From: Hyphomicrobiales bacterium
GTDB taxonomy: Bacteria; Pseudomonadota; Alphaproteobacteria; Rhizobiales; Beijerinckiaceae
Length of the DNA stretch: 64,000 nucleotides
Direction: 5' to 3'
Assembly: GCA_027484655.1 (NCBI GenBank)
Contig: JAIXSM010000002.1
Span: 18,249 to 82,248 of the forward strand
Part shown: one piece after another, positions 1 to 64,000 of the stretch
Layout: every line of letters begins with the position of its first letter
Numbering within the stretch: the first letter of the stretch is position 1
Made by a program: the position numbers and the translations under genes
The notes under the pieces: model-generated
Databases searched by the model: none
Told to the model about the DNA's origin: nothing
Seen by the model: the letters and a program-made list of their open reading frames with translations, nothing else

Positions 1-244
1 TCACGCCAAACGGCGTCTCCATGGCGCGCCCGCCCGCATATGGCTGGCCGCCGTCCCGCGTGTGGCAGGAGCCGCAACCGCCGAGCGCAGCCAGCGTCTC
101 TCCGCGCGCCAAAGTCTTGCGGCCGAAGTTCGCAGCGTCGCTTGAGGCGGCGATCTCCGGTTTCGTAATCGCAAACATTGCGCCTGCGACGCCGGCGAGC
201 GCTACAACGACAAGGATGAAAAGAAATGCGACCGCGCGCCTCAT
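1..244 (-). CDS. Membrane-anchored cytochrome c (dehydrogenase cytochrome subunit type), 5' part only, runs off the window edge
   Basis: Not in the ORF track. ATG at 244 after a GGAGG-type RBS gives MRRAVAFLFILVVVALAGVAGAMFAITKPE...LAALGGCGSCHTRDGGQPYAGGRAMETPFGV: hydrophobic N-terminus, CxxCH heme motif (76-62), GG..ETPFG motif. Confidence 0.85.
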   Translation of the reverse strand, partial: MRRAVAFLFILVVVALAGVAGAMFAITKPEIAASSDAANFGRKTLARGETLAALGGCGSCHTRDGGQPYAGGRAMETPFGV

Positions 245-365
245 GGGGCTCAATTCCTCCCTCTCTGCAGACTCCCGCGCCCTGGCGCGACGTTGCCATT
301 TTCTGCGGGGAGCTATAGCGTGTTGTCAGGGTCGCTGAAAAGACCCGACATCGAGGAAACGCTCC

Positions 366-827
366 ATGGCGATGACGCTGAACATCAACGGCGTGTCCCA
401 CTCAGTGGACATTGAGCCGGAAACCCCGCTCCTTTGGGTATTGCGGGACGCAATCGGCCTGACCGGAACCAAATACGGCTGCGGCATCTCCCGCTGCGGC
501 GCCTGCACCGTGCATGTGGACGGGCAACCCGTGAAATCCTGCCAGACAGCGGTTTCCGCCGCCGTGGGCAAGCAGGTCACAACCATCGAAGGCCTGTCGA
601 AAGACAACAACCATCCCGTCCAGCAGGCGTGGCGCGAGGTGGGCGTTCCCCAGTGCGGCTACTGCCAGTCTGGCCAGATCATGTCCGCTGCGGCGCTGTT
701 GCAGAAGTCGCCGAAGCCGACTGACCGGCAGATCGACGAAGCCATGGCGGGCAACTTGTGTCGCTGCGGCACCTACCAGCGCATCAAGGCCGGCATCCGC
801 CGCGCCTCGCAACTGTCCGGCGCGTGA
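366..827 (+). CDS. (2Fe-2S)-binding small subunit of an isoquinoline 1-oxidoreductase/aldehyde oxidoreductase family enzyme (IorA-like)
   Basis: [17 protein letters not shown] and QCGYCQSG...NLCRCGTY iron-sulfur motifs. Confidence 0.95.
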
Positions 828-838
828 GGAGGCGAGCG

Positions 839-3025
839 ATGGTCGAGACAAATCTTTCACGCCGCAACTTCATCCGCACTTCGGTCGGCGCCGCCGGTGG
901 ATTGCTGCTGGGGTTCCATATTCCTGAGGCCGAGGCTGCGAAAACAGAATCGCGTCCGTGGACCACGCCCACAAAGGGCGTCGAGATCAATGCGTGGCTC
1001 TCCATTGGCGAGGACGGGACGGTGACGATCCGCGTGCCGCACACCGAGATGGGCCAGGGCGGCATGACATCTGTCGCGCTCATGATCGCTGAAGAGCTCG
1101 ATGTGGAGTGGTCGAAGATTCAGGCGGTGTTCGCGGATCCGAACAGGCACCTGCGCAACAACCGCGAGTACAAGGTGATGTCGACCCACGGCTCGCAGCT
1201 CGTGTGGTTGCAGCATCCGCATATCATGGGCGCTGGCGCCTCCGCGCGTGAGCGCCTGAAGGAGGCGGCTGCGCAGCGGTGGGGCGTGCCGCGCTCGGAA
1301 GTCACTGCGAAGCAGGGTGTTCTGCGCGCCGGCGCCCGCCAGGGAACCTACGCCGAGTTCGCGACCGCGGCTGCGGGCGTGAAGCTGACGGAAGAGCCCG
1401 CCATCAAGCAGGCGAAGGACTGGTGGCTGCTCGGCAAGGATGTGCTGCGCCTCGACATTCAGCACAAGACGAACGGCAGCGCGCAGTACGCGAGCGATAC
1501 GCGTCTGCCGGGCATGGTCTACGCCGCCGTGCGCGCGTGCCCTGTGCCGTGGGGCAAGCTCAAGAGCTTCAACGCTGAGGCGATCAAGAATCGTCCCGGT
1601 GTGGTTGGGGCGTTCGACTTGCGCGCGGTTGAGGGCAAGCGCGGACAGCCTGATCTCCAGGATTGCGTCGCCGTTGTCGCCGACTCCTGGTATCGCGCCA
1701 AGACAGCGCTCGACCTGCTCCCCATCGAGTGGGATTTCGGCGACGCCGCCAAAGTCTCCAACGCCTCACTTTCGGCCGAAGCGAAGAAGGCCCTTGGAGA
1801 GAAGGGACTTCTCACCAAGGACGATCCGAAGGCGCTGGAGACGATCGCTGCCTCGAAGAAGGTCGTCACCGCTGATTACGAGCGTCCCTTCGAGGCGCAT
1901 CTGCGCATGGAGCCGATCAACGCGACGGTGCATGTGCAGGATGATCGCGTCGATGTGTGGTCGCCCACGCAGGATCAGTCCGCCGCTATTCTTCTGGTCG
2001 CCGACCAGCTTGGTCTCGATCCGAAGAATGTCTACGCCCACACCATGTTCCTTGGCGGCGGGTTCGGCGGCAACGGCGCCGGCGGCACAGGCGTTACGCG
2101 TCAGGCGGCTGAACTTTCGAAGCGCCTCAAGCGGCCCGTGAAGGTGCTCTGGAGCCGCGAGGAAGACGTGGCGCAGGACAAGCAACGGCCCATGGCCGCT
2201 GCGCGTCTCACAGCGTCCATCGGCGCCAACGGCCTGCCCGAAGCCATCAGCACACGCGCGCTCTGGTTCGCCATCGACAAGATGAACCAGATCGGGCCTG
2301 CGACGGCGGATTATGGCATCCGCAACATGCCCTACAATATTCCGTTGCGGCACCACGAGCGTCACAACCTCGCCACCCACGTGCCGAGTTCGACGCACCG
2401 CGCGCCGGGCGCCAACCAGACCGGCTTCATGACGGAGGTCTTCGCCGACGAGATGGCGCTGGCCGGCGGCTGGAACCCGCTCGACTGGCGCATCGAGATG
2501 ACGAAGGACAAGGACGACTGGCAGCGCGTGCTGAAGACGCTCAAGGAGAAGGCCGGCTATCGCACCGACCTTCGCCGCGGCGAGGGCATGGGCGTTGCAG
2601 TCGTTGCGTGTCATGGCACCATTGCAGCCGCTTGCGCGTCTGTGACGGTCAGCCGTCGCGGCCAGCTCGCGGTTGAGAAGATCGTGATCGTCGTCGACTG
2701 CGGCCACGTCATCAACCCGCGCGGCGCCACCGAGCAGATCGAGGGCGCAGCATGCTACGAACTCTCGCATGCATGGTTCGGCGGGCTTGAGATGCGGGAG
2801 GGTCGCTTCGTCAACACGAACTTCGACTCCCAAAATCTCCTGCGCATCGATCAGGCGCCGGAGATTGAGTCGCACTTCGCGCTCACGGGCGGCAAAAAGT
2901 GGGGCGGCATGGGCGAGCCCGCTGGTCCGCCGGTGCCTCCTGCGGTGGCCAACGCGATCTTCGCGGCGACCGGCAAGCGCATCCGCTCGACGCCGTTCCG
3001 GCTGCATGATCTCAGCTGGGCTTGA
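839..3025 (+). CDS. Molybdopterin-binding large subunit, xanthine dehydrogenase family (IorB-like), Tat signal
   Basis: ATG at 839 after GAGGAGG; SRRNFI twin-arginine motif, EMGQG, GGGFGG and GMGEP motifs; operonic with the 2Fe-2S subunit. Confidence 0.92.
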   Translation: MVETNLSRRNFIRTSVGAAGGLLLGFHIPEAEAAKTESRPWTTPTKGVEINAWLSIGEDGTVTIRVPHTEMGQGGMTSVALMIAEELDVEWSKIQAVFADPNRHLRNNREYKVMSTHGSQLVWLQHPHIMGAGASARERLKEAAAQRWGVPRSEVTAKQGVLRAGARQGTYAEFATAAAGVKLTEEPAIKQAKDWWLLGKDVLRLDIQHKTNGSAQYASDTRLPGMVYAAVRACPVPWGKLKSFNAEAIKNRPGVVGAFDLRAVEGKRGQPDLQDCVAVVADSWYRAKTALDLLPIEWDFGDAAKVSNASLSAEAKKALGEKGLLTKDDPKALETIAASKKVVTADYERPFEAHLRMEPINATVHVQDDRVDVWSPTQDQSAAILLVADQLGLDPKNVYAHTMFLGGGFGGNGAGGTGVTRQAAELSKRLKRPVKVLWSREEDVAQDKQRPMAAARLTASIGANGLPEAISTRALWFAIDKMNQIGPATADYGIRNMPYNIPLRHHERHNLATHVPSSTHRAPGANQTGFMTEVFADEMALAGGWNPLDWRIEMTKDKDDWQRVLKTLKEKAGYRTDLRRGEGMGVAVVACHGTIAAACASVTVSRRGQLAVEKIVIVVDCGHVINPRGATEQIEGAACYELSHAWFGGLEMREGRFVNTNFDSQNLLRIDQAPEIESHFALTGGKKWGGMGEPAGPPVPPAVANAIFAATGKRIRSTPFRLHDLSWA

Positions 3026-3060
3026 GCGCGCAAAACACCAACGAGAGACACCATGAAACA

Positions 3061-3096
3061 CGCCGCGCGAGCCAATCGCGCGGCGTTGTCATTTTT
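3061..3096 (+). terminator. Probable intrinsic terminator of the iorAB-like operon
   Basis: Perfect 10-bp stem CGCCGCGCGA/TCGCGCGGCG with 5-nt loop, followed by TTGTCATTTTT. Confidence 0.6.
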
Positions 3097-3132
3097 GGGC
3101 CGATGGTTTGCAGGAAGCGCACTGGTGCGCGA

Positions 3133-3154
3133 CCGTAAACGAAGTGTCATAAAA
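3133..3154 (+). promoter_or_regulatory. Possible Pho box upstream of phoX
   Basis: CCGTAAA-CGAA-GTGTCAT-AAAA, 11-bp period; second half-site close to CTGTCATAAAA, first half-site weak (4/7). Confidence 0.4.
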
Positions 3155-3217
3155 CGCGGGTAGGCACGCGACGCGGCGCGGGCTTTCCCGGATCGGCCGC
3201 TGATGAGGAGCCTCCCC

Positions 3218-5242
3218 ATGAGCGCCTACGAGCATGACTATCCCGATCACACGGCCACGCCGGGCTATGCGCACGGGGACGAGCCGCCCTGCAACGCCTC
3301 TTCAAATCCCACCTTCTACGATGTGGTGGACGCGCGCGCGTCCCGTCGCGGGTTCCTGCTCGGCGGTCTCGCTGCGGCGGTGACCGGAGTTTTCGCGGCT
3401 GGCGCAGGCTCGCAAGCGCGCGCGCAGGGCGCCGCGCAAAAGCCGTCTCTCATGGGCTTCAAGCCGGTGAAGGTGAGTGTCGCCGATACGGTGACTGTGC
3501 CGGAAGGCTATCGCGTGCAGGTGCTTGGCGCCTGGGGTGAGCCGATCACCGGCGCCATGCCTGCATTCCGGCCCGGCCTCAACACCGCGGCCGAGCAGGG
3601 CCAGCAGATCGGCATGCACCACGACGGCATGCATTTCTTTGCGATTGACGGCTCTTCGACGGATGGACTCATCGTCGTGAACCATGAGTACGTCGAGCCG
3701 CGCTTTTTGCACGCCGCCGCCAAGGGCAAGGAGCTGAACTCCGAAGCCTTCGTGCTGACGAATGGCGCGCGCGATGCGGAAGAGGTCGCCAAGGAACTCG
3801 CGGCCCAGGGCGTGGCCGTGTATCGCACGCGCCGTGGGGCTGACGGCCGTTGGAGCGTCGTCGCTGACCCGCGCAACCGGCGCATCACAGGCGCAACGCG
3901 CATCGAGTTTTCCGGGCCCGTGCGCGGCTCGGCGCACCTTGTGACGAAGTACAGCACGGATGGCGTCGCCACGCGCGGAACGCTGAACAACTGCGCCCAT
4001 GGCGTGACGCCCTGGAACACCTTCATGACGGCCGAGGAAAACTGGGCCGGCTACTTCCGCAACGCGGAGAAAATGCCGCGTGAGCAATCCCGCTACGGCG
4101 TGAGCCCGAAGCAGGGCCGCTATGGCTGGGAGCTGGCCGCAGGCGGCGCTGACGAGTTCGCCCGTTTCGATGCCACACCGAAGGGCGCGAGCGCGCGCGA
4201 AGATTACCGCAACGAGCCGAACGGCTTTGGCTGGATGGTCGAGATCGATCCGTTCAACCCGCAGTCCGTGCCTGTCAAGCGCACGCATCTGGGCCGCTTC
4301 GCCCACGAAGGCGTTGTGTTCGCCCCCGCCCAGCAGGGCAAGCCGGTGGTTTGTTATTCCGGCGACGACGCGCGCTTCGAGTACATTTACAAGTTCGTCT
4401 CCGCCAAGCCCTTCGATGCGAAGACCGCAAGCGGCGCGCTGCTTGATGAGGGCACTCTTTACGCAGCGAAGTTCAACGCGGATGGTTCGGGTGAGTGGCT
4501 CGCGCTGGCGCCCGGCCAGAATGGGCTCACCCCCGAAAACGGCTTCGCCAATCTGGCCGACATTCTCATCAACACCCGTCTCGCCGCCGACCGCGCCGGC
4601 GCCACAAAGATGGATCGTCCCGAGTGGGGCGCGGTGCATCCGGCCAATGGCGAAGTGTACTTCACGCTCACCAACAACACCGCGCGCACGCAAGCGCAGG
4701 TCGATCCGGCGAACCCGCGCGCGCAGAACCAGTTCGGCCAGATTGTGCGCTGGCGTGAGGATGGCGACGATCACGGCGCCACGAAGTTCCGTTGGGAGCT
4801 TTTTGTGATCGCCGGCAACCGCGCCACCAGCCGCACCTTCGCGGGACAGGCTCTGGGTGAGGACAACATCTTCGCTTGTCCCGATGGGCTCTGGTTTGAC
4901 GGCGCCGGTCGCTTGTGGATCCAGACCGACATCGGCGAAAGCGAGCAAAACCGCGGCGCCGTTGAGCCGATGGGCAACAACCAGATGCTCTGCGCCGATC
5001 CTGCAACGGGTGAAATCCGCCGCTTCCTCACGGGGCCTTCGGGTCAGGAGATCACCGGCGTCATCACCACGCCGGACATGCGCACGATGTTTGTGGGCGT
5101 GCAGCATCCCGGCGCAACAACCTCGCCGAAGGATTTTGCGGTGGGCAAGTTGACCTCGCATTGGCCGGATGGTCAGGGCGCGATCCCGCGCTCGGCCACG
5201 CTCGTCATCACGCGCGAGGATGGCGGCGTCATCGGCGCGTGA
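3218..5242 (+). CDS. phoX: PhoX-family alkaline phosphatase (DUF839), Tat-exported
   Basis: SRRGFLLGG Tat motif; HHDGMHFF, VNHEY, NNCAHG.TPW.T..T.EEN, GRFAHE, MDRPEW, CPDGL, QHPG motifs. Confidence 0.92.
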   Translation: MSAYEHDYPDHTATPGYAHGDEPPCNASSNPTFYDVVDARASRRGFLLGGLAAAVTGVFAAGAGSQARAQGAAQKPSLMGFKPVKVSVADTVTVPEGYRVQVLGAWGEPITGAMPAFRPGLNTAAEQGQQIGMHHDGMHFFAIDGSSTDGLIVVNHEYVEPRFLHAAAKGKELNSEAFVLTNGARDAEEVAKELAAQGVAVYRTRRGADGRWSVVADPRNRRITGATRIEFSGPVRGSAHLVTKYSTDGVATRGTLNNCAHGVTPWNTFMTAEENWAGYFRNAEKMPREQSRYGVSPKQGRYGWELAAGGADEFARFDATPKGASAREDYRNEPNGFGWMVEIDPFNPQSVPVKRTHLGRFAHEGVVFAPAQQGKPVVCYSGDDARFEYIYKFVSAKPFDAKTASGALLDEGTLYAAKFNADGSGEWLALAPGQNGLTPENGFANLADILINTRLAADRAGATKMDRPEWGAVHPANGEVYFTLTNNTARTQAQVDPANPRAQNQFGQIVRWREDGDDHGATKFRWELFVIAGNRATSRTFAGQALGEDNIFACPDGLWFDGAGRLWIQTDIGESEQNRGAVEPMGNNQMLCADPATGEIRRFLTGPSGQEITGVITTPDMRTMFVGVQHPGATTSPKDFAVGKLTSHWPDGQGAIPRSATLVITREDGGVIGA

Positions 5243-5262
5243 TGCGCATCGACTGAGCAAGA

Positions 5263-5296
5263 GACAGGGAGGGGGATAAGCGCCCCCTCGCCTGTC
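5263..5296. terminator. Hairpin after phoX, possible terminator
   Basis: GACAGG-GAGGGGG ... CCCCCTC-G-CCTGTC inverted repeat; no clear U-tract. Confidence 0.35.
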
Positions 5297-5460
5297 CACC
5301 GTTCTTCTGTCGCCGCTGTACCGCGCGCGCGGTCAGATTGCGCGCCTCGCATTGCGCCGCCGTCCCATGGAAGCGCGCGGGCGCCCACAAATCCGCCTTG
5401 CGCGGCCTCTCGCCCCTTGCGACATTTCAAATCGTGAAAATCAGTCGCGGGAGCGGGGCC

Positions 5461-6222
5461 ATGGCGCGTGTTTGGGATCCTTATTTGACAGCTTCCGACA
5501 GGGAGCATCTGGCCGTTTCCCGCGACCGGCGCGTCGGCTTTGGCCGCAAGCCCGCGCTGCTTCTCGTCGATCTGTACAGGGCCGTGTTCGGGGACAAGCC
5601 CGAGCCCCTGATGGAGGCCATCAAGACGTGGCCATCGAGTTGCGGCATGGCGGGCTGGAACGCGCTGCCGCATATCCAGAAGCTGCTCGCAGGCGCGCGC
5701 GCGGCGCAGATCCCCGTGATCCACATCACCATGCTCGCCGACTCCGGCATGCTCGGCTGGTACGACGCAGCCCACCGTGACAGCGGCGGCCGTGGATCTG
5801 TTGGCCGGTCGCTCGCCGCCGACCTAGATGCAGCGGCTCTTGACCGTAAGAAGCGCGCGGCTGACATCGTTGACGAGGTGGCCCCTGTTCCCGGCGAAGT
5901 CGTGCTGAAAAAGACTGCGCCAAGCGCGTTCTGGGGCACGCCTCTCGCTGGCCACCTGACGTTCCATGGCATTGATACGCTGATTGTGGCGGGCGAGGCG
6001 ACAAGCGGCTGCGTGCGCGCCTCTGTCGTTGAAGCGGCATCTCACCGCTATCGCGTGCAGGTGGTTGAGGAGTGTTGCTTCGATCGCCACGAGGCGACCC
6101 ACGCGATGAACCTCTTCGACATGCATCAAAAGTACGCTGACGTGATCCCGGTGGCGGATGCGCTTGCGTATCTGGCGAAGTTTGCGGAGCCGGCTCCTGC
6201 GCTGACGCCCGTTACGGCGTGA
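5461..6222 (+). CDS. Isochorismatase-family cysteine hydrolase (maleamate/N-carbamoylsarcosine amidase-like)
   Basis: Asp-Lys-Cys triad in ALLLVD, KTAPSAF, GEATSGCVRASVVEA; start at ATG 5461. Confidence 0.88.
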   Translation: MARVWDPYLTASDREHLAVSRDRRVGFGRKPALLLVDLYRAVFGDKPEPLMEAIKTWPSSCGMAGWNALPHIQKLLAGARAAQIPVIHITMLADSGMLGWYDAAHRDSGGRGSVGRSLAADLDAAALDRKKRAADIVDEVAPVPGEVVLKKTAPSAFWGTPLAGHLTFHGIDTLIVAGEATSGCVRASVVEAASHRYRVQVVEECCFDRHEATHAMNLFDMHQKYADVIPVADALAYLAKFAEPAPALTPVTA

Positions 6223-6275
6223 GCTACGCGCGCGCTGCGCTCCGGCCCAATGAACAATTTGTGATCGGGAGCTGG

Positions 6276-6294
6276 TTTACTTTCCGTTAACCAT
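6276..6294 (+). promoter_or_regulatory. CtrA-like binding site
   Basis: TTTA-CTTTCCG-TTAACCAT: one mismatch to TTAA-N7-TTAAC and contains the TTAACCAT half-site. Confidence 0.45.
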
Positions 6295-6348
6295 TTGGTT
6301 GGAACGGTTCTTGCTGGGATTGAGGCGGCGCTAACCCGGAGGTTCATC

Positions 6349-6438
6349 ATGCGTGGTGACGATGTCGTCGTGCTTAGTACAGCTCTGATGGGCGTGTTTC
6401 TCTCCGTCTGGTTCCTCGTCCAGACGGTCGAGCTGTAG
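6349..6438 (+). CDS. Putative 29-aa single-pass membrane peptide
   Basis: GGAGG RBS at 6338-6342; MRGDDVVVLSTALMGVFLSVWFLVQTVEL*; below the ORF-track length cutoff. Confidence 0.55.
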   Translation: MRGDDVVVLSTALMGVFLSVWFLVQTVEL

Positions 6439-6457
6439 GAACGGTGGTGGGGGGCGT

Positions 6458-7408
6458 TCAGGCGCCCCCACTCGCTGCTGCGGCTGCGCGCGTCGCCTGC
6501 ACGTGCAATCGCTCAAAATCCTCCCGCCGGCACAGGTCCGAGCCGGGCGTGAGAACCGCCGCTGTGCCTGCGGCGAGACCCATCACGAAGGCCTCCCGGG
6601 CGCTGCGGCCGGTTGCAAGCCCCAGCGTCATGGCCGCAACGAAACTGTCTCCCGCGCCAACGGCGCTGCGGGCCTCCACGGGTAGGGCCGGCAGCCGGAA
6701 AGCTCCGTCGCCATCGACCAGCACGGCTCCCTCATGTCCCAGCGTAATCGCCAGCAGGGTGACTTTTCCCGACGCCACAAGCGCTGCCGCTTCGCGCTCA
6801 AGTTCACCGGGTTCGAGCTTGCGGCCGACAAGCGATTCGAACTCGCCCTGGCTTGGTTTGCACAAAAACACGCCACCGCCTGCCAGCGTTTCGCGCAGGG
6901 CGTCTCCGGACGTATCGAGCACAAACCGGGCGCCCTTCGCGCGGGCCTGCGCGCCCACTGTCGCGTAAAAGCCGGCGTCGAGCCCGCGGGGGAGGCTGCC
7001 GCTCGCCACCAGCCAGTCGCAATCCGGGTGCGCGAGCGTCTCCAGGCAACGCTGCGCTTCGTCCGGCGCGATGCGCGGCCCCTCGGGCACGAAGCGGAAC
7101 TCAAGGCCGCTTGAGGTTTCGAAAACAGTCTGGCTGATCCGTGTGTGACCCTTGATGGGCACGACCGTCCGCGGCACCGCGCGTCGCTCCAGCAGCGCGT
7201 CCAGCACGGGGCCAGTGGCGCCCCCGGCGAGGTAGATCGCCAGCGTCTCGCCGCCCAGCTCCCGCACAACGCGGCTGACGTTGATGCCGCCGCCGCCGGG
7301 ATCAAAGCGCTCGTTGCGCGTGCGCACCTTGTGAATGGGGCGCACCACGTCGGCCTCGCTTGCGCCATCGATGGTCGGATTGAGAGTGAGTGTGACGATG
7401 GGCTTCAT
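6458..7408 (-). CDS. 1-phosphofructokinase-family (PfkB) hexose kinase
   Basis: IVTLTLNPTID, PGGGGINV, ASGSLP, KP..GE and SAVGAGDSF motifs; start MKPIV at 7408. Confidence 0.92.
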   Translation of the reverse strand: MKPIVTLTLNPTIDGASEADVVRPIHKVRTRNERFDPGGGGINVSRVVRELGGETLAIYLAGGATGPVLDALLERRAVPRTVVPIKGHTRISQTVFETSSGLEFRFVPEGPRIAPDEAQRCLETLAHPDCDWLVASGSLPRGLDAGFYATVGAQARAKGARFVLDTSGDALRETLAGGGVFLCKPSQGEFESLVGRKLEPGELEREAAALVASGKVTLLAITLGHEGAVLVDGDGAFRLPALPVEARSAVGAGDSFVAAMTLGLATGRSAREAFVMGLAAGTAAVLTPGSDLCRREDFERLHVQATRAAAAASGGA

Positions 7409-7662
7409 CGGCGCTCCGCAGGCTTGCAACGTGGGCGGGACTTGAGCCCGATCCCGGTCCGCGCGCAAGCCTCGTCTGCTTATGCGTGCGCCCGAGTTCG
7501 CCAGTCCGCAGGCGCCTTCGACATCCACCAGCGGCTCGGCTAGTTTCGCGACAGGCCTTTGTCCAACGCGAACGCATCCATGTGTTGTCCGCGCTGGCCG
7601 CGCCTGCGTTCATGCGGTCCATGGCTCGGGCGTTCGCCGGGCGAAAGGTTTAGTCCAAAAAA

Positions 7663-8910
7663 ATGGCGGCGCCGGATCTGAAACCGCGACCTCGCGTGCT
7701 GAGCGTGTGGGGTCATCGCAACTTCACAATTTTTATGGTCGGGCTGACGCCTGCTGCGATCTCCTCCTGGATGCAGCGGGTGGGCGTCGGTTGGCTGACG
7801 TGGGAGTTGACCGGATCCACGGTCTGGCTTGGAATCATCGCAGCAGCTGATCTCGTGCCGATCCTTCTGCTGTCGCCGCTTGCGGGGGCTGTGACGGATC
7901 GCATGTCGTCGTTGCGCCTGATCCGCGTGACGCAATGGATGCAGTTCATCCACGCGGCTGCGCTGGCGGCGCTGACTTACGCCGGGCTCATGAGTGTGAC
8001 CCTGCTGCTTGCGCTCACCCTGGCGCTGGGCGTCGTCCACGCGTTCTCCACTGCGGCGCGCCATGCGTTTGTGCCGCTCACGGTGCCGCGCAGCGAGGTG
8101 CCGACCGCGGTCTCCCTTGACTCAGCGTTCTTTCAGGCGAGCCGGTTCATCGGCCCGGCCATCGCCGCGCTTGTCATCCCCGTGTGGGGCGTTTTTGGCG
8201 CGTTTCTCGCGCACGCCATCGGCACATTTGTGTTCGCGGGACTCATGCACATGATGACAGAGCCTTCAGGGGAGGCGCTGCGTCACCGGTCACGCAAGCT
8301 GCTCGGCGATGTGAAAGAAGCGTACAGCTACGTGCGTTCTCACGCGGGCATCTGGCCGCTCATGATTATGTTGGCGGCCGCATCGGTGTGCGTCCGGCCC
8401 TTGCAGGACATGCTGCCGGGTTTTGCTGGCGAGGTGTATGGCTCGGGCGCTTCAGGCCTTGCCTGGCTCACTTCAGCCATGGGCGTGGGCGCGATGGTCA
8501 GCGCCGCGTGGGTCGCGGTGCACGGGCGCACAAGCGGGCTCACCAACGTCTGTTTTATTGGCACGGCCCTGTCCAGCGTGTCGCTGATCGGACTTGTGGC
8601 GACCGACTGGTTTCCGCTCGGGCTGGCTTTCGCCGCGGTGTCTGGCTACGCGCTCAACAATCTCTCAACGAGCGTGCAGGCGCTTGTGCAAACCTCCGTC
8701 GAGGATCAACTGCGCGGGCGCGTGATGAGCCTTTACACGCTCATTTATCGCGGGCTGCCGGCCGCAGGCGCGCTGGTGTTTGGCGTCGCCGCCGAGTTCA
8801 TCGGCCTGCGCTGGACCTTCGCCCTGGCGGGCGTGGCCTGCTTCGTGGCGCTCGCAGCCCTAGCCTCCCAGCGCGCCGCGATGATCGCCTCGCTGGAGAG
8901 GCGCCACTGA
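7663..8910 (+). CDS. MFS transporter (EntS/H+ antiporter-like)
   Basis: About 12 hydrophobic segments, GAVTDRMS motif A, LRGRVMSLY. Confidence 0.9.
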   Translation: MAAPDLKPRPRVLSVWGHRNFTIFMVGLTPAAISSWMQRVGVGWLTWELTGSTVWLGIIAAADLVPILLLSPLAGAVTDRMSSLRLIRVTQWMQFIHAAALAALTYAGLMSVTLLLALTLALGVVHAFSTAARHAFVPLTVPRSEVPTAVSLDSAFFQASRFIGPAIAALVIPVWGVFGAFLAHAIGTFVFAGLMHMMTEPSGEALRHRSRKLLGDVKEAYSYVRSHAGIWPLMIMLAAASVCVRPLQDMLPGFAGEVYGSGASGLAWLTSAMGVGAMVSAAWVAVHGRTSGLTNVCFIGTALSSVSLIGLVATDWFPLGLAFAAVSGYALNNLSTSVQALVQTSVEDQLRGRVMSLYTLIYRGLPAAGALVFGVAAEFIGLRWTFALAGVACFVALAALASQRAAMIASLERRH

Positions 8911-8981
8911 GTTGACCCCACAGCGCGCGCGACTATCCTCGCGCCAACCGTGAACGCAGCCAAAGAGGGCGGAAACATCTC

Positions 8982-9614
8982 ATGAAACTCATCGGATACT
9001 TCAGAAGCGGCGCTTCTTATCGCGTGCGCATCGCGCTGAACCTCAAGGGGATCGGCGTCGAGCACGCGTTCAAGCACTTGCGCAAGGGCGAGCACAAGGA
9101 GTCCGACTACCTCGAGGTGAACCCGCAGGGCCTCGTGCCGACGCTGTTTACCGACGAAGGGCAGGCGCTCACCCAGTCCATCGCCATTCTCGAATGGCTG
9201 GAGGAGACCCACCCCGCGCCGGCCATGCTGCCGAAGGATCCCATCGCCCGGGCTCGCGTGCGCGCCTTCGCGCTGGCCATCGCGTGCGACGTGCATCCGG
9301 TGCAGAACCTTGGCGTCCTCAACAAGCTGAAGGCGTATGGCCTCGATGAGGCGAAGGCCAACCAGTGGGCGAAGGAGGTCAATTTCGACGGCCTCGCCGC
9401 CTGCGAAAGCCTGATCGCGAAAGAGCCGGGGCCGTTCTGCTTTGGCGACCAGCCGACGATGGCGGACATCTGCCTCGTGCCGCAGCTTGTGAACGCGCGG
9501 CGCTTCGGCGCTGACGTTTCAGCGTTCCCGCGGCTTCTGCAGGCTGAAGCGGCGTGCCTGGCCCACCCGGCGTTCGCCGCGGCGGCGCCGGAAAAGCAGC
9601 CGGACGCTGAGTAA
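8982..9614 (+). CDS. maiA: GST-zeta maleylacetoacetate/maleylpyruvate isomerase
   Basis: YFRSGASYRVRIALNLKG, NPQGLVP, LTQSIAILEWL, CDVHPVQN. Confidence 0.92.
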   Translation: MKLIGYFRSGASYRVRIALNLKGIGVEHAFKHLRKGEHKESDYLEVNPQGLVPTLFTDEGQALTQSIAILEWLEETHPAPAMLPKDPIARARVRAFALAIACDVHPVQNLGVLNKLKAYGLDEAKANQWAKEVNFDGLAACESLIAKEPGPFCFGDQPTMADICLVPQLVNARRFGADVSAFPRLLQAEAACLAHPAFAAAAPEKQPDAE

Positions 9615-9644
9615 CAAATTTTGCACAAAAAGTTTGCCGCGGCT

Positions 9645-9674
9645 CTTGCAGAAATTCGCGGCCGACATCAAATT
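9645..9674 (+). promoter_or_regulatory. Putative sigma70 promoter for an intergenic RNA
   Basis: CTTGCAG -35, 17-nt spacer, CAAATT -10; no credible coding gene downstream on this strand. Confidence 0.4.
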
Positions 9675-9680
9675 GAGATC

Positions 9681-9820
9681 AATCGGTCGCGGCGCGAGAG
9701 CCCCAGCCCCCCAATCGAGCGCAGCGACCGTCGCGCTTCGGATGTGTCGACCACGGATGTACTGGCGGCCGTTCATGCAAGCGCTGGGAAGCCTCGGGTG
9801 AAAGCCCCGGGGCTTTTTCC
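9681..9820 (+). ncRNA. Candidate small RNA (about 140 nt) with a C-rich loop
   Basis: Stem 9684-9695/9719-9730 enclosing GAGAGCCCCAGCCCCCCAATCGA; ends in a terminator hairpin. Confidence 0.4.
9789..9820 (+). terminator. Intrinsic terminator (possibly bidirectional)
   Basis: AAGCCTCGGG-TGAAAGC-CCCGGGGCTT followed by TTT..GTTTTT. Confidence 0.7.
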
Positions 9821-9834
9821 GTTTTTGCGAGCCC

Positions 9835-10335
9835 TCAGCCCAGATGATGCGCCAGCATTTTCAGGCACATGCGCTCGAAGGCCGCACGCTCGTCGGCATC
9901 CAGCGCCGCGATCAGCCGCTCCTGCGCGTCCTTCACCGCCGGGGTCGCGCGGGCCAGCGCGGCGCGGCCGTCGTCAGTCACCGCCAGCACGTTGATGCGT
10001 CGATCTTCCGTCGAGGCACCCCGGGCGACCCAGCCCTTCTGCTCAAGCCGGTCGATCACCCCGCCGATGGTGGCCCGGTCGTAGCCGATGAGGGCGGCGA
10101 GCCCCGCCTGTCCAACACCCGGCCGCTGCGCAATCGCGGCCAGCGCTGCGTACTGCACGGGCGTGATTTCGGGGCCGACGCTCTCGCAAAACAGGCGCAC
10201 GGCGACCTGTTGCAGGCGGCGGATGTGGTGGCCCGGCATACGATGCAGGGCCACGTCGCTCGCCGCCGTGTCAGCGTAGTCGGGCGTCTCGTGGGACGCC
10301 CGCTGCGGCGCGCCGCCGTCCTTTAATCGAGACAT
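9835..10335 (-). CDS. MarR-family transcriptional regulator
   Basis: ITPVQYAAL, GVGQAGLAALIGYDRATIGGVIDRLEQKGWV..DRR; start overlaps the monooxygenase stop (alternative start at MPGHH). Confidence 0.9.
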   Translation of the reverse strand: MSRLKDGGAPQRASHETPDYADTAASDVALHRMPGHHIRRLQQVAVRLFCESVGPEITPVQYAALAAIAQRPGVGQAGLAALIGYDRATIGGVIDRLEQKGWVARGASTEDRRINVLAVTDDGRAALARATPAVKDAQERLIAALDADERAAFERMCLKMLAHHLG

Positions 10336-11516
10336 TTGTCCACGGACCAGCCGTAGAGCCATTCGATGGCGTCGTAGTAGTTCTGCGGGGTGCGGTCCTT
10401 CCACCACGCGTTGCGAATGAGGCGCTCCACGCCGTCCGCGTGGAAGATGCGTCCCATCTCGCGGGCGGAGAGCACCACGCGGCCCGTGCGCGGGATGCGC
10501 TTCGTCTCATACAGGCGGAACGCCTGCTCGATGTTGCGGTCGGTGACTTTCAGCGCCTCGCGCAGGGTCACTGCATCCTCCATGGCCATGCAGGCCCCTT
10601 GCGCCATGTACTGCAGCATGGGGTGGGCGGCGTCGCCGAGTAGCGTGTAGCGGCCTTCGCCCCACTTCAGCACCGGGTTGCGGTCGGCAATGGCCCAGCG
10701 CTTCCAGGAGGTGGGCTTGCGAATGAGCTGGCGCGGCTTGTCGGCGATGTGGGTGAAGTAGGACTCCACTTCCTCCTGTGAGCCTTCGCGCACGCCCCAC
10801 GTCTCCTTCTCGCGGCTGTGGAAGGTGACGACGATGTTGTACTGCTCGCCGCCGCGCAGGGGGTAGTGGACGATGTGACACTTCGGGCCCACCCAGATGG
10901 CGGCCGCATTCCAGCGCAGTTCTTCTGGAAAGTCATCGCGCGGGGTGACGGCGCGGTACACCACATGGCCGGGCACATGGGCGCCCCCATCCCCCAGCAT
11001 CTGCTTGCGGACAACCGAGTGCACGCCATCGGCGCCGATCATTGCAGCGCCTTCAAACACGCGGCCCTTCTCGTCCGTGACGCGCACGCCCGTGTCGCTC
11101 ACATCCATGGAGGAGATGCGCGTGGAGGTGTGAACGCGCACGTTCGGCTTGGTCTGCACCTCTTCGTAGATCGACTTGTGGATGTCCGCGCGGTGGATGA
11201 CCGCGTACGGGTTGCCGAAGCGCTGGCGGAATTCTTCACGGGCGGGGATGAGGCCGACCACCGACTCGTCGACTGCGTCCATCATGATGAGGTCGTCTGT
11301 GTAGACCGCGCGGGCGCGGGCGCGGGGGCCGCAGCCCAGCGCGTCCATGGCCGCAAACGCGTTCGGCCCCAACTGGATGCCGGCGCCGATCTCGCCGATC
11401 TCGGGCGCCTGCTCCAGCACCTCCACGTCGAAGCCGGCCTGATTGAGCGCCAGCGCACAGGCCATGCCGCCGATGCCGCCACCCACGACGACGATGGTGT
11501 TTTCCCTCGTGCTCAT
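10323..11516 (-). CDS. FAD-dependent monooxygenase, 3-hydroxybenzoate 6-monooxygenase-like
   Basis: VVGGGIGG, GAGIQLGPNA, FGNPYAVIHRADIH, GADG, LLGDAAHPMLQYMAQGACMA. Confidence 0.85.
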   Translation of the reverse strand: MSTRENTIVVVGGGIGGMACALALNQAGFDVEVLEQAPEIGEIGAGIQLGPNAFAAMDALGCGPRARARAVYTDDLIMMDAVDESVVGLIPAREEFRQRFGNPYAVIHRADIHKSIYEEVQTKPNVRVHTSTRISSMDVSDTGVRVTDEKGRVFEGAAMIGADGVHSVVRKQMLGDGGAHVPGHVVYRAVTPRDDFPEELRWNAAAIWVGPKCHIVHYPLRGGEQYNIVVTFHSREKETWGVREGSQEEVESYFTHIADKPRQLIRKPTSWKRWAIADRNPVLKWGEGRYTLLGDAAHPMLQYMAQGACMAMEDAVTLREALKVTDRNIEQAFRLYETKRIPRTGRVVLSAREMGRIFHADGVERLIRNAWWKDRTPQNYYDAIEWLYGWSVDKCLD

Positions 11517-11565
11517 CCTCGAATGCTCCTTCCCCGCGCCGTCGCGGCGGCGTCTGTCGAAAGTA

Positions 11566-11593
11566 AGCATACGTTTCGTATGTATGCTGTCAA
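11566..11593 (-). promoter_or_regulatory. Sigma70 promoter overlapped by a palindromic operator (probable MarR site)
   Basis: Minus strand TTGACA (11593-11588)-N16-TATGCT (11571-11566); palindrome AGCATAC-N9-GTATGCT at 11566-11588. Confidence 0.6.
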
Positions 11594-11635
11594 TCTTCTC
11601 CCACTGGACCGGCGCGCGACGCAGAGTGCTCGACT

Positions 11636-12499
11636 TTACAATGCCTTCGAGAGCGCCTGATCCAGTGCGCGCTTGATCTCGTCTTTGATGGGCTCGGCGG
11701 CGGCGAGGATTTCGGCGCCGTGAAAGAAATCCAGCACCCGGTAGCGATCCACCTGCGGGCGCAGCAGGAGGTCGGGGCGGGCGCCTTTCAGCATTTCCGC
11801 CGTGAGGGCGCTCTGCATGATCTGGGCGGTTCCGAACATCGCTTCAAACGCGGAGGGCGCGGCCTTCGTCTGGGGGGCGGGGCCGCCGGTCACGTCGCAG
11901 GCGATGACGAAATCGCCGCTGCCCATCAGGCTGCGGTAGGGCAGGGGATCGGTGGCGCCCCCGTCCAGCAGGACGCTGCCATCGATCTCGATCGACTTGA
12001 ACAGGCCGGGTATGGCCATGGACGCAGCCACCGCGGGGGCCAGCGGCCCCGTCTGGAACCGGCGCGCCCTGCGTGCGTAGTAGTCCGTCGATACGGCGGT
12101 GAAAGGAACCGCCAGATCCTCGAATCTGTCCGGCACGGCCTGCGGCCAGAAGAAATCGAGGATGCGCTCGCCGTCGAGCAGGATCGGATTTTGCAGCCCT
12201 CCGGCGAACAGGCCCGTGAGCCGCCCCACCCGGGCCTGGAAGATGCGCGCCATCACCTCAGCGCGGTTGCGCAGCAGCCGTTGCAGGTGGGCGCGCATGT
12301 CTTTGGCGCACACGCCCGCAGCCCACGCCGCGCCCACCACGGCGCCCATGGAGGCGCCCGCGATGGCGCTTGGCCGCACGCCAAGCTCGTCCAGCGCCTC
12401 GATCACGAGGATATGCGCGATGCCTCGCGCGCCGCCGGCGCCCAGAGCCACGGCCACGCCGCGCGTCCGCACATGCTCGCTGTTTGCAGGTTCCATCAT
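11636..12499 (-). CDS. Patatin-like phospholipase (RssA/NTE family)
   Basis: LGAGGARGIAH, GASMG nucleophile elbow, AASMAIPG, DGG. Confidence 0.92.
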   Translation of the reverse strand: MMEPANSEHVRTRGVAVALGAGGARGIAHILVIEALDELGVRPSAIAGASMGAVVGAAWAAGVCAKDMRAHLQRLLRNRAEVMARIFQARVGRLTGLFAGGLQNPILLDGERILDFFWPQAVPDRFEDLAVPFTAVSTDYYARRARRFQTGPLAPAVAASMAIPGLFKSIEIDGSVLLDGGATDPLPYRSLMGSGDFVIACDVTGGPAPQTKAAPSAFEAMFGTAQIMQSALTAEMLKGARPDLLLRPQVDRYRVLDFFHGAEILAAAEPIKDEIKRALDQALSKAL

Positions 12500-12518
12500 G
12501 TTTTCGCCGGGCCTCGCG

Positions 12519-13412
12519 TCACAGAAAGGCCGACAGGGCCGAGAGCGTGGCGTCCGGGTTCTCCTCGGCGAGGAAGTGGCCCGCGTCAATCTCCTCGCCC
12601 TCCGCATGGGGCGCGAAGGTCGAGCGCCACACCTCCAGCGCCGGGCGCTTGCCACGGGTGAGGAAGAACCCGCCGGAGAGGATGAGCGTGGGGCAGGGCA
12701 GCGTCGCTCCCGCCTTCAGATCCGCCTCATCCGCGGCTCTGTCCAGCGTGGCGCCGGCGCGATAGTCCTCGCAGAACGCATGGATGCGCGTCGAGTCGCG
12801 CCAGGCGTCGCGGTAGGCTGCAAGGGCGCGCTTGTCGAAACCGCGCAACTGATCGTCCTTGGCCCAATTGCGCATGAGATCGCCGAAGTAGGCGTCTGGC
12901 CCAAGTCGCGCGATCTCGTTCTCCGGCTCCGGCGCAGGGCGCGCGAGGAACGCCCAGTGGGCTGCAGGGATGTCTCCCGCCTCAATGCTACGCCAGACCT
13001 CGCTTGTGGGCAGAATGTCGAGCAGCGCAAGTTTCTCCACGCGGCCGGGCTGATCGAGCGCGAGTCGATAGCCCACGCGGGCGCCGCGATCATGCCCGAC
13101 CACGCGAAAACGCACGTGCCCCAGTCGCTCCATCACCTGCACCACGTCGGCCGCCATGGCCCGCTTGGCGTAGAGCGCGCCCGCTTCGCTGCGCGGCGCC
13201 GACGACCAGCCGTAGCCGCGCAGGTCCATCGCCACCACAAAGAAACGCTGCGCGAGCTTTGGCGCGATGCGGCCCCACATCAGATGCGTCTGCGGGAAGC
13301 CATGGAGGAGGACAAGGGGCTCTCCCGCGCCTGCGCTGCGGGCGAAAATGCGCCCGCCGTCCGTGTCGATCCAGTGGGCCTCAAAGCCTGCGAACATTTC
13401 GGCGGTGGTCAT
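12519..13412 (-). CDS. Alpha/beta hydrolase, fluoroacetate (haloacetate) dehalogenase-like
   Basis: LLHGFPQT, GHDRGARV, LDILPT, HWAFLA, CEDYRAGA, GHFLAEE. Confidence 0.85.
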   Translation of the reverse strand: MTTAEMFAGFEAHWIDTDGGRIFARSAGAGEPLVLLHGFPQTHLMWGRIAPKLAQRFFVVAMDLRGYGWSSAPRSEAGALYAKRAMAADVVQVMERLGHVRFRVVGHDRGARVGYRLALDQPGRVEKLALLDILPTSEVWRSIEAGDIPAAHWAFLARPAPEPENEIARLGPDAYFGDLMRNWAKDDQLRGFDKRALAAYRDAWRDSTRIHAFCEDYRAGATLDRAADEADLKAGATLPCPTLILSGGFFLTRGKRPALEVWRSTFAPHAEGEEIDAGHFLAEENPDATLSALSAFL

Positions 13413-13604
13413 CGTGCGGCCTCGCGTTCGGTCAACTTCGTAGATGGACACGCGGGCTTCGTCTGGCAATGCGCGCCGCAAGCTCTAGCTATCGTAACGG
13501 CTCGCGCGCTCGTGAACGCGCAGGGGCTGGCGCATCCGCCCAGCCTCGGCTCAATTGTCGCCCGCAACCCGCAATCGGGCGCATCGAAGGAAGGCACACT
13601 CGTG

Positions 13605-14579
13605 ATGATTACACGCAGGAACGCTCTTGTTATGGCTTCGGCTGCGGCGGCTTTGCCGGCAGTGTCCGCTGCGCCCGCCTTCGCCAACACCCCGCCCGCC
13701 CGCACTGGCGCGCAAGCGCCCGGATGGTTCCGCTCCAAGGTGGGCGACTATGAGATCACCGCCATCAGCGACGGCTTCGTGCAGCGTCCGCTTGAAGGAT
13801 TTGTGCGGAACGTTGAGGTTGCAGAGGTTCAGAAAACGCTTGCGGCGCAGGGCCTTCCCGGCACTCACATCCGCGTTCCCTACACCACGCTTGTCGTGAA
13901 CACCGGCTCGCAGGTCATCTTGCTGGATTCCGGCAACGGCGACTTCGCGCCGGGCGCGAACTCCGGCCAGTGGATGGCGAACTTCCGCGCCGCCGGCTTC
14001 ACGCCGGAGATGGTGAACAAGGTGATCCTCAGCCATTTCCACGGCGATCACATCAACGGCGTGCGCAACAAGGCCGGCCAGCTCGTATTCCCCAACGCCG
14101 AGCTGATGGCGCCGGAGGCCGAATGGGCCTTCTGGATGGACGACGCGCGCATGAACAACGCGCCCGACGCCATGAAGCCCGCGTTCCAGAACGTGCGTCG
14201 CGTGTTCGGCCCGAGCGCCGACAAGGTGACGCGCTATGGTTGGGACAAGGAAGTGGCGCCGGGCGTCACCAGCGTGCGCGCAGACGGGCACTCGCCGGGC
14301 CACACGGTGTTTGTGATCGCGTCGGGCGCCGGCCGCATGATGTTCATGGCTGACATCACCAACACTCCGGTTCTGTTCGCGCGTCATCCCGAGTGGCAGG
14401 TGCTGTTTGATATGGATGCGCAGAAGGCCATCGAGACGCGCAAGCGCCTGCTCGACATGGTCTCCGCGGACCGCATCCGCAGCGCGTTCTATCACGGGCC
14501 GTTCCCGGCGGTGGGGCAGGTGTCGCGCGATGGCGGCGGCTATCGCCTCGACATGCTGCCCTGGCAGGACGCACTTTAA
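13605..14579 (+). CDS. Tat-exported metallo-beta-lactamase-fold hydrolase (OPHC2/methyl-parathion-hydrolase-like subgroup)
   Basis: ITRRNAL Tat motif, LLDSG, SHFHGDHING, GHSPGH; real start inside the long ORF-track ORF. Confidence 0.88.
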   Translation: MITRRNALVMASAAAALPAVSAAPAFANTPPARTGAQAPGWFRSKVGDYEITAISDGFVQRPLEGFVRNVEVAEVQKTLAAQGLPGTHIRVPYTTLVVNTGSQVILLDSGNGDFAPGANSGQWMANFRAAGFTPEMVNKVILSHFHGDHINGVRNKAGQLVFPNAELMAPEAEWAFWMDDARMNNAPDAMKPAFQNVRRVFGPSADKVTRYGWDKEVAPGVTSVRADGHSPGHTVFVIASGAGRMMFMADITNTPVLFARHPEWQVLFDMDAQKAIETRKRLLDMVSADRIRSAFYHGPFPAVGQVSRDGGGYRLDMLPWQDAL

Positions 14580-14580
14580 G

Positions 14581-14616
14581 AAAAAAGACTGCCCGGGCGC
14601 CTTCGGGCGCCTGGGC
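14581..14616 (-). terminator. Intrinsic terminator after purD
   Basis: GCCCGGGCGCC-TTCG-GGCGCCTGGGC hairpin with an A-tract on + (U-tract on -). Confidence 0.6.
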
Positions 14617-15897
14617 TCACGCCTCGCCGCGCTCGCGCTTGACCGCGCGCCAGCCGATGTCGCTGCGGTAGAAGCCGCCCGGCCAGTCGATCATGGCGAG
14701 CGCCTGATAAGCTTTCGCGCGTGCGCCTGAAACGGTGTCGGCGAGCGCCGTCACATTGAGCACGCGCCCGCCATTGGCGAGTAGCTTGCCGTCCTCCAGC
14801 CTCGTGCCCGCATGCGTGATCTCGACGCCCTCTGACTGCGCGGCGAGATCGAGGCCGTTGATCTGCGTTCCACGCTCGGGCGCGTCGGGGTAGCCGTTCG
14901 CGGCGTAGACCACAGTGAGCGCGCACTCCGGTTTCAGGCGCACCGCATCAGGCAAGCCGCCGTTTGCGCACGCCAGCAGAAGCGGCAGGATATCCTCGTC
15001 AAGGCGGGGCAGCATCACCTGTGTTTCAGGGTCGCCAAAGCGCGCGTTGAACTCGATGAGTTGCGGCCCTTTCGGGCCGATCATCAGTCCAGCGAACAGC
15101 ACGCCGCGATAGGGGGCGCCGCGCGCCTTCATCGCCGCCACAGCCGGCTCGATGATCTCGCGCATGGTGCGCTCAACCATCTCGTCCGTCATGATCGGCG
15201 CGGGGGAATACGCGCCCATGCCGCCCGTATTGGGGCCGGTGTCGCCGTCGCCCACGCGCTTGTGATCCTGCGCCGAGGCGAACGCGATGGCCCGCTCTCC
15301 ATCGCATAGCGCGAAGAACGAGGCTTCCTCGCCCTCCAGAAAATCCTCGACCACCACTTCCGCGCCGGCCGATCCGAACGCGCCGCCGAAGATCATGTCC
15401 ACGGCGGCTTCCGCTTCAGGCACGCGTTCGGCGACGATGACGCCTTTGCCGGCGGCGAGCCCATCCGCCTTCACCACAATGGGGGCGCCGCGACTGCGGA
15501 TGTACGCCTTGGCCGCCTGCGCAGTGTCGAACCGCTCGTAGGCGGCGGTGGGAATGCCAGCTTCCTTGCACAGATCCTTGGTGTAGCCCTTGGAGCCCTC
15601 AAGGCGCGCGGCTTCTTTGCCAGGACCGAACACGGCGACGCCCGCCGCTGCGAGATCATCCGCAAGGCCCGCCACGAGGGGCGCCTCTGGGCCGACCACC
15701 ACCAGATCGATGTCGTTGGCCGCGCAGAACGCGGCCACTTTCGCATGGTCCGCTATGTCGAGATCGACCAGTTGGGCCTTCGTCGCAATGCCGGGATTGC
15801 CCGGTGCTGCAAACAGTTTGCGGGCGCGCGGCGACTTCGAAATGGCGTTCGCCAGCGCATGCTCGCGCCCGCCCGAGCCGATAAGGAGGATGTTCAT
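14617..15897 (-). CDS. purD: Phosphoribosylamine--glycine ligase
   Basis: [59 protein letters not shown]. Confidence 0.98.
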
Positions 15898-15975
15898 GGG
15901 TTCTGCCGCTCCCGCGAGCCGATGCTGGCGCCTGAATAAAGCCAGCAGGCACAGCGCGCAATGCGAGGGCGTCAA

Positions 15976-16028
15976 ACCCTCTCCCATTGATGGGAGAGGG
16001 TCGGCGCCGGATGGCGCCGGGGTGAGGG
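15976..16028. repeat. Alphaproteobacterial palindromic intergenic repeat (CCCTCTCCC..GGGAGAGGG..GGTGAGGG type)
   Basis: CCCTCTCCCATTGATGGGAGAGGG plus CGGCGCC-GGAT-GGCGCCG and GGGGTGAGGG. Confidence 0.55.
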
Positions 16029-16074
16029 CCTTCAAAAGGGATGCGAGCGAGGCCGCTCGCGCTCCAAAGCTTTG

Positions 16075-17322
16075 TTACGCCGCCTTCTCCTGCGCGGGCG
16101 TCTGCGGCATGAAGAACACCAGCAGGTTCGCGATGATGATCGTGAACGCCAGGAACCAGAAGGTGGCGAGCAGGCCCCACTTGTCGGCGATCATGCCGCA
16201 GAAGAACGGGCCAATCGCCGAGCCAACAGCCTGAATGCCGAACATCGCGCCGATGGCCGAGCCGCCCATGTCCTTGGGCGTGGCGTCGAGCAGCCACGCC
16301 TGCAGCACAGGGCGGATCGCGAACAGGAAGAAGCCCAGCAGCGCGACGAACATCACGAACAGCGACGTGCCGCCGGCGAAGAACATCATCGCCAGCACAA
16401 GGCCGGTCATCACCATGGATGACATGATGACGTTGCGGCGGCCTATCTTGTCGGACAGGTGGCCTGCGATCGGCGCGGCCACAAAGCCCGCCGCCTGCAG
16501 CAGGAACATGCACAGGCCGACCCACCACGGATTGTAGCCAAGCTCCTTGGCCAGATAGAGCGGCAGGAAGGCCATGATGCCATTCTGCGTCATGGAGCGG
16601 AACGCCGAACTCGACGAGAGGAAGATGAGCGTCTTGTTGCGGAACAGGTCCGGCAACGCCTTCATCACCTCGCCCATGCTTTTCTGCTGCGGGCGCGCTT
16701 TGGCCGGATTCGGCTCGGCGGTGAGCTTGCCGAGGAACCAGAGAATGGCGACAGCCATCACCACGCCGGGGACGATGTTCATCACCACCACGTCGCGCCA
16801 TGTCATCCACGCGAACGTGGTGAGCAGCGCGCCGGCGGCTAGCGGCGCCAGCGCGTCGCCCACATTGCCGCCCATGCCGTGGTAGGCCATCACGAGACCC
16901 TTGCGCTCAGGGTATCGACGGCCGAGCCACGGTATCGCTGTCGGATGCCAGAGATTGTTGCCCACGCCGATCAGGGCCGAGCACACCAGAAGCACCCAGT
17001 AGGCGTCCGAGTAGCCCATGATGAAATAGGGCACGCCGATCCAGAACAGCGACGCCGCCATGAGCAGGCCCTTGCGACCCACCGAATCGACCAGAATGCC
17101 GCCCGGCAGGTTGGAGATCGCGCCGGCGATGTACTGGGCCGTCAGGATCATGCCGATCTGGCCATACGAGAGGCCCATCTCCGCGCCGATCAGCGGCAGC
17201 AGGACGTAAAAAGTCGCCGGATACCAGTGCGTCAGCGAGTGGCCGATGGTGATGATCCAGACCTCGAGGAACGAGCGTTCCGCGCCCGCTTTTCCTTCCG
17301 ATGCGCTGACGACTGCGGTCAT
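16075..17322 (-). CDS. MFS transporter (FSR-like)
   Basis: GILVDSVGRK and GHLSDKIGRR motif A copies, about 12 TM segments; start MTAVVS. Confidence 0.9.
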   Translation of the reverse strand: MTAVVSASEGKAGAERSFLEVWIITIGHSLTHWYPATFYVLLPLIGAEMGLSYGQIGMILTAQYIAGAISNLPGGILVDSVGRKGLLMAASLFWIGVPYFIMGYSDAYWVLLVCSALIGVGNNLWHPTAIPWLGRRYPERKGLVMAYHGMGGNVGDALAPLAAGALLTTFAWMTWRDVVVMNIVPGVVMAVAILWFLGKLTAEPNPAKARPQQKSMGEVMKALPDLFRNKTLIFLSSSSAFRSMTQNGIMAFLPLYLAKELGYNPWWVGLCMFLLQAAGFVAAPIAGHLSDKIGRRNVIMSSMVMTGLVLAMMFFAGGTSLFVMFVALLGFFLFAIRPVLQAWLLDATPKDMGGSAIGAMFGIQAVGSAIGPFFCGMIADKWGLLATFWFLAFTIIIANLLVFFMPQTPAQEKAA

Positions 17323-17515
17323 GGTGCCTCCCTGGCCCGAATTGCGAACGAATTTCAGTAACATTGCGCCTGTTCCGCTTGGCGGGTCAAGCCATTGGCG
17401 CGCGAGCCATGCGTTCCGCGCGGGGCTTGGGAGCTTGCCTGCTTCGCGCAGGAATAGCTTGTCTCCGGACGCTTCCCCGGGTTGGATCGCTGCGACTGAT
17501 TCCGGAACAACGCCG

Positions 17516-17911
17516 ATGACCACAGAAACATCCGAGCCGAGGGGCGAACTCACCGTCCGCACCATCGCCATGCCCGCCGACACCAACGCCAACGGCGACA
17601 TTTTCGGCGGCTGGGTGCTTTCGCAGATGGATCAGGCGGGGGGCATCGCCGGCGTGGAGCGGGCGCAGGGCCGCGTCGTCACCATCGCGGTGGAGGCGAT
17701 GACGTTCATCCGCCCGGTTCGGGTGGGGGACGTGCTGTGCGTGTATACGCAAGTGGAGTCCGTTGGCCGCACGTCGATGAAGATCCACATTGAGGCCTGG
17801 GCGCGCCGCTTCCAGACGCGAGAGCGCGAGAAGGTCACGGACGCGACCTTCACCTTCGTCGCCATCGACGATCAGGGCCGGCCAAGGCCTGTGCCGGCGA
17901 CCCGCCCATGA
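17516..17911 (+). CDS. Acyl-CoA thioesterase (YciA/HotDog)
   Basis: [37 protein letters not shown]. Confidence 0.93.
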
Positions 17912-19449
17912 CCGACACAGGCGGCAACGCGCCCGAGATCACCGTCACGGAACTGTCCTCCGCGCTCAAGCGCACGGTGGAGGATCGCTTCGGCTTCGTG
18001 CGCGTGCGCGGCGAGGTCTCCGGGTGGCGCGGGCCGCACTCCTCCGGCCATGTCTATTTCAGCCTGAAGGATCAGGGCGCGAAGATCGACGCGGTGATCT
18101 GGAAGGGATCCTACCAGCGCCTGCGGGTGAAGCCCGAAGAAGGCATGGAGGTGATCGCCACCGGCAAGGTGACGACCTATCCCGGCAAGTCCAGCTATCA
18201 GATCGTCATCGAGACCATCGAACCCGCGGGCGTCGGCGCCCTGCTCGCCCAGCTTGAGGAGCGACGGCGGAAACTGGCCGCCGAAGGGCTGTTCGACGAC
18301 GCGCGCAAGCAGTTGCCGCCGCATCTGCCGGCGGTCATTGGCGTCGTCACATCGCCGACCGGCGCCGTGATCCGCGACATTCTTCACCGCGTGGCGGATC
18401 GCTTTCCGCTGCATGTGCTCGTATGGCCTGTGCGCGTGCAGGGCGACACTTGCGGGCAGGAGGTCGCGCGCGCCATTCGTGGCTTCAACGCGCTGCCGGA
18501 GGGCGGTCGGATTCCGCGGCCCGACGTCATCATCGTCGCGCGCGGCGGCGGCTCGCTGGAGGATCTCTGGGGCTTCAACGACGAGATCGTCGTGCGCGCG
18601 GCGGCTGAGAGCATGATTCCGCTGGTGTCGGCGGTCGGTCACGAAACCGACTGGACGCTGATTGACCATGCGGCGGACGTGCGCGCGCCTACCCCCACTG
18701 CCGCCGCCGAGATCACAGTGCCGGTGCGCTCGGAAATGCTGGCGCAGACGGCGGCGCTGGGTCGCAGGCTCGCTGGCGCGGTCGCCCGCCTGCGGGAGCG
18801 CCGACGGGCCGATGTGCGCGTCCTCGTTCGCGCGCTCCCGGGGCCTGAGGATCTGCTCGCGACCCCGCGTCAGCGCCTCGACCGAGCGGCTGACATGCTC
18901 CCCGCCCGCCTGCGCGCGGGTCTGAGCGCGCGGCAGGTGCGGCTTGGCCGCCTTGGCGCCCTCGTGTCCCGTCACTCGCCCGGCGCCGAGCTCGCCCGCC
19001 GCCGCGAACGCCTCGCCCAGTTCGGCGCGCGCCTGGCCGGCGCCTTCGCGGCGACGTTGCGCACGCAGGGCGAGCGGGTGGAGAATGGCCGCCGACGTCT
19101 CGCCAGCCTTGAAGCGCGCCTGCGCAACGCCCAGCGCGCCGGCAACGAGGCCCGGGCGCGCCATCTGGCCGCAACGGTGAAGCTGCTGGTCTCACTCAGC
19201 CACAAGAGCGTGCTTGCGCGCGGCTACGCGATCGTTCGCGACGGTGGGGCGGACGGCGCGCCGCTGCGCTCGGCGTCGGCGGTGACGCTGGGGCAGGCGG
19301 TGACGCTGGAGTTTTCAGACGGGACCGTTACTGCGGTGGCCGGGGAGGGCGCTCCGTCGCCCGCGCCCGGCGGCGCGCCTCCCGCCAGGCCGAAGCCCGC
19401 CCGCGCGCGGGCCGCCGACGCAAAACAGGGGCAGGGCAGCCTGTTCTGA
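17908..19449 (+). CDS. xseA: Exodeoxyribonuclease VII large subunit
   Basis: [54 protein letters not shown]. Confidence 0.97.
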
Positions 19450-19526
19450 GCAAAGCCAGTCGCAGGAACGCGCTGGCGAAACCGCGCGGCGCGCCTATCT
19501 TCTGTGAGTGCGCGCGGAGGTCGGTG

Positions 19527-19973
19527 ATGGCTGGGATCGGTTCATTGTTCGGAAAATCGGCGAAAGACGCCAAGGGCTCGGAGTTCCCGGTCGAGAAAAC
19601 GGCGGACGAATGGCGCCAGCTTCTGTCGCCCGAACAGTTTTACGTGCTGCGCGAGCATGGCACCGAGCGCGCCGGCACGAGCCCGCTGAACCGCGAGAAG
19701 CGCGGCGGCGTGTTTCACTGCGCGGGCTGCGGGCAGGCGCTCTTTGAGGCCGATACGAAGTTCGAGTCCGGGACCGGCTGGCCGAGTTTTTATCTTCCCA
19801 TCGATGGAGCGGTGGAGACGTCTGAGGACCGCAGTTTCTTCATGGCGCGCACGGAAGTCCATTGCAGCGGTTGCGGCGGGCACCTAGGCCACGTTTTCCC
19901 CGACGGCCCGGCGCCAACCGGGCTCAGATATTGCATGAACGGCGTCGCGTTGACTTTCGAGCCGCGTGAGTAG
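19527..19973 (+). CDS. msrB: Peptide-methionine (R)-S-oxide reductase
   Basis: GTERAG, KFESGTGWPSF, RTEVHC..CGGHLGHVFPDGP.PTGLRYCMNG. Confidence 0.97.
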   Translation: MAGIGSLFGKSAKDAKGSEFPVEKTADEWRQLLSPEQFYVLREHGTERAGTSPLNREKRGGVFHCAGCGQALFEADTKFESGTGWPSFYLPIDGAVETSEDRSFFMARTEVHCSGCGGHLGHVFPDGPAPTGLRYCMNGVALTFEPRE

Positions 19974-20026
19974 GGAACGGCAAGACGGCAAGCGCTTTGT
20001 TGCAACATCAAGTCAGGGTGACCCGC

Positions 20027-20380
20027 ATGGCTCTCGCTCTTCGTCCGCCGCCCCCCGGTCGCGATCCGCTGGTGCGCATGATGATCGTCAACTGGGTCGT
20101 GGGCGCCTGCATGGGCGTGGCGTTTGCGCTGGTGCTGCTCGTGGCCGATGTGGGCGGCATGCGCTCGCTCATCATGGGCGCCGACATGGCGGCGCCAGCC
20201 CTCGCCTTGCTGTTCGGCGGCTTCGCCATAACCTTCGGCGCGGTTATCGCCGCAACGGCGATCATGCTGCTGCCCGACGATGACGACGACCGCGACGGTG
20301 GGCGCGGCGCGCGCCACGACCAAGCGCTGGCGCTTGTTCCCGTGCGCGTCCAGGCGCGCAACCCACGCCGCGGGCGCTGA
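20027..20380 (+). CDS. Hypothetical two-TM membrane protein
   Basis: Two hydrophobic helices followed by DDDDDRDGG; typical codon usage; start uncertain. Confidence 0.65.
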   Translation: MALALRPPPPGRDPLVRMMIVNWVVGACMGVAFALVLLVADVGGMRSLIMGADMAAPALALLFGGFAITFGAVIAATAIMLLPDDDDDRDGGRGARHDQALALVPVRVQARNPRRGR

Positions 20381-20384
20381 CTGT

Positions 20385-20825
20385 TCACACGCCGGCGAGG
20401 CGCTGAATGGCGGCCGCGTCCATCACGCCGGAGCGTCGCTCGGCCTCGCGCCCGTCCCGAAACACGATGAGCGTGGGAATACTGCGGATTCCATAACGCG
20501 CTGCGAGGTTCGGCAGGGCCTCGGTGTCCACCTTGAGAAACCGCGCCCGGGGCTCCCCCGCGCGTGCCGCCACCGCGAACTGGGGCGCCATCGCCCGGCA
20601 GGGGCCGCACCATTCAGCCCAGAAATCGACGACGACGGGAATCTGGGAACGGCTGACATGGCGGTCGAAATCCGCCTCGTTCTCCACCTCAATCGCGACG
20701 CCGGAAAACGGCTTGCCCCCGCATTTGCCGCACGCGGGCTTCTCCCCCGCCGCAAGGCGCGCCGCCGGCGCGCGGTTTACGGCGCCGCACTCGGGGCAGA
20801 CGAAGGTGAGACTGGCGTCGTTCAT
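20385..20825 (-). CDS. trxC: Thioredoxin 2 with N-terminal zinc finger
   Basis: CPEC...CGKC zinc finger and WCGPC active site. Confidence 0.92.
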   Translation of the reverse strand: MNDASLTFVCPECGAVNRAPAARLAAGEKPACGKCGGKPFSGVAIEVENEADFDRHVSRSQIPVVVDFWAEWCGPCRAMAPQFAVAARAGEPRARFLKVDTEALPNLAARYGIRSIPTLIVFRDGREAERRSGVMDAAAIQRLAGV

Positions 20826-20952
20826 GGCCCTGCGGTGGATGCATTGCGAACCCGACAGATTCTGCCGTCCGGCGGCGCGGGAATCAAGCGCCGGCCGCCA
20901 CGCGGGTTCGCCTGCTGTGGAAGCCGCCGACGCATCGCCCGGAAAGTTAAAA

Positions 20953-20983
20953 GCCATGCTTACAAGCAGATAGAAAGCATGGC
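20953..20983. promoter_or_regulatory. Inverted repeat abutting the RBS of the barrel gene (possible operator)
   Basis: GCCATGCTT-N13-AAGCATGGC immediately before AGGAGG. Confidence 0.35.
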
Positions 20984-20994
20984 AGGAGGAGGGC

Positions 20995-21915
20995 TTGGAT
21001 CTTGGGAATCATCCGGTGCGTGCGCTAAGGTCAACATGCTCCAGCCTCGCTATCGCTGTCGCGATCGCCTGTCACGTCAGCCTGGCGGTTGCGGATGAGC
21101 CGGCGCCGGGCGGCGGGCAGGGCGTGCGCCCCCGCACGAGCGTCACATTCGAAGCGATGCCGCTGTTTGTGCGCAATGATCCGGCGCTTCGGTTTGATTC
21201 GGCGGACTCAAAGCTCGGTAACCTTGGCGCTCTTCAGCAGGGAGATCGCGGATTGCAGGGCCGGGTATCCCTGACGCACGCCTTCGACGAGGCATGGGAC
21301 ACGCGCATCTCCGCGTCCATGCTCTACGCCGGCGAGGACGAGAAGGCCGCGCCCTACCTGTCCAGCAGCAATGTATCCACGGCGCGGCAGAGCGCGCGGG
21401 CCATCGTTCTCGACGGTGAAGTCGGGCATCGCTTCAAGCCGGTAGAGGTGCTCGACGTGCGTCTTTTCGCCGGCTTCAGGGCCCTTCGAGCGACCGCTGA
21501 AGGCCACTGGGCGACGTCGGCGAGTGATAAACTCGGCAGCTTCTTCGACACGACCCATGCGCTTGGCCCTCGTGTCGGGGCCGACGTGACCATTCCCGTG
21601 AGTTCACGGATCGACCTCCTCGCCTCGGGATCGGTCTCAGCGCTGAATGGCCATTCGCGCAGCCACTACACGCTCGGCAACGTACGCACTCGCGACAACA
21701 GATGGATCATGGGCGCCGACGCCATGGCCGGCGTCGCGCTTCATCTGGGCGACGGCGCCAGTCTGACTGCGGGCTACCGCGTGGAGCACTGGAGGAACCT
21801 GGCGGCCCTTCACACCGGAATCTCCTATGTCGGAGCTTACGAGACGCGCTGGGGAACGCCCACGCTGTCGCACGGGCCCGTCTTGCGCTTCACCGTGCCC
21901 CTCGGCGGACGTTGA
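20995..21915 (+). CDS. Putative outer-membrane beta-barrel protein (Lpg1974-like)
   Basis: TTG start after AGGAGG; signal-peptide-like N-terminus; alternating amphipathic strands (GPRVGAD, LTAGYRVEHW, HGPVLRFTVPLG). Confidence 0.6.
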   Translation: MDLGNHPVRALRSTCSSLAIAVAIACHVSLAVADEPAPGGGQGVRPRTSVTFEAMPLFVRNDPALRFDSADSKLGNLGALQQGDRGLQGRVSLTHAFDEAWDTRISASMLYAGEDEKAAPYLSSSNVSTARQSARAIVLDGEVGHRFKPVEVLDVRLFAGFRALRATAEGHWATSASDKLGSFFDTTHALGPRVGADVTIPVSSRIDLLASGSVSALNGHSRSHYTLGNVRTRDNRWIMGADAMAGVALHLGDGASLTAGYRVEHWRNLAALHTGISYVGAYETRWGTPTLSHGPVLRFTVPLGGR

Positions 21916-22342
21916 GCACGTTCGCCTTGCGCACGACCCCATCTTGGTTTTCCCTGCGAAAGTAGATCCGGCGGCCGGGGGCCAGATTGCGTGCGGCTGC
22001 AATTAATGCGCTTGTTCCTTTGGTGCTGAGGCTCGAGAGGATCGTCAGGGCTAAGGCCTCCGCATGTTGGCGAGGGGCGATGTCAAGTGGCCCCTCATTC
22101 GCCATCCACGCCTGCGCAATCCGATGCGTGACGGGAACCCAGCCAAGGTATCCGGCGAGGCGGCCGTCCGAGATCAGGCACAGGTGGTTTCGCTCAGACA
22201 ACTGGTGCTGAACCGCCGCCACCAGGGTGGCCGCAGGGAACTCCGAAAATGGTTTGCTGCGGGTCAGAAAAGTCAGCACCAACCCGAGAGTTTCCATCGA
22301 CGCGACAAGGTGGCGGGTATCCGGGGATATACTCTGGCTCAC
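21890..22342 (-). CDS. HlyC-like (RTX toxin-activating lysine acyltransferase fold) protein
   Basis: GTG start at 22342 after AAGGA; METLGLVLTFLTRSKPFSEFP...AGYLGW is colinear with HlyC EVLGHVSWLWASSPLHRNWP...VAYCSW. Confidence 0.65.
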   Translation of the reverse strand: MSQSISPDTRHLVASMETLGLVLTFLTRSKPFSEFPAATLVAAVQHQLSERNHLCLISDGRLAGYLGWVPVTHRIAQAWMANEGPLDIAPRQHAEALALTILSSLSTKGTSALIAAARNLAPGRRIYFRRENQDGVVRKANVLNVRRGAR

Positions 22343-22587
22343 TGGCTTGATCCTTGAAGCCTCGCTTCTGCGGCAGTCTTTATGACCATGCCGTCGTTGA
22401 ACCAAGCGTAACAATGACAGCGTTGCAGACATCTTCAACCCGATGCTTGCGTCGGCTCGGCGCCGCTTCCGGGGCCTCTTCAGCCCCGCGCACGGTATCT
22501 CAAAAAGGGTGACCGCCTCATCCCTTTGTGGCAGGTCAATGACGGCAAGAGATCTGTACAATAAAAGTTCGCGGAGACGGCTGGTTT

Positions 22588-23331
22588 ATGCGTATCGCCT
22601 TTCTTTCGGACATTCACGGTAACCGGGAGGCTCTCGACGCCTGCATCGCTCATGCGGAGCGCCATGGGGTCGATCAGTTCGTCGTGCTGGGGGATCTGGT
22701 GGGGTACGGCGCGGACCCCGCCTATGTGGTGGATCGCGTGCGCGAGCTTGAGGCCCGCGGCGGGATCGTCATCAAGGGCAACCACGACGCTGCGGCGTCC
22801 GCCGGCGTCTCGGCGGGCATGAACGAGCATGCGAGCAAGGCCATCACGTGGACCTATGACGAACTCGACGACGATGCGCGCGATTTCCTGCGGGCGCTGC
22901 CCATGAGGGTCGAGGACGAGGAACGCCTCTATGTCCATTCCGAAGCCGCGGCGCCTTCCGAGTGGCGCTACGTGACGGACGCCTCCAGCGCCGAGCGCTC
23001 GCTGCGCGCCGCCTCGCAGCGGCTCACGTTCTGCGGCCACATTCATGTGCCGCAGCTTTATCACATGGCGCCCCAGAAGCCTGCGGTCGGCTTCAAGCCC
23101 CAGAACAACTCTCCGATTCCGCTGGTCGCCAGCCGCAAGTGGCTGATGGTGCAAGGCGCCGTCGGGCAGCCGCGCGATCAGAATCCCGCCGCCGCCTACG
23201 GTCTTCTCGATGCGAAGCGCAACGAGATGACCTACATGCGCGTGCCCTACGACATCGAGCGGGCCGCGCGGAAAATCCATGCGGCCGGCCTGCCGCAGAT
23301 CCTCGCCGCAAGGCTCTATATCGGACGATGA
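22588..23331 (+). CDS. Metallophosphoesterase (calcineurin-like, YfcE/PrpA-type)
   Basis: SDIHGN, LGDLVGYG, KGNHD, FCGHIH, GAVGQPRD. Confidence 0.93.
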   Translation: MRIAFLSDIHGNREALDACIAHAERHGVDQFVVLGDLVGYGADPAYVVDRVRELEARGGIVIKGNHDAAASAGVSAGMNEHASKAITWTYDELDDDARDFLRALPMRVEDEERLYVHSEAAAPSEWRYVTDASSAERSLRAASQRLTFCGHIHVPQLYHMAPQKPAVGFKPQNNSPIPLVASRKWLMVQGAVGQPRDQNPAAAYGLLDAKRNEMTYMRVPYDIERAARKIHAAGLPQILAARLYIGR

Positions 23332-23335
23332 TTGC

Positions 23336-24796
23336 ATGAACAGGATGGAAGTCATCGTCGGCGAAACCATCGACGGGTTTCTGATCGAGGAGCGCCTTCA
23401 CGTCGGCGGCATGGCGATCATCTTCCGGGCTTCGCACCCTGATGTGGATGGGCCCGTCCTCTTCAAGGTGCCGAAGATCGAGGACGGCGACGATCCCACC
23501 GTCATCGTCGGCTTTGAAATGGAGATGATGATTCTCCCGCGCCTGTCGGGCGTGCATGTGCCCAAACTTTACGCCGTGGGCGATTACGCGCGCAGGCCCT
23601 ACATCGCCATGGAGTTCGTGAAGGGCGAGACGCTCTACCCAACCTTTGAGAAGTCGCCGCTGCCGCCCATGGATGTCGCCGCCATCGGCGCCAAGGTGGC
23701 CACCGCGCTCGTGGACCTGCACCGGCAGAAGGTGATCCACCACGACATCAAGCCGTCCAACATCGTGATCCGCGAGACGGGCGAAGCCTGCCTCATCGAC
23801 TTCGGGCTCTCCCGGCATCTGGGAATGCCAGACTTGCTGGAGGCGGAGTTTCGCCTGCCCATGGGCACGGCGCCGTACATCTCGCCGGAGCAGATACGCC
23901 AGTACCGTTCTGATCCGCGTTCGGACATCTTCTCGCTGGGCGTCCTGCTCTATCACCTCGCCACCGGCGAACGGCCGTTCGGGTTGCCGCGCTCCCAGCA
24001 AGCGTTGAAGACGCGGCTGTGGCGCGATCCCGTGCCGCCGCGCAAGATCCGGCCGGACGTGCCGCCGTGGCTTCAGGAAATCGTGCTGCGCTGCCTCGAG
24101 GTTGACCCCACCAAGCGCTACCAGACGCCGGCTCGCCTCGCCTTCGCGCTGAAGAACCCCGATGCGGTGCTTCTCACGGCGCGCGCTGAAAAGATGAAGC
24201 GCGATCCTCTGCCTACGGCGTTTCGTCGCTGGCTTCGCGCGCGCGCGCTGCCCCCGCCCGAGCCCTCGCCATATGTCGCAGACGCAGGCTCCATCGTGGT
24301 GGTCGCGGTCGATCTTCAGGAGGGGTTCGAATACCTCGCCGAGGCGTTGCGCATCCAGACCCAGCGGGCGCTCTCCTCCGCCGGCGACGTACGTCTGGCC
24401 TGCATCAACGTGCTGAAGCTCAGCGCCGTGTTCGTGAACGATCCCTTCGACGCGGAAGGCCGCAACATCCACGTGCAGCGCCTCGTCGAACTGAAGGACT
24501 GGGCGCGCCCGTTCGGCATGGCGACGGAGAAGATCAGCTTCCATGTGCTCGAACACATGGATCCCGCCGAAGCCATTCTGGAATTTGCGGAAAAGAATTA
24601 TGCGGACCAGATCCTCATGGGCGCCCGCGGCTCGTCGAACATGCGCCGCTTCCTCGGCAGCGTGTCGTCCCAGGTGGCGGCGCGGGCGCCATGCACGGTG
24701 ACGCTGGTGCGCGCCCAGGCGCCAAGCGCGGCGAAACAGGAAACAGCCGACGTTGCAGGTGAGCCTGGCGCCGGCGTCGCCGCTGTAGCGGAATAG
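23336..24796 (+). CDS. Hanks-type Ser/Thr protein kinase fused to a C-terminal universal stress protein domain
   Basis: GGMA, LFKVP, HHDIKPSN, DFG, GTAPYISPEQ, SDIFSLG; USP motifs VVAVD and ILMGARG...LGSVSSQVA..APCTVTLV. Confidence 0.92.
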   Translation: MNRMEVIVGETIDGFLIEERLHVGGMAIIFRASHPDVDGPVLFKVPKIEDGDDPTVIVGFEMEMMILPRLSGVHVPKLYAVGDYARRPYIAMEFVKGETLYPTFEKSPLPPMDVAAIGAKVATALVDLHRQKVIHHDIKPSNIVIRETGEACLIDFGLSRHLGMPDLLEAEFRLPMGTAPYISPEQIRQYRSDPRSDIFSLGVLLYHLATGERPFGLPRSQQALKTRLWRDPVPPRKIRPDVPPWLQEIVLRCLEVDPTKRYQTPARLAFALKNPDAVLLTARAEKMKRDPLPTAFRRWLRARALPPPEPSPYVADAGSIVVVAVDLQEGFEYLAEALRIQTQRALSSAGDVRLACINVLKLSAVFVNDPFDAEGRNIHVQRLVELKDWARPFGMATEKISFHVLEHMDPAEAILEFAEKNYADQILMGARGSSNMRRFLGSVSSQVAARAPCTVTLVRAQAPSAAKQETADVAGEPGAGVAAVAE

Positions 24797-24865
24797 TCTG
24801 GAATCCGCCTTTCACTTCCCGCGCGCGGCTCTTATGTTCTGGCCAACACCCCGAAGGATCAAGGA

Positions 24866-25090
24866 ATGAACCTCATGGACCGCCAGTCGCCGCAGATGGG
24901 CATCGAAGCGCAGGTGCGCTTCCTTGATGGCGACTTCCGTGTCGTTGCGCCTGGCTCGTTCGTGCGCTGCGCTGTGACAGCCGAGCCGATACCCATCGAG
25001 GAGTTGCGCTACTGGGATGTGGATCTGCAGGAAGCCTACCGCGATCCCCAGGCCAAGTTGCAGCGGCTCGGGGTGAAGGTCAGCCTCTAG
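24866..25090 (+). CDS. DUF2093-family small protein
   Basis: LDGDFRVV.PG.FVRCAVT.EPIP.EELRYW.V.LQEAY pattern, next to lpxK. Confidence 0.8.
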   Translation: MNLMDRQSPQMGIEAQVRFLDGDFRVVAPGSFVRCAVTAEPIPIEELRYWDVDLQEAYRDPQAKLQRLGVKVSL

Positions 25091-26066
25091 ATACTGCTTT
25101 CGCGAGCGCAGCCGCAGCCAGCGCGCTCATGGCGTCGGCGGGGTCGGTGAGCAGCGTGACGGGCAGGGCGGCGACGTCCGCACCAGCCGGCAGCCGCACC
25201 AAATCTTTCTCGGTGGTGACCAGCCGCGCGCCGTGGCGGCGCGCCTGTTCCGCGAGGAGCGCAAGCTCGGCCGCGCTGAACGGATGATGGTCGGCAAATG
25301 CCTGCGCTCCAACGACAATCGCACCAGCGGCTCGCAGCGTGTCGAAAAACTTCTCCGGCCGGCCAATGCCGGCGAAGGCGAACACCCGCTGGCCCTTGAG
25401 CGCTGCGACCGCAGAGCGCTCAGGCTCCAGCTTGGCAGCGACGATCCGCAGCGATCCGGGCAGGGCGAGGCCCGGCCGAGGTTCGCCAATGACCAGCGCC
25501 GCATCGATGAAGGGCGTCTGCGCCGCCAACGGCGCCCGCAGCGGGCCAGCGGGCACGCACAGGCCATTGCCGACACCGGCTGCGCCGTCCACGACCGCGA
25601 TGGAGAAGTCCTTGTGTAAAGAAGGATTTTGCAACCCGTCGTCCATCACCAGAACGCTTGCGCCTTCCGCGATGGCGAACCGCGCGCCCGCGACGCGGTC
25701 CGGCGAGACGATGGTGGGCGCCGCGCGCGCCAGCAGCAGGGGTTCATCGCCAACCCGCTGGGAATCGTGCTTGCCCGGATCGACCCGCAGCGGCGTTGTG
25801 ACAGGCTCCCGCGCGCCATAGCCGCGCGTCAGGAAAAATGGTGTCTCTCCAATCTCTTGAAGAGCTTTGGCGAGGGCGATGGCCGTGGGCGTCTTGCCTG
25901 CGCCGCCGGCCACGAAGTTGCCGACGCAGATCACCGGGGCGCCGACGCGCGCCCCCGGGCGGGCCATGCGACGGGCGGTCGCCGCGCCGTAGACGGCGCC
26001 GAGCGGAGACAGGAGAAGGGCGAGCGCGTCCGGGGCGGTTTTCCACCAGAACGCCGGCGCGCGCAT
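25080..26066 (-). CDS. lpxK: Tetraacyldisaccharide 4'-kinase
   Basis: VICVGNFVAGGAGKTP, TRGYG, GDEPLLL, MDDGLQN, AFAGIGRPEKF, TTEKD. Confidence 0.96.
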   Translation of the reverse strand: MRAPAFWWKTAPDALALLLSPLGAVYGAATARRMARPGARVGAPVICVGNFVAGGAGKTPTAIALAKALQEIGETPFFLTRGYGAREPVTTPLRVDPGKHDSQRVGDEPLLLARAAPTIVSPDRVAGARFAIAEGASVLVMDDGLQNPSLHKDFSIAVVDGAAGVGNGLCVPAGPLRAPLAAQTPFIDAALVIGEPRPGLALPGSLRIVAAKLEPERSAVAALKGQRVFAFAGIGRPEKFFDTLRAAGAIVVGAQAFADHHPFSAAELALLAEQARRHGARLVTTEKDLVRLPAGADVAALPVTLLTDPADAMSALAAAALAKAVSRG

Positions 26067-27358
26067 CACTTCCTCGCGATTTGCATCTGGAGCACGTAGG
26101 GCTCGATGGCGTTCATCACGTTGTCGCAGGCGCCGCCGAGAGCCTCCACGGCTTCCGCCGCCGCGCGGGCCATGTCGCGCATCCGCGCGGCATCCGCCAG
26201 CAACTGGCTCAGGGCCCGGGCCAGATCCTCCACGTCGTTCACCTGCCGCGCGCCGCCGCGGCGCGAGAATTCTGCGTACACCTCGGTGAAGTTGGACACG
26301 TCGGGGCCATGCAGGATGGCCGCGCCCAGCTTGGCCGGTTCAATCGGGTTCTGGCCGCCCCCTCCCGCCAGCGATTTGCCGACGAAAACCACGCCGGCGA
26401 GTCGGTAGAAGAGTCCCAGTTCGCCCATGGTGTCGGCGATATAGAACTGGGCGCTGGCCGCCTCCAGCGGCTCGCCGGAGCTGCGACGCACCACGCTGAC
26501 GCCGTACTGCTGGGCCTGCCGCTCGATGTCCGTTCCCCGGGCCGCATGGCGCGGCGCGACAATGGTCACGAGGTTTGGAAAGCGTAACAGAAGCGCCTTG
26601 TGGATCGCCAGCGCGATGCGCTCTTCGCCGTCGTGGGTGGAGGCTGCGAGCCACACCGGCCGCGCGCCCACCAGCGCCCGCATCCGCGCCAGCTCGATGG
26701 GATCAGCCGGCAGGGCGGGGACGTCGTATTTCAGATTGCCGGACACCTGCACCCGCGCTGCGCCCAGATCGATCAGGCGCGAGGCGTCCGCGACGCTCTG
26801 GGCGAGGCAAAGGTCGATGGGCTCAAGCAAGGCGCGAATCGAGCGCGGCATGCGCTTCCAGCGTTCGTAGGAGCGCTGGGACATACGGCCGTTCACGAGC
26901 ACCAGCGGAATGTCCCGCGCTTCCGCCTCCGTGAGCAGGTTCGGCCAGAGTTCCGATTCAGCAAGAAGCACGATGTCCGGGGACCAGTGATCCATGAAGC
27001 GGCGGACGTACCGCGGCAGGTCAATCGGCGCGTACTGGTGCAGGACGCCGTCGGGCAAACGGTCAGCGAGAATCCGCGCCGAGGCGACCGTGCCCGTCGT
27101 CAACAGAACCAGGAACCCGCGCGCGCGCAGGCGCACGATCAGCGGCAACAGGGCGAGGCCTTCGCCCACGCTCGCGCCATGCACCCACGCCAGCTGCCCC
27201 TTCGGCCGCTGCGTCGCGGGCAAGCCCATGCGTTCGCGCAGCCGGGACGAATCTTCTTTGCCGCGGCGCTGGCGCCAGGCGAGCGCGAGCGGCGCAATGG
27301 GCGTCACTGCCGCTGTCAGCGCCGTGTAGGCTCGAATCACAAGAGTTGAGCGCGTCAC
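26066..27358 (-). CDS. waaA: 3-deoxy-D-manno-octulosonic acid transferase
   Basis: WVHGASVGE, ESELWPN, AASTHDGEE, APRH, DTMGELG, GGQNPIEPA; GTG start estimated. Confidence 0.95.
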   Translation of the reverse strand: MTRSTLVIRAYTALTAAVTPIAPLALAWRQRRGKEDSSRLRERMGLPATQRPKGQLAWVHGASVGEGLALLPLIVRLRARGFLVLLTTGTVASARILADRLPDGVLHQYAPIDLPRYVRRFMDHWSPDIVLLAESELWPNLLTEAEARDIPLVLVNGRMSQRSYERWKRMPRSIRALLEPIDLCLAQSVADASRLIDLGAARVQVSGNLKYDVPALPADPIELARMRALVGARPVWLAASTHDGEERIALAIHKALLLRFPNLVTIVAPRHAARGTDIERQAQQYGVSVVRRSSGEPLEAASAQFYIADTMGELGLFYRLAGVVFVGKSLAGGGGQNPIEPAKLGAAILHGPDVSNFTEVYAEFSRRGGARQVNDVEDLARALSQLLADAARMRDMARAAAEAVEALGGACDNVMNAIEPYVLQMQIARK

Positions 27359-28095
27359 AAAGCGTCGCCTCCGCGGGCGGCGCGCATCGCTCTGATGTCT
27401 GCGCCAGGGTCGCGCCCGCCGACAATCTGGTACGCCCGCGCATGGACTCTGTCGAGCGCCTGCTGCACGTCCAGCCGCATGATTTCCATTTCGTTTTCTG
27501 TAGCCTCCGCCGGGACGCGGATGGGATCTCCCACCACGATGGCGCCGCGGCCGAAGGGCAAGGGCAGGCTCGCCTTGTCCCATGAGTTGAAGTCGATGCG
27601 CCGCGCGCTCACCACCGCCAGCGGGTAAATCGGCCGTCCGGAAAGTTTGGCGAGCGTCACGATTCCGATTCCGACCTCCCGCGCAGTTTTCGGCACATCC
27701 GCCGTCAGCACGAGCGACACGCCTTGCGCGAGTTGGCGGAGCATCTCTCGCAGGGCCGCAAAACCGCCGCGCCGGCGCATCCCACTGGCGCCCCCGCCCG
27801 AACCGCGAATCGGGCGCACGCCCAGCCGCTCAAGCGCGAGCGCGTTCACCTCTGCGTCGCGGTTGCGGGAAATGAGCGCGGCGACCGCCATGCCGTGGGG
27901 CCACGCGAAGTGGGCGCCGATATGCTGCCCATGCCAGAGGGCGGCGATCACCGGACCCTCGGCGCGGACGCTGTCCTGGAAGTCGGGCGGTTCGATCGTG
28001 AAGCGGGTTGTGCGCTCCACCAGCCGCAGATAGTTGGCGGCGATGAGCGCAAGTGTTCCCTGCACCGCCCGTGAGCGGCTGACCATCCTGAGCAT
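27355..28095 (-). CDS. DUF374 / lysophospholipid acyltransferase family protein
   Basis: ALWHGQ, LISRNRDAE, IRGSGG; conserved position upstream of waaA. Confidence 0.85.
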   Translation of the reverse strand: MLRMVSRSRAVQGTLALIAANYLRLVERTTRFTIEPPDFQDSVRAEGPVIAALWHGQHIGAHFAWPHGMAVAALISRNRDAEVNALALERLGVRPIRGSGGGASGMRRRGGFAALREMLRQLAQGVSLVLTADVPKTAREVGIGIVTLAKLSGRPIYPLAVVSARRIDFNSWDKASLPLPFGRGAIVVGDPIRVPAEATENEMEIMRLDVQQALDRVHARAYQIVGGRDPGADIRAMRAARGGDAL

Positions 28096-28121
28096 GCCCG
28101 CGATATTCTCCGTTCGGAGCT

Positions 28122-28361
28122 TCAGGCCGGGTCGAGGAAGCGATGCAGATGCACGATGAAGTAGCGCATCATCGCATTATCGACGGTCTGCTGCGCCTTG
28201 CCGCGCCAGGCCTTCTCGGCCGTAGCGTAGTTGGGATAGATGCCGACAATGTCGAGCGCGTTGGGATCCTTGAACGTGGTGGATCCGATGCTCTCCAGTT
28301 CGCCGCCGAACACGAGGTGAAGAAGCTGCTGGGAGTCGCGCTGGTTGTGATGCTCGGACAT
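28122..28361 (-). CDS. DUF4170-family protein
   Basis: LLHLVFGGEL...DIVGIYPNY..A..AWRGKAQ.TVDNA.MRYFIVHLHR. Confidence 0.85.
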   Translation of the reverse strand: MSEHHNQRDSQQLLHLVFGGELESIGSTTFKDPNALDIVGIYPNYATAEKAWRGKAQQTVDNAMMRYFIVHLHRFLDPA

Positions 28362-28400
28362 CGGTGTCGCTCTTTATCTGGTGGTTCCTGATCGCGCGGG

Positions 28401-29213
28401 TTAGCGCCGCCCCTCTGCGGCGGCGTTCCGAAGGGCTGCGATGAGCGTCCCGTGCAGTCTGGCCGGCGCTGCGCCCAGCACGCCGTGGCGCGGCGTCGGG
28501 CGATTGTAGACCGGCTGTCGTGCCTCGAGGTCGGTCACCAGCCCACCGGCTTCCCGAACAATGAGATCGGCCGCCGCTATATCCCAATCCCACGCGTCGG
28601 TCGAGGCTATGCCGACGTCGATTTCGCCCGCCGCCACCCGCGCCAGCCGATAGGCGAGCGACGGAATCTTCGCTTCGCGAACAAATTCAAGGCCGTTGCG
28701 CGCGAGCTCGTCCAGAATGCGCGGTGGCCCGGCGACGCGCCCGCCGGTCAGCGCCTCGCGCCCGGATGCGGCGATGGGCCTCCCGTTGAGGAGCGCGCCC
28801 GCGCCGCGCACAGCCTCGAAGGTGAGCCCGGCCGCGGGCATGTGCAACACGCCGGCCACGGGCTGCCCGCCCTCCACCAGCGCCGCGGAGATCGCCCACC
28901 GCGGATCGCCGGAGATGAAGGCCCGGGTGCCGTCGATAGGGTCGACGATGAACAGGCGCTCGCGGCTCAGCCGGTCGGAATCGTCGGTCGTCTCCTCGGA
29001 GAGCCAGCCGGCGTCCGGCAGCAAGGCGCCCAGCCGATCACGCAGGAACCGGTCTACCGCGAAATCCGCCTCTGAAACCGGTGAGCTGCCGTTTTTCCAT
29101 TCGACGCGCGCATGCGTTTTGGCGCCGGCGCGGAACCAGTCGAGGGCTATCGCGCCAGCTTCAACAGCCGCGTGGCGGATGGATGGAAGAAGCTCCCCGA
29201 GGTCGGGTCGCAT
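28401..29213 (-). CDS. 3'(2'),5'-bisphosphate nucleotidase CysQ / inositol monophosphatase family
   Basis: PVSEAD, WLSEE, IVDPIDGTRAF, WDIAAA. Confidence 0.9.
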   Translation of the reverse strand: MRPDLGELLPSIRHAAVEAGAIALDWFRAGAKTHARVEWKNGSSPVSEADFAVDRFLRDRLGALLPDAGWLSEETTDDSDRLSRERLFIVDPIDGTRAFISGDPRWAISAALVEGGQPVAGVLHMPAAGLTFEAVRGAGALLNGRPIAASGREALTGGRVAGPPRILDELARNGLEFVREAKIPSLAYRLARVAAGEIDVGIASTDAWDWDIAAADLIVREAGGLVTDLEARQPVYNRPTPRHGVLGAAPARLHGTLIAALRNAAAEGRR

Positions 29214-29304
29214 GGGGTGAGGTCTCGCCGTTGCGCCTGATGGTGGTGGTAGCGGTCAGGGATCGAGGGGGCAAGCGGCGGGGCGGCCCGGCAATCCTGT
29301 GGCG

Positions 29305-29652
29305 TCAGCGGGTCCGGGGCGCGTCCGGGCGAGTGGCGGCGGCGGGCAGGCGAAGATGCGCGCGCCCGGCCTCATCCCCCGGCGCCACGCCCGCCGGCGC
29401 GTATCCGGGCTCCGGCGCGTAGGGAATCGGGGTCTGGCTCTCGTTCTGTTCGACGCGCAGCCGGCCGCGGATCTGGGCGCACTCACTCCCGCCGTGGACT
29501 GTGACATAACCAGAGCCATAAATCGCGCACGGGTTGGCCTGCGCCAGGCGCAAGCGCCCATCGCCGGGTCCGTCGTCCGCCGCCGCGCTCCAGAGGAGCC
29601 CAGTGGCGGCCAGACCGCGCAGCGTCGCCGTGCAGATGGAGGCTACGTTCAT
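29305..29652 (-). CDS. Small secreted protein carrying only the N-terminal Cys motif of alphaproteobacterial porins
   Basis: Signal-like N-terminus; NPCAIYGSGYVTVHGGSECAQIRGRLRVE resembles the Omp2b/RopA start C..YG.GF..IPG..TC..I.G.VR.E. Confidence 0.55.
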   Translation of the reverse strand: MNVASICTATLRGLAATGLLWSAAADDGPGDGRLRLAQANPCAIYGSGYVTVHGGSECAQIRGRLRVEQNESQTPIPYAPEPGYAPAGVAPGDEAGRAHLRLPAAATRPDAPRTR

Positions 29653-29789
29653 ATGACTATCCGAGCGAATCACCATTCGGTTATATCGCTCTTTGCTCAC
29701 GGCAGGATCATGGCGAAATCCACAAACCTTGTGGATGAAAGCTGTTGCGCCCGCCGTGGACCTGCCCGCCGATGACCTGCCCGCCGCCC

Positions 29790-30551
29790 TCAGCGCCAGT
29801 CGCCAACTGCGGCCTGAACGACCCCCAGCGCGGCCACAGCCGCGGTGTCCGCGCGCAGGATGCGGGGCCCGAGGGAGATGGCGATCACCGCGGGCATGGC
29901 GAGCAGCGTGCGCCGCTCGCCTTCGTCAAAGCCGCCTTCCGGGCCGACAAGCACGGCGACCGCGGCCCCGTCCCCGGTCCATGCGGCGCGCACGGCGCTG
30001 ACCGGGTCGCCGGGCGTCGCGTCCTCGTCGCAGAAAATCAGCCTCCGGTCCGCCGGCCAGTCCGCCAGCGCCTTGTCGAGGCGAACGGGTTCATCGACGG
30101 CGGGGATCGCCAGCACGCCGCATTGTTCGGCCGCCTCGATGGCGTTGGCCCGCATCCGCTCCGTGTTGACCCGGGTGGCCTGGGTGCGGCGGCTGATGAC
30201 TGGCGTGAGCCGTGAGGCGCCCATCTCCACCGCTTTTTGCACCATGTAATCCAGACGCGCGTGCTTGAGCGGCGCGAACAGATACTGGAGATCGCCGGCG
30301 GGGGGCTGGGGACGAACCTGCTCCCCGATGGCCAGTTCGGCGTCGCGGCGGCCTTTCGCGCTTACGTGCGCGCGCCACTCGCCATGCCGTCCGTTGAAGA
30401 CATGGATCGTCTCGCCGTCGCGAAGCCGCAGAACATTCAGGAGATAATTGGCTTGCTCGCGGCTCGTTGCGACCATCGCGCCGCTGGCGAGGTCGGCGTC
30501 GATGTAGAGTCTCTGGGCGGTGAAGTCGTACTGGGCCAAAGTGTCGTCCAT
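29790..30551 (-). CDS. rsmE: 16S rRNA (uracil1498-N3)-methyltransferase
   Basis: NYLLNVLRL, YMVQKAVEMG, EAAEQC, LVGPEGGF, SLGPRILRADTA. Confidence 0.96.
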   Translation of the reverse strand: MDDTLAQYDFTAQRLYIDADLASGAMVATSREQANYLLNVLRLRDGETIHVFNGRHGEWRAHVSAKGRRDAELAIGEQVRPQPPAGDLQYLFAPLKHARLDYMVQKAVEMGASRLTPVISRRTQATRVNTERMRANAIEAAEQCGVLAIPAVDEPVRLDKALADWPADRRLIFCDEDATPGDPVSAVRAAWTGDGAAVAVLVGPEGGFDEGERRTLLAMPAVIAISLGPRILRADTAAVAALGVVQAAVGDWR

Positions 30552-30775
30552 TCCTGCGAATCGCACCCGACAATGGCAGAGCGCGCACGCCCGCGCATGG
30601 GGGCTGTTGCGGGGCGTGATCCGGCAGGCGTGAGCTTTACAAGGTGCGATGAAGCGCTTGCGGAGCGCAAGCCGGCCTTGTTAAGAGTTCCTCGCCTCGC
30701 CCGAGGGGGGCGTGCGCGGGGCTTGAGCCCTATCCTGAAAGGGTGACCGAGATGATCGAACGCGCCGTCGCAGGA

Positions 30776-31201
30776 ATGACAACCCCTATTCGAGCCGGCG
30801 TGCGTGCTGCGCTCGTCGTCGCCGCGCTCGCCGCAGGGGCCTCTACCGCGCTTGCCCAGAGCTGCAACGATGACATTGGCGGCTTTCAGGAGCGGCGCAA
30901 CGTGCATCTTGAAGCGCTGAACAAGATGACGAAGGCGAACCAGGGCAAGCTGGATCCGGCCGCCTCGTGCCCGCGGTTGCGCAATCTCGCCACCATTGAG
31001 CGCGAGATGCTGGCCTACATGCAGAAAAACCAGTCCTGGTGCTCTATTCCCGAGCAGATCATCGAGCAGGTGAAAGCCGGCGCGACCCGTACAGCCGAGG
31101 TCGCGGGCCAGGCCTGCAAGATTGCGGCGCAGGCGCGTCAGCAGCAGTCGGGCGGCCCCTTGGCCCCGGCTGCCCCGGCTCTTCCCCGAGGGCCGTTGTG
31201 A
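30776..31201 (+). CDS. Hypothetical secreted protein with four cysteines
   Basis: Signal peptide ending ALA-QSC; stop overlaps the ubiA start. Confidence 0.75.
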   Translation: MTTPIRAGVRAALVVAALAAGASTALAQSCNDDIGGFQERRNVHLEALNKMTKANQGKLDPAASCPRLRNLATIEREMLAYMQKNQSWCSIPEQIIEQVKAGATRTAEVAGQACKIAAQARQQQSGGPLAPAAPALPRGPL

Positions 31202-32151
31202 GCGAAGCGGGCGCGCGGGACGCCCCGCCGCCCGCGCTGCCGGACGCCGTCGCGCCCAACGCCCTCGTTCGGGCCCTGCCAGCCGCCTGGATCCCCTACG
31301 TTCAGCTAGCCCGCATTGATCGCCCCGTTGGCTGGCAACTGCTCCTGCTGCCGTGCTGGTGGTCCGACGCGCTGGCTGGCGTCGCGGCGGGTCGCGGGCC
31401 TTTCTGGTCCCACATTTTCCTGTTTCTTATCGGCGCCGTCGCCATGCGCGGGGCGGGCTCCGCCTGGAACGATCTCGTGGATCGCAAGATCGACGCGCAG
31501 GTGGAGCGCACCCGTCACCGGCCCATCGCCTCGGGGCGGGTGACGCCCGTGCAGGCGCTCGCCTTCGCAGGCGCCTTGTCGCTCATCGGCGCGGCGGTGC
31601 TGCTGTCGTTCAACTGGTTCGCCGTGGGGGTGGGTCTGGCGTCCCTTCTGGTGGTCGCGGTGTACCCCTTCGCCAAGCGTTTCACCTTCTGGCCGCAGGC
31701 GGTGCTGGGGCTTGCTTTTGCGTGGGGCGGCCTGATGGGGTGGGCGTCGGCCTTCGGGTCGCTCGCGCCTGCGGCGCTGCTGATTTATGCGTGCGCGATC
31801 TTCTGGACCATCGGCTACGACACGATTTACGCCCTTCAGGACGCGCGGGACGACGCCATCGTGGGGGTGCGCTCCACGGCCCGCCTGTTCGGCGACAACG
31901 TGCGCGCGGGCGTTGGTTGCTTCTACGGTCTTGCAGTTGTTGCGGCGGGTTCGGCGGTCGCCCTTGCAGGGGGCGGCGCGCTGGCTTTCGCCGGAGTGTT
32001 CGCCTTCGCCGCGCACCTGAGCTGGCAAGTGATGGTCGTGCGGCCCGGCGATCCCAAGCTTGCGCTGCGGCTGTTCCGCGCCAACCGCGACGCAGGGTTG
32101 CTGCTGTTTGCGGGCCTCGCTGCGGATGGATTGGCGAAGTCGCTGGGCTGA
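31198..32151 (+). CDS. ubiA: 4-hydroxybenzoate polyprenyltransferase
   Basis: LARIDRPVGWQLLL.P, NDLVDRKIDAQVERTRHRPIASG, YPFAKR, YDTIYALQD..DD. Confidence 0.96.
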   Translation: MSEAGARDAPPPALPDAVAPNALVRALPAAWIPYVQLARIDRPVGWQLLLLPCWWSDALAGVAAGRGPFWSHIFLFLIGAVAMRGAGSAWNDLVDRKIDAQVERTRHRPIASGRVTPVQALAFAGALSLIGAAVLLSFNWFAVGVGLASLLVVAVYPFAKRFTFWPQAVLGLAFAWGGLMGWASAFGSLAPAALLIYACAIFWTIGYDTIYALQDARDDAIVGVRSTARLFGDNVRAGVGCFYGLAVVAAGSAVALAGGGALAFAGVFAFAAHLSWQVMVVRPGDPKLALRLFRANRDAGLLLFAGLAADGLAKSLG

Positions 32152-32160
32152 GTTTCTTGT

Positions 32161-32688
32161 CTACTCGTAGCAAATGATCTCGCGTTCGCCCTTGTGCGAG
32201 ACCGCGTCGGAAATCTCGCCCCCGACGCGGCGGCGGCGCTGAAACCGGCCCCTGCTGCGCTTCGTCGCCACGCCTTGCGCGCGCCGGCCGCGATGCTCGC
32301 CGTGCGTCTGGGGGGCAAACCGCTGGAGCCGTCCATCCGGCCGGGCGACGAAGAGCGGCACGCTGAGATGTTTCGCCCACGCGCGCCACATGGCGAGGGC
32401 TTCCGGTTCCTCGAACGTCTCGTGCAGAGCCACGTCGAGATCGCCGTCCGCATGGCGCAGGGTGATCGTGTAGCAGAGCCGTCCGCTTGAGAGCGCCTGC
32501 AATTCCAGCACGATCCCGCGATAGGCTTGGGTCGGCACGCGGATCTTCATGCGCACGCCCCGCAGGCGCCGTCCGATGGTCACCTCACCCGGCGTGAGCG
32601 TCACATCCCGTTCGCCGCCGTCAGCGCGGGGGTCGCGGTAGGCGGCCGCGCTGCGCGGCGCTTCGATGGGCTGAAAAGCAGGCTGCAT
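32161..32688 (-). CDS. DUF6101-like protein
   Basis: V.I.R.LRGV.M.I.VP..AYRG...L.H.D.DL.V.L; C-terminal RR.GRF..RRRVG; usual position next to ubiA. Confidence 0.7.
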   Translation of the reverse strand: MQPAFQPIEAPRSAAAYRDPRADGGERDVTLTPGEVTIGRRLRGVRMKIRVPTQAYRGIVLELQALSSGRLCYTITLRHADGDLDVALHETFEEPEALAMWRAWAKHLSVPLFVARPDGRLQRFAPQTHGEHRGRRAQGVATKRSRGRFQRRRRVGGEISDAVSHKGEREIICYE

Positions 32689-32836
32689 CTGTCGTCCCTG
32701 TGTGCGCGGGTGTTCCCGTCATGGGCGCATCATGGGACGGCGGGGCGGCAAGAGCCCTAACCGGGCTGGTTAACATGCTCTGAAAGTGGGGGTTTTACGA
32801 CTGTTTCGGCGCGCGTGGTCGATGCGTCCTCACCCG

Positions 32837-32858
32837 ATTGCATCAAATTTGACGCAAT
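32837..32858. promoter_or_regulatory. 22-bp near-perfect palindrome (operator or hairpin)
   Basis: ATTGCATCAAA-TTTGACGCAAT, one mismatch. Confidence 0.35.
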
Positions 32859-32859
32859 C

Positions 32860-34239
32860 TCACATGCGGCAGTGGCGCAGCGCTGGCTGGGCGCTTTCGC
32901 CCCACTCTCCGCGATAGAGCGTCAGCAGATCCTGCGCGCCGGTGCTCCCGCGCTCCACCCGGTCTTCGAGGATGTCCAGGTGGCGACCTTCATCGCGCCC
33001 GGCGGCGTCCTTGCGGCCGCGGCGCGCGAGGCCGGCGCGGGAGATCGCAAGCGCGTCGCGGGCGACATCGCGGGCGCTGCGCCCGGCGATCACTGCATCG
33101 AAGCCGAGGCGAGGCACGTCGTCGCGAAGGACTTGCCGTTCTTCCGCAGTCCAGTCTTTCACCAACTCCCAGGCGGCGTCGAGCGCCGCATTGTCATACA
33201 GGAGGCCGACGAAAAATGCGGGCAGGGCGAGGGTGTGCGCGACGGAGCCGGCGTCGGCGCCGCGCATCTCCAGATAGCGCTTCATGCGCACTTCCGGAAA
33301 AATCGTCGAGATGTGGTTCGCCCAGTCGGACATGGTCGCGCGTTCGCCCGGCAGCGCGGCGAGGCGCCCCGCCAGCAAGTCGCGGAAATTGGCGCCCGCC
33401 ACGTCGTGGTACGTCGCGCCCCGTTTGACGAAATACATGGGCACCTGAAGCACCCAGTCCACGTATCGCTCGAAGCCGAACCCATCCTCGAACACGAATG
33501 GCGTCATGCCTGCGCGATTGTTGTCCGTGTCGCGCCAGATCTCCGAGCGCGCGGACAAGAGGCCGTTCGGCTTGCCGTCTGTGAACGGGGAGTTTGCGAA
33601 CAGCGCGGTGGTGATGGGCTGAAGCGCGATGGAGGCGCGCAGCTTGCGCACCATGTCCGCTTCCGACGTGAAATCGACGTTCACCTGCACAGTGCAGGTG
33701 CGGTACATCATATCGAGCCCGCGCGAGCCCACCTTCGGCATGTAAGCCGTCATGATGCGATAGCGGCTCTTGGGCATTCGCGGCGTTTCGTTGAGGCTCC
33801 ACATGGGGCTCATGCCCAGCCCCGCGAACGCGATGCCGTGCTCGGCGGCGACCGCGTTGACGAGATCGAGGTGCGCGGTCAGCTCGCCCTCTGTTTCGTG
33901 CACGTTGTCGAGCGGCGCGCCGGAGAGTTCGAACTGGCCGCCGGGTTCAAGCGAGATGGCGCCGCCGCCTTTCGTATCGAACAGGCCGATCAGCGCGCCC
34001 GAATCCTCGATCGCCTCCCAGCCCGTGCGCACCCGCACGCCCTCCAGAAGGGCGCCGATGCCGCCGCGCCCGTTGCGCCCCTCATAAGGGACGGGAGACA
34101 TATCATTGACGTAGTAGGGGAATTTCTCGTGCTCTGTTCCAAGCTTGAGTGCGCCGTCCCGCTTGCACCCCGCTTCCAGCCAGGCGACCAGTTCGTCGCG
34201 GGAGGTGACGGGGGTGGTGTCGGTGACGTCGCGCGCCAT
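32860..34239 (-). CDS. gshA: Glutamate--cysteine ligase (alphaproteobacterial/plant type)
   Basis: GTEHEKF, ISLEPGGQFELSGAP, MPKSRY.IM, MMYRTCTVQVN, LFANSPF, YLEMRGAD. Confidence 0.97.
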   Translation of the reverse strand: MARDVTDTTPVTSRDELVAWLEAGCKRDGALKLGTEHEKFPYYVNDMSPVPYEGRNGRGGIGALLEGVRVRTGWEAIEDSGALIGLFDTKGGGAISLEPGGQFELSGAPLDNVHETEGELTAHLDLVNAVAAEHGIAFAGLGMSPMWSLNETPRMPKSRYRIMTAYMPKVGSRGLDMMYRTCTVQVNVDFTSEADMVRKLRASIALQPITTALFANSPFTDGKPNGLLSARSEIWRDTDNNRAGMTPFVFEDGFGFERYVDWVLQVPMYFVKRGATYHDVAGANFRDLLAGRLAALPGERATMSDWANHISTIFPEVRMKRYLEMRGADAGSVAHTLALPAFFVGLLYDNAALDAAWELVKDWTAEERQVLRDDVPRLGFDAVIAGRSARDVARDALAISRAGLARRGRKDAAGRDEGRHLDILEDRVERGSTGAQDLLTLYRGEWGESAQPALRHCRM

Positions 34240-34317
34240 GGATGCTTCACAAGCTTTCGAACACAGAAGTCTGCGTTTCTCATAGGCCGTGGGCGCCCTC
34301 GAGGCAAATCGCCGCCT

Positions 34318-35685
34318 TCAGCCCCCGTGCGCAGGGGCGCGGCGGGCGATCCGGCCCGTGACGTAGAACGCCGTGACCATTGCGCCCGCGCCGAAGAACG
34401 CCGCGCCGATGGCCATGCCCAGCAACCCGCCTTCCGGCCCGCCCCAGCTGGCGCCCAGCGAGACGAACGGGATTGTGCCAATCGTTGCGCGCCCCCAGTT
34501 GAACAGCGTCGACAGGAAGGCGTACCCAAGGTTGTTGAACGAGGCGTTGGCCACGAAAAGCCCGCCGAGGAAAATCCATTGCAGGCCGCCGATGAGGCAG
34601 AAAAAAACAATGAGATCGGCGGTCGCGCCTTCGGCTGCGAACATACGAACCAGCAGGGGCGAGCCGAGCCACAGGATCAGCCACATGGCGAGCGAGTAGC
34701 CTGCCACCAGCGTCAGGCTGTCTCGTAGCGTGCGCGTGATGCGCGGGTAGAGCCCGGCTCCCAGATTCTGGCCGATGATCGGTCCGATGGAGCCTGACAA
34801 CGCGAACAGCACCCCGAAAGCCACGGGCACCAGCCTGTCGATGATCGCGAAGGCGGCGACCACCGGCTCGCCGAACTCCGCGAAGATCCGCAAGGCGTAG
34901 GCGGTGGAGACGGGCGCCGCGAGATTGGTGGCGATGGCTGGCGCCGCGATGCCCATCAGCGGGCGCAGGTCGGCGATGGCGTGCGCGATTCGCGGACGAC
35001 CGATAAGGTCATGCACGCTCACAGCGCCCCAGAGTCCGACGACGGCGAACACCGTCCGCGACACGACCGTGGCAATGGCGGCCCCCGGCACGCCCAGCCC
35101 CGCGCCGAAGATCAACAGCGGGTCGAGGACGGCGATCACCGCCGCGCCCCACAGGGTGACGTACATCGACCTCTTGGCGTCGCCCACCGAGCGCAGCGCG
35201 CCCGAGAGCGCCATGCCGATCGCCATCATCACGTTGGCGGGCATGGTGATGAGCAGGAACGTGTCCGCCACGTCCAGCGTGTGCCCGCTTGCGCCAAACA
35301 GCGCCAGTATCTCCCGCCGGAATGGCAGCGCCACGATGACGATGCCGCCGGCGATGACGACCGTGAGGATGAGTCCCGACGCGCAGTAGCGGCGCGCGCG
35401 CTCGCGATTTCCCGCGCCCAGATCGCGCGCCATGAGGGCCGATATGGCGATACTGAGCCCGATGTTCACCGAAATGAGGAAAAACGACACCTGCGCCGCA
35501 AAGCCAACGGCCGCGGTGAGTTGGGCATCGCCCAGCCAAGAGATGTAAATCAGCGTCAGGAGATCCACGAGAAAGATCGCCATCAGGCCAATGGAGCCCG
35601 TCGCGGTCATCACGACCACGTGGCGCATGATCGAGCCTTCGGTGAAGACGCCACGGTGGCGCGAGGCGGAGGCGGGGGCGTTCAT
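34318..35685 (-). CDS. MATE-family efflux transporter
   Basis: About 12 TM segments, LRSVGDAK, LDPLLIFG.GLGV.GAAIAT, GQNLGAG. Confidence 0.92.
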   Translation of the reverse strand: MNAPASASRHRGVFTEGSIMRHVVVMTATGSIGLMAIFLVDLLTLIYISWLGDAQLTAAVGFAAQVSFFLISVNIGLSIAISALMARDLGAGNRERARRYCASGLILTVVIAGGIVIVALPFRREILALFGASGHTLDVADTFLLITMPANVMMAIGMALSGALRSVGDAKRSMYVTLWGAAVIAVLDPLLIFGAGLGVPGAAIATVVSRTVFAVVGLWGAVSVHDLIGRPRIAHAIADLRPLMGIAAPAIATNLAAPVSTAYALRIFAEFGEPVVAAFAIIDRLVPVAFGVLFALSGSIGPIIGQNLGAGLYPRITRTLRDSLTLVAGYSLAMWLILWLGSPLLVRMFAAEGATADLIVFFCLIGGLQWIFLGGLFVANASFNNLGYAFLSTLFNWGRATIGTIPFVSLGASWGGPEGGLLGMAIGAAFFGAGAMVTAFYVTGRIARRAPAHGG

Positions 35686-35914
35686 CAGGCGTCCTTACGG
35701 GGTGCAGCGGCCACAGGCGCCGGAGCCGCTGCGAGCGCCGCGGCGATGGGAACGGGGAAGGGGGAGCGGATCGCTCCCTGATCGGGTCGAAGTGGCATAG
35801 GGCTCATCGCGGAGGCATCGACCATAGCGATAAAGGCGGCGATTGCGAGCCCGGTTGACGCTCGTCGGCCAGCTGCGCCTTGACACCCGCACGCCCGCGG
35901 CCCCATGCAGGGGC

Positions 35915-36871
35915 ATGTCTCCGAGGCCGCCGCTCCAAATCCTGCTGTGCGCGCCGCGCGGTTTCTGCGCGGGCGTGGTTCGCGCCATCGACGTTGTCGA
36001 GAAGGCGCTTGAGCGCTACGGCGCGCCTGTCTACGTGCGCCATGAGATCGTCCACAACAAGTATGTGGTCGAGAGTCTGCGCGCCAAGGGCGCCGTCTTT
36101 ATCGACGAGCTTGAGGAAGCGCCGGATACGAGCGCGCCTGTGATCTTCTCCGCTCACGGCGTGCCGAAGGCCGTTCCGGAAGGCGCCCGGCAGCGCAATC
36201 TCTTCACCATCGACGCCACATGCCCGCTGGTGACCAAGGTCCACCGCGAGGCCGAGATCCACCATCGGCGGGGACGCACCATCGTTCTCATCGGTCACGC
36301 CGGCCACCCCGAGGTGATCGGCACCATGGGCCAGCTGCCTGACGGCGCCGTGCTCCTTGTGGAGACGGTCGAGGACGTGGAGCGGCTCGCTCCCGCCGAT
36401 CCGCAAAATCTGGCGTGGTGCTCCCAGACGACCCTTTCGGTCGATGACACCCGGGCCATCGTCGAGGCGTTGGGGCGGCGGTTCCCATCCATCGTCGGGC
36501 CCCACAAGGATGACATCTGCTACGCCACCACGAACCGTCAGGAGGCGGTGAAGGCGGTCGCCCCCAAGGTGGACGCGGTCATCGTGGTGGGCGCGCCCAA
36601 CTCGTCCAATTCTCAACGTTTGCGCGAGGTTGCGCTTCAGGCCGGGTGTCCCCGCGCGCAACTGGTCCAGCGGGCGGGCGACATCGACTTCGCGGCCCTT
36701 GAGGGCGTCCGGTCCCTTGGCCTCACGGCGGGCGCTTCCGCGCCGGAAATCCTGGTGGACGAGATGATCGCCGCCTTCCGGGAACGGTTCGATGTGACGA
36801 TCGAGACGGTCGTCACCGCGACGGAGGATGTGCATTTTCCCCTGCCGCGGGAATTGCGCACGCGGGTGTGA
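35915..36871 (+). CDS. ispH: 4-hydroxy-3-methylbut-2-enyl diphosphate reductase
   Basis: [56 protein letters not shown]. Confidence 0.98.
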
Positions 36872-36877
36872 GGGGAA

Positions 36878-36923
36878 GCGCGCCTGACAAGGTCTTGACA
36901 AGGCGCGCACGATAGGTGACGTT
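36878..36923 (+). promoter_or_regulatory. Putative sigma70 promoter with overlapping repeats upstream of the NYN gene
   Basis: CTTGACA (TTGACA 36895-36900), 17-nt spacer, GACGTT; TGACAAGG twice at 11-bp period, flanked by inverted GCGCGCCT/AGGCGCGC. Confidence 0.5.
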
Positions 36924-36929
36924 CAAGCA

Positions 36930-37002
36930 TCTTGCCGCTCGTTTTACGGGCGATTATTCTCAGGCTCCACTCCGCTGATGCGGGGTGGAGTTTTGTTTTT
37001 CT
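36930..37002 (+). ncRNA. Candidate short structured leader/antitoxin RNA
   Basis: Hairpin CGCTCGT-TTT-ACGGGCG, linker ATTATTCTCA, then the terminator hairpin; no ORF. Confidence 0.45.
36963..37002 (+). terminator. Strong intrinsic terminator directly upstream of the NYN ORF
   Basis: 13-bp stem GGCTCCACTCCGC-TGAT-GCGGGGTGGAGTT followed by TTGTTTTTCT. Confidence 0.8.
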
Positions 37003-37028
37003 AGTTATTTCAATCAGAAGATCCGGAT

Positions 37029-37613
37029 ATGCGAACGTCCATTTTGATCGATGGTGGGCACTTGCGGGCCTGTGCGCGGAAAGCCGGCAAAGTCTACGAC
37101 AATGCCCTGATCACATCGTTTGCGGCAGGTTGCGCCGCCCCCGACGAGTACCTCTTTCGGGTCTTGTACTACGACTCGCCTCTGTTCCGCGGCTCTGTGC
37201 AATTGCCTGTTTCAGGCCAGACGAAGACCTTCCAGGCAAGCGACAGATGGCTTCTTGAGCTTGCTCGCCACGAACGATTTGCGGTGAGGCGGGGAACGCT
37301 CGCCTTCCGGGGCTGGAAACCGAAGACGTCGCCAATTGCCGGGCATGTGCTCGCTGACGAGGATTTTTCGCCTGTGTTCGAGCAAAAGGGCGTGGATATG
37401 CGCCTTGGCCTCGACATCGCCACGATGTCGGATCAGCGGACAGTGGAGCGCATCATTCTTGTTTCAGGCGATACCGACATGATTCCGGCGATGAAGCACG
37501 CCCGCAAGGCTGGCCTTGAAGTCGTAATCGCCCAACTTCCGCCCCCTGCTGAGCCGGTTCATGATAGCCTGCTGGTTCATGCAGACGCGCAAAGATCCGT
37601 GGCTTGGCCCTGA
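37029..37613 (+). CDS. NYN-domain (PIN-like, LabA/DUF88) ribonuclease
   Basis: ILIDGG, LYYD, EQKGVDMRLGLDIA, LVSGDTDMIPAMKHARKAG; acidic catalytic residues present. Confidence 0.92.
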   Translation: MRTSILIDGGHLRACARKAGKVYDNALITSFAAGCAAPDEYLFRVLYYDSPLFRGSVQLPVSGQTKTFQASDRWLLELARHERFAVRRGTLAFRGWKPKTSPIAGHVLADEDFSPVFEQKGVDMRLGLDIATMSDQRTVERIILVSGDTDMIPAMKHARKAGLEVVIAQLPPPAEPVHDSLLVHADAQRSVAWP

Positions 37614-37691
37614 GGATGCTTGCCCGCCCACCCGCCGTTTGACCCGCCGCCGGCCCATGGCTAACACGGGCAATCCGCGCGGAATCACGTT

Positions 37692-38657
37692 ATGGCCGTT
37701 TACACTGAAGTCAGCGACGAAGACCTCTCGGCCTTCCTTGCGGGCTATGACATCGGTCCCCTCATGTCCCTCAAGGGCATCGCCGAGGGTGTGGAGAACA
37801 CGAACTATCTTCTCCATACGGGGGCGGGCTACTTCATCCTGACCCTGTACGAGAAGCGAGTGGCGGAAGGCGACCTGCCGTTCTTCCTCGGCCTCATGGA
37901 GCATCTCGCCGACCGCGGCGTCACCTGTCCGCTTCCGGTCCGCAACCGGGCTGGGCAGGCGCTTGGCCGTCTCGGGGGACGCCCTGCCGCCATCGTCACG
38001 TTTCTTGAGGGCATGTCCGTGCGTCGGCCCGAGGCGCGCCATTGCGGGATGCTTGGCGAGGCGCTGGGCGCCCTGCACCGGGCCGGATCCGATTTTACGT
38101 TAAGCCGCGACAATGCGCTGTCCCTTGCGGGTTGGTCCTCGCTGTACCGCGAGGCGGAGCCCCGCGCCGACGCCGTCGCCCCGGGGCTTTCGGCCACCCT
38201 TGCTGGAGAACTGGAATACCTCGCGCGCCACTGGCCGACCGGACTTCCCGCAGGCGTCATCCACGCTGATCTCTTTCCCGACAACGTGTTCTTTCTCGGC
38301 GGCAAGTTGTCGGGGCTGATCGATTTCTATTTCGCCTGTCGGGATTTCTACGCCTACGATCTCGCCATCTGCCTGAACGCCTGGTGTTTCGAGCCGGACG
38401 CCTCGTTCAACGTCACCAAGGGCATGGCGCTGATCGAGGGCTACCGCCGCGCGCGGGATCTTGAGCCGGCCGAGATCGAGGCGTTACCTGTGCTTGCGCG
38501 CGGCGCTGCGCTGCGCTTTTTGCTGACGCGTCTCGTGGACTGGCTCGACACCCGCGGCGGGGCGCTCGTGAAGAAGAAAGATCCCATGGAATACCTGAAG
38601 AAGCTGCGCTTCCATCAGCAGGCGTCGAGCGCGCGCGACTACGGGCTCGTTGGATGA
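37692..38657 (+). CDS. thrB: Homoserine kinase type II
   Basis: [48 protein letters not shown]. Confidence 0.97.
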
Positions 38658-39097
38658 CCTCCACGGTTGCGATCTGGACGGACGGCGCGTGCTCCGGCAA
38701 TCCCGGCCCGGGCGGGTGGGGCGCCGTATTGACGTTCGGCGATCTCGAAAAGGACATGTGCGGCGGCGAGGCGCTCACCACCAACAACCGCATGGAGCTG
38801 ATGGCGGCGATCATGGCGCTTGAGGCGCTGAAGCGGCCCTGCGCGGTCGATCTTCACACCGATTCGCAGTATGTGCGCGGCGGCGTCACGGGCTGGATCA
38901 ACGGCTGGAAGCGCAATGGCTGGAAGACCGCTGACAGGAAGCCGGTCAAGAATGTCGATCTCTGGCAGCGTCTGGACGAGGCGCAGGCGCGTCACGAGGT
39001 GAAGTGGCACTGGGTCAAGGGCCACGCCGGCGATGTGATGAACGAACGCGCCGACGAGCTTGCGCGCAAAGGCATGGCGCCCTTCAAGTCCCGTTGA
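38654..39097 (+). CDS. rnhA: Ribonuclease HI
   Basis: [52 protein letters not shown]. Confidence 0.98.
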
Positions 39098-39107
39098 GGC
39101 TACCGTA

Positions 39108-39199
39108 CTCCCACATTCCCGGGGCGGGCTAAGCCCGAACCCGGGACCCAGCGACTTCTTCTCTGGACCCCGGATCGCTCCGCGTCCGGGGAAGTGGAG
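39108..39199. repeat. Composite REP/MITE-like element, copy 1
   Basis: CCCACATTCCCGGGGCGGGCTAAGCCCGAACCCGGGACCCA + variable spacer + CCCCGGATCGCTCCGCGTCCGGGGAAGTGGAG; imperfect terminal inverted repeats. Confidence 0.8.
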
Positions 39200-39204
39200 C
39201 TGCC

Positions 39205-40005
39205 TCACAAAAAATTATTCGGCCAGATCATGCTGCGCCACATGTGCGCCGAGGGGCTCGCATCAAAGCCCAGTCCCTCTTCCGGCTGCCGGAACGCCCG
39301 GCCGATCACATCCTCGAACTCGCGCACGTCCACAACGACGTTGGGATCGAACGCATAGAGATCGTTCGCCGTCACAAGGCGGGCGGCCATGTAGTGCTTG
39401 TGGCTGCGGGCGTAGGCTGCGGCCTCCTCGATGTATTTGGGCGGCGTATAGTCCTCGCCGAACGCCCGCTTGTAGAGATCGGGATACTCGTAGCCGCTCT
39501 CGGGGTCGGGATAGAACCGCAGCGCCTGATGATAGCGCACGGCGAAGGTCACCTCCTCGTCCACGTAGGGCTCGATGAGCTGCGCGCCGTAGTAGCCATG
39601 GTCGCAGCGCACGTGGGCGACGACCGCCACATCGTGCAGCAGGCAGGCGAGGATGATGTTGTCGGACAGGCCCTTCTTCTTAGCGAGCGCCGCGCTTTGC
39701 AGCAGGTGCGTGCCGCCGCGCCGGTTGAGAAGGATGCGGCGTTCAAAATAGTCGATCAGAGTCGGCTTGTCCGGCATGGCCGGCAGGCGCGGCTCCTCAT
39801 GCATGAGGTAGAGGCCCGACGAGGCGTTGAAGCCGCCGGTCGCGGTGAGTCCGACCTTGGCGAAGTAGGGCGTCATGGCCTTGCGGTCGATCAGGGACAG
39901 CATGGCCTTTTCGATGAGTTCCTCGCGGTCCTCCTCGGTCATGCCGGGAAACGCTTTCTCCCGGGCGATCCTGAGGGCCTCTTCAACAAGCTCCGCCTGG
40001 GTCAC
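39205..40005 (-). CDS. HD-domain metalloprotein (PhnZ/MIOX-like motif layout), function unknown
   Basis: GTG start after AGGAGGAG; HLLQSA..A...G......ACLLHD, DHG..GA, V.YH and late ND residues. Confidence 0.8.
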   Translation of the reverse strand: MTQAELVEEALRIAREKAFPGMTEEDREELIEKAMLSLIDRKAMTPYFAKVGLTATGGFNASSGLYLMHEEPRLPAMPDKPTLIDYFERRILLNRRGGTHLLQSAALAKKKGLSDNIILACLLHDVAVVAHVRCDHGYYGAQLIEPYVDEEVTFAVRYHQALRFYPDPESGYEYPDLYKRAFGEDYTPPKYIEEAAAYARSHKHYMAARLVTANDLYAFDPNVVVDVREFEDVIGRAFRQPEEGLGFDASPSAHMWRSMIWPNNFL

Positions 40006-40125
40006 GACGTCTCCTCCTGGGCGCCACAGTCGCGCGGCGTTCGCCTTCCAGATATACAGCGTTCCCAGGCGAGGCCGCCAGTGGCGGCGGCGAGCGCGAA
40101 ACCGGCGTGCGAACTGGAGAGTGGA

Positions 40126-41238
40126 ATGCCCGATCTGGCGCAGCTTGGCGAGGATCTCCGCAAGATCGATAGCCTCATCATGGACCTTGTGAAGCGCCGC
40201 ATGGACGTGGCCCATCTCGTCGCCCAGGAGAAACAGCGCACCGGCGGGCTCATGTATCGTCCGCAGATCGAGGACCAGCGTATCGCCGCCATCGGCGAGC
40301 ACGCCCGCTCCATCGGCCTCAACCCGCACATGGCGCGCGCCATGCTTTATTTCCTGATCGCTGAATCCTGCAAGGAGCAGACGATCCTCATCGAGTCGCA
40401 GCAGGGCTCGGCTGCGCGGCCGGACGCGGACCGGCTGAAAGAAAACCTTCTGCGCCTCACTGAGAAGGTCGCGGCCTCCTACGACGAGCGTGATCTCTCC
40501 CGCGCCTTCGCGACGCAGGCCTATGCGGCCTACGAGATGGAGCTGATCCGCGCCGACGCGCAGGCCAGCGGCGACCGCGCGCTGGCGCTCGATCTTGGCT
40601 GCGCCACCGGGCGCGTGGCGCTTGATCTCGCATCCCTGTTCGAGGCGGTCGCCGGCTACGACGTGAGCCCGCATATGGTCGCAGCGGCGCAGGCCAAGGC
40701 GGCGGCGCGGGGCGCCAGCAACGCGCGCTTCGCCGCGCTCGATCTTGACGCCCAGCCCCTGCCGGAAGTCGACGCCAGCGCCTCGTTCGTGGTGATGAAC
40801 ATGGGCACTGCGAGCGACGTGGCGAACTTGCCCCATGTGCTGGGCGAGATAGGCCGCGCGCTGAAGCCCGGCGGGCGGTTCCTGCTCACATTCTACAACG
40901 CCGATGCGCTGCTCTACAAAATGGGATTCCTGCCGTGGGTCGCGAGCCTGGAGGCGGTGGTGAACCCCTACACCATGTGCCTCGATGTGCGCATTGGCGA
41001 CGCGCTCGCGCCCGTTCACGCGCAGCTCTACGCGGAGGGGGATGTGCGCGCGGCCTTGCCCGGGACGCTTTCGGTCGATGCGGTGTCGAGTTTTCCGCAG
41101 ATTGCGGCCGTTCTGCCGGACGAGGTGCTGGGCGACGCAAAGGTGCGCGCGTCCATCGACCGGCTTGACCGCGAGTTGGCGAAAGGCGCCGAGGGCCACG
41201 GCGGCGCGTATCTGATCGTGCGCGGCCGGCGGGTTTGA
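40126..41238 (+). CDS. Fusion of an AroQ chorismate-mutase-like domain and a class I SAM-dependent methyltransferase
   Basis: Residues 1-90 LRKIDSLIMDLVKRRMDVAHLVAQEK...E...ESCKEQ; C-terminal ALDLGCATG, GYDVSPHMV, ALKPGGRFLL. Confidence 0.85.
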   Translation: MPDLAQLGEDLRKIDSLIMDLVKRRMDVAHLVAQEKQRTGGLMYRPQIEDQRIAAIGEHARSIGLNPHMARAMLYFLIAESCKEQTILIESQQGSAARPDADRLKENLLRLTEKVAASYDERDLSRAFATQAYAAYEMELIRADAQASGDRALALDLGCATGRVALDLASLFEAVAGYDVSPHMVAAAQAKAAARGASNARFAALDLDAQPLPEVDASASFVVMNMGTASDVANLPHVLGEIGRALKPGGRFLLTFYNADALLYKMGFLPWVASLEAVVNPYTMCLDVRIGDALAPVHAQLYAEGDVRAALPGTLSVDAVSSFPQIAAVLPDEVLGDAKVRASIDRLDRELAKGAEGHGGAYLIVRGRRV

Positions 41239-41252
41239 GGCTTGGGGAAGAG

Positions 41253-41411
41253 GCGCGCGGGGACGCGCGCGGTCCATCAGAATGGGGCTCCACTTTCCCG
41301 GGGCGGGCGCAGCCCGAACCCGGGACCCAGCCTCCCACACAACCGCCGGACCGGATCGCCTTCGGCGTCCGGGGATGTGACGCAAGTGCGCGCGGGGACG
41401 CGCGCGGTCCA
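41253..41411. repeat. Exact 24-bp direct repeat bracketing REP copy 2
   Basis: GCGCGCGGGGACGCGCGCGGTCCA at 41253-41276 and 41388-41411. Confidence 0.85.
41288..41380. repeat. Composite REP/MITE-like element, copy 2
   Basis: CTCCACTTTCCCGGGGCGGGCGCAGCCCGAACCCGGGACCCA ... CCGGATCGCCTTCGGCGTCCGGGGATGTG. Confidence 0.8.
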
Positions 41412-41501
41412 GTGTAGCGCCCACCTTGCCGCCATGGGTGACCTTTGCCCGCGCCTGCGCTAGACACGTGCCCAACAACACACCCAGCAGCCGAGAGCAC
41501 C

Positions 41502-42905
41502 GTGCGTTACATCTCCACCCGCGGCGAAGCCCCCGTCCTGACCTTCAACGACGCCATGCTCGCAGGCCTCGCGCGCGACGGCGGGCTCTACATGCCCGAG
41601 TCGTTTCCCGTCATCGGCGCCGATGAGATCGCCGGTTTCGCGGGCAAGACCTACGCGCAGGTGGCCGAGCGGGTGATTTCGCCCTTCGTTGACGGCGACA
41701 TCGCCCCGGCCGCGTTCCAGCATATGGTGGAGAGCGCCTACGCCGGGTTCCGCCACCCGGCGGTCACGCCCCTGTGCCAGATCGGCGACAATCTGTTCGT
41801 GCTTGAGCTGTTCCACGGCCCCACGCTCGCGTTCAAGGACGTGGCGATGCAGCTGCTCGCGCGCATGATGGATCACGCCCTGAAGGAGCGCGGCGAGCGC
41901 GCCACCATCGTCGGCGCGACCTCCGGCGACACGGGCGCCGCCGCCATCGAGGCGTTCCGTGGGCTGGAGCAGGTGGATGTGTTCATCATGTACCCGCACC
42001 AGCGCGTGTCCGAGGTGCAACGCCGGCAGATGACCGGCGTCGATGCCCACAACATCCACACCATCGCGCTGGAAGGCACCTTCGACGACTGCCAGGCGAT
42101 CCTGAAGGGCTTGTTCAACAACCACGCGTTCCGCGACGAGCTCAGGCTTTCGGGCGTGAACTCGATCAACTGGGCCCGCGTGGTGGCGCAGACCGTCTAT
42201 TATTTTACGAGCGCCGTGGTGCTCGGCGGCCCCCACCGGCCGGTGTCGTTTGCTGTGCCCACGGGCAACTTCGGCGACATTCTCGCTGGATGGATCGCCA
42301 AGCGCATGGGCCTGCCCGTCGAGCGGCTGGTGATCGCCACCAACGAGAACGACATTCTGGCGCGCACGCTGGACACTGGCGCCTACGAGGTGCGCGGCGT
42401 GCAGCCGACGACTTCGCCCTCCATGGACATTCAGGTGTCGTCCAATTTTGAGCGCCTGCTGTTCGACGCCTGCGGCCGTGACGCCGCCATGGTGCGCGCG
42501 CTCATGGCGAGCCTGCGCCAGAGCGGACGCTTCGAGATTCCAGCCGGCCCGCTCGCGGTCATCCGTGACGAGTTCGACGCCTTCCGCACCGGCGAGACCG
42601 GAACCCGCAAGGAAATCGAACGGGTGTTCTCCGAGTGCGGCGTGATGATCGACCCGCATACGGCGGTGGGCGTCCACGCGGCCCGCAAGTCGCTGACAAA
42701 GGATCCGGCCACGCCCATGGTGGTGCTGGGTACGGCTCATCCCGCGAAGTTCTCGGACGCGGTGCGCGGCGCTATCGGGCAGGCTGCGCCCCTGCCGCCC
42801 CATCTTGCGCAATTGATGTCCGCGCGCGAACACTTCACCGTGTTGCCGAACGATCAGGCGGCGATTGAGCGGTTCGTGCGCGACCGGGCGCGGGCAGGCG
42901 GCTGA
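41502..42905 (+). CDS. thrC: Threonine synthase
   Basis: RYISTRG, GLARDGGLY.P, LELFHGPTLAFKD, ATSGDTG, NSINWAR, VPTGNFG, TAHPAKF. Confidence 0.98.
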   Translation: MRYISTRGEAPVLTFNDAMLAGLARDGGLYMPESFPVIGADEIAGFAGKTYAQVAERVISPFVDGDIAPAAFQHMVESAYAGFRHPAVTPLCQIGDNLFVLELFHGPTLAFKDVAMQLLARMMDHALKERGERATIVGATSGDTGAAAIEAFRGLEQVDVFIMYPHQRVSEVQRRQMTGVDAHNIHTIALEGTFDDCQAILKGLFNNHAFRDELRLSGVNSINWARVVAQTVYYFTSAVVLGGPHRPVSFAVPTGNFGDILAGWIAKRMGLPVERLVIATNENDILARTLDTGAYEVRGVQPTTSPSMDIQVSSNFERLLFDACGRDAAMVRALMASLRQSGRFEIPAGPLAVIRDEFDAFRTGETGTRKEIERVFSECGVMIDPHTAVGVHAARKSLTKDPATPMVVLGTAHPAKFSDAVRGAIGQAAPLPPHLAQLMSAREHFTVLPNDQAAIERFVRDRARAGG

Positions 42906-42980
42906 CGCGGAGCGGTCTGCCGCGGGAGTGGTGCGGGCAGGCGGCTGACGCGGAGCGGTCGGCCGCGGGAGTGGTGCGGG
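42890..42980. repeat. 43-bp tandem duplication spanning the thrC stop codon
   Basis: GCGGGCAGGCGGCTGACGCGGAGCGGTC(T/G)GCCGCGGGAGTGGT twice (42890-42932, 42933-42975), one mismatch. Confidence 0.9.
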
Positions 42981-43598
42981 ATGGCGCTGTTCGGGATCAG
43001 GGCGTCTGTCGATGAGGCGTATCTCATCCGGGGCGATGGGCTGTACCTGCGCCCCGGCGAGATGCGCGATTTCCAGCAATGGGCCGAACTGCGGGAGCGC
43101 AGCCGCGCGTTCCTGACGCCATGGGAGCCCGTCTGGCCCGCGGACGACCTCACGCGCTCCGCCTTCCGGCGGCGTCTGCGGCGGCAGGCCGACGAGATTG
43201 AGCGGGACGAGACCTATCCCTTTTTCCTGTTCCGCGAGGCCGACCATGCGCTCATGGGCGGGCTGACGATTGGGCAGGTGCGCCGGGGCGTCGCCCAGGC
43301 CGCGACGCTGGGCTACTGGATGGGGCACGAGTTCGCCGGCCGCGGCCATATGTCGAAGGCCGTGCGCGCGGCGCTGGGGTACGGCTTCGGCGCCATGCGG
43401 CTGCACCGGGTGGAGGCCGCCTGCGTGCCCGGCAACGTGCGCTCGAAGCGGCTGCTGGAGCGGTGCGGTTTCCAGCAGGAAGGTTACGCGCGCTCCTACC
43501 TGCGCATCAATGGCGCGTGGCAGGATCACCTTCTGTTCGCCATTCTTTCGTCTGACCCGATCCGCGCGCCGGGCGCGCCGCAAGCCTCTCACAGTTAA
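42981..43598 (+). CDS. RimJ/RimL-family GNAT N-acetyltransferase
   Basis: LTPWEP.W, RRGVAQAATLGYWMG...G.G.M, LHRVEAAC.P.N..S..LL...GFQQEGYAR.YL.ING.WQDH. Confidence 0.93.
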   Translation: MALFGIRASVDEAYLIRGDGLYLRPGEMRDFQQWAELRERSRAFLTPWEPVWPADDLTRSAFRRRLRRQADEIERDETYPFFLFREADHALMGGLTIGQVRRGVAQAATLGYWMGHEFAGRGHMSKAVRAALGYGFGAMRLHRVEAACVPGNVRSKRLLERCGFQQEGYARSYLRINGAWQDHLLFAILSSDPIRAPGAPQASHS

Positions 43599-43744
43599 CC
43601 ACAACCACGATGCGTCCGGGATGCGCGAACTCTTGCTCCGGCGCGGGCCAGGTCGTACCAATCACACTTCCGACACGGTCGAAGTCCACGGCTTCGGCGC
43701 TATGCGACCTGCGGCGCTCGCGCCGCCGAGACGACAGGAAGATT

Positions 43745-46636
43745 GTGCGTCGGCTTCTACACCTGATCTGTGCGATTTTCGTCCTCGCGTTGGCAGCCGG
43801 CCCCGCGTTCGCGGTGGAGTCTGTGCGCGTGCCCATCGACGCGCGGGCGATTGACCTCACCCGCGCGATTGACCGTTACTCAGGGCAGGGCGACCGCCTT
43901 CAGGTCTCCACCGCGCCCGGCGCCGATGGCATCGTGCGCCGCATCGAGGTGTCCGCGCGCGAGACCGGCACGCAGCCGTCCTGGATCGTGTTCGCTCTCA
44001 CAAACGACAGCAACGAGCAGTTCGATCGCCTGATCGTTGCGCCCCATTTCATGCTCGCGGGATCGGGCGTCGTCTGGCCGGATCTCGGCTCGTCCCGCAT
44101 CGCCGCCATCACCACCAGCCAAGGCTTTCCGCCGGAGCGCGAGGAGGTCGCCGGCGCCGACGTGTTCCGCCTGACGCTGGATCCGGGCGCCACCGTCACC
44201 TACGTGGCCGAGCTGCGCACCCTCGACCTGCCGCAGATTTACCTTTGGGAGCCCGAGGCTTACCGCGACAAGGTCGCCAACCTCACGCTCTACAAGGGCA
44301 TCGTGATCGGCGTGGCGGGTCTGCTCGCCTTGTTCCTCACCATCGTCTTCGTAGTGAAGGGCGCCGTGATCTTCCCCGCGGCGGCGGCGCTCGCGTGGGC
44401 CGTGCTCGCCTATGTCTGCATCGATTTCGGGTTCTGGAACAAGCTCTTCGGCATTGAGGGCGAAGCCGACAGGGTGTGGCGCGCCGGCGCCGAGGCGATT
44501 CTCGCCGCAACCCTGCTGGTGTTCCTGTTCGCGTATCTCAACCTTAACCGCTGGCACGTGCGCGCCTCCCACGTGGCCGCCGTCTGGCTCGCGTTCCTTG
44601 TGGCGCTCGTCGCGCTTGCGGTGTTCGATGCGCCGGTGGCCGCGGGCGTCGCCCGCATTTCGCTCGCCGCCATAGCGGGGGCGGGGTTCGCCCTCGTCCT
44701 GTATCTGGCGCTGCACGGCGTCGAGCGCGCCGTGATGCTGATGCCCACGTGGTTCCTGCTGCTGCTCTGGCTCACGGCCGGCGGCTTCACGGTGACGGGC
44801 ACGCTGAACCATGATCTCGTCGCCCCCGCTTTGCTGGGCGGCCTCGTGCTGATCGTGATGCTGATCGGCTTCACGGTCATGCAGAATGCGTTCGCTGGCG
44901 CGGGCCTCTCACACGGCGCCGTCTCCGACGGGGAGCGCCGCGCTCTGGCGCTGGTCGGCTCCGGCGATTTCGTGTTCGACTGGGACGTGACGTCCGACCG
45001 GATCTACGTGAGCCCCGAGGCCGAATACAGTCTGGGTCTGCGTCGCGGCGCGCTGGAAGGGCCAGCGGCCGGTTGGCTTGAGGTGCTGCACCCGTTCGAT
45101 CGCGACCGCTACAGCTCCTGTCTGGACACGATCCTCGAGCAGCGCCGCGGACGCATCAACCTCGACTTCCGGCTGCGTTCATCGGACGGGCATTACCTCT
45201 GGTACTTCCTCAAGGCCCGGCCCGTGGTCGGCGCGGACGGCGAGGTGATTCGCGTCGTCGGCACGCTTTCCGACATCACCGAGAGCCGCACCGCAGAAGA
45301 GCGTATGCTCCACGACGCCGTGCGCGACCATCTTACCGGGTTGCCCAACCGTGAGATTTTCTTCGACCGGCTCGACACTGCGCTGGACATCGCGCGCGCC
45401 AATCGCGAAGAGCGGTCGACCGTCATCTCCATCGATATTGACCGGTTCCGGCAGGTCAACGATCTCGTCGGCCGCCCCGGTGGCGACTCGATTCTATTGA
45501 CCATCGCCCGCAGGCTGCTGCGCCTGCTGCAAACACAGGACACGCTGGCCCGCATCACAAGCGACGAGTTCGCCATGATCGTGCGCTCCGAGCGCGACCC
45601 GCAGGCCATCATCGCCATTGCGGAAGCGATCCGTCGCACGCTCCTGACGCCGATCACCTTCAACGACCGCGAGGTGTCGATCACCGCATCCATCGGCATT
45701 GCGCTGTTCGATCCCAACCTGCACCAGCAGCGCGACGACATGCTGAAGGACGCCCAGATCGCGACCGCCCGCGCAAAACGCAGCGGCGGCAACCGCGTGG
45801 AGTTCTTCCGCGCCGCCATGCGCACCCAGCATTCAGACCGCCTCTCGCTGCAGGCTGACCTGCAGCGCGCCATGGACAGGGGCGAGATCAACCTCACGTT
45901 CCGCCCGGTGGTGCGCCTGGAGGACCGGACTATCGCCGGCTTTGAGGCGATGATGCGCTGGGATCACCCGCGCTTCGGCCGCCTCACACCGGCGGATTTC
46001 GTGCCGATAGCCGAAGACAGCGGCCTCATTGTCGATCTCACGCTGTTCGCGCTCGAGCGCACCGCCCGCGAACTGGCGGCCTGGCAAGGCTCCCTTGATG
46101 TTCATCCGCCGATTTTCGCCAGCGTGGACCTGACCTCGCGGCGGCTCCTGCGCCACGATCTCCTCCACGAGGTGAAGGGCGTGATCACGCGCTCTGGAGT
46201 TCTTCCCGGCACTTTGCTGCTGGAGATCAGCGAACGTCTGATTATGGAGAACCCGGAATACTGCGTGCAGATTCTGGAACGTATTCGCGAGATTGGCGCG
46301 GGCGTTTGCCTGGACGAGTTTGGCGCGGGCCAGTCGTCGTTCGCCTACCTTCAGCGTTTCCCCTGCGATATCGTCAAGCTGGATCGCACATTTGTGCGCT
46401 CCGACGCCGCCGGCGCCCGCCCGCCCATCCTGCGCTCGCTGATCTCGCTGGCGCACGATCTTGGCATGGAGGTGATCGCCGAAGGCGCGGAAACGGAAAG
46501 CGACACCATCGAGCTGTTCCAGCTGGGCAGCGAGTTCGCGCAGGGCTACGCCTTTGGCAACCCGCTCAGCGCAGCGGAAGCCCGTCGTCTGGTCGGCGCG
46601 GTGTCGGAGCTGCCGGAAACGAGGGTCGCGAGCTGA
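43745..46636 (+). CDS. Membrane sensor with 7TM-DISM-like region, PAS, GGDEF and EAL domains
   Basis: Signal peptide, periplasmic domain, about 7 TMs, FDWD..HPFDR PAS, DHLTGLPNR, ARITSDEF, GFEAMMRW, AEGAE; start estimated. Confidence 0.9.
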   Translation: MRRLLHLICAIFVLALAAGPAFAVESVRVPIDARAIDLTRAIDRYSGQGDRLQVSTAPGADGIVRRIEVSARETGTQPSWIVFALTNDSNEQFDRLIVAPHFMLAGSGVVWPDLGSSRIAAITTSQGFPPEREEVAGADVFRLTLDPGATVTYVAELRTLDLPQIYLWEPEAYRDKVANLTLYKGIVIGVAGLLALFLTIVFVVKGAVIFPAAAALAWAVLAYVCIDFGFWNKLFGIEGEADRVWRAGAEAILAATLLVFLFAYLNLNRWHVRASHVAAVWLAFLVALVALAVFDAPVAAGVARISLAAIAGAGFALVLYLALHGVERAVMLMPTWFLLLLWLTAGGFTVTGTLNHDLVAPALLGGLVLIVMLIGFTVMQNAFAGAGLSHGAVSDGERRALALVGSGDFVFDWDVTSDRIYVSPEAEYSLGLRRGALEGPAAGWLEVLHPFDRDRYSSCLDTILEQRRGRINLDFRLRSSDGHYLWYFLKARPVVGADGEVIRVVGTLSDITESRTAEERMLHDAVRDHLTGLPNREIFFDRLDTALDIARANREERSTVISIDIDRFRQVNDLVGRPGGDSILLTIARRLLRLLQTQDTLARITSDEFAMIVRSERDPQAIIAIAEAIRRTLLTPITFNDREVSITASIGIALFDPNLHQQRDDMLKDAQIATARAKRSGGNRVEFFRAAMRTQHSDRLSLQADLQRAMDRGEINLTFRPVVRLEDRTIAGFEAMMRWDHPRFGRLTPADFVPIAEDSGLIVDLTLFALERTARELAAWQGSLDVHPPIFASVDLTSRRLLRHDLLHEVKGVITRSGVLPGTLLLEISERLIMENPEYCVQILERIREIGAGVCLDEFGAGQSSFAYLQRFPCDIVKLDRTFVRSDAAGARPPILRSLISLAHDLGMEVIAEGAETESDTIELFQLGSEFAQGYAFGNPLSAAEARRLVGAVSELPETRVAS

Positions 46637-46639
46637 CGA

Positions 46640-47254
46640 TCAGGCGTGCCCGGCTTCACTGACGAGCGCGGCGGGATTGATCCCCAGCTTCCTGAGCGCG
46701 CGGTCGTACTTGGACGCATGGTCCTGATCGAACAAAAGGTTCTCGTCGGCGGCGCAGGTGAGCCAGCCGTTCTGCTGGATTTCTTCCTCGAGCTGTCCGC
46801 CCGCCCATCCAGCATAGCCGAGCGCGAGGACCGCGCGCCGGGGCCCCGCGCCTTGCGCGATCGCGCGCAGGATATCCACGGTCGCGGTCAGCGACACTGA
46901 TGGGTCGATGGAGAGCGTGGCGGCCGCCGCATGGTAATCGGGCGAATGCAGCACAAAGCCGCGCCCTTTCTCCACCGGCCCTCCGCGGAGCACCTGCACA
47001 GCGCCCAATGAGGGCGGCAGGCGGATGGCGTCCTCCTCGCCGATGACCTCAAGCTGGACAAGGAGATCCGTGAACTTGATCGATTTTGACCGGCGATTCA
47101 CGATAATGCCCATCGCCCCTTCGGCTGAGTGGGCGCAAAGGTACACCAGCGATCGGGAGAAGCGCTGATCACCCATCGTAGGCATGGCGATCAGCATCTG
47201 CCCTTCGAGGCTCCCGACTTCGGGGCGACCGATCATGAGGCGGTTTATGCTCAT
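46640..47254 (-). CDS. YqgE/AlgH-family protein
   Basis: LIAMP.M.D..F.RSLVYLC.H..EGAMG, GGPVE..RGFVLHS, LGYAGW..GQLE.EI..N.WL. Confidence 0.93.
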
Positions 47255-47361
47255 GAGCCGAAGGTAAGGCGCTCTGGACTTGGGAACAAGGCGGCCGCCG
47301 CAAGAATGGGAAGTTCACGTAAACGTTTGTTGGCGAAGCTCGCCCCATGGATGAAGTTGCC

Positions 47362-48219
47362 ATGACGGTCAGACGGATGTGGGTCAGAGGGGTTGCGTTG
47401 AAGGTCTTGCTGACGGCCGCCCTGGCGCTCGCGTGCCTCGCTCCCGCCCCTGCGGGCGCGCAGCAGGAGGCCGGCGCGTCGTCGTGGGCCGTCTCGCCCA
47501 AATCCCGGGCGCGCCTCATCAGCTCCGGCCCGGCTCAAGAGGGCGTCTACGCGGCCGGCGTCGAGATTTTGCTTCAGGGCGAGGCGCTCACGTACTGGCG
47601 CAATCCCGGCGATGCCGGCGTTCCGCCGAGCTTTGATTTCGCAGCGTCCGCCAATCTCGCCGCCGCCGAGGTCACATACCCCGCGCCCGAGCGCCATGAT
47701 GAGGGCGGCGCGCAGGCGTTCGGCTGGCGCAAGACCGTGGTGTTCCCGATTACGGTGCGCCCGGCGGATCCCGCCCGCCCGGTCACCCTCGACCTGATGT
47801 TCCGCTACGCCGCCTGCGAGGCGATTTGCGTCCCATCCGAAGGTCGGATGCGCCTGACGCTGTCGCCGAAAGATCCTGTGCACCGGCACGCCGAGCGCAT
47901 CGCCGCCTGGCGCGCGCGCGCGCCGCGGCTCGCGGCGACTGTGGGCGTGGGCTTCGACGTGCGGCAGATCAGCAGCGCCGCCAAGCCCGCGTGGAGCGTG
48001 CGCGTCGCGCCCCAGCCCGGGGACGGCGCCGATCTTTTCGCGGAGGGGCCGGAGGGCTGGTTCTTCGACACGAAGGCGGTGGACGGGGCGTTCGAGGTGC
48101 ATCTGGCGGAAAAACCCGCCAATTCGGTAGGCCCTGCGGCTGTGCGCCTGACGTTGACGCGGCCCGGCGGAGCCGTGGAGTACGAAACGAAGCTCGACGC
48201 CGGGGGAGACGCGCACTAA
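47362..48219 (+). CDS. DsbD N-terminal-domain (DsbC-family) periplasmic protein
   Basis: Signal peptide, TYWRNPGDAGVPP.FD, YAACEAICVP. Confidence 0.88.
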   Translation: MTVRRMWVRGVALKVLLTAALALACLAPAPAGAQQEAGASSWAVSPKSRARLISSGPAQEGVYAAGVEILLQGEALTYWRNPGDAGVPPSFDFAASANLAAAEVTYPAPERHDEGGAQAFGWRKTVVFPITVRPADPARPVTLDLMFRYAACEAICVPSEGRMRLTLSPKDPVHRHAERIAAWRARAPRLAATVGVGFDVRQISSAAKPAWSVRVAPQPGDGADLFAEGPEGWFFDTKAVDGAFEVHLAEKPANSVGPAAVRLTLTRPGGAVEYETKLDAGGDAH

Positions 48220-48269
48220 GTCTGTGGCGGAGAGCCCTGCGGGCTCCGGAACATTCCAGGGAGAGTTGT

Positions 48270-48749
48270 ATGATCAAGGTCGGCGATCGTCTGCCCAGCG
48301 CCACGTTCAATGTGATGACCAGCGAAGGCCCCAAGCCCCGCACCACCGACGAAATCTTCGCCGGCAAGAAGGTCGTGCTGTTTGCGCTGCCCGGCGCTTT
48401 CACGCCCACCTGCTCGAACAACCACGTTCCCGGCTATCGCGACAACTTCGACGCGCTGAAGGCGAAGGGTGTGGACACCATCGCCGTGACGTCGGTCAAT
48501 GACGCGTTCGTCATGGGCGCGTGGCAGAAGTCGCAGAGCTGCGAAGGCAAGATCGAGTTTCTCGCCGATGGCAGCGCCAAGTTCGCCAACGCGATCGGCC
48601 TCGGCCTTGATCTTACCGAGCGCGGCATGGGCTTGCGCTCCAAGCGTTACTCCATGCTCGTCGAGGACGGGGTGGTGAAGACGCTGAACATCGAGGAAGG
48701 CCCGGGCGCTGAAGCCTCCGGCGCTGTCACGATGCTGGGTCAGGTCTGA
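48270..48749 (+). CDS. Peroxiredoxin (Prx5 type)
   Basis: KKVVLFALPGAFTPTCS..H.PGY, VNDAFVMGAW, LADG, MGLRSKRYSM. Confidence 0.95.
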   Translation: MIKVGDRLPSATFNVMTSEGPKPRTTDEIFAGKKVVLFALPGAFTPTCSNNHVPGYRDNFDALKAKGVDTIAVTSVNDAFVMGAWQKSQSCEGKIEFLADGSAKFANAIGLGLDLTERGMGLRSKRYSMLVEDGVVKTLNIEEGPGAEASGAVTMLGQV

Positions 48750-48780
48750 CGCTCGGCCTCCGCATCCGCGGACGCTCACT

Positions 48781-49275
48781 CGCCACATCCCCGGACGCCG
48801 AAGGCGATCCGGGGCCCAGAGATAGATGCCGCTGTGCCCCGGGTTCGGGCTTCGCCCGCCCCGGGAAAGTGGCGGGTGTGATTCAAGCGGGAAACACTGC
48901 GCTTCCGGCCTGTCGTGGATCCCGGCCTTCGCCGGGATGACGGCGAGGTTGGCGCCCACTGGACCCGGCAAGCAGCTGGACCGCGCGCCACCTCCCCGGA
49001 CGCCGAAGGCGATCCGGGGCCCCGCGCGCCCATTCGGCGGGATCCCACAGCGTAATGCCTGCGACGGCAAGAACGACCTTGCATCCACGGCAGGCCACGG
49101 TCTCAACATTCACCCGGTTTGCTCCACATCCCCGGACGCCGAAGGCGATCCGGGGCCCAGAGATTGCGTGCTGCGCTGGGTCCCGGGTTCGGGCTTCGCC
49201 CGCCCCGGGAAAGTGGGAGAGCGCTTCATATCTCCCCGCTGCTTCTCTCTCCCGCTATGGCGGGGGAGAGACCCC
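48781..49275. repeat. Cluster of REP-like elements (BIME-like mosaic)
   Basis: Full composite copies at 48781-48875 and 49122-49219; lone CACCTCCCCGGACGCCGAAGGCGATCCGGGGCCC at 48988-49023; GTGGATCCCGGCCTTCGCCGGGATGAC at 48915-48941; CTCTCTCCCGC..GCGGGGGAGAG hairpin near 49245-49270. Confidence 0.85.
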
Positions 49276-49345
49276 GCACACTGGCGTGCGCGTGCGCGCC
49301 CGCGTATGACGGCTGAGGTGACGGAAGCCGAGTCGCGGTGCGGGG

Positions 49346-50248
49346 ATGGACGACAAGAAAAAGCAGGAGAATGACCGCGGCATGGCGCTCTTCTACGCGT
49401 CGATGCCAGCGCTCTTCGTGCTGTTCTGGTCCACGGGCTTCATTGGCGGCAAGCTGGGGCTTCAGTCGGCCGCGCCGTTCACCTTCCTGTTGCTGCGTTT
49501 TCTCATCGTCGCGGCGGTCTTGTGGGTCGTCGCGTGGATCTGGCGCGCCCCCTGGCCGCCGCGCCGCGCCCTGCTGCCGCTGGCGATTGGCGGCGTTCTG
49601 GTTCATGCGGGCTACCTTGGCGCCACGTTCGGCGCGCTTTCTGTTGGCGTCGAGGCGGGCGTCTCGGCCCTGATGGCGGGTCTTCAGCCGGTTCTCACCG
49701 CTGTGTTCGCCGCCCCGTTTCTCGGCGAGCGCGTCACCGCGCGCCAGTGGGCGGGCCTTGCGCTGGGCTTTTTCGGCGTGACGCTCGTGGTGTGGGAAAA
49801 GCTGGGCCTTGGTCTTGGAACGCCGCTGGGCATGGGCTTCGCGTTCCTGTCGGCGGTGTTCATGACCGCCGGCACCCTGTGGCAGAAGAAGTTCGGCGGC
49901 GCCATGGACCTGCGCACCGGCTCCATCGTCCAGTTTCTGGCCTCGGCCGTGGTGGTCGCGCCGCTGGCGTGGATGGAGGGGTTCCGCGTGGAGTGGACGC
50001 CCTCCTTCGTTTTCGCGCTCGGCTGGCTTTGCCTGGTGCTGTCCGTCGGCACGATTACGATTCTGTTCGTGCTGATTCGCCGGGGCGCGGCGGCTGAAGT
50101 TGCGAGCCTGTTTTTCCTTGTGCCGCCCACGACAGCGGCGCTCGCGTGGCTGATCTTTGGCGAGCGGCTTGCGGCCATATCCCTCGCGGGAACCGTTTTC
50201 GTGGTGATCGCGGTGGCGATGGTCACGTGGAAGCCGCGCACCGCGTGA
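49346..50248 (+). CDS. DMT/EamA-family transporter
   Basis: FVLFWSTGFI, PFTFLLLRF, about 10 TMs, VASLFFLVPP. Confidence 0.92.
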   Translation: MDDKKKQENDRGMALFYASMPALFVLFWSTGFIGGKLGLQSAAPFTFLLLRFLIVAAVLWVVAWIWRAPWPPRRALLPLAIGGVLVHAGYLGATFGALSVGVEAGVSALMAGLQPVLTAVFAAPFLGERVTARQWAGLALGFFGVTLVVWEKLGLGLGTPLGMGFAFLSAVFMTAGTLWQKKFGGAMDLRTGSIVQFLASAVVVAPLAWMEGFRVEWTPSFVFALGWLCLVLSVGTITILFVLIRRGAAAEVASLFFLVPPTTAALAWLIFGERLAAISLAGTVFVVIAVAMVTWKPRTA

Positions 50249-50251
50249 CCG

Positions 50252-50986
50252 TCAGCCGCGCAGGCGTTTTGCCGCGAAAAATCCGAACACGACCAGCAGC
50301 GTGATCGCGAGGCCAAACCACGTCAGCGCATACGAGAAATGGTTGTTGGGGATCGACATCGTGGTCTGGCCGCCCTTCGGCCAGCCGCCGGGCAGGGGCG
50401 TGGCGTCGGCGTCCATCAGGAACGGTGCGACGCCCTCCAGCCGCAGAGCCGTCGCGATGGCGGCGGGATCCTTGACGTACATCACCCGCTTGTCCGGCTG
50501 GTCCGCCGGGGTGAACGGGTTGCGCGGCTCGGGCGCGCGCATCAGCCCGGTCACGTCGGTTTCGCCGGCGATCTGGCCGGAGGCGCGTCTGGCGGCGTCT
50601 CCCAGAGCCGTAGGCACGAAGCCGCGGTTGACGATGATCCGCTCGCCGGAGGGCAGCAGGAGCGGCGTCATTACGAGCCAGCCCGGCTCCAGCACGCCCG
50701 AGCCGCCCGCGTGGAACACCAGCATCTCGTGGGCGTGCTCGAAAACGCCGCGCGCGGTGACACGCAGGTACTCGTAATCAACCGGCCGGAGCTGCGACCA
50801 GCGCGCCGGCGCAGGCACAGGAACGGGCGCTGTGTGGATGCGCGCCTGCATGCGCGACAGCAGGCCCTCTTTCCATTCGAGGCGCCGCAACTGCCATGCG
50901 CCGAGCGAGACGAGGATGGCGAACGCAATGAGCGTCGCGAGTGCGGGCGCGATCAGGCCCCGCACGCGGGAGGCGGTGGCGCTCAC
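50252..50986 (-). CDS. SURF1-family cytochrome c oxidase assembly protein
   Basis: LGAWQLRRLEWK, IVNRGFVP, NNHFSYALTWFGLA; GTG start estimated. Confidence 0.93.
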   Translation of the reverse strand: MSATASRVRGLIAPALATLIAFAILVSLGAWQLRRLEWKEGLLSRMQARIHTAPVPVPAPARWSQLRPVDYEYLRVTARGVFEHAHEMLVFHAGGSGVLEPGWLVMTPLLLPSGERIIVNRGFVPTALGDAARRASGQIAGETDVTGLMRAPEPRNPFTPADQPDKRVMYVKDPAAIATALRLEGVAPFLMDADATPLPGGWPKGGQTTMSIPNNHFSYALTWFGLAITLLVVFGFFAAKRLRG

Positions 50987-51357
50987 TTGTCCTCCAGCTG
51001 GCCTTGCTCGGCCTTGTTCGAGTACTGGAGGGCGACGAGCAGCCCTTTCAGCGGCCGCAGCATCCCCAGGCACACGATGAGGGTGAGCGGCACGAAGATG
51101 ATGAGAAACAGCCAGAACGGCGGCTCAAACTTCAACATGGTCCAGAGGCCGAGGCCCATCACGACGAAGCCCGCCAGCAGCGTGACGAAGACGGCGGGGC
51201 CATCTCCTGAGTCCGCGAAGGCGAGGTCGAGCCCGCACTGCGCGCAGCTTGGGCGCACCGTCAGAAATCCGCTGAACAGGCTGCCTTCGCCACAGCGCGG
51301 GCAACGGCCCGCAAGGCCAACCGCGTAGGGCGACTGCGGCGGGTAATCGTGGGTCAT
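50983..51357 (-). CDS. DUF983-family membrane protein
   Basis: GRCPRCGEG.LF.GFL.V...C..CGLD....D.GDGPA. Confidence 0.9.
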   Translation of the reverse strand: MTHDYPPQSPYAVGLAGRCPRCGEGSLFSGFLTVRPSCAQCGLDLAFADSGDGPAVFVTLLAGFVVMGLGLWTMLKFEPPFWLFLIIFVPLTLIVCLGMLRPLKGLLVALQYSNKAEQGQLEDK

Positions 51358-51373
51358 GCGGCCTCCTGAAACG

Positions 51374-51398
51374 AAAAAGGGCGGCCCGTTGGCCGCCC
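51374..51398 (-). terminator. Intrinsic terminator after cox3
   Basis: Minus strand GGGCGGCC-AACG-GGCCGCCC-TTTTT. Confidence 0.75.
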
Positions 51399-51418
51399 CC
51401 GATCTGCGTAGTGAGCGC

Positions 51419-52282
51419 TTAGTGCGGTGCGATGACGCCGCCCCAGTTGCCCCAGATGTAGATGGCGGCGAACAGGAACAGCCACACCACGTCAACGAAG
51501 TGCCAGTACCAGGCGGCGAACTCGAAGCCGAGGTGCTGCTTGGGGGTGAAGTGCCCCGCGTAAACGCGGATGAGGCACACGATCAGGAAGATCGTGCCGA
51601 CGAACACATGGAAGCCATGGAAGCCGGTCGCGAGGTAGAAGGTTGCGCCGTAGATCGAGTTCTTGAACCCGAACGGGGCGTGCATGTACTCGTAGATCTG
51701 CACCGCGGTGAAGAGAGCGCCGAGCAGGATGGTGAGGATGAGCCCCTTCTTCACGCCCTCGCGGTCGCCATGCAGCATGGCGTGGTGCGCCCACGTGACC
51801 GTGGTGCCCGAGGTCAGCAGGATCAGCGTGTTCAGCAGCGGCAGGTGCCACGGATCAAAAACGGAGACGCCCTTGGGCGGCCACACGCCGCCGGTGTGCT
51901 CCACGCGCGCGGCCTGAATGGCCTCGTTGTAGAACAGGCTGGCGTCGAAGAACGCCCAGAACCACGCCACGAAGAACATCACCTCGGAGGCGATGAACAG
52001 AATCATGCCGTAGCGATGATGGAGCTGCACGACGCGCGTGTGGTAGCCGCTCTCGGCCTCACGCACGACATCAGTCCACCACGCAGCCATGGTGTAGAGA
52101 ATGCCGATGATGCCGGCGCCGAAAACGTACGGGCCAACCGCCATGCCGAAGATCGGCATGGCCTTCATCCAGGCGATCGCGCCCACGGCGGTCACGAACG
52201 CGGAGATGGACCCGATCAACGGCCACGGGCTCGGCTCGACCAGATGGTAGTCGTGATTGGGTTTCGCGTGGCCATCAGCCAT
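51419..52282 (-). CDS. ctaE: Cytochrome c oxidase subunit III
   Basis: [48 protein letters not shown]. Confidence 0.97.
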
Positions 52283-52383
52283 TGTCTTACCTCGTCCATC
52301 CTCTGGCCGCTGAAGCGGCCGCCCTCATCCGGGCGTTTTGCCTGACGCCGACTTGCTGTCAAGCGGCGCCAGCGTTTCTGCGC

Positions 52384-52986
52384 CTAAAGGCGCGGTTTGT
52401 TATCGCTGCTCACTGCAGCGAGCGGCGAAGGGTTCTTCACCGTCATGAAGGTGTAGGAGAGCGTGACGCTGTGCATTCGCCGCAGCGTCTCCTCCTTCTC
52501 AAGCGCCGGGTCGAGGAAGAACACGACCGGCATGTCCATGCTCTCCCCCGGCTGGAGGGTCTGCTCGGTGAAGCAGAAGCAGGAAATCTTGTTGAAGAAC
52601 CCGCCGAACTGGTTGGGCGTGACGTTGAACGTCGCGATGCCAGTCTGCGGCTGGTTGGAGCGGTTCGTGACCTTGTAGAAGACCGTCGCCGTCTCGCCGT
52701 TGAGGATCCGGATGGAGCCCACTTCCGGCTCGAAGGTCCAGTTCAGGCCGGGGCCGACATTGGCGTCGAAGAGCACCCGCATGATGCGTTCGCCGCGATT
52801 CTCCGGGGCGGCCGCCGCCACCATGGGCGTGCCGCCAAAACCGGTGACACGACAGAACATCTCGTAAAGCGGCACCGCCGCAAAGCTCATGCCGAGCATG
52901 AAGCAGGCGACGCCGAACACGGACCAGGCGACGCGCCCGTGGCCGCGACTGGAAGCAGATCCGGAAGTCCCGTTGTTCTCTTGCAT
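52384..52986 (-). CDS. ctaG: Cytochrome c oxidase assembly protein CtaG/Cox11
   Basis: FAAVPLY.MFC.VTGFGGT, FNKISCFCF.EQ.L; alternative start at 53001. Confidence 0.96.
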   Translation of the reverse strand: MQENNGTSGSASSRGHGRVAWSVFGVACFMLGMSFAAVPLYEMFCRVTGFGGTPMVAAAAPENRGERIMRVLFDANVGPGLNWTFEPEVGSIRILNGETATVFYKVTNRSNQPQTGIATFNVTPNQFGGFFNKISCFCFTEQTLQPGESMDMPVVFFLDPALEKEETLRRMHSVTLSYTFMTVKNPSPLAAVSSDNKPRL

Positions 52987-52997
52987 CGACACGCCTC

Positions 52998-53186
52998 TCA
53001 TATCGACGGGCGGATGACGACGCCCAGCCCGAGTTTGGTGACCGTTACGACGTAGAAAAGCACGATGAGAAACACGATCCCCAGAGCGATCGCGACGTTG
53101 CGTGACCGGCGGCTCTTGGCCTCTTCCGGGGTGAGGGGGCGGGGAAACTCGCCTTGGGGAGTGGTCACGGGGCGCTCCTGTCTCAA
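52998..53186 (-). CDS. Small membrane protein of the cox operon (CoxF-like)
   Basis: RR.RNVAIAL followed by one TM; located between ctaB and ctaG. Confidence 0.75.
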
Positions 53187-54139
53187 CCGATCAGACGGGC
53201 GGCGAACCGCGCCACGGCGGCGGCGGGACCGTTTTCGATCACGATCACCAGGAACAGCGCGAACAGATACAGGATCGAGAAGCCAAACAGCGACATGGTC
53301 GCCTTGCGAGCCTCAGGGCCCTGCGTGTCGCGCAGCACGCGCCATGCATACCAGATCATCCCTGCGCCGCCGATGACGGACAGCACGCCGTAGACGATGG
53401 AGGCGAAGCCCATGAGCCACGGCAGCGCGCCCACAGGCGCGAGGATCACCGAGTATGCAAGGATTTCCTTGCGCGTGCGGGCGTCACCCTTGGCGTTTGG
53501 CATCATCGGCACGCCGGCGCGGGCGTATTCCTCGCTCTTGGCGAGCGCCAGCGCCCAGAAGTGCGGCGGCGTCCAGATGAAAATGATCGCGAAGAGAACG
53601 ATGGGCTCGATCGCCATCCCGCCGGTCGCGGCCGCATAACCAACGACAGGGGGAAATGCGCCCGCCGCGCCGCCGATGACAATGTTCTGCGGCGTCCAGC
53701 GCTTCAGCCACATGGTGTAGATCACCGCATAGAAGAAGATCGTGAACGCCAGCAGCGCTGCGGCCAGCCAGTTCGACACCACGCCCAGCGTGAACACCGA
53801 TAGCACCGAGAGCACGAGCCCGAACGCCAGCGCCTCGCCCGCGGTCACGCGGCCAGAGGGCACCGGCCGCGATTTCGTGCGCGACATCAGCGCGTCAATG
53901 TCCGCGTCGTACCACATGTTCAGCGCGCCGGAGGCGCCGGCGCCCACAGCAATGGCGAGCAGCGACGCAAACCCCAGCACAGGGTGTGTCGGCGTGGGGG
54001 CCAGCATGATGCCCGCGAGAGCGGTGAGCACCACAAGCGACATCACGCGTGGCTTGAGCAGCGCGAAAAAGTCACGCGGTTCCGCCAGCGAAACTCGCGC
54101 GTTCTGCGGCATCTCGTTTTGTCCGGCGACGAAGCTCAT
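53183..54139 (-). CDS. ctaB: Heme o synthase (protoheme IX farnesyltransferase)
   Basis: [48 protein letters not shown]. Confidence 0.97.
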
Positions 54140-54280
54140 GGATCGGTTCGACCTGCTGCTGGTGTGTGGGAGGGCGCCGCGCGAGACGTTCGCGCTATCC
54201 CTCGCGGAGCCCTCGTTGGAAAAGCGCTCGCGGCGCTTCTCGAAGGAAGGCTCCGGCGGCCGTAGCCGCCGGAGAAGCGA

Positions 54281-56883
<2,603 letters not shown>

Positions 56884-57200
56884 TGAAATCGTCGCTCCCG
56901 CTCGCCTTCTTCCGTCAGCGGCGCCCTCGGCGCCCCATGTGCGGCCGCTGGGCACGGGCCGCCTGTTTCCGTTCCAATCATAAAGCCGCCATGAGCGCAA
57001 CACGGCCCTTCGGCGGGATCTATGCGGCATAAGGGCGCGTAAACCGCGCGGCCCCGACTCATCCCCAAAGCTATTTGCCAATTCCCTGTGTCGTTCGCTA
57101 ACTGGAGATTGTGAGTCGGCCTGCGGCAGGGTGTCTGGCGGAGGAAGCGCGCCCGCGTGATTGCGGGAGCGAGGGGTCGGCGCAGCGCCACGGAGGAGAC

Positions 57201-57731
57201 ATGCGTATGCTCCAGCAGATTTCGCCCCGCATCAGGGCCCGCATCTCTGCGGTATGCCTCGGCGTCGCTGCGGTCGTCGTCGGGGCGGTCCCGGGCGAGG
57301 CGCAGGTTCAGGTGCGCGGCAAGCACGGCGACTGGGAGATGCGTTGCGAGACGCCCCCGGGGGCCAGCCGCGAACAGTGCGCGATCATCCAGTCGGTGGC
57401 CGCCGACGACAAGCCGAACCTGAACCTGGTGGTCATCGTGCTGAAGACTGCGGACGCAAAGTCACGTCTGCTTCGCGTGATAGCCCCGCTGGGCGTGCTG
57501 CTGCCCGCCGGGCTCGGCCTCAATATCGACGGCGCGGACAAGGGGCGCGCCGGGTTCGTCCGGTGCCTGCCGTCCGGCTGCGTGGCTGAGGTCGTGATGG
57601 ACGACAAGCTGCTCGAGGAGCTGCGTGCGGGGCGCACCGCCACGTTCATCGTGTTCGAAACGCCGGAGCAGGGGACCGGAATTCCGCTCACCCTCACCGG
57701 GTTCCGCGACGGGTTCGAGCGGCTGCCCTGA
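57201..57731 (+). CDS. Invasion-associated locus B (IalB) family protein
   Basis: Signal peptide, HGDW...C, LRV.APLGVLLP.GL.L.ID, F.RCLP.GC.AE, L.GF..G. Confidence 0.9.
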   Translation: MRMLQQISPRIRARISAVCLGVAAVVVGAVPGEAQVQVRGKHGDWEMRCETPPGASREQCAIIQSVAADDKPNLNLVVIVLKTADAKSRLLRVIAPLGVLLPAGLGLNIDGADKGRAGFVRCLPSGCVAEVVMDDKLLEELRAGRTATFIVFETPEQGTGIPLTLTGFRDGFERLP

Positions 57732-57825
57732 CGAAGCGGGCGGCGAATGGCTGGCGCGCGCCGCGCTGGTGGTTTAGGTTCCGGCCTCCGTTGGCGGGCC
57801 GCCTCGGCATGGCATGGAGTATGAC

Positions 57826-58494
57826 ATGAGTGGGTTGAATGGGTTGGGCATCGCGGGCGCAGGGCGCGCCGGCGCCGTGGCTGCGGCTTGCGTGCTGCTG
57901 AGCGGATGCGGCGCCGCGAGTCTCGGGTCGCTCTGGGGCTCATCCCCGTCGGCGTCGACGCCTGCTCCCGTCACAGCCGCCCCTGCGGCTCAGGCGGCGG
58001 GCGGCTCAGGCGCCGCGGCGCTGCTTGGCGGCGGCGGCCCGTTCGACCGTCGCGAGCTGAGCTGCCCATACGTGGATGTGCGCGAAGGGGCGGCCGCCCA
58101 CCGGGTGTACGCCGGCCAGCCGGCCAACTCCGCCGTCCGGCACCAGTTCTCCATCGCCGACGTGGCCCGCGAGTGCCGCGTGGTCGGCGATCAGCTTGTC
58201 ATCAAGGTGGGAATCGAGGGGCGGGTTCTGCTTGGCCCGGCCGGCGCGCCGTCGTCGTTCACGGTTCCTGTCTCCGTCGCGGTGCGCAACGAGGCGAATG
58301 GGCAGTTCGTCGTCAACCGCGCCTACCGTGTGGCGGCGACCATTCCGTCGGGCGCCTCGAACACCACGTTCAGTCTGGTCACGGAAGAATTATCCGTTCC
58401 GTTCAAGAGCCTAGCCGCCATCGAGGACTACCAGGTCTTCGTCGGTTTCGACGGCGCGTCGAGTGCAGCCGGTTCCGACCGGAGGCGTCGCTGA
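57826..58494 (+). CDS. Conserved hypothetical lipoprotein
   Basis: Lipobox LLSGC; CP.V.VR.G, RECR, G.EGRV.LGPAG. Confidence 0.8.
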   Translation: MSGLNGLGIAGAGRAGAVAAACVLLSGCGAASLGSLWGSSPSASTPAPVTAAPAAQAAGGSGAAALLGGGGPFDRRELSCPYVDVREGAAAHRVYAGQPANSAVRHQFSIADVARECRVVGDQLVIKVGIEGRVLLGPAGAPSSFTVPVSVAVRNEANGQFVVNRAYRVAATIPSGASNTTFSLVTEELSVPFKSLAAIEDYQVFVGFDGASSAAGSDRRRR

Positions 58495-58575
58495 GCCCAG
58501 GGGCTTGTGGGCAGCGCCCCACGGAGCCTTGACTTCCCACAGGCGGGACTTACCTTCCCGTCTGTCAGACAAAGA

Positions 58576-58786
58576 CCCACAGCGGAAGAGACCGGCGCTT
58601 GCGCCGGCGCCGAAGGCGCAACCGCCCCGGAAACGCTCAGGCAAACGGACCGCCGTGGGATGACACTCTGGAAAGCGGCCTCCATCGCAGGATGGCGGCC
58701 CACCGACGGGCGTAACCACGCAGGCTGATTCGCATTCGCGAATGGTGGGCGTGGGAAATCTCTCAGGTCACGGGACAGAGGGGGCG
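58576..58786 (+). promoter_or_regulatory. Tandem glycine riboswitch
   Basis: Aptamer 1 (58576-58659): GGAAGAGA..CGCCGAAGGCGCAA..GCTCAGGCAAACGGACCG; aptamer 2 (58666-58781): CTCTGGAAAG..CACCGACGG..CTCTCAGG..GGGACAGAG; upstream of gcvT. Confidence 0.95.
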
Positions 58787-58841
58787 CAATTCGCAACCGG
58801 CGATGGCCGGCGGCGGAGAAGCGTCTCTCATCCGGTGACCC

Positions 58842-59996
58842 ATGGCAGAAGATTTATCGACCGCATCCCCAGTCCAGACCCTTCTGCGCACTCCGTTTCA
58901 CGATCTGCATCAGGAGCTTGGCGCCCGCATGGCGCCATTTGCGGGCTACGACATGCCCGTGCAGTACCCTGAGGGGATCGTCGCGGAGCACACGTGGACG
59001 CGGGAAAACGCCGGACTCTTCGATGTGTCCCACATGGGGCAGGCGGTGCTGGAGGGGCCCGGCGCGGCCGCCGCGCTCGAAACCCTCGTGGCGGCGGAGA
59101 TCGTCGGCCTGCCGGAGCGGCGCACGCGTTACACCCAGTTCCTGAATGATGACGGCGGCATTCTTGATGATCTGATGGTCACGCGCCTGCCCGCGCGCGC
59201 GCCGGGCGAGGACTGCCTGTTTCTGGTCGTCAACGCGGCGTGCAAGGAGGCGGATTTCGCCCTGCTGCGCGAGCGTTTGCCTCATCTTGGCCTCACGGTC
59301 CTGTCGGACCGCGCGCTGATCGCCCTGCAGGGACCGAAGGCCGTCGAGGTCATCGCGGCGGCGGGCTGGCCGGGAGTCGCCGCGCTTCCTTTCATGGGGT
59401 GGGCGAGCGCTGGAGCCTCCGGCGGCCCTGGCGCGGATCTCTGGTTCTCGCGCTCGGGCTACACCGGGGAGGACGGGTTTGAGATCTCGGCCGGCCCGGA
59501 CATGGCCGCAAGCCTTGCGCATCGCCTCCTGAAGGACGCCCGCGTGAAGCCCATTGGTCTGGGCGCGCGCGATTCGCTGCGGCTTGAGGCGGGCCTTTGC
59601 CTCTACGGCCACGACATCGACGAGGCGACATCGCCGGTGGAGGCGGGGCTTTCATGGTCCATCGGCAAGCGTCGGCGGACGGAGGGCGGTTTTCCCGGCT
59701 TTGAGCGCATCGCCCGCGAACTGCGCGACGGTCCCGCCCGCAAGCGCGTGGGCTTGCTGCTCGAGGGGCGCCAGCCCGCCCGCGAGGGGGCGGAGATCAT
59801 CGACGCCGCGGGCGCCGCAGTTGGTCGCGTCACGTCTGGCGGCTTCGCGCCAAGCCTCGGACGCGCCATCGCCATGGGTTACGTGGCCGCTGGCTGCGCT
59901 GCGCCCGGCGCCGCGCTGTCGGCGGTTGTGCGCGGCAAGCCGCTCCCGGCGCGCGTTGTCCCCTTGCCGTTTGTCCCCAACAAATTCGTTCGCTGA
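58842..59996 (+). CDS. gcvT: Glycine cleavage system aminomethyltransferase T
   Basis: LRTPFHDLH, FAGYDMPVQY, LFDVSHMGQ, SRSGYTGEDGFEI, GLGARDSLRLEAG. Confidence 0.98.
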   Translation: MAEDLSTASPVQTLLRTPFHDLHQELGARMAPFAGYDMPVQYPEGIVAEHTWTRENAGLFDVSHMGQAVLEGPGAAAALETLVAAEIVGLPERRTRYTQFLNDDGGILDDLMVTRLPARAPGEDCLFLVVNAACKEADFALLRERLPHLGLTVLSDRALIALQGPKAVEVIAAAGWPGVAALPFMGWASAGASGGPGADLWFSRSGYTGEDGFEISAGPDMAASLAHRLLKDARVKPIGLGARDSLRLEAGLCLYGHDIDEATSPVEAGLSWSIGKRRRTEGGFPGFERIARELRDGPARKRVGLLLEGRQPAREGAEIIDAAGAAVGRVTSGGFAPSLGRAIAMGYVAAGCAAPGAALSAVVRGKPLPARVVPLPFVPNKFVR

Positions 59997-60008
59997 CAGG
60001 AGCTTCCC

Positions 60009-60386
60009 ATGGCGCAGACCCTCTACACCAAGGACCACGAATACGTTCGCGTTGAAGGCGATGTCGGCGTGGTCGGCATTACCGACTACGCGCAGAACCA
60101 GCTGGGCGACGTGGTGTTCGTCGAGCTTCCCACCGTCGGCAAGGCGTTTCGCAAGGGCGAGCAGGCCGCCGTTGTGGAGAGCGTGAAAGCCGCGAGCGAG
60201 GTGTATGCGCCGATCTCGGGCGAAATCATCGACGCGAACGCCGCGCTGGAGGATGCGCCCGCTCTGGTGAACGAGGATTCCGCTGGCCGCGGCTGGTTCG
60301 TGAAGATGCGCGTCGCGGATCGCACGGAACTGGATGGCCTGATGGACGAGGCCGCCTACGCCGAATTTCTGAAGACCGTGGTTTGA
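60009..60386 (+). CDS. gcvH: Glycine cleavage system protein H
   Basis: [34 protein letters not shown] (lipoyl-Lys). Confidence 0.98.
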
Positions 60387-60419
60387 CGGCGCGGCTTTCG
60401 CGCAACCAAGGAGACCTCC

Positions 60420-61751
60420 GTGCGCTACCTGCCACTCACGCCCGATGATCGCGAGGATATGCTGCGGCGCATTGGCGTCGATCACATCGACGCGCTGTTC
60501 GCAGATGTGCCCGCCGACAAGTTGCTGCAGGCGCCGCCTGACCTTCCGCGTCGCAAGAGCGAGCTGGAGGTGGAGCGCGCGCTCTCCCGCATGGCCGCGC
60601 GCAACGTGGCGGCGTGCTCGGTTCCCTTCTTTGTCGGCGCGGGCGCTTACAAGCATCACGTGCCTGCGAGCGTGGATCATCTCATCCAGCGCTCGGAGTT
60701 TCTGACGAGCTACACGCCGTACCAGCCGGAAATCTCGCAGGGCACGTTGCAGATGCTCTTCGAGTTCCAGACGCAGGTGGCGAACCTCACCGGCATGGAG
60801 GTGGCCAACGCCTCCATGTACGATGGCTCGACCGGCTGCGGCGAGGCGACGCTCATGGCCCATCGCATCACGCGCCGGCGCCGCGCCGTGCTGTCGGGCG
60901 GTTTGCATCCGCACTACGCGGAGGTGGTGCGTACGCAGTCTGCGATGACGGGCGACGAGGTGGTGTCGCTGCCGCCGGATGTGCGCGCGCAGGAGGACAT
61001 CGCCGCGCATATCGACGACGATGTGTCCTGCGTCATCGTGCAAAGCCCGGATGTGTTCGGCAACCTGCGCGATCTCGCGCCCATCGCGAAGGCGTGCCAC
61101 GCGAAGGGCGCCTTGCTCATCGCCGTCTTCACCGAAGCTGTCTCGCTCGGGCTGGTCGAGCCGCCCGGCGCCATGGGGGCGGATATCGTTGTGGGCGAGG
61201 GCCAGTCCATCGGCAACGCGCTCAACTTTGGCGGGCCTCACGTGGGCCTGTTCGCCACGCGCCAGAAGTTCGTGCGCCAGATGCCGGGCCGTCTCGCCGG
61301 GCAGACGGTGGACGCGGAAGGCCGGCGTGGGTTCGTGCTCACCCTCTCCACTCGCGAACAGCACATCCGCCGCGAGAAGGCGACGTCGAACATCTGCACC
61401 AACTCGGGGCTGTGCGCGCTGGCGTTCTCCATCCACATGACGTTGCTTGGGCAAACGGGCCTGCGAAAGCTGGCTCGCGTCAATCACGCCAACGCCGTGA
61501 AGCTTGCGGACATGCTGGCGGATGCGGGCGTCGAGGTGCTCAACGAGACGTTCTTCAACGAGTTCACCGTGCGCGTGAAGGGCGATGCGGCTTCGCTCGT
61601 GGAGCGTATGGCGCAGGCCGGCGTGCTGGGCGGCGTGCCCGTTTCCCGGCTGCTGCCAGGCGCGGGGCTCGACGATCTGTTGCTCGTCGCCTCCACCGAA
61701 GTGAACACCAACGAAGACCGCGCCGCGCTCGTCGCCGCGCTCACACAGTAA
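60420..61751 (+). CDS. gcvPA: Glycine dehydrogenase subunit 1
   Basis: [51 protein letters not shown]. Confidence 0.97.
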
Positions 61752-61766
61752 TTACGGGGGCTGGTC

Positions 61767-63344
61767 ATGCTGAACAATCAGGGTCGTCCCACGGGCGCTG
61801 GCGCGGTGGCTGAGAACGCGCACGCGCGCGAGACTTTTACGCGCAACCGCGGCCTCGCCATGGAGGAGCCGCTCATCTTCGAGGTTGGGCGCCTGGACTC
61901 GACCGGCGTCGATATCGACGAGCCGGAGCCGTTTACGCAGCGCCTCGGCAAGCACGCGCGCACGGCGCCCATCGATCTGCCGGGCCTCTCCGAGCCCGAG
62001 ACAATGCGCCATTATGTGCGCCTGTCGCAGAAGAATTACGCGATTGATCTGGGCCTCTATCCGCTGGGCTCGTGCACCATGAAGCACAACCCGCGCCTCA
62101 ATGAGCGCATGGCGCGCCTGCCGGGCTTTGGCGACATTCATCCGCTGCAGCCGGTCTCCACCGCGCAAGGCGCGCTGGAGCTGATGGATACGCTGGCAGG
62201 CTGGCTGATGGAGCTGACCGGCGCCAGCGCCGTCGCCATGTCGCCGAAGGCGGGCGCCCATGGCGAGGCGTGCGGGATGATGGCGATCAAGGCGGCCATC
62301 GAGGCGCGCGGCGAGGGCGCCCAGCGTCGCATCGTGCTGGTGCCCGAGAGCGCCCACGGCACCAATCCTGCGACCGCTGCGCTCATCGGCTATGAGGTGC
62401 GCGCGATCCCGGCGCGCGAGGATGGCACGGTGAGCGTGGACGCGGTGCGCGCTGCGCTTGGGCCCGAAGTCGCGGCGCTGATGCTCACCAACCCCAACAC
62501 CTGCGGCCTGTTCGAGCCGGAGGTTGTGGCGATTGCGGACGCGGTGCACGCGGCGGGCGCGTTCTTCTACTGCGACGGGGCGAACTTCAACGCCATCGTC
62601 GGCAAGGTGCGGCCGATGGATCTTGGCGTCGACGCCATGCACATCAATCTGCACAAGACGTTTTCAACGCCCCACGGCGGCGGCGGTCCGGGCGCCGGTC
62701 CGGTCGTTCTGTCGCCGGCGCTCGCGCCCTTCGCGCCAGCGCCGTTCGTGCGGCGCGACGGCTCCGCGTTCACCCTCGTGGAGAGCGCCGCGGGCGGGCA
62801 GGCGTTCGGCCGCATGACGGCCTTCCACGGCCAGATGGGCATGTTCGTGCGCGCCATGTCATACATGCTGTCCCATGGCGCGGACGGCATGCGGCAAGCC
62901 TCCGAGGACGCCGTGCTGAACGCCAACTATGTGCGCGTGTGCCTGTCAGATGTCATGTCCGCGCCGTTCGGCGAGCGCCCATGCATGCACGAGGCGCTGT
63001 TTGACGATACGTGGCTCAAGGGGTCTGGCGTCACCACGCTCGATTTCGCCAAGGCGATGATCGACGAGGGATACCATCCCATGACCATGTACTTCCCGCT
63101 CGTCGTCCATGGCGCGATGCTGATCGAGCCGACGGAGTCGGAAAGCCGCGCGTCGCTTGATCTGTTCATCATGACGCTGCGCGATCTCGCCTTCAGCGTG
63201 CAGCGCGGCGATGTGGAGCGCTTCTCGGGCGCGCCGTATCATGCGCCGCGTCGCAGGCTCGATGAGACGCGCGCCGCGCGCCAGCCGGTGCTGCGCTGGA
63301 CGAAGCCCCCGCCGGCGGACGGCTCGCGCATTGCAGCGGAGTAG
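61767..63344 (+). CDS. gcvPB: Glycine dehydrogenase subunit 2
   Basis: RHYVRLSQKN, YPLGSCTMK.NP, SAHGTNPA, DGANFNA, HINLHKTFSTPHGGGGPG. Confidence 0.97.
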   Translation: MLNNQGRPTGAGAVAENAHARETFTRNRGLAMEEPLIFEVGRLDSTGVDIDEPEPFTQRLGKHARTAPIDLPGLSEPETMRHYVRLSQKNYAIDLGLYPLGSCTMKHNPRLNERMARLPGFGDIHPLQPVSTAQGALELMDTLAGWLMELTGASAVAMSPKAGAHGEACGMMAIKAAIEARGEGAQRRIVLVPESAHGTNPATAALIGYEVRAIPAREDGTVSVDAVRAALGPEVAALMLTNPNTCGLFEPEVVAIADAVHAAGAFFYCDGANFNAIVGKVRPMDLGVDAMHINLHKTFSTPHGGGGPGAGPVVLSPALAPFAPAPFVRRDGSAFTLVESAAGGQAFGRMTAFHGQMGMFVRAMSYMLSHGADGMRQASEDAVLNANYVRVCLSDVMSAPFGERPCMHEALFDDTWLKGSGVTTLDFAKAMIDEGYHPMTMYFPLVVHGAMLIEPTESESRASLDLFIMTLRDLAFSVQRGDVERFSGAPYHAPRRRLDETRAARQPVLRWTKPPPADGSRIAAE

Positions 63345-63349
63345 GGCGC

Positions 63350-64000
63350 TCACCGCGCGAGGGTGAACAGGTTTTCGCCCGCGCGCGCGGCTTCCTTACG
63401 GCGCACCGCCTCGATGAAATAGGATTGCGAGGCTTGGGGCGGGGCGATCACGACCGCCATTTCTGGCGCCGTCAGTCCGCCGAACGCGGCGGGCTGGGGC
63501 GCGCGCCCGGAGAGATGAATCTCCCGTGCGCGGCGAAAGATTTCCCGCGGATCGTCTGGCGGGGCGCGTTCTTGCGTGCGGTTCTGCGCGCCCATGGCGG
63601 GCGCCATGATCGGCGCTGCGCCCTGGGCCTCTGCGCGCAGGCGCAGGGCGGCGAGGCGGATTCGCTCGTTCACGTCAGCGAGATTTGGCGGCGTTGCAAC
63701 TGGCGCGGGGGCTGCGTTCTGCCCACGCGCGGCCGCCGCCATCATCAGGGCCTGACGGGCCGCATCCTGCGTTCCGGGGGCTTCGCCGAAGCCCTTCGCG
63801 GCCGCAATCGCGCGCGCCTGGGTGAGCAGGTCCGGCGGGTTCGCTGCGCTGTCCTCCGCCAGCGCCTCTTTTGTTTTGGCCTCGGGCGCGGGGCGCGCAT
63901 CGGCCTGCGTTGCGGGCGCGACATGCGCATCCGCGAACTCGCCGTTGTATTGGGCGCACCCGGCAAGTTGAGCGGCGACGAACAGGGCGCCAAGGGCGCC
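63350..64000 (-). CDS. Hypothetical lipoprotein, start lies beyond the window edge
   Basis: Frame from 64000 reads GALGALFVAAQLAGCAQYNGEF... (lipobox LAGC) and continues without a stop into the 63350..63745 ORF. Confidence 0.75.
   Translation of the reverse strand, partial: GALGALFVAAQLAGCAQYNGEFADAHVAPATQADARPAPEAKTKEALAEDSAANPPDLLTQARAIAAAKGFGEAPGTQDAARQALMMAAAARGQNAAPAPVATPPNLADVNERIRLAALRLRAEAQGAAPIMAPAMGAQNRTQERAPPDDPREIFRRAREIHLSGRAPQPAAFGGLTAPEMAVVIAPPQASQSYFIEAVRRKEAARAGENLFTLAR

Follow-up and report, generated by a model that had tools for sequence, protein, structure and literature searches.

The textbook case of lysine fatty-acylation in bacteria is that of the toxin-activating acyltransferases (TAATs) such as HlyC, enzymes whose mechanism is characterised by a His/Asp dyad. 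What, then, is the role of a gene whose product resembles HlyC and displays neither of these residues? The question is raised by a small open reading frame in the window, as we call the whole 64,000-nucleotide stretch of Hyphomicrobiales DNA analysed here, which a first-pass annotation had described as an orphan HlyC-like acyltransferase. Below, we consider whether this protein belongs with the TAATs, which of their catalytic residues it retains, and with which neighbouring genes it is associated.

Gene and reading frame

The open reading frame is present on the minus strand where the first-pass annotation had placed it, and its 3' end runs into that of a convergent gene. The features of the locus are:

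20809-22522: species-specific segment holding both genes, with conserved neighbours on its two sides, a thioredoxin gene and a metallophosphoesterase-kinase pair
20995-21915, plus strand: gene for a Legionella_OMP-like (Legionella-MOMP-like) β-barrel outer-membrane protein, 306 aa (Pfam PF05150, 31.7 bits, cut-off 25.4)
21890-21915: 26 nt in which the barrel gene and the HlyC-like gene overlap at their 3' ends (from coordinates)
21893-22342, minus strand: dyad-less TAAT/HlyC-like coding sequence, 150 aa, with a GTG start at 22342 and its stop at 21890-21892 (from the open reading frame and its translation)
22351-22355, minus strand: Shine-Dalgarno-like AAGGA, 8 nt 5' of the GTG start (by inspection)

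The GTG start is supported because residues 8-14, which would be lost if translation began at an alternative ATG (22297), are conserved and modelled as a strand by AF2. Both close homologues (96% and 74% identity) are also 150 aa long. A scan of positions 20900-22700 returned neither σ70-like promoters nor terminator-like sites.

Relationship to toxin-activating acyltransferases

Direct searches gave little indication of kinship. When the 135-, 150- and 223-aa readings were compared with Pfam and NCBIfam, no match emerged, even at E<=10, and the Pfam HlyC model (PF02794, gathering score 25 bits) had no match in the whole genome of the window; the window protein lies below the detection level of this model. 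The gathering cut-off is passed by four members of the family from other genomes (G326, G414, G049 and G236; scores 31.2, 27.1, 27.0 and 25.5 bits), and at E<=1 the HlyC model is matched by 12 of 91 members, with no other family recurring. Sequence searches of the PDB yielded no match with a 3-sequence profile and chance-level matches only (E 0.6-1) with the 91-sequence profile. The family itself comprises 195 clusters at 50% identity, with full-length members; these were retrieved by exhaustive search, a word-index search having returned only 2 close relatives.

Profile-profile comparison was more revealing. Using hhalign, the family alignment (91 sequences) was matched to that of 18 canonical HlyC-family proteins with a probability of 95.7% (E 8.9e-9) over 121 columns, and the canonical alignment in turn matches ApxC (4WHN) with an E of 5e-33. 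The colinearity with HlyC, which the first-pass annotation had put at about 70 aa, therefore holds and extends further than had been claimed. The AF2 model of the window protein (pLDDT 92.2), which superseded an unusable one from a 3-sequence alignment (pLDDT 44.7), has ApxC 4WHN as its best match both in Foldseek (E 1.6e-6, TM 0.66) and in VIA-align (Z 13.5, rmsd 3.8, 134 aligned). In VIA-align, GNAT-like domains come next (Z 12.5 and lower), with general GNATs trailing ApxC by 1-2 Z units. The protein thus shows the GNAT superfamily α/β fold with its central splayed sheet, to which hundreds of GNAT chains align at Z>=8 (547 of 999 aligned). Given that the Z gap is only 1, the fold alone cannot separate ApxC from GNAT-like domains, whereas the sequence profile does. 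GNAT proteins bind the CoA pyrophosphate through a loop at the N-terminal end of helix α3. Within the family, positions 105-110 vary and show no conserved Gly, but this motif may not apply, as TAATs use acyl-ACP and not acyl-CoA (PMC3034196).

In the tree, the family forms a clade separate from the TAATs (support 100/100) on a long branch. Profiles and the predicted structure place the product of the window gene, a folded protein with a GNAT-like fold, in a conserved sister family of the HlyC/ApxC/CyaC/CdiC-type TAATs, and its likeness to HlyC is real but remote.

Loss of the catalytic dyad

Throughout the aligned family the His/Asp dyad is replaced, with Phe/Tyr in place of the His and an aliphatic residue or Thr in place of the Asp. 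The TAAT Trp and Arg are retained. The first-pass annotation had noticed that S-P-L-H of HlyC becomes S-K-P-F, and this substitution was recovered by both alignment methods: in hhalign, S-K-P-F (29-32) aligns with the TAAT S-x-x-H and F32 occupies the invariant His column, which corresponds to the catalytic His24 of ApxC, His23 of HlyC and His37 of CdiC (PMC8510554 and PMC3034196). The substitution is also conserved in homologues, as this column holds Phe in 86 and Tyr in 5 of the 91 family members and His in none; by MAFFT, it contains F18/Y3 in 21 family rows versus His in 18/18 TAATs.

Similarly, the D-W-I-A-P-F-G segment had been reported as unrecognisable, with LTILSSLS in its place. Indeed, LTILSSLS (99-106) aligns with the TAAT I-I-D-F-V-A-P-F, and the column of the catalytic Asp (Asp93 in ApxC and Asp107 in CdiC, according to PMC8510554) holds I101, adjoined by T100. 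Among the 91 members, position 101 is Ile in 41, Val in 27 and Thr in 12, and a single Glu is found in the T100 column; in the MAFFT check the Asp column is mostly A/T/I/V in the family (19/21), compared with D14/E4 in TAATs. The APFG stretch that follows the Asp strand is lost.

Other positions are highly conserved: Q47 (89/91), Y65 (89/91), G67 (91/91), W68 (82/91) and R130 (91/91). Q47, Y65 and G67 are conserved in the dyad-less family only, and not in TAATs. Conversely, W68 aligns with the TAAT Trp (invariant in the 18-protein canonical alignment; 17/18 by MAFFT) and R130 with the Arg of the ApxC 'AIRVD' motif; Arg121 of ApxC is presumably a functionally important residue.

Genomic context

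As the first-pass annotation had stated, the window holds neither RTX nor type I secretion genes: its contig (C17) has no match to the HemolysinCabind, HlyD_3, OEP or ABC_membrane profiles, and none of the window's open reading frames matches an RTX motif regular expression. Elsewhere in the same genome, RTX genes are located on contigs C78 (with ABC and HlyD genes alongside) and C60. Within the wider family, 11 of 21 homologue loci have RTX-like open reading frames in their flanks, 9 of them at 400 bp or less, against 3 of 20 control regions from the same genomes, and Pfam confirmed RTX repeats in all three neighbours scanned. L087 and L080 are two loci of the sister subclade in which an RTX gene is adjacent. 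A further locus search yielded 2 loci in genomes and 3 in metagenomes, two of which were too short for context; at one metagenome locus, genes for an RTX protein, a 591-aa and a 437-aa open reading frame and then the HlyC-like protein follow each other on a single strand. In G414 and G236, the dyad-less proteins are the only PF02794 matches, and no canonical HlyC was detected.

In the subclade of the window protein (support 98/91), the neighbour is a barrel. A homologous barrel gene was detected near all five other loci of this subclade, adjacent in four (L014, L075, L076 and L089) and about 3 kb off in L077, with a profile that was itself built from linked barrels, so that independent evidence comes only from L088 and the negative results. 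L089 (Prosthecomicrobium pneumaticum DSM 16268) shows the convergent layout of the window, with a 20-nt overlap, and L088 carries a decayed remnant of the barrel/HlyC-like pair. The label of orphan must accordingly be dropped, both in the window and in its relatives: when neighbours are surveyed, RTX genes and barrels are both found, in different parts of the family.

Could the barrel be a common porin that lies nearby by chance? This was rejected because the barrel profile matches one gene only in the window's genome, and because the barrel family was found neither in 10/10 genomes carrying the RTX-type subclade nor in 20 control regions. As a point against the reading favoured below, one more distant barrel, in G040, stands alone, with neither an HlyC-like gene nor a remnant found within 9 kb.

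Additional genes accompany the pair in some relatives. A cytochrome P450 is fused to the HlyC-like protein in L075 and P0029, adjoins its gene in L076 and lies within the cluster in L077; a PP-binding carrier gene is present at L014, and GT2, α/β-hydrolase, ABC and HlyD genes are found among the other neighbours. The window and L089 contain the bare pair, with no P450 nearby.

The distribution of the HlyC-like gene is patchy. Across 30 same-genus genomes, DNA similarity reaches only the flanks of the species-specific segment, and in G007, G022, G001 and G008 the insert site is occupied by about 1.95 kb of unrelated DNA in which tblastn with both proteins found no match. GC content falls from 0.65-0.70 to 0.56-0.63 across the segment, and the HlyC-like gene is present in 1 of 24 same-genus genomes. 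The barrel and HlyC-like genes are a two-gene cassette, acquired as a unit.

Proposed function

We infer that the window protein handles acyl chains in an acyl-ACP-dependent manner, in concert with the barrel, either as a dyad-free transferase or as a non-catalytic acyl-ACP binder. Tentatively, and without regarding it as established, we favour a protein that binds acyl-ACP and acts on an adjacently encoded exported protein, here the barrel precursor, most likely by dyad-free transfer. Like its TAAT relatives, it would bind acyl-ACP in the cytoplasm; its target would be the exported protein of the neighbouring gene, which for the window's subclade is the barrel precursor. The acyl chain would most likely pass to a nucleophile of this precursor by direct attack, for which the dyad is not needed, with the donor held by R130 and the ACP thiol protonated by Y65 or bulk solvent. 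In relatives, the linked or fused cytochrome P450 would modify the acyl chain.

This transfer reading draws on the homology and fold shared with TAATs, the conserved residues, the linkage to neighbour-encoded exported proteins and the acyl-carrier chemistry nearby. A direct-attack model for TAATs is set out in PMC8510554, which also reports that ApxC H24A and CdiC H37A retain residual activity and that, at native expression levels, the CdiC H37A and D107A alleles are null-like. With both dyad residues missing in every family member, and given these null-like alleles, transferase activity could be nil. Comparison of six barrels revealed no invariant Lys, the best candidate being a D-x-K-L-G stretch with Lys in 5/6, and a complex prediction for the HlyC-like protein and the barrel scored 0.00, which speaks neither for nor against binding. 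A considerably broader claim would be that the dyad-less branch is an active and mechanistically new class of protein-lipidating enzymes, in which the window's subclade acylates a β-barrel before export, with a chain that is P450-hydroxylated in some species, and the RTX-linked subclade likewise acylates rhizobial-type RTX exoproteins; in this full form we consider it improbable.

The best-placed alternative, which we hold to be possible if somewhat unlikely, is a non-catalytic pseudo-enzyme that has kept the TAAT fold and its groove for acyl-ACP or substrate and acts as an adaptor, without transfer. In this role, it could hand acyl-ACP over to the P450 that is linked or fused to it, or bind the unfolded exported partner, whether an RTX protein or a barrel precursor, ahead of secretion. 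Some P450 enzymes act on acyl-ACP, and a P450 fusion is what would be expected of a substrate-delivery domain, although no P450 lies near the window gene or in L089. Replacement of the dyad His and Asp in 91/91 members fits a loss of catalysis, as do the missing APFG stretch and the variability of the column equivalent to HlyC Ser20 (position 29), and the conserved, surface-type R115, R118 and R130 would suit ACP docking. On the other hand, the new, near-invariant polar residues Q47 and Y65 suggest that the active site was rebuilt rather than lost, and the fact that the family stands in for canonical TAATs beside RTX genes (G414 and G236) is easier to understand if modification persists.

Alternatively, the substrate of the protein might be a small amine or a lipid head group, N- or O-acylated with acyl-ACP as the donor; the P450, hydrolase and glycosyltransferase would then tailor the lipid, and the barrel would serve as its outer-membrane channel or receptor. 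N-acyl amino acid and ornithine-lipid synthases are GNAT-type enzymes that acylate small molecules. The neighbours of relatives (P450, PP-binding carrier, GT2, α/β-hydrolases, ABC, HlyD) do resemble a small biosynthetic cluster, and the matches just below ApxC are polyketide GNAT-like loading/decarboxylase domains. It also counts against acylation of the barrel that a small-molecule lipid pathway would account equally well for P450, α/β-hydrolase, GT2 and carrier protein. Nevertheless, we judge this role unlikely, in both its acylation step and its tailoring pathway: no partner other than the barrel is conserved throughout the subclade, the window and L089 hold the bare pair between unrelated housekeeping genes, the sister subclade is associated with RTX proteins and not with biosynthetic genes, and the closest relatives by sequence and structure are protein lysine acyltransferases.

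Finally, a decaying, functionless TAAT relic left after loss of an RTX partner would account for the missing dyad, the lack of an RTX gene in the window, the patchy distribution and the genuinely broken remnant in L088, but it is hardly credible in view of the intact frame and good ribosome-binding site, the equal length of the two close homologues, the 195 clusters with invariant positions (G67 and R130) and a confident fold, and the occurrence of the same substitutions family-wide, including in members in operons with RTX genes; the divergent branch proposed in the first-pass annotation is conserved rather than decaying.

Comparison with known systems and implications

The dyad-less family resembles HlyC/ApxC/CyaC (PF02794; 4WHN) in its GNAT-like TAAT fold, its size of about 150 aa, the shared initial L-G-x-V motif and the retained Trp (W68) and Arg (R130), and about half of it adjoins RTX-repeat genes. 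It differs from them in the absence of catalytic His, Asp and APFG, in its separate phylogenetic position and, for the window, in having a β-barrel gene as neighbour instead of RTX and type I secretion genes. The structural matches second to ApxC, namely CurA GNAT-L (2REF), SxtA (7UCI) and GphF (6MFC; Z 12.5-11.4), are carrier-protein-linked GNAT folds with chemistry beyond simple N-acetyl transfer; unlike the window protein, they are domains of large synthases, and no sequence relationship to it was detected.

A precedent for a change of substrate is offered by CdiC, a TAAT that lipidates a non-RTX, Sec-exported protein, that is, a switch within the TAAT family from RTX toxins to another adjacently encoded exported protein; the chain it transfers is hydroxylated (PMC8510554). 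As described there, however, CdiC keeps and needs its His37/Asp107 dyad, and its substrate is CdiA, a filamentous two-partner-secretion effector and not a barrel. In the literature searched, we found no description of a dyad-less HlyC-like family.

Here, a conserved sister family without the dyad still adjoins RTX genes or, as in the window, a dedicated barrel and, in relatives, a P450. If active, these proteins would show that ACP-to-protein acyl transfer is possible with another catalytic set-up and that its substrates extend to outer-membrane barrels; fatty-acylation of the barrel, if true, would amount to a form of outer-membrane protein lipidation not known so far. If inactive, they would represent a widespread pseudo-enzyme handling acyl-ACP or secretion substrates. 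The barrel/HlyC-like pair consists of two genes only and is therefore directly testable, and either outcome bears on the maturation of RTX exoproteins and envelope proteins in environmental and plant-associated Alphaproteobacteria.

Reading frame and gene order

The HlyC-like gene and the genes beside it are as follows.

20995-21915, plus strand: barrel gene, 306 aa, Legionella_OMP-like (31.7 bits; cut-off 25.4), with a signal-peptide-like N-terminus
21890-22342, minus strand: HlyC-like gene, 150-aa reading, open frame with a GTG start at 22342
22588-23331, plus strand: metallophosphoesterase gene, overlapping the start of the next
23279-24796, plus strand: Ser/Thr protein kinase gene with a C-terminal universal-stress-protein domain

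The coordinates that the first-pass annotation gave to the HlyC-like gene hold, and we accept the GTG start because an AAGGA can be read 8 nt 5' of it, the two close homologues from a word-index search, at 96% and 74% identity, each have 150 aa as well, and residues 8-14, encoded 5' of an alternative ATG, are conserved family-wide and make up the first β-strand in the predicted model. Where sources give the protein a name, it is 'hypothetical protein'.

Relationship to toxin-activating acyltransferases

No reading of this frame matched Pfam or NCBIfam even at E≤10, and the Pfam HlyC model had no match in the whole window genome (3.59 Mb, 100% complete). While the protein is thus not HlyC-like by direct comparison, it is so indirectly, by family profile and predicted fold. 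An exhaustive HMMER search recovered 195 representative clusters at E≤1e-3, 99 of them at E≤1e-10. Adding 88 of the 150 matches listed to the window protein and the two close homologues gave an alignment of 91 rows; the rows from the listed matches are about 130-172 aa long, with fragments, longer or fused forms and a few normal-length sequences left out. Single scans of the 91 members gave 12 matches to Pfam HlyC at E≤1, the strongest at 2.6e-8, and HlyC was the only family to recur. The Pfam HlyC cut-off is exceeded by three longer relatives (P0090, P0129 and P0119) and, in a genome search, by members from genomes G326, G414, G049 and G236 (31.2-25.5 bits). From the same genome search we aligned 18 canonical alphaproteobacterial toxin-activating acyltransferases (TAATs), omitting two atypical loci (L038 and L039) and one tandem form (L029); this alignment matches ApxC (4WHN) at E 5e-33. 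Compared with hhalign, the two alignments are related with 95.7% probability (E 8.9e-9, 121 aligned columns).

The AlphaFold model built on the 91-row alignment (pLDDT 92.2, pTM 0.86) has ApxC as its best PDB match in Foldseek (E 1.6e-6, TM 0.66), ordinary GNATs coming next. VIA-align also places ApxC on top (Z 13.5, rmsd 3.8 over 134 residues), followed by GNAT-like loading/decarboxylase domains (Z 12.5-11.4) and ordinary GNATs (about 11). Of the checks proposed in the first-pass annotation, the Pfam search gave no direct match, and the structure comparison ranked ApxC first. As a lead only, the ESM Atlas clusters nearest to the window protein carry HlyC on 11-42% of their members.

Viral members account for 56% (Uroviricota) of one of the three closest clusters, which scores 0.96 and has HlyC on 42%, and for 86% of a further nearby cluster with 1117 members. 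Phages may commonly encode HlyC-like proteins. Tandem and composite forms also occur. L029 (G181:C354) is a 342-aa single open frame with two TAAT domains, the first having the His and the D-x-x-A-P-F-G stretch and the second lacking the His, and P0101 (366 aa) likewise has two matched stretches. P0151 (361 aa) combines an N-terminal TPR array, weakly matching the TPR model of Slam (surface lipoprotein assembly modifier; E 0.012), with a C-terminal HlyC-like domain.

Loss of the catalytic dyad

TAAT catalysis is described as depending on a His/Asp dyad (ApxC His24, HlyC His23, CdiC His37/Asp107; PMC8510554, PMC3034196), with Ser20 implicated beside His23 in HlyC (PMC3034196). In the direct-attack model, the lysine loses its proton to Asp, and the ACP thiolate receives one from His (PMC8510554). 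In ApxC, whose chain numbering is offset by 11 residues, the corresponding positions are His 24, Asp 93 and the 'AIRVD' Arg 121. The hhalign comparison places S29-K30-P31-F32 of the window protein over the TAAT S-x-x-H, with F32 in the His column, and L99-T100-I101-L102-S103-S104-L105-S106 over I-I-D-F-V-A-P-F, with I101 in the Asp column; the TAAT Trp is matched by W68 and the Arg of 'AIRVD' by R130.

Across the 91 rows, position 32 is F86/Y5 and never His, position 101 is I41/V27/T12 plus other non-acidic residues, and position 100 is Thr in 75, with Glu once. A near-invariant set of its own marks the family: Q47 (89), Y65 (89), G67 (91), W79 (85), R130 (91) and R118 (R73/K12). A second, independent alignment (MAFFT L-INS-i, 21 dyad-less and 18 TAAT rows) has F18/Y3 opposite the His found in 18/18 TAATs, A/T/I/V in 19/21 dyad-less rows opposite the TAAT D14/E4 column, and a Trp column common to both groups. 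Since hhalign, the 91-row columns and MAFFT agree, the earlier observation that His and Asp are missing was correct, and by these alignments the loss is a property of the whole family, not of the window gene alone. Of the SxPF motif named there, Phe is present in 86/91 rows, and the Ser, equivalent to HlyC Ser20, is variable.

Family tree and distribution

In a 39-row tree (the window protein, 20 homologue loci and 18 TAATs, without L088 and later-fetched loci), TAATs (100/100) and the dyad-less family (100/100) are separated by long branches, and the window protein groups with L075, L076, L014 and L077 (98/91). The family is sparse: it was found in 2/41 genomes of relatives (counting the window's own, the only one among 24 of the same genus), and in 11/401 genomes sampled from the class (E≤1e-3), 15/401 from the order (E≤1e-10) and 4/401 from the phylum, all four of the latter in the window's order. 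These counts are samples, and absence means not found in the genomes searched.

RTX genes beside the wider family

We searched flanks of up to ±8 kb at 21 homologue loci for RTX-like ORFs, defined by at least 3 nonapeptide regex matches. Such ORFs were present at 11/21 loci, within 400 bp at 9/21 and mostly on the same strand, versus 3/20 control regions of the same genomes, one of them on the RTX-rich contig of a target locus (Fisher p 0.02, from related and hence non-independent genomes). Three neighbours were scanned against Pfam and all contained HemolysinCabind: one of 1298 aa that also has a serralysin domain, and two of 1430 and 473 aa. The regex missed a Big_9/cadherin repeat protein with a sub-threshold RTX match at L017 and a cadherin-repeat protein truncated at a contig end at L084. 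Among three extra loci with enough flank, L093 has on a single strand, in this order, a 1565-aa RTX protein, ORFs of 591 and 437 aa and the HlyC-like gene; at L090 a small RTX-like ORF lies 1.3 kb upstream; and L089 has none in its flank. In G414 and G236 PF02794 matches nothing but members of this family; the dyad-less form takes the place of a TAAT there.

The window genome itself encodes two RTX-repeat proteins (frames of 1013 and 795 aa; contig C78 at about 109.8-115.8 kb, C60 at about 26-27 kb). Behind the first come ABC-transporter and HlyD-family matches, which give the C78 locus the appearance of a type I secretion locus. A canonical HlyC gene was not found in the genome search.

A barrel partner in the window's subclade

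No member of the window's subclade adjoins an RTX gene. With the window barrel as query, tblastn against 26 family loci matched five, L089 (1e-15), L077, L075, L076 and L014; apart from L089, these are exactly the members of the subclade. The six barrels align end to end at 22-30% identity, with the motifs R-x-F-A-G-x-R, G-P-R-x-G and G-Y-R-x-E-x-W, and the L089 barrel also exceeds the Pfam cut-off. On the question raised earlier, whether homologues neighbour RTX proteins or barrels, RTX genes lie beside part of the wider family and barrels beside this subclade.

Gene layout at the barrel loci
Window and L089: barrel and HlyC-like gene convergent, 3' ends overlapping; the L089 pair sits between fmt and def
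L075: barrel divergent from an HlyC-like (N-terminal)::P450 (C-terminal) natural fusion at 7932-9797, plus strand
L076: barrel, P450 and HlyC-like gene on one strand, 9 bp between the last two
L014: barrel, HlyC-like gene and GT2 on one strand, a PP-binding carrier gene divergent from them
L077: barrel divergent from P450; α/β-hydrolase and HlyC-like gene 3 kb away; HlyD and ABC upstream

A profile of the six barrels found a seventh case that had no part in building it. On the minus strand of L088 (G496:C1, about 7800-8230), sequence for the N-terminal half of an HlyC-like protein (profile 5-80) leads into that for the last, C-terminal quarter of a barrel (238-317), which lies in a different frame; this looks like a decayed remnant that a deletion left of the pair. 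The profile had no match in the 20 control regions or in 10/10 genomes carrying the RTX-type subclade, and a single copy in the window's genome. Among the 41 relatives, strong matches were confined to the window genome and G024, both profile sources, and G040, whose more distant barrel (91.5 bits) has no HlyC-like gene within 9 kb.

Cytochrome P450 recurs in the subclade: fused in L075 and P0029 (621 and 594 aa), adjacent in L076, within the cluster in L077 and as a sub-threshold P450-like ORF in L014. The three P450 genes of the window genome are all on other contigs. Downstream of the L076 operon, at a distance of 2.8 kb and within sequence of low GC (0.49), 11270-14383 (plus strand) encodes a 1037-aa SIR2-like, STAND NTPase and TPR protein of defence-system-like architecture.

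Insertion of the cassette

Window 20385-24796 was compared at the DNA level with 30 genomes of the same genus: similarity extends over the metallophosphoesterase-kinase pair and a thioredoxin gene, about 1.95 kb apart, and takes in neither the barrel nor the HlyC-like gene. Neither protein was found by tblastn in that gap in G007, G022, G001 and G008; the G007 gap holds a 446-aa ORF resembling a ferric reductase. GC is 0.56-0.63 over the HlyC-like gene and its upstream spacer versus 0.65-0.70 in the flanks. Judged from these comparisons, the barrel/HlyC-like cassette is an insert.

The phosphoesterase-kinase pair is conserved at the DNA level in most of the 30 genomes. About 4 kb from it, two same-genus genomes have weak matches to the barrel profile (G018:C15:25325-25657 and G014:C8:5500-5895; E about 1e-6), which may reflect a distant barrel in a comparable neighbourhood.

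Function and classification

What the comparisons show is the homology and the predicted fold, the dyad loss alongside a retained Trp and Arg, a new set of conserved residues, and an association with genes whose products are exported (RTX proteins or the barrel). Every characterised relative described in PMC3034196 and PMC8510554 transfers an acyl chain from acyl-ACP to a lysine of an exported protein encoded next door. By analogy, it is most likely that the window protein continues to handle acyl-ACP and that its target is what the adjacent gene encodes, here the barrel precursor.

How it might act is a more tentative matter. The reading we lean towards, though with less than even confidence, is a dyad-independent acyltransferase modifying the barrel. 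ApxC H24A and overproduced CdiC H37A are reported to keep some activity (PMC8510554), a conserved polar set has been rebuilt in the dyad-less family, and this family replaces TAATs beside RTX genes; against such activity, both dyad residues are missing and CdiC dyad mutants are null at native expression levels (PMC8510554). A non-catalytic adaptor for acyl-ACP or substrate is somewhat unlikely, and an acyltransferase for small molecules rather unlikely; the neighbouring P450, carrier, hydrolase and GT2 genes would suit either tailoring of the acyl chain or a small lipid pathway. That this open frame, with residues conserved across the family, is a relic is highly improbable.

Our literature search found no description of a dyad-less HlyC-like family; a further one gave, among the entries listed, RTX reviews only. 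The window protein is related to TAATs and would be TAAT-like in its working, but it is classed outside PF02794 because the Pfam threshold, His and Asp all fail. We accordingly file it, from sequence comparison, not as a PF02794 member but as part of a dyad-less sister family of TAATs, one subclade of which has a new partner.

What the first reader, a model, noticed from the sequence alone, without database searches (positions are those of the whole stretch)
36872..37613. NYN/PIN RNase behind a promoter, short structured RNA and terminator: candidate RNA-antitoxin (type III-like) module
Seen in sequence: a TTGACA promoter, then about 70 nt of non-coding RNA with a 7-bp hairpin and a 13-bp terminator stem plus U-tract ending about 27 nt before the ATG of an intact NYN nuclease (D in IDGG, QKGVD, LDIA, GDTD). 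The RBS is weak. The gene is lower in GC (36/60 by hand at 37081-37140 against 42/60 in ispH at 36721-36780). Established: ispH-thrB-rnhA is commonly contiguous in Rhizobiales, and promoter-RNA-terminator-RNase is the layout of the ToxIN/AbiQ and AbiF RNA-antitoxin systems, whose toxins use other folds. Inference: an inserted, self-contained cassette in which abundant short RNA restrains a rarely read-through NYN RNase, possibly anti-phage. I know of no described NYN-fold system of this kind.
Basis: partly seen in the sequence, partly recalled or inferred. Interest (0 to 1): 0.8.

Follow-up and report, generated by a model that had tools for sequence, protein, structure and literature searches.

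The report
Mobile NYN nuclease with conserved leader RNA
A small mobile cassette wedged between two housekeeping genes carries a predicted RNA-cutting enzyme (NYN family) behind its own promoter, a conserved RNA hairpin and a terminator; about a hundred relatives share this layout, which suggests an undescribed RNA-controlled toxin module.

Summary
At 36895-37613 there is a TTGACA box, a 7-bp hairpin (36936-36952), a 14-bp terminator with a U tract (36962-37003), and 27 nt later an intact 194-aa NYN/LabA-like nuclease.

The new result is comparative.
- **Leader conserved.** The same promoter, hairpin, (A)AUCCUGA linker and terminator precede the NYN gene in 88 of about 98 related loci from Alphaproteobacteria, Acidobacteriota, Nitrospinota and viral contigs.
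- **Leader specific.** Both helices covary strongly, and the covariance models hit nowhere else in 0.8 Mb.
- **Distant relatives.** Relatives at 28-43% identity carry a different long hairpin plus U tract in the same place.
- **Unrecorded.** Rfam 15 has no match, and I found no paper describing it.
- **Insertion.** ispH and thrB are normally about 25 nt apart, and none of 80 related loci has NYN there. Some relatives carry the cassette as cargo of an IS1-family element; others are on phage contigs and plasmids.

I found no antiterminator, no antisense match to the coding sequence and no tandem repeats.

Best reading (about 0.45): a type III-like or AbiF-like module, in which a terminated short RNA restrains an RNase made only by read-through. 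The main rival (about 0.3) is a purely cis-acting autoregulatory leader. RNA abundance, toxicity and RNA-protein binding are untested.

The parts
36872..37691 (+). Whole inserted cassette, from the ispH stop to the thrB start (820 nt)
   Evidence: In 80 related loci ispH and thrB are a median of about 29 nt apart and none has NYN. GC and GC3 are lower than in the neighbours. The same insertion is present in L187.
36895..36900 (+). -35 box TTGACA of the leader promoter
   Evidence: Sequence. A TTGAC(A/G/C) box sits at the equivalent position in most relatives: 75 of 103 loci reach at least 9 of 12 promoter matches, against 24 of 485 control windows.
36918..36923 (+). Expected -10 position (GACGTT); degenerate in this copy
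   Evidence: 2 of 6 matches at a 17-nt spacing. The scan calls no complete promoter. Relatives have TATAnn here.
36926..37001 (+). Leader RNA motif (P1, linker, terminator); predicted short transcript of about 75 nt
   Evidence: Covariance model R1 scores 77.2 bits, E 7.5e-19, and this is its only hit in the 64-kb window. Fold z = -5.5.
36936..36952 (+). P1 hairpin, 7 bp, loop UUU
   Evidence: All 6 modelled pairs show compensatory changes among 25 group-1 leaders. L187 changes the U.G pair to C-G.
36953..36961 (+). Linker AUUAUUCUC, this copy's version of the family consensus A(C/U)(A/C)AUCCUGA
   Evidence: Alignments A2, A3 and A6. ATCC occurs in 88 of 94 leaders against 28% of control windows.
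36962..37003 (+). Intrinsic-terminator-like stem-loop (36962-36993, 14 pairs) plus U tract
   Evidence: All 14 pairs show compensatory changes. A terminator-like hairpin precedes 58 of 79 NYN genes against 28 of 635 other genes, p = 8e-46.
37004..37028 (+). Spacer to the start codon; poor Shine-Dalgarno sequence in this copy
   Evidence: Sequence. It is only 48% identical to L187. Relatives carry GGGG or GGAGG here.
37029..37613 (+). NYN/LabA-like nuclease gene, 194 aa, catalytic Asp residues intact
   Evidence: Pfam PF01936 at 36.2 bits. AlphaFold2 pLDDT 92.7. Best solved structure 2qip, E 4.6e-7. PHROG 5783, E 3e-31. 1409 homologues.

Best explanation
An approximately 0.8-kb mobile cassette has been inserted between ispH and thrB. 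It has one promoter, a roughly 75-nt structured leader and a NYN-fold RNase gene. The leader consists of hairpin P1 flanked by AUCC-type single-stranded motifs, followed by a strong intrinsic terminator.

Most transcripts should stop at the terminator and give a stable short RNA. The RNase mRNA can arise only by read-through, because there is no room for a second promoter.

The short RNA, recognised sequence-specifically through P1 and its flanks, then binds or is cleaved by the NYN protein and keeps it inactive. This is an RNA-antitoxin (type III-like, AbiF/RCd22-like) toxin-antitoxin module. It would stabilise its carrier (IS element, prophage or plasmid) or abort phage infection when RNA supply fails.

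**Shown:** the anatomy, its family-wide conservation and covariation, its specificity to NYN genes, and mobility.

**Inferred:** termination efficiency, RNA excess, RNA-protein binding, toxicity and any defence role.
For: **Leader conservation**
- The leader precedes NYN in 25 group-1 loci and 63 group-2 loci. R1 and R2 were each built from 6 sequences and recover all the others.
- Every hit at E up to 0.001 in 814 kb lies at the leader immediately upstream of the gene; a few are reverse-strand reflections of the palindromic terminator.
- R1 has no significant hit in 80 NYN-free ispH-thrB loci.

**Covariation**
- Group 1: 20 of 20 pairs show double changes; 93.9% of cells pair against 71% in shuffles (0 of 500) and about 50% when slid.
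- Group 2: 97.7% paired, 0 of 500 shuffles reach this. The variable P1 pair is C-G in 36, U-A in 26 and U.G in 1.

**Terminator and promoter**
- Terminator-like hairpins precede 58 of 79 NYN genes against 28 of 635 other genes.
- Median best hairpin energy is -25.2 against -12.4 kcal/mol.
- A promoter sits at a fixed distance in 75 of 103 loci against 5% of controls.

**Wider family and partners**
- Relatives at 28-43% identity keep a promoter, long hairpin and U tract before the gene.
- P1 of group 2 is nearly invariant across phyla, although the only gene that travels with it is NYN.
- No conserved antiterminator exists, so termination looks constitutive rather than switched.

**Protein**
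- It has the NYN fold with its acidic residues intact.
- One bacterial NYN enzyme is a sequence-nonspecific ssRNase (PMC11346440).

**Selfish or mobile behaviour**
- It is an insertion into an operon-like gene pair.
- It is cargo of IS1-family elements.
- It occurs on 24 viral contigs, in PHROG 5783 and on 166 plasmid records.
- It occurs in 324 stretches among 185,579 species genomes.

**Published precedent**
- The layout of promoter, hairpin RNA, terminator and toxin is experimentally established for AbiF/RCd22 and ToxIN (PMC12373285).
Against: - There is no expression, toxicity or binding data for any member.
- The window copy has a poor -10 and a poor RBS, so it may be weakly expressed or decaying.
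- There is a single P1, not a repeat array, unlike ToxI, CptI and TenpI.
- PADLOC gives only a weak NYN match at 23 bits.
- Neighbours are mostly housekeeping genes rather than defence islands.
- In a distant relative the NYN coding region is well represented in RNA-seq contigs. That fits poorly with rare read-through, although contig depth is a poor measure.
- A cis-only leader explains the same anatomy.
Confidence: 0.45

Rival explanations
1. The leader acts only in cis. It is a constitutive attenuator that keeps expression of a potentially harmful RNase low. P1 may also be a site where the NYN protein binds or cuts its own mRNA, giving negative feedback as in the rne, rnc and pnp leaders or the Regnase-1 self-targeted stem-loop. 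The short RNA has no antitoxin role in trans.
For: The anatomy is the same. There is a single hairpin rather than repeats. No extra or orphan leader copies occur in 0.8 Mb. Neighbours are housekeeping genes. Autoregulation of RNases through their own 5' leaders is established knowledge.
Against: Feedback by cleavage does not need a strong terminator. Yet a stable terminator is the most universal feature, even where P1 differs or sits inside the terminator stem. The mobility and patchy distribution are typical of selfish or defence genes. AbiF/RCd22 shows that cis attenuation and trans neutralisation coexist (PMC12373285).
Confidence: 0.3
2. The short RNA is a positive partner of the nuclease, either a cofactor, scaffold or guide that targets or activates it, or its dedicated substrate processed into a functional product. 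It is not an inhibitor.
For: Sequence-specific conservation of P1 and of single-stranded AUCC elements across phyla. RNA type and protein clade are inherited together. NYN enzymes process RNAs in other systems (PMC11346440).
Against: There is no variable guide-like segment: the variable parts are the paired terminator arms. The leader shows no complementarity to anything tested. The protein is 194 aa with no extra domain beyond a beta-rich insert.
Confidence: 0.1
3. The module serves the transposon that carries it, for example by controlling transposase transcripts or transposition of the IS1-family element. The window holds a leftover fragment.
For: In L004, L005, L010, L012 and L014 the cassette lies inside paired terminal inverted repeats, directly downstream of an IS1-type transposase on the same strand.
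Against: Most loci, including the window, have the cassette with no transposase and no IS ends. Other relatives are on phage contigs and plasmids. The ORF and leader stay intact without the IS.
Confidence: 0.08
4. Nothing special: the hairpin is simply the ispH terminator, the TTGACA is chance, and NYN is an ordinary housekeeping RNA-processing gene.
For: The terminator lies 90 nt downstream of ispH. No complete promoter is called in the window.
Against: Related ispH-thrB junctions are about 25 nt long, with no such motif and no NYN. The motif follows NYN into unrelated contexts. The family is present in only 324 stretches among 185,579 species genomes.
Confidence: 0.02

Closest known systems
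AbiF / RCd22 RNA-antitoxin system (Clostridioides difficile phi027; abiF motif, Rfam RF03085)
   Same: One sigma-70-type promoter drives a structured RNA of about 100 nt with conserved hairpin(s), then a Rho-independent terminator, an RBS and the toxin gene. There is no promoter between terminator and gene, so the toxin is made by read-through. It is carried on a mobile element (PMC12373285). There is no repeat array processed into units.
   Different: The protein fold is NYN/PIN-like, not AbiF (only Pfam NYN matches). The RNA is unrelated: there is no RF03085 hit or any other Rfam hit. It has one hairpin with AUCC flanks instead of two abiF motifs. Toxicity and binding are untested here.
Type III toxin-antitoxin systems ToxIN, CptIN and TenpIN
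   Same: The gene order is promoter, antitoxin RNA, terminator, endoribonuclease gene, and the terminator sets the RNA-to-toxin ratio (PMC12373285, PMC3401426). They are mobile, occur on plasmids and phages, and are patchily distributed.
   Different: Their toxins have the ToxN/AbiQ fold. Their antitoxins are tandem repeat arrays cut into units by the toxin. Here there are no tandem repeats and the fold is different.
LabA-like NYN proteins (Pfam PF01936, COG1432; structure 2qip, VPA0982)
   Same: HMM match above the gathering score, the same core fold, and the conserved acidic residues.
   Different: This clade has a beta-rich insert of about 60 residues (residues 50-112) and a dedicated upstream RNA. 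The LabA-like group is listed as 'function unknown', with no RNA partner described (PMC5499597).
Autoregulatory 5' leaders of RNase genes (rne, rnc, pnp) and the Regnase-1 self-targeted stem-loop
   Same: A nuclease gene is preceded by, or contains, a conserved hairpin that its own product could recognise.
   Different: Those are housekeeping genes at fixed loci with no terminator-delimited short RNA. This comparison is drawn from general knowledge and was not tested here.

Membership tests
NYN domain (Pfam PF01936) / LabA-like COG1432 | Profile match above the curated cut-off | tested here: met
   36.2 bits against a cut-off of 24.2, residues 106-169. The NCBIfam and PADLOC NYN models match only weakly.
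NYN domain (Pfam PF01936) / LabA-like COG1432 | PIN-like/NYN core fold | tested here: met
   AlphaFold2 model with pLDDT 92.7. The best PDB match is 2qip, E 4.6e-7, TM 0.55-0.64. The best named viral matches are LabA-like/NYN proteins.
NYN domain (Pfam PF01936) / LabA-like COG1432 | Conserved acidic active-site residues | tested here: met
   D8, D123, D129, D148 and D150 are invariant in 23 sequences.
NYN domain (Pfam PF01936) / LabA-like COG1432 | Ribonuclease activity | not testable with these tools
   Demonstrated only for another bacterial NYN protein (PMC11346440).
Type III TA (ToxIN/CptIN/TenpIN) | Toxin of the ToxN/AbiQ fold | tested here: not met
   Only NYN matches.
Type III TA (ToxIN/CptIN/TenpIN) | Antitoxin encoded as a tandem array of short repeats | tested here: not met
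   TRF finds nothing in 36800-37100. No direct repeat lies within the leader RNA itself; the only one nearby is an 8-nt TGACAAGG pair at the -35 box.
Type III TA (ToxIN/CptIN/TenpIN) | Order of promoter, RNA, intrinsic terminator, toxin gene | tested here: met
   conserved across the family.
Type III TA (ToxIN/CptIN/TenpIN) | RNA binds and neutralises the protein toxin; the toxin is growth-inhibitory | not testable with these tools
   Needs expression and pull-down experiments.
AbiF / RCd22 | AbiF-family protein and abiF RNA motif (RF03085) | tested here: not met
   Pfam gives only NYN. Rfam 15 gives no hit in the window or in 17 related loci.
Riboswitch / switchable attenuator | Conserved alternative (antiterminator) pairing that competes with the terminator | tested here: not met
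   RNAalifold on the 25-sequence alignment, cut before the terminator's 3' arm, predicts P1 only.
Type I TA (antisense RNA) | RNA complementary to the toxin mRNA | tested here: not met
   Leader-to-own-CDS complementarity is no greater than leader-to-other-CDS: 9.7 against 9.8 nt, p = 0.93. Duplex energies give p = 0.80.
Intrinsic terminator | G+C-rich stem-loop followed by a U tract | tested here: met
   14 pairs, 8 G-C, followed by TGTTTTTCTA. Actual termination was not measured.
IS1-family transposon cargo | Cassette lies between the terminal inverted repeats of an element encoding a DDE_Tnp_IS1 transposase | tested here: not met
   The window has no IS end near the cassette, even allowing 3 mismatches, and no transposase. 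The feature is met in relatives L004, L005, L010, L012 and L014.

The most novel reading that the evidence does not exclude
This is the founding example of a widespread, undescribed family of RNA-antitoxin (type III-like) modules. The toxin is a NYN/LabA-like RNase. The antitoxin is a terminator-delimited RNA of about 75 nt, recognised through one hairpin flanked by AUCC motifs. The modules spread between phyla as cargo of IS1-family transposons, prophages and plasmids. This would give the large 'function unknown' LabA-like NYN group its first mechanistic role in bacteria.
Probability: 0.4. Interest if true: 0.85.

Novelty: new variant of a known kind. Interest (0 to 1): 0.75.

Why it matters
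RNA-antitoxin systems are few: ToxIN, CptIN, TenpIN, AvcID and AbiF. Each has taught something about phage defence, and AbiF has also informed the origin of Cas13.

A NYN-fold member with its own conserved RNA would add a new toxin fold and a new RNA class. It would suggest a function for part of the very large LabA-like NYN group, which is still listed as function unknown (PMC5499597). It would also show a TA-like module travelling as cargo of an IS1-family element.

Even if the RNA proves to be only a cis leader, it is a well-supported new structured RNA motif. It has about 90 examples, strong covariation and no Rfam entry, and it is directly testable with small constructs.

Tried and rejected
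- **RNA-seq.** No RNA run holds the window sequence. For distant relative L096 only assembled contigs were available, with flat depth, and the three raw-read runs lacked the element. No leader-to-CDS ratio could be read.
- **Antisense (type I-like) idea.** It was prompted by a 12-nt match between the terminator and the CDS (36971-36982 against 37429-37440). I rejected it because own-pair complementarity equals that of mismatched pairs; the first attempt timed out.
- **Antiterminator or riboswitch idea.** Rejected.
- **Tandem repeats.** None found.
- **Plain MAFFT alignments.** They put the terminator arms out of register. I solved this by seeding covariance models with six sequences of equal geometry.
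- **Sequence search of the PDB.** Nothing meaningful.
- **Megablast of the L096 module against GenBank phages.** No match.
- **The 18-nt inverted repeat bracketing the cassette.** Probably chance, because its left arm is ispH coding sequence.
- **Defence-island context.** Not seen: the neighbours are housekeeping genes.

Full report
**What is in the window**

ispH (LytB, 35906-36871), thrB (APH-type homoserine kinase, 37692-38657) and rnhA (38654-39097) lie on the + strand. Between ispH and thrB are 820 nt, laid out as follows.
- TTGACA lies at 36895-36900.
- A 7-bp hairpin, P1, spans 36936-36952.
- A 14-pair G+C-rich stem-loop spans 36962-36993, followed by UUUUGUUUUUC.
- 27 nt later comes the ATG of a 194-aa ORF, 37029-37613.

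The 78-nt leader folds at -35.2 kcal/mol, with z = -5.5. The consensus scan calls no complete sigma-70 promoter. At a 17-nt spacing the -10 is GACGTT. No tandem repeats are present.

**The protein**

- The ORF matches Pfam NYN above its cut-off.
- Its AlphaFold2 model is confident, with pLDDT 92.7.
- The nearest solved structure is the LabA-like NYN protein 2qip, E 4.6e-7.
- The nearest named viral models are LabA-like/NYN proteins.
- Five aspartates (D8, D123, D129, D148, D150) are invariant among 23 homologues.
- Residues 50-112 form a beta-rich insert that includes the conserved FAVRRGTLGFRGWKPK segment.
- The protein matches PHROG 5783, of unknown function, at E 3e-31.
- PADLOC gives only a weak NYN match.
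- The LabA-like NYN group is listed as function unknown (PMC5499597). One CRISPR-associated bacterial NYN enzyme is a sequence-nonspecific, Mn-dependent ssRNase (PMC11346440).

**It is an insertion**

- In 80 metagenomic loci whose thrB is 64-70% identical, ispH lies directly upstream in 57. The gap is usually 19-60 nt, and none has NYN.
- GC is 0.55-0.61 in the cassette against 0.64-0.71 in the flanks. GC3 is 0.66 against 0.79-0.87.
- The one closer relative found, L187, has the same ispH-NYN-thrB layout.
- Its flanks are 96% identical in nucleotides, but the NYN gene is only 79% identical, with 68 synonymous and 33 non-synonymous codon differences.
- The leader is 88% identical and the terminator-to-ATG spacer 48%.
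- Between the two copies, P1 changes U.G to C-G and the terminator stem is unchanged.
- So the cassette either evolves much faster than its flanks or has been exchanged by recombination.

**The family and its contexts**

- The protein has 1409 homologues at E up to 0.001.
- It occurs in 324 confirmed stretches among one genome each of 185,579 species. These span Alphaproteobacteria, Acidobacteriota, Nitrospinota and others.
- It is also on 24 IMG/VR contigs.
- Relatives at 30-36% identity lie on 166 plasmid records, including Campylobacter, Xanthomonas and Aeromonas.
- Flanking genes differ in almost every locus and are mostly housekeeping genes.
- The only recurrent neighbour is an IS1-type transposase directly upstream on the same strand.
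- In L004, L005, L010, L012 and L014 the transposase and the NYN cassette lie together between inverted copies of TTCAAACTGAnnCnCYAC. The right end sits 0-6 nt after the NYN stop. There, the cassette is cargo of an IS1-family element.
- The window has no such ends.

**The leader RNA is conserved, which is the main result**

Reading the 150 nt upstream of each homologue shows the same plan nearly everywhere. The order is TTGAC(A), then 16-18 nt, TATAnn, about 12 nt, a hairpin, a short conserved linker, a strong hairpin with a U tract, GGGG or GGAGG, and the start codon.

The statistics are:
- A terminator-like hairpin lies within 80 nt of the start for 58 of 79 NYN genes against 28 of 635 other genes in the same loci (Fisher p = 8e-46).
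- Median best hairpin energy is -25.2 against -12.4 kcal/mol.
- A promoter match of at least 9 of 12 occurs in 75 of 103 loci against 24 of 485 control windows.

Two leader types track the protein clades.
- **Group 1** (25 loci, including the window) has UUGaCGCCUC-loop-GAGGCGaCAAUCCUGA.
- **Group 2** (63 loci) has AUCCGCUAC-GCYCG-UAGG-CGRGC-A..UAUCC.

Covariance models built from six sequences of each group recover every other member. Every hit at E up to 0.001 in 814 kb (both strands) lies at the leader just upstream of NYN, a few being reverse-strand reflections of the palindromic terminator. The window has one hit, 36926-37001, at 77 bits. R1 finds nothing in 80 NYN-free ispH-thrB loci. 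R2 cross-hits group-1 leaders at E 1e-4 to 1e-6, so the two types are related.

Covariation is strong.
- In group 1, 20 of 20 pairs have compensatory changes. 93.9% of cells pair, against 71% in shuffles (0 of 500) and about 50% when partners are slid.
- In group 2, 97.7% of cells pair, and 0 of 500 shuffles reach this.
- The single variable P1 pair of group 2 is C-G in 36, U-A in 26 and U.G in 1.

These alignments were fitted to the models, which favours the structure. The slide controls and the per-sequence folds argue that the signal is real.

ATCC occurs in 88 of 94 leaders against 28% of control windows, often on both sides of P1.

More distant relatives (28-43% identity; L089-L104 and a Xanthomonas plasmid) have a different, longer hairpin ending in a U tract at the same place.

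**Is it known?**

Rfam 15 gives no match at E up to 1 in the window. It gives none at gathering score in 16 loci, and only sub-threshold generic two-hairpin sRNA matches for a group-2 leader. Seven literature searches found no NYN protein paired with an RNA antitoxin or a dedicated leader (PMC5499597 read).

**How it most likely works**

The promoter lies upstream of the terminator, and only 8-35 nt separate the terminator from the start codon. The RNase can therefore be made only by read-through. This follows from the anatomy, assuming both signals function.

- No conserved antiterminator exists, so termination looks constitutive rather than ligand-switched.
- No antisense match to the coding sequence exists beyond chance.
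- P1 and its flanks are conserved in sequence across phyla, although the only gene that moves with them is NYN. The simplest partner for the RNA is therefore the NYN protein itself. This is inference.

This is the architecture experimentally worked out for AbiF/RCd22 (PMC12373285). There, a SigA promoter drives a roughly 100-nt hairpin RNA, followed by a Rho-independent terminator and then the toxin. The short RNA dominates, and it neutralises the toxin in cis and in trans by direct binding.

I therefore favour a type III-like RNA-antitoxin module (about 0.45). A cis-only attenuating or autoregulatory leader comes next (about 0.3). The RNA as cofactor or substrate, and a transposon-serving role, are less likely. 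'Just the ispH terminator' is excluded.

**Limits**

- No RNA-seq run holds the window sequence.
- For distant relative L096 only assembled contigs were usable. They show that the gene is transcribed but give no leader-to-gene ratio.
- Toxicity, RNA binding, cleavage and any defence role are untested.
- The window copy has a weak -10 and a weak RBS, so it may be poorly expressed, although its ORF and RNA elements are intact.
- My gene calls in related loci are simple ORF-based calls.

**Verdict**

It is not a member of ToxIN-type or AbiF families, because both fold and RNA differ, although it has their working layout. It is best filed as a new variant of the RNA-antitoxin kind and, independently of that, as a new well-supported structured RNA motif.

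Noticed in passing
L004 1204-1221 and 4594-4611; L005 628-645 and 4587-4604; L010 625-642 and 4596-4613; L012 1604-1621 and 4590-4607; L014 1678-1695 and 4590-4607: Paired terminal inverted repeats (TTCAAACTGAnnCnCYAC) enclose small ORFs, an IS1-type transposase and the leader plus NYN cassette. These are 2.9-4.0-kb IS1-family elements with NYN as cargo. Only the right end is seen in L001, L003, L061 and L079.
   Followed up: partly
L036 and L062 (both on contig CBDBIS010000005.1): One genome carries two NYN cassettes with different leader types, group 1-like and group 2. This is what non-cross-reacting cognate pairs would look like.
   Followed up: no
window 36872-37691 compared with L187 798-1611: The cassette is far more diverged than its flanks: NYN is 79% identical in nucleotides, against 96% for ispH and thrB. 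Synonymous differences are also about 4-fold higher. This suggests allelic replacement or repeated acquisition at the same site.
   Followed up: partly
window 37639-37666: TTGACC-N16-CTAACA lies about 25 nt before the thrB start and is conserved in L187. It may be a promoter that restores thrB-rnhA expression after the terminator-bearing insertion split the ispH-thrB pair. The promoter scan did not call it.
   Followed up: no
window 36862-36879 and 37618-37635: An 18-nt inverted repeat, 83% complementary, brackets the cassette. The left arm is the end of the ispH coding sequence, so it is probably chance. The right arm (GCCCACCCGC) weakly resembles the IS1-family right end seen in relatives.
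   Followed up: partly
Leaders of all groups, e.g. window 36929-36961, L037 3935-3975, L091, L104 and L105 2900-2960: ATCC recurs in single-stranded or loop positions: on both sides of P1 in groups 1 and 2, and inside the long hairpin of 6 of 8 distant relatives. It occurs in 88 of 94 leaders against 28% of control windows. It may be the nuclease's recognition or cleavage site.
   Followed up: partly
L037 2766-2834, L047 4609-4682, L052 3232-3306, L096 6059-6129: tRNA genes lie within 0.1-2 kb of the NYN cassette in 4 of 16 loci scanned. This fits integration hot spots.
   Followed up: no
L096 around position 3835: In RNA-seq contigs of 'organism A' the sequence diverges from L096 exactly 44 nt upstream of the module's -35 box. 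So the promoter-leader-NYN unit sits in different surroundings even within one species.
   Followed up: no
L106 2860-3480 (Campylobacter jejuni plasmid): The annotated NYN gene starts at 2938, but an N-terminal KKTAVLVD-type segment lies upstream at about 2868 in the sequence. This may be a frameshifted or mis-started copy, and the family is common on Campylobacter plasmids (136 records).
   Followed up: no

What the first reader, a model, noticed from the sequence alone, without database searches (positions are those of the whole stretch)
40126..41238. Degenerate chorismate-mutase domain fused to a SAM methyltransferase
The first ~90 aa align by eye with AroQ mutases. Against E. coli PheA CM (from memory), Arg28, Lys39, Glu52, Ser84 and Gln88 equivalents are kept, but Arg11 appears as Gly (QLGEDL) and Arg51 as Ile (RPQIE). 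The usual partners of AroQ are prephenate dehydratase, prephenate dehydrogenase or DAHP synthase, not a class I methyltransferase. Inference: the domain may be a chorismate/prephenate or aromatic-acid sensor gating a methyltransferase, or the protein methylates a chorismate-derived metabolite.
Basis: partly seen in the sequence, partly recalled or inferred. Interest (0 to 1): 0.7.

Follow-up and report, generated by a model that had tools for sequence, protein, structure and literature searches.

The report
Rewired chorismate-mutase domain on a methyltransferase
This gene encodes a rare, uncharacterised protein in which a chorismate-mutase-fold domain with a rebuilt (not decayed) binding pocket is fused to a SAM methyltransferase, and in other bacteria the same gene sits next to the tryptophan tRNA and its charging enzyme, hinting at an unknown link between aromatic metabolism and tryptophan decoding.

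Summary

"Degenerate" is the wrong word. In 139 of 151 family members exactly two cationic residues occupy EcCM positions 11/48/51/55. Here Arg45 and Arg52 replace the lost arginines. The CM domain is the most constrained part of the protein (dN/dS 0.07 versus 0.21).

The fusion is rare and uncharacterised: about 230 clusters at 50% identity, and 44 of 185,579 species genomes, all MAGs (Patescibacteria and one alphaproteobacterial clade).

New context:
- In Patescibacteria the gene adjoins trpS in 25 of 31 loci.
- tRNA-Trp lies within 2 kb in 9 loci.
- A sister clade carries a YbaK-type aminoacyl-tRNA editing domain instead of the CM domain.
- Two alphaproteobacteria place the gene behind a class II DAHP synthase.

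Best reading (confidence about 0.35): a substrate-coupled chorismate/prephenate-plus-SAM enzyme working in the Trp-tRNA sphere. The rivals are an allosteric sensor and methylation of a small molecule unrelated to tRNA. No activity has been tested.

The parts
40116..40121 (+). Shine-Dalgarno-like GGAGAG, 4 nt before the ATG
   Evidence: Sequence read. Supports 40126 as the true start, as do homologues starting at MPDL.
40126..41238 (+). CDS of the 370-aa AroQ-methyltransferase fusion protein (stop codon 41236-41238)
   Evidence: There are 48 full-architecture homologue clusters. dN/dS is well below 1 among 9 orthologues.
40126..40401 (+). AroQ / CM_2-fold domain (aa 1-92): helices H1 4-39, H2 46-62, H3 67-92
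   Evidence: Pfam CM_2 47.8 bits. Ungapped profile alignment to 1ECM, E 2.4e-9. AF2 secondary structure. dN/dS median 0.068.
40147..40149 (+). Gly8 codon, at the position of EcCM Arg11' (the arginine donated by the partner subunit)
   Evidence: alignment. Family counts at this position: G 105, A 18, R 18, S 4 of 157.
40198..40233 (+). Arg25 (=EcCM Arg28) to Lys36 (=Lys39): retained carboxylate-binding and ether-oxygen-binding residues on H1
   Evidence: R25 in 156/157 and K36 in 151/157 members.
40258..40281 (+). H2 pocket face: Arg45 (EcCM Asp48 position), Ile48 (Arg51 position), Glu49 (=Glu52), Arg52 (Leu55 position). This is the relocated cationic pair.
   Evidence: Arg is never at both 45 and 48: 103 members have R45 with I/V48, and 30 have non-R45 with R48. 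139/151 members have exactly two K/R among positions 8/45/48/52. Positions 48 and 55 line the EcCM active site (PMC5526877).
40363..40380 (+). H3 motif E80-S81-C82-K83-E84-Q85 (S81=EcCM Ser84, C82=Val85, Q85=Gln88)
   Evidence: S 135, C 129, K/R 140 and Q 149 of 157 members.
40402..40425 (+). Inter-domain linker (aa 93-100), predicted disordered and variable in length across the family
   Evidence: pLDDT below 50 at aa 94-97. Gapped region in alignment A1.
40426..40899 (+). Class I SAM-methyltransferase N-cap and Rossmann core (aa 101-258). It includes motif I D156-LGCATG-162 (40591-40611), D179, D206, the clade-specific N225-x-G-T-A-S-D231 loop (40798-40818) and F256-Y257-N258 (40891-40899).
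   Evidence: Pfam. Foldseek top hits are class I MTases 6F5Z and 2AVN. Motif statistics by architecture.
40900..41235 (+). C-terminal beta-rich lid (aa 259-370) with family hallmarks P270-W271, Y302, P324, P331, D348, G360-x-Y362
   Evidence: AF2 strands 285-298, 315-323 and 362-369. Invariants shared with the CM-less sister clade. hhalign to a Pseudomonas CmoM-like protein extends to profile column 347.

Best explanation
The gene encodes a conserved two-domain enzyme of a small, uncharacterised family.

Shown:
- The N-terminal module is a true AroQ (CM_2) fold. Its pocket keeps the catalytic core of E. coli chorismate mutase: Arg28, Lys39, Glu52, Ser84, Gln88, the hydrophobic lining and the H1 dimer interface.
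- Two of its arginines have moved. Arg11', donated in trans by the partner subunit, and Arg51 are gone. Arg45 and Arg52, at pocket positions 48 and 55 of the same chain, take their place.
- The pocket still has four cationic residues suited to a chorismate/prephenate-type dicarboxylate, and it is the most strongly constrained part of the protein.
- The C-terminal part is a class I SAM methyltransferase with a beta lid, in the structural neighbourhood of TM1389 and CmoM.

Inferred (my commitment): the two modules are substrate-coupled rather than merely regulatory. The AroQ module binds chorismate, and probably converts it to prephenate. It presents this ligand to the SAM site, which either uses it as co-substrate (the logic of CmoA, which needs prephenate plus SAM) or methylates it or a close derivative. 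The product serves tryptophan decoding, meaning tRNA-Trp, Trp-tRNA-Trp or TrpRS. I infer that last link because in Patescibacteria and in basal canonical-CM relatives the gene sits in a trpS / tRNA-Trp cluster, and because the sister clade of the methyltransferase carries a YbaK-type aminoacyl-tRNA editing domain instead of the AroQ module. The acceptor and the chemistry are unknown.
For: Real gene and domains.

Remodelling rather than decay:
- R25 is present in 156/157 members, K36 in 151, E49 in 153 and Q85 in 149.
- Exactly two K/R among positions 8/45/48/52 in 139/151 members. The patterns are R45+R52 (104 members), R48+R52 (20) and canonical R8+R48 (10). Arg is never at both 45 and 48.
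- EcCM residues 48 and 55 are active-site residues (PMC5526877).
- H1 interface hydrophobics are kept in 85-99% of members.
- dN/dS is 0.068 for the CM domain against 0.21 for the methyltransferase part.

Coupling rather than sensing:
- Ten clusters carry the full canonical CM catalytic set on the same methyltransferase; six of them branch basally in a rough NJ tree and three others nest inside the Patescibacteria clade.
- The methyltransferase active-site signature (A160 in motif I, N225, T228, D/E231) occurs in the great majority of CM-fused members (A160 in 130 of 144) and in canonical-CM ones. Sisters without CM have G160, M228 and F231.
- The methyltransferase-plus-lid part is acidic (median net charge -8, pI 5.3), like small-molecule-acting CmoA (-10) and unlike CmoM (+1).
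- Prephenate is an established co-substrate of a SAM enzyme in tRNA modification (CmoA; PMC10491745).

Trp-tRNA link:
- trpS (TIGR00233, 259 bits) is adjacent in 25/31 Patescibacteria loci, often 12-27 nt upstream on the same strand.
- The same arrangement is seen for canonical-CM variants P0164 and P0169, with gaps of 15 and 8 nt.
- tRNA-Trp(CCA) lies within 2 kb in 9 loci. It accounts for 9 of the 22 tRNA genes seen.
- Sister-clade proteins carry PF04073 tRNA_edit (E 1e-20 to 1e-25).

Aromatic-pathway link: a class II DAHP synthase (729 bits) sits directly upstream in L017 and L043.
Against: - No activity was measured, so everything about function is inference.
- In the window and the other Beijerinckiaceae-like loci there is no trpS, tRNA or DAHP synthase nearby. 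The neighbours are an HD-domain gene or SURF1 upstream and thrC plus a GNAT gene downstream.
- Context counts in Patescibacteria are not phylogenetically independent.
- Loss of Arg11' lowers mutase activity by orders of magnitude in E. coli CM (my recollection of published mutagenesis). The compensation by Arg52 is a sequence argument only.
- CmoA's methyl pocket is hydrophobic (PMC10491745). This family has polar and acidic residues (N225, T228, S230, D231) in the aligned loop, which argues against CmoA-type ylide chemistry.
- hhalign similarity to CmoA (score 71) and CmoM (score 94) is no more than expected between class I methyltransferases.
- Patescibacteria generally lack aromatic amino-acid biosynthesis (general knowledge, not checked here), so a chorismate supply is unclear.
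- An acidic methyltransferase domain argues against direct tRNA binding.
Confidence: 0.35

Rival explanations
1. Allosteric sensor. The AroQ module no longer catalyses anything. It binds chorismate, prephenate or another aromatic acid and gates the methyltransferase, as the CM-like N-terminal domains of Bacillus, Listeria and Geobacillus DAH7P synthases gate that enzyme.
For: There is precedent for regulatory CM_2 domains fused to another catalytic domain (PMC5526877; PDB 3NVT, 5J6F and 5GMU appear among the profile hits). Loss of Arg11' and Arg51 at their canonical positions is expected to cost catalysis more than binding. The high pTM (0.84) suggests a fixed inter-domain arrangement.
Against: The catalytic pair Lys39/Gln88 and Glu52 are kept in 96-98% of members, and the cationic count is conserved exactly. 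That is more constraint than binding alone usually needs. Basal members have a fully canonical CM. The methyltransferase active-site loop changes together with presence of the CM module, which is not expected for a remote allosteric domain.
Confidence: 0.22
2. Small-molecule pathway enzyme unrelated to tRNA. The protein methylates chorismate, prephenate or a derived aromatic acid or amine, for example an O- or N-methylated shikimate-pathway product. The trpS / tRNA-Trp neighbourhood then reflects only a shared tryptophan/aromatic theme or inherited synteny.
For: The methyltransferase domain is acidic. The best profile hits in PDB include small-molecule N- and O-methyltransferases: PEAMT, OvsM/OvoM, UbiG, MitM, RebM. 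DAHP synthase II is adjacent in L017 and L043. TrpD-like and BtpA/SgcQ genes sit in the same strand cluster in L020 and L028. Invariant acidic E137 and D/E231 near the acceptor site would suit an amine or hydroxyl acceptor (alignment-level inference).
Against: It does not explain the YbaK-type editing-domain fusion in the sister clade, which shares the acceptor-side hallmarks FYN, W271, Y302, P324, D348 and GxY. It also does not explain the enrichment of tRNA-Trp itself next to the gene. No biosynthetic cluster is conserved around the gene in Alphaproteobacteria.
Confidence: 0.2
3. Direct tRNA methyltransferase with a borrowed helical module. The methyltransferase modifies tRNA-Trp directly, like CmoM on cmo5U34. 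The AroQ-fold domain serves only as a dimerisation or RNA-binding scaffold.
Against: The buried polar pocket residues (E49, S81, Q85, K36) and the hydrophobic lining are conserved, which a scaffold would not need. CmoM's substrate-binding Arg26 and Trp124 are not conserved. The methyltransferase-plus-lid part has net charge about -8, atypical for a tRNA-binding surface.
Confidence: 0.1
4. Ordinary bifunctional housekeeping protein. The N-terminal domain is simply the cell's chorismate mutase for Phe/Tyr synthesis, fortuitously fused to an unrelated methyltransferase.
For: The CM_2 hit is above the Pfam threshold. Canonical-CM members exist. Two alphaproteobacterial loci are next to a DAHP synthase.
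Against: The fusion is maintained across Patescibacteria and Alphaproteobacteria, with co-varying methyltransferase active-site changes. The canonical Arg11'/Arg51 are lost in about 90% of members. Patescibacteria are not expected to make Phe/Tyr (general knowledge). Context is trpS / tRNA-Trp rather than pheA/tyrA.
Confidence: 0.06

Closest known systems
E. coli chorismate mutase domain of PheA (EcCM, PDB 1ECM), AroQ alpha class
   Same: Three-helix AroQ fold. Ungapped alignment over residues 7-94 (E 2.4e-9). Arg28, Lys39, Glu52, Ser84, Gln88, Leu7, Val35, Ile81 and the H1 dimer-interface leucines are conserved.
   Different: Arg11' becomes Gly, Arg51 becomes Ile, Asp48 becomes Arg, Leu55 becomes Arg, Val85 becomes Cys and Leu86 becomes Lys. 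The fusion partner is a SAM methyltransferase rather than prephenate dehydratase. Activity is untested.
Regulatory or weakly active CM_2 domains fused to DAH7P synthase (B. subtilis AroA N-domain, L. monocytogenes 3NVT, Geobacillus 5J6F)
   Same: An N-terminal CM_2 domain is fused to a different catalytic domain. There is precedent for the domain acting as a chorismate/prephenate-binding regulator (PMC5526877).
   Different: Those domains keep the canonical Arg11'/Arg51 set, and their partner enzyme is in the same pathway. Here the cationic residues are relocated and the partner is a methyltransferase.
M. tuberculosis intracellular CM Rv0948c (AroQ delta), which works in complex with class II DAHP synthase
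   Same: Best single-sequence PDB matches of the window's N-domain (5MPV, 2QBV; E about 0.01-0.02). In two alphaproteobacterial relatives the gene directly follows a class II DAHP synthase.
   Different: Rv0948c is a stand-alone 90-aa protein that keeps the Arg11' equivalent. No DAHP synthase is near the gene in the window.
CmoA (carboxy-SAM synthase), the known SAM-fold enzyme that uses prephenate as co-substrate
   Same: Class I SAM fold. Acidic protein acting on small molecules. The middle glycine of motif I is replaced (CmoA GCSLG, here GCATG) and an Asn follows strand 4 (VVLNF versus VVMNM). It serves tRNA modification.
   Different: The alignment is limited to the Rossmann core (103 columns) and the C-terminal half is different. 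CmoA's methyl pocket is hydrophobic (PMC10491745), whereas here it is polar and acidic. CmoA has no CM domain.
CmoM (tRNA cmo5U34 methyltransferase) and its structural neighbour TM1389 (PDB 2AVN)
   Different: NCBIfam CmoM score is 34.8 bits against a cut-off of 366. CmoM's substrate-binding Arg26 and Trp124 are not conserved (Trp124 aligns with Asp231). This protein is acidic.
Sister clade found here: the same methyltransferase plus lid fused C-terminally to a YbaK/ProX-type tRNA_edit domain (e.g. P0184, P0174), and stand-alone forms
   Same: Methyltransferase plus lid match at E 1e-55 to 1e-72, with shared invariants Y119, E137, FYN, W271, Y302, P324, P331, D348 and GxY.
   Different: No AroQ domain. 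Motif I is the canonical GCGTG, and the loop after strand 4 is FGMGSF instead of NxGTASD. This clade is also uncharacterised.

Membership tests
AroQ / Pfam CM_2 (chorismate mutase type II) | Sequence match to the family model above the curated threshold | tested here: met
   PF01817, 47.8 bits against gathering score 27, aa 11-85. Family profile against 1ECM, E 2.4e-9.
AroQ / Pfam CM_2 (chorismate mutase type II) | Three-helix topology with a long H1 and conserved H1-H1' dimer-interface hydrophobics | tested here: met
   AF2 helices 4-39, 46-62 and 67-92. Interface positions are 85-99% hydrophobic. Dimer formation itself was not modelled.
AroQ / Pfam CM_2 (chorismate mutase type II) | Complete canonical catalytic set (Arg11', Arg28, Lys39, Arg51, Glu52, Ser84, Gln88) | tested here: not met
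   Arg11' is Gly8 and Arg51 is Ile48. The other five are kept. Cationic residues are relocated to positions 48 and 55.
AroQ / Pfam CM_2 (chorismate mutase type II) | Catalysis of chorismate to prephenate | not testable with these tools
   Needs an enzyme assay or complementation of a CM-null strain.
Class I SAM-dependent methyltransferase | Rossmann-like fold with matches to the family models | tested here: met
   Methyltransf_25/31/11/12 at E 1e-13 to 1e-16. Foldseek probability 1.00 to many class I MTases.
Class I SAM-dependent methyltransferase | SAM-binding motifs: motif I GxGxG, an acidic residue at the end of strand 2, an acidic residue after strand 3 | tested here: inconclusive
   D179 and D206 are invariant. 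Motif I is D-L-G-C-A-T-G, with the middle Gly replaced by Ala in 130/144 CM-fused members. CmoA has Ser there and still binds SAM, so binding is likely but unproven.
CmoM (tRNA cmo5U34 methyltransferase) | Score at or above the NCBIfam equivalog cut-off | tested here: not met
   NF008264, 34.8 bits against 366.
CmoM (tRNA cmo5U34 methyltransferase) | Substrate-carboxylate binders Arg26, Trp124, Tyr247 (PMC10516636) | tested here: not met
   Trp124 aligns with Asp231. No conserved Arg at the Arg26 position. The alignment is at loop level, so precision is plus or minus one residue.
CmoA (carboxy-SAM synthase) | Full-length homology to CmoA and a hydrophobic pocket around the SAM methyl | tested here: not met
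   hhalign covers only the Rossmann core (columns 159-264, score 71). The aligned loop is polar and acidic, whereas CmoA's pocket is hydrophobic (PMC10491745).
CmoA (carboxy-SAM synthase) | Prephenate-dependent conversion of SAM | not testable with these tools
   Needs LC-MS of SAM products with and without chorismate/prephenate.
Regulatory CM_2 domain (DAH7PS-type allosteric module) | Ligand binding to the CM pocket changes the activity of the fused catalytic domain | not testable with these tools
   Only the architecture analogy can be shown.

The most novel reading that the evidence does not exclude
The family is a previously unknown chorismate/prephenate-dependent SAM enzyme dedicated to tryptophan decoding. 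It would either make a modified cofactor or metabolite, or directly modify tRNA-Trp, Trp-tRNA-Trp or TrpRS. That would tie the chorismate branch point (the precursor of Trp) to the Trp translation machinery in Patescibacteria and a clade of Alphaproteobacteria. Its AroQ active site would have been rebuilt so that all cationic residues come from one chain.
Probability: 0.25. Interest if true: 0.85.

Novelty: new variant of a known kind. Interest (0 to 1): 0.7.

Why it matters
For enzymology: AroQ mutases are a textbook model of electrostatic transition-state stabilisation. A natural family that moves two of the four cationic residues (Arg11' in trans to Arg55 in cis, and Arg51 to Arg48), keeps the count constant, and includes intermediates and canonical relatives is a ready-made evolutionary experiment on how that active site can be rebuilt.

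For RNA and translation biology: prephenate is already an unexpected co-substrate for tRNA and rRNA modification (CmoA, TrhP, RlhA). A CM-fold module welded to a SAM enzyme, sitting between trpS and tRNA-Trp and with a YbaK-fused sister clade, points to an undiscovered reaction in aminoacyl-tRNA or tRNA metabolism. It occurs in Patescibacteria, whose reduced genomes keep few non-essential genes.

For annotation: these proteins are currently named 'UbiE/chorismate mutase' or 'methyltransferase domain-containing protein', which is uninformative and partly misleading.

Tried and rejected
1. Cis-regulatory RNA. Rfam at gathering thresholds on the window and six related loci found no T-box, SAM or other riboswitch near the gene. 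The only hits were a tandem glycine riboswitch at 58.6 kb and a tRNA. The promoter/terminator scan around the gene was at background level.
2. Window neighbours as functional clues. The HD-domain gene upstream is not conserved in orthologous loci, which have SURF1 and ctaE there. thrC and the GNAT gene downstream are conserved only within the close alphaproteobacterial clade, so this is most simply synteny.
3. CmoA orthology. Rejected because only the Rossmann core aligns.
4. CmoM orthology. Rejected because the score is far below cut-off and the substrate-binding residues differ.
5. The first single-sequence PDB search of the N-domain gave only marginal hits (E about 0.01). The family profile was needed.
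6. Literature searches for the fusion, for 'chorismate mutase-like' plus methyltransferase, and for trpS plus CM in CPR found nothing relevant.
7. tRNA-Trp genes next to the gene look ordinary (CUCCAAA loop, A37), so they give no hint of a target nucleotide.
8. The context of a YbaK-fused sister (L088/L089) was uninformative.
9. I could not obtain model coordinates. Pocket geometry, the inter-domain interface and the dimer could therefore not be examined.
10. Whole-genome content (shikimate pathway, other CMs, cmoA/cmoB) of the carrier genomes could not be queried.
Full report
**1. Observation**

The + strand ORF 40126-41238 is the 3' two-thirds of a longer mechanical ORF.

Pfam finds CM_2 (aa 11-85, E 1.7e-12, 47.8 bits, gathering score 27). 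It also finds several overlapping class I methyltransferase models (aa 154-262, E about 1e-15). NCBIfam gives no equivalog-level hit. The best are generic methyltransferase and CM domain models far below their cut-offs.

AlphaFold2 on a 33-sequence alignment gives a confident model (pLDDT 89.1, pTM 0.84). It shows three long helices (4-39, 46-62, 67-92), a disordered linker (94-97), a Rossmann core and a beta-rich C-terminal lid.

**2. Residue mapping**

A single-sequence PDB search of the N-domain is only marginal (E about 0.01, to M. tuberculosis and Corynebacterium intracellular CMs). A profile of 21 family N-domains aligns without gaps to E. coli CM 1ECM, residues 7-94 (E 2.4e-9). It also matches PchB, MjCM and other AroQ structures. 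Window residue k therefore corresponds to EcCM k+3:

| EcCM residue | Window residue |
|---|---|
| Arg11' | Gly8 |
| Arg28 | Arg25 (kept) |
| Lys39 | Lys36 (kept) |
| Asp48 | Arg45 |
| Arg51 | Ile48 |
| Glu52 | Glu49 (kept) |
| Leu55 | Arg52 |
| Ser84 | Ser81 (kept) |
| Val85 | Cys82 |
| Leu86 | Lys83 |
| Gln88 | Gln85 (kept) |

The EcCM active-site list, including Asp48 and Leu55 as pocket residues, is taken from PMC5526877.

**3. The family is rare and uncharacterised**

- The word-indexed search found 48 clusters, all with the same CM_2 + methyltransferase architecture. One group at 73-88% identity is labelled Beijerinckiaceae. A second group at 30-43% is labelled Paceibacterota and similar.
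- An exhaustive profile search of 1.84 billion representatives gave 232 clusters at E <= 1e-30.
- Among 185,579 species genomes, 44 carry the fusion. All are MAGs: about 16 Alphaproteobacteria (Beijerinckiaceae/Hyphomicrobiales-labelled; three divergent at 44-49%) and about 30 Patescibacteria (Yonath-, Kaiser-, Taylor-, Azam-, Zambryskii- and Staskawiczbacteria and others).
- Source names are only automated: 'UbiE/chorismate mutase' and 'methyltransferase domain-containing protein'.
- Four literature searches found nothing on the fusion.

**4. Remodelled, not degenerate**

I aligned 190 family sequences, of which 157 carry the CM region.

- The catalytic core is almost invariant: Arg25 156/157, Lys36 151, Glu49 153, Gln85 149, Ser81 135, Val32 141, Ile78 142.
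- Position 8 is Gly (105), Ala (18) or Arg (18).
- Position 48 is Ile/Val (107) or Arg (31).
- Position 45 is Arg (119) or Asn and others.
- Position 52 is Arg (139).

These positions co-vary.

- Arg is never present at both 45 and 48. There are 103 members with R45 and I/V48, and 30 members with non-R45 and R48.
- The number of Lys/Arg among positions 8, 45, 48 and 52 is exactly two in 139 of 151 members.
- The patterns are R45+R52 (104 members; the window's pattern), R48+R52 (20) and canonical R8+R48 (10).

So the pocket keeps four cationic residues, as a canonical AroQ site does. The one normally donated in trans by the partner's helix 1, and Arg51, have been moved to neighbouring pocket positions on helix 2 of the same chain.

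Two further checks point the same way.

- The H1-H1' interface hydrophobics are kept in 85-99% of members, so a dimer is still likely.
- Among nine alphaproteobacterial orthologues, Nei-Gojobori dN/dS is 0.04-0.08 (median 0.068) for the CM domain. It is 0.14-0.27 (median 0.21) for the methyltransferase part. dS is high (0.6-1.6), so the absolute values are rough, but the contrast is clear.

The CM module is the most constrained part of the protein.

Ten clusters have a completely canonical CM set on the same methyltransferase. In a rough NJ tree without support values, rooted on the CM-less sisters, six of them form the basal branch of the CM-fused clade. The alphaproteobacterial sequences form one clade beside the Patescibacteria.

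**5. The methyltransferase**

The genome scan also returned Pseudomonas proteins that share the FYNRDALVY motif. They are CmoM-like by NCBIfam: 215 bits, best hit, but below the cut-off.

| Comparison with the family profile | hhalign result |
|---|---|
| E. coli CmoM | score 94, 121 columns |
| Pseudomonas CmoM-like protein | score 87, 175 columns, reaching into the lid |
| E. coli CmoA | score 71, Rossmann core only |

These values do not exceed what unrelated class I methyltransferases give. CmoM's substrate-binding Arg26 and Trp124 are not conserved, and Trp124 aligns with Asp231. I therefore do not file the protein under CmoM or CmoA.

More informative is a sister clade found by the exhaustive search.

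- It has the same methyltransferase plus lid (E 1e-55 to 1e-72) without the CM domain.
- It is either stand-alone (267-298 aa) or fused C-terminally to PF04073 tRNA_edit, the YbaK/ProX aminoacyl-tRNA trans-editing domain (eight clusters, E 1e-20 to 1e-25).
- Both clades share invariant Y119, E137, D179, D206, F256-Y257-N258, W271, Y302, P324, P331, D348 and G360-x-Y362.
- Nearly all CM-fused members, including those with a canonical CM, have A160 in motif I (GCATG; 130 of 144) and N225-x-G-T228-A-S-D/E231.
- The CM-less sisters have GCGTG and FGMGSF instead.

The active-site loop next to the SAM methyl thus changes together with presence of the CM module.

The methyltransferase-plus-lid part is acidic (median net charge -8, pI 5.3). 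That compares with E. coli CmoA at -10, CmoB at -5 and CmoM at +1.

**6. Genomic context**

In the window the neighbours are:
- ispH, an NYN-domain gene, thrB, rnhA and a divergently transcribed HD-domain gene upstream.
- thrC, a GNAT acetyltransferase and a GGDEF-EAL membrane protein downstream.

Orthologous alphaproteobacterial loci have ctaG, ctaE and SURF1 upstream and the same thrC and GNAT genes downstream. This is probably synteny and says little about function. The window has no trpS, no class II DAHP synthase and no tRNA gene.

I clustered ORFs from 46 loci. In Patescibacteria:
- The gene adjoins trpS (TIGR00233, 259 bits, cut-off 177) in 25 of 31 loci. It is often directly upstream on the same strand with gaps of 12-27 nt or overlaps, and otherwise divergent.
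- One locus (L029) has a trpS copy on each side.
- tRNA-Trp(CCA) lies within 200 nt in seven loci and within 2 kb in nine. It accounts for 9 of the 22 tRNA genes found in all 37 loci scanned.
- Further recurrent neighbours are an AstE/AspA-like deacylase (20 loci), a BtpA/SgcQ barrel (11), a TrpD-like phosphoribosyltransferase below the trpD cut-off (9) and a YbdK-like ligase (7).
- In L020 and L028 the order trpS, gene, TrpD-like, BtpA is on one strand.

The trpS-upstream arrangement recurs for two basal canonical-CM variants, P0164 and P0169, with gaps of 15 and 8 nt. It does not recur for P0172, which follows pyrF.

In two divergent alphaproteobacteria (L017, L043) the gene directly follows a class II DAHP synthase (729 bits).

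These counts are not phylogenetically independent. However, the variety of arrangements and the recurrence in a deep branch argue for more than inherited order.

**7. Mechanism**

Shown:
- A real, strongly constrained AroQ-fold pocket with relocated cationic residues.
- A class I SAM fold with a clade-specific active-site loop.
- A rare architecture.
- Trp-decoding neighbours in Patescibacteria.
- An editing-domain sister clade.

Inferred: the modules are substrate-coupled. My reasons are:
- (a) The catalytic Lys39/Gln88/Glu52 equivalents are kept at 96-98%.
- (b) Six canonical-CM clusters form the basal branch of the CM-fused clade in that rough tree.
- (c) The SAM-site loop co-varies with the CM module.
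- (d) The SAM domain is acidic, like CmoA.
- (e) SAM plus prephenate has a direct precedent in tRNA modification (CmoA; PMC10491745).

I put this at about 0.35. Against CmoA-type chemistry specifically, the aligned loop is polar and acidic, whereas CmoA's methyl pocket is hydrophobic.

| Rival | Confidence |
|---|---|
| Allosteric sensor | 0.22 |
| Small-molecule methylation unrelated to tRNA | 0.20 |
| Direct tRNA methyltransferase with a scaffold domain | 0.10 |
| Housekeeping CM fused by accident | 0.06 |

The weakest point for any Trp-tRNA reading of this particular window is that the alphaproteobacterial loci lack that context. The inference rests on orthology: about 40% identity, the same architecture and the same motifs.

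**8. Novelty**

Both folds are known. The architecture, the charge-relocated AroQ pocket and the trpS / tRNA-Trp / YbaK associations are, as far as I could find, undescribed. I rate it a new variant of a known kind, with a plausible but unproven route to something new: a chorismate/prephenate-dependent SAM reaction in Trp decoding.

**9. Limits**

- No coordinates of the model were available, so there is no pocket geometry, inter-domain interface or dimer analysis.
- The shikimate-pathway content of the carrier genomes is unknown.
- The loop-level alignments to CmoM and CmoA are uncertain by about one residue.
- The effect of Arg11 loss on EcCM activity is from my memory of published mutagenesis, not checked here.

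Noticed in passing
window:58573-58782 (+): Tandem glycine riboswitch aptamers (RF00504; 66.2 and 33.1 bits, gathering score 32), presumably upstream of a glycine-cleavage or transporter gene.
   Followed up: no
window:39205-40041 (-): A 278-aa HD-domain protein transcribed divergently from the gene, about 85 nt apart. It has weak similarity to PhnZ/TmpB-type HD oxygenases (27 bits, far below cut-off). It is not conserved next to the gene in orthologous loci, which have SURF1 there.
   Followed up: partly
window:39205-41481 (-) and window:39244-41238 (+): Very long mechanical ORFs (758 aa antisense; 664 aa in-frame upstream extension) overlap the gene. These are high-GC shadow ORFs, not genes. 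The antisense one is real only in its 3' part, which is the HD gene.
   Followed up: partly
L020:~4980-9900 and L028:~4160-9700 (Patescibacteria loci): A same-strand cluster of trpS, the CM-methyltransferase gene, a TrpD-like phosphoribosyltransferase (105 bits, below the trpD cut-off of 199, with an N-terminal extension of about 120 aa) and a BtpA/SgcQ TIM barrel. This could be an unrecognised Trp-related or tRNA-related pathway in organisms thought to lack Trp synthesis.
   Followed up: partly
L029:~5000-9100: Two trpS-like genes (333 and 323 aa) flank the CM-methyltransferase gene in one Paceibacterota MAG. A duplicated TrpRS is unusual in such small genomes.
   Followed up: no
L043:6001-7162: The orthologue in this long-read alphaproteobacterial MAG is split into two overlapping ORFs (6001-6876 and 6842-7162). 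This is either a frameshift from assembly error or a pseudogene.
   Followed up: no
P0168, P0173, P0174, P0177, P0183, P0184, P0186, P0195 (e.g. L088:6001-7386): An uncharacterised architecture: a class I methyltransferase with lid fused to a C-terminal YbaK/ProX-type aminoacyl-tRNA editing domain (433-461 aa). It is the sister clade to the family studied here.
   Followed up: partly
window:43610-46636 (+): A 1008-aa multi-pass membrane protein whose C-terminal sequence reads by eye like PAS, GGDEF and EAL domains. It was not run against any library. It lies just downstream of the thrC and GNAT genes.
   Followed up: no
window:37029-37613 (+): A 194-aa NYN-domain (predicted RNase) protein inserted between ispH and thrB.
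   Followed up: no
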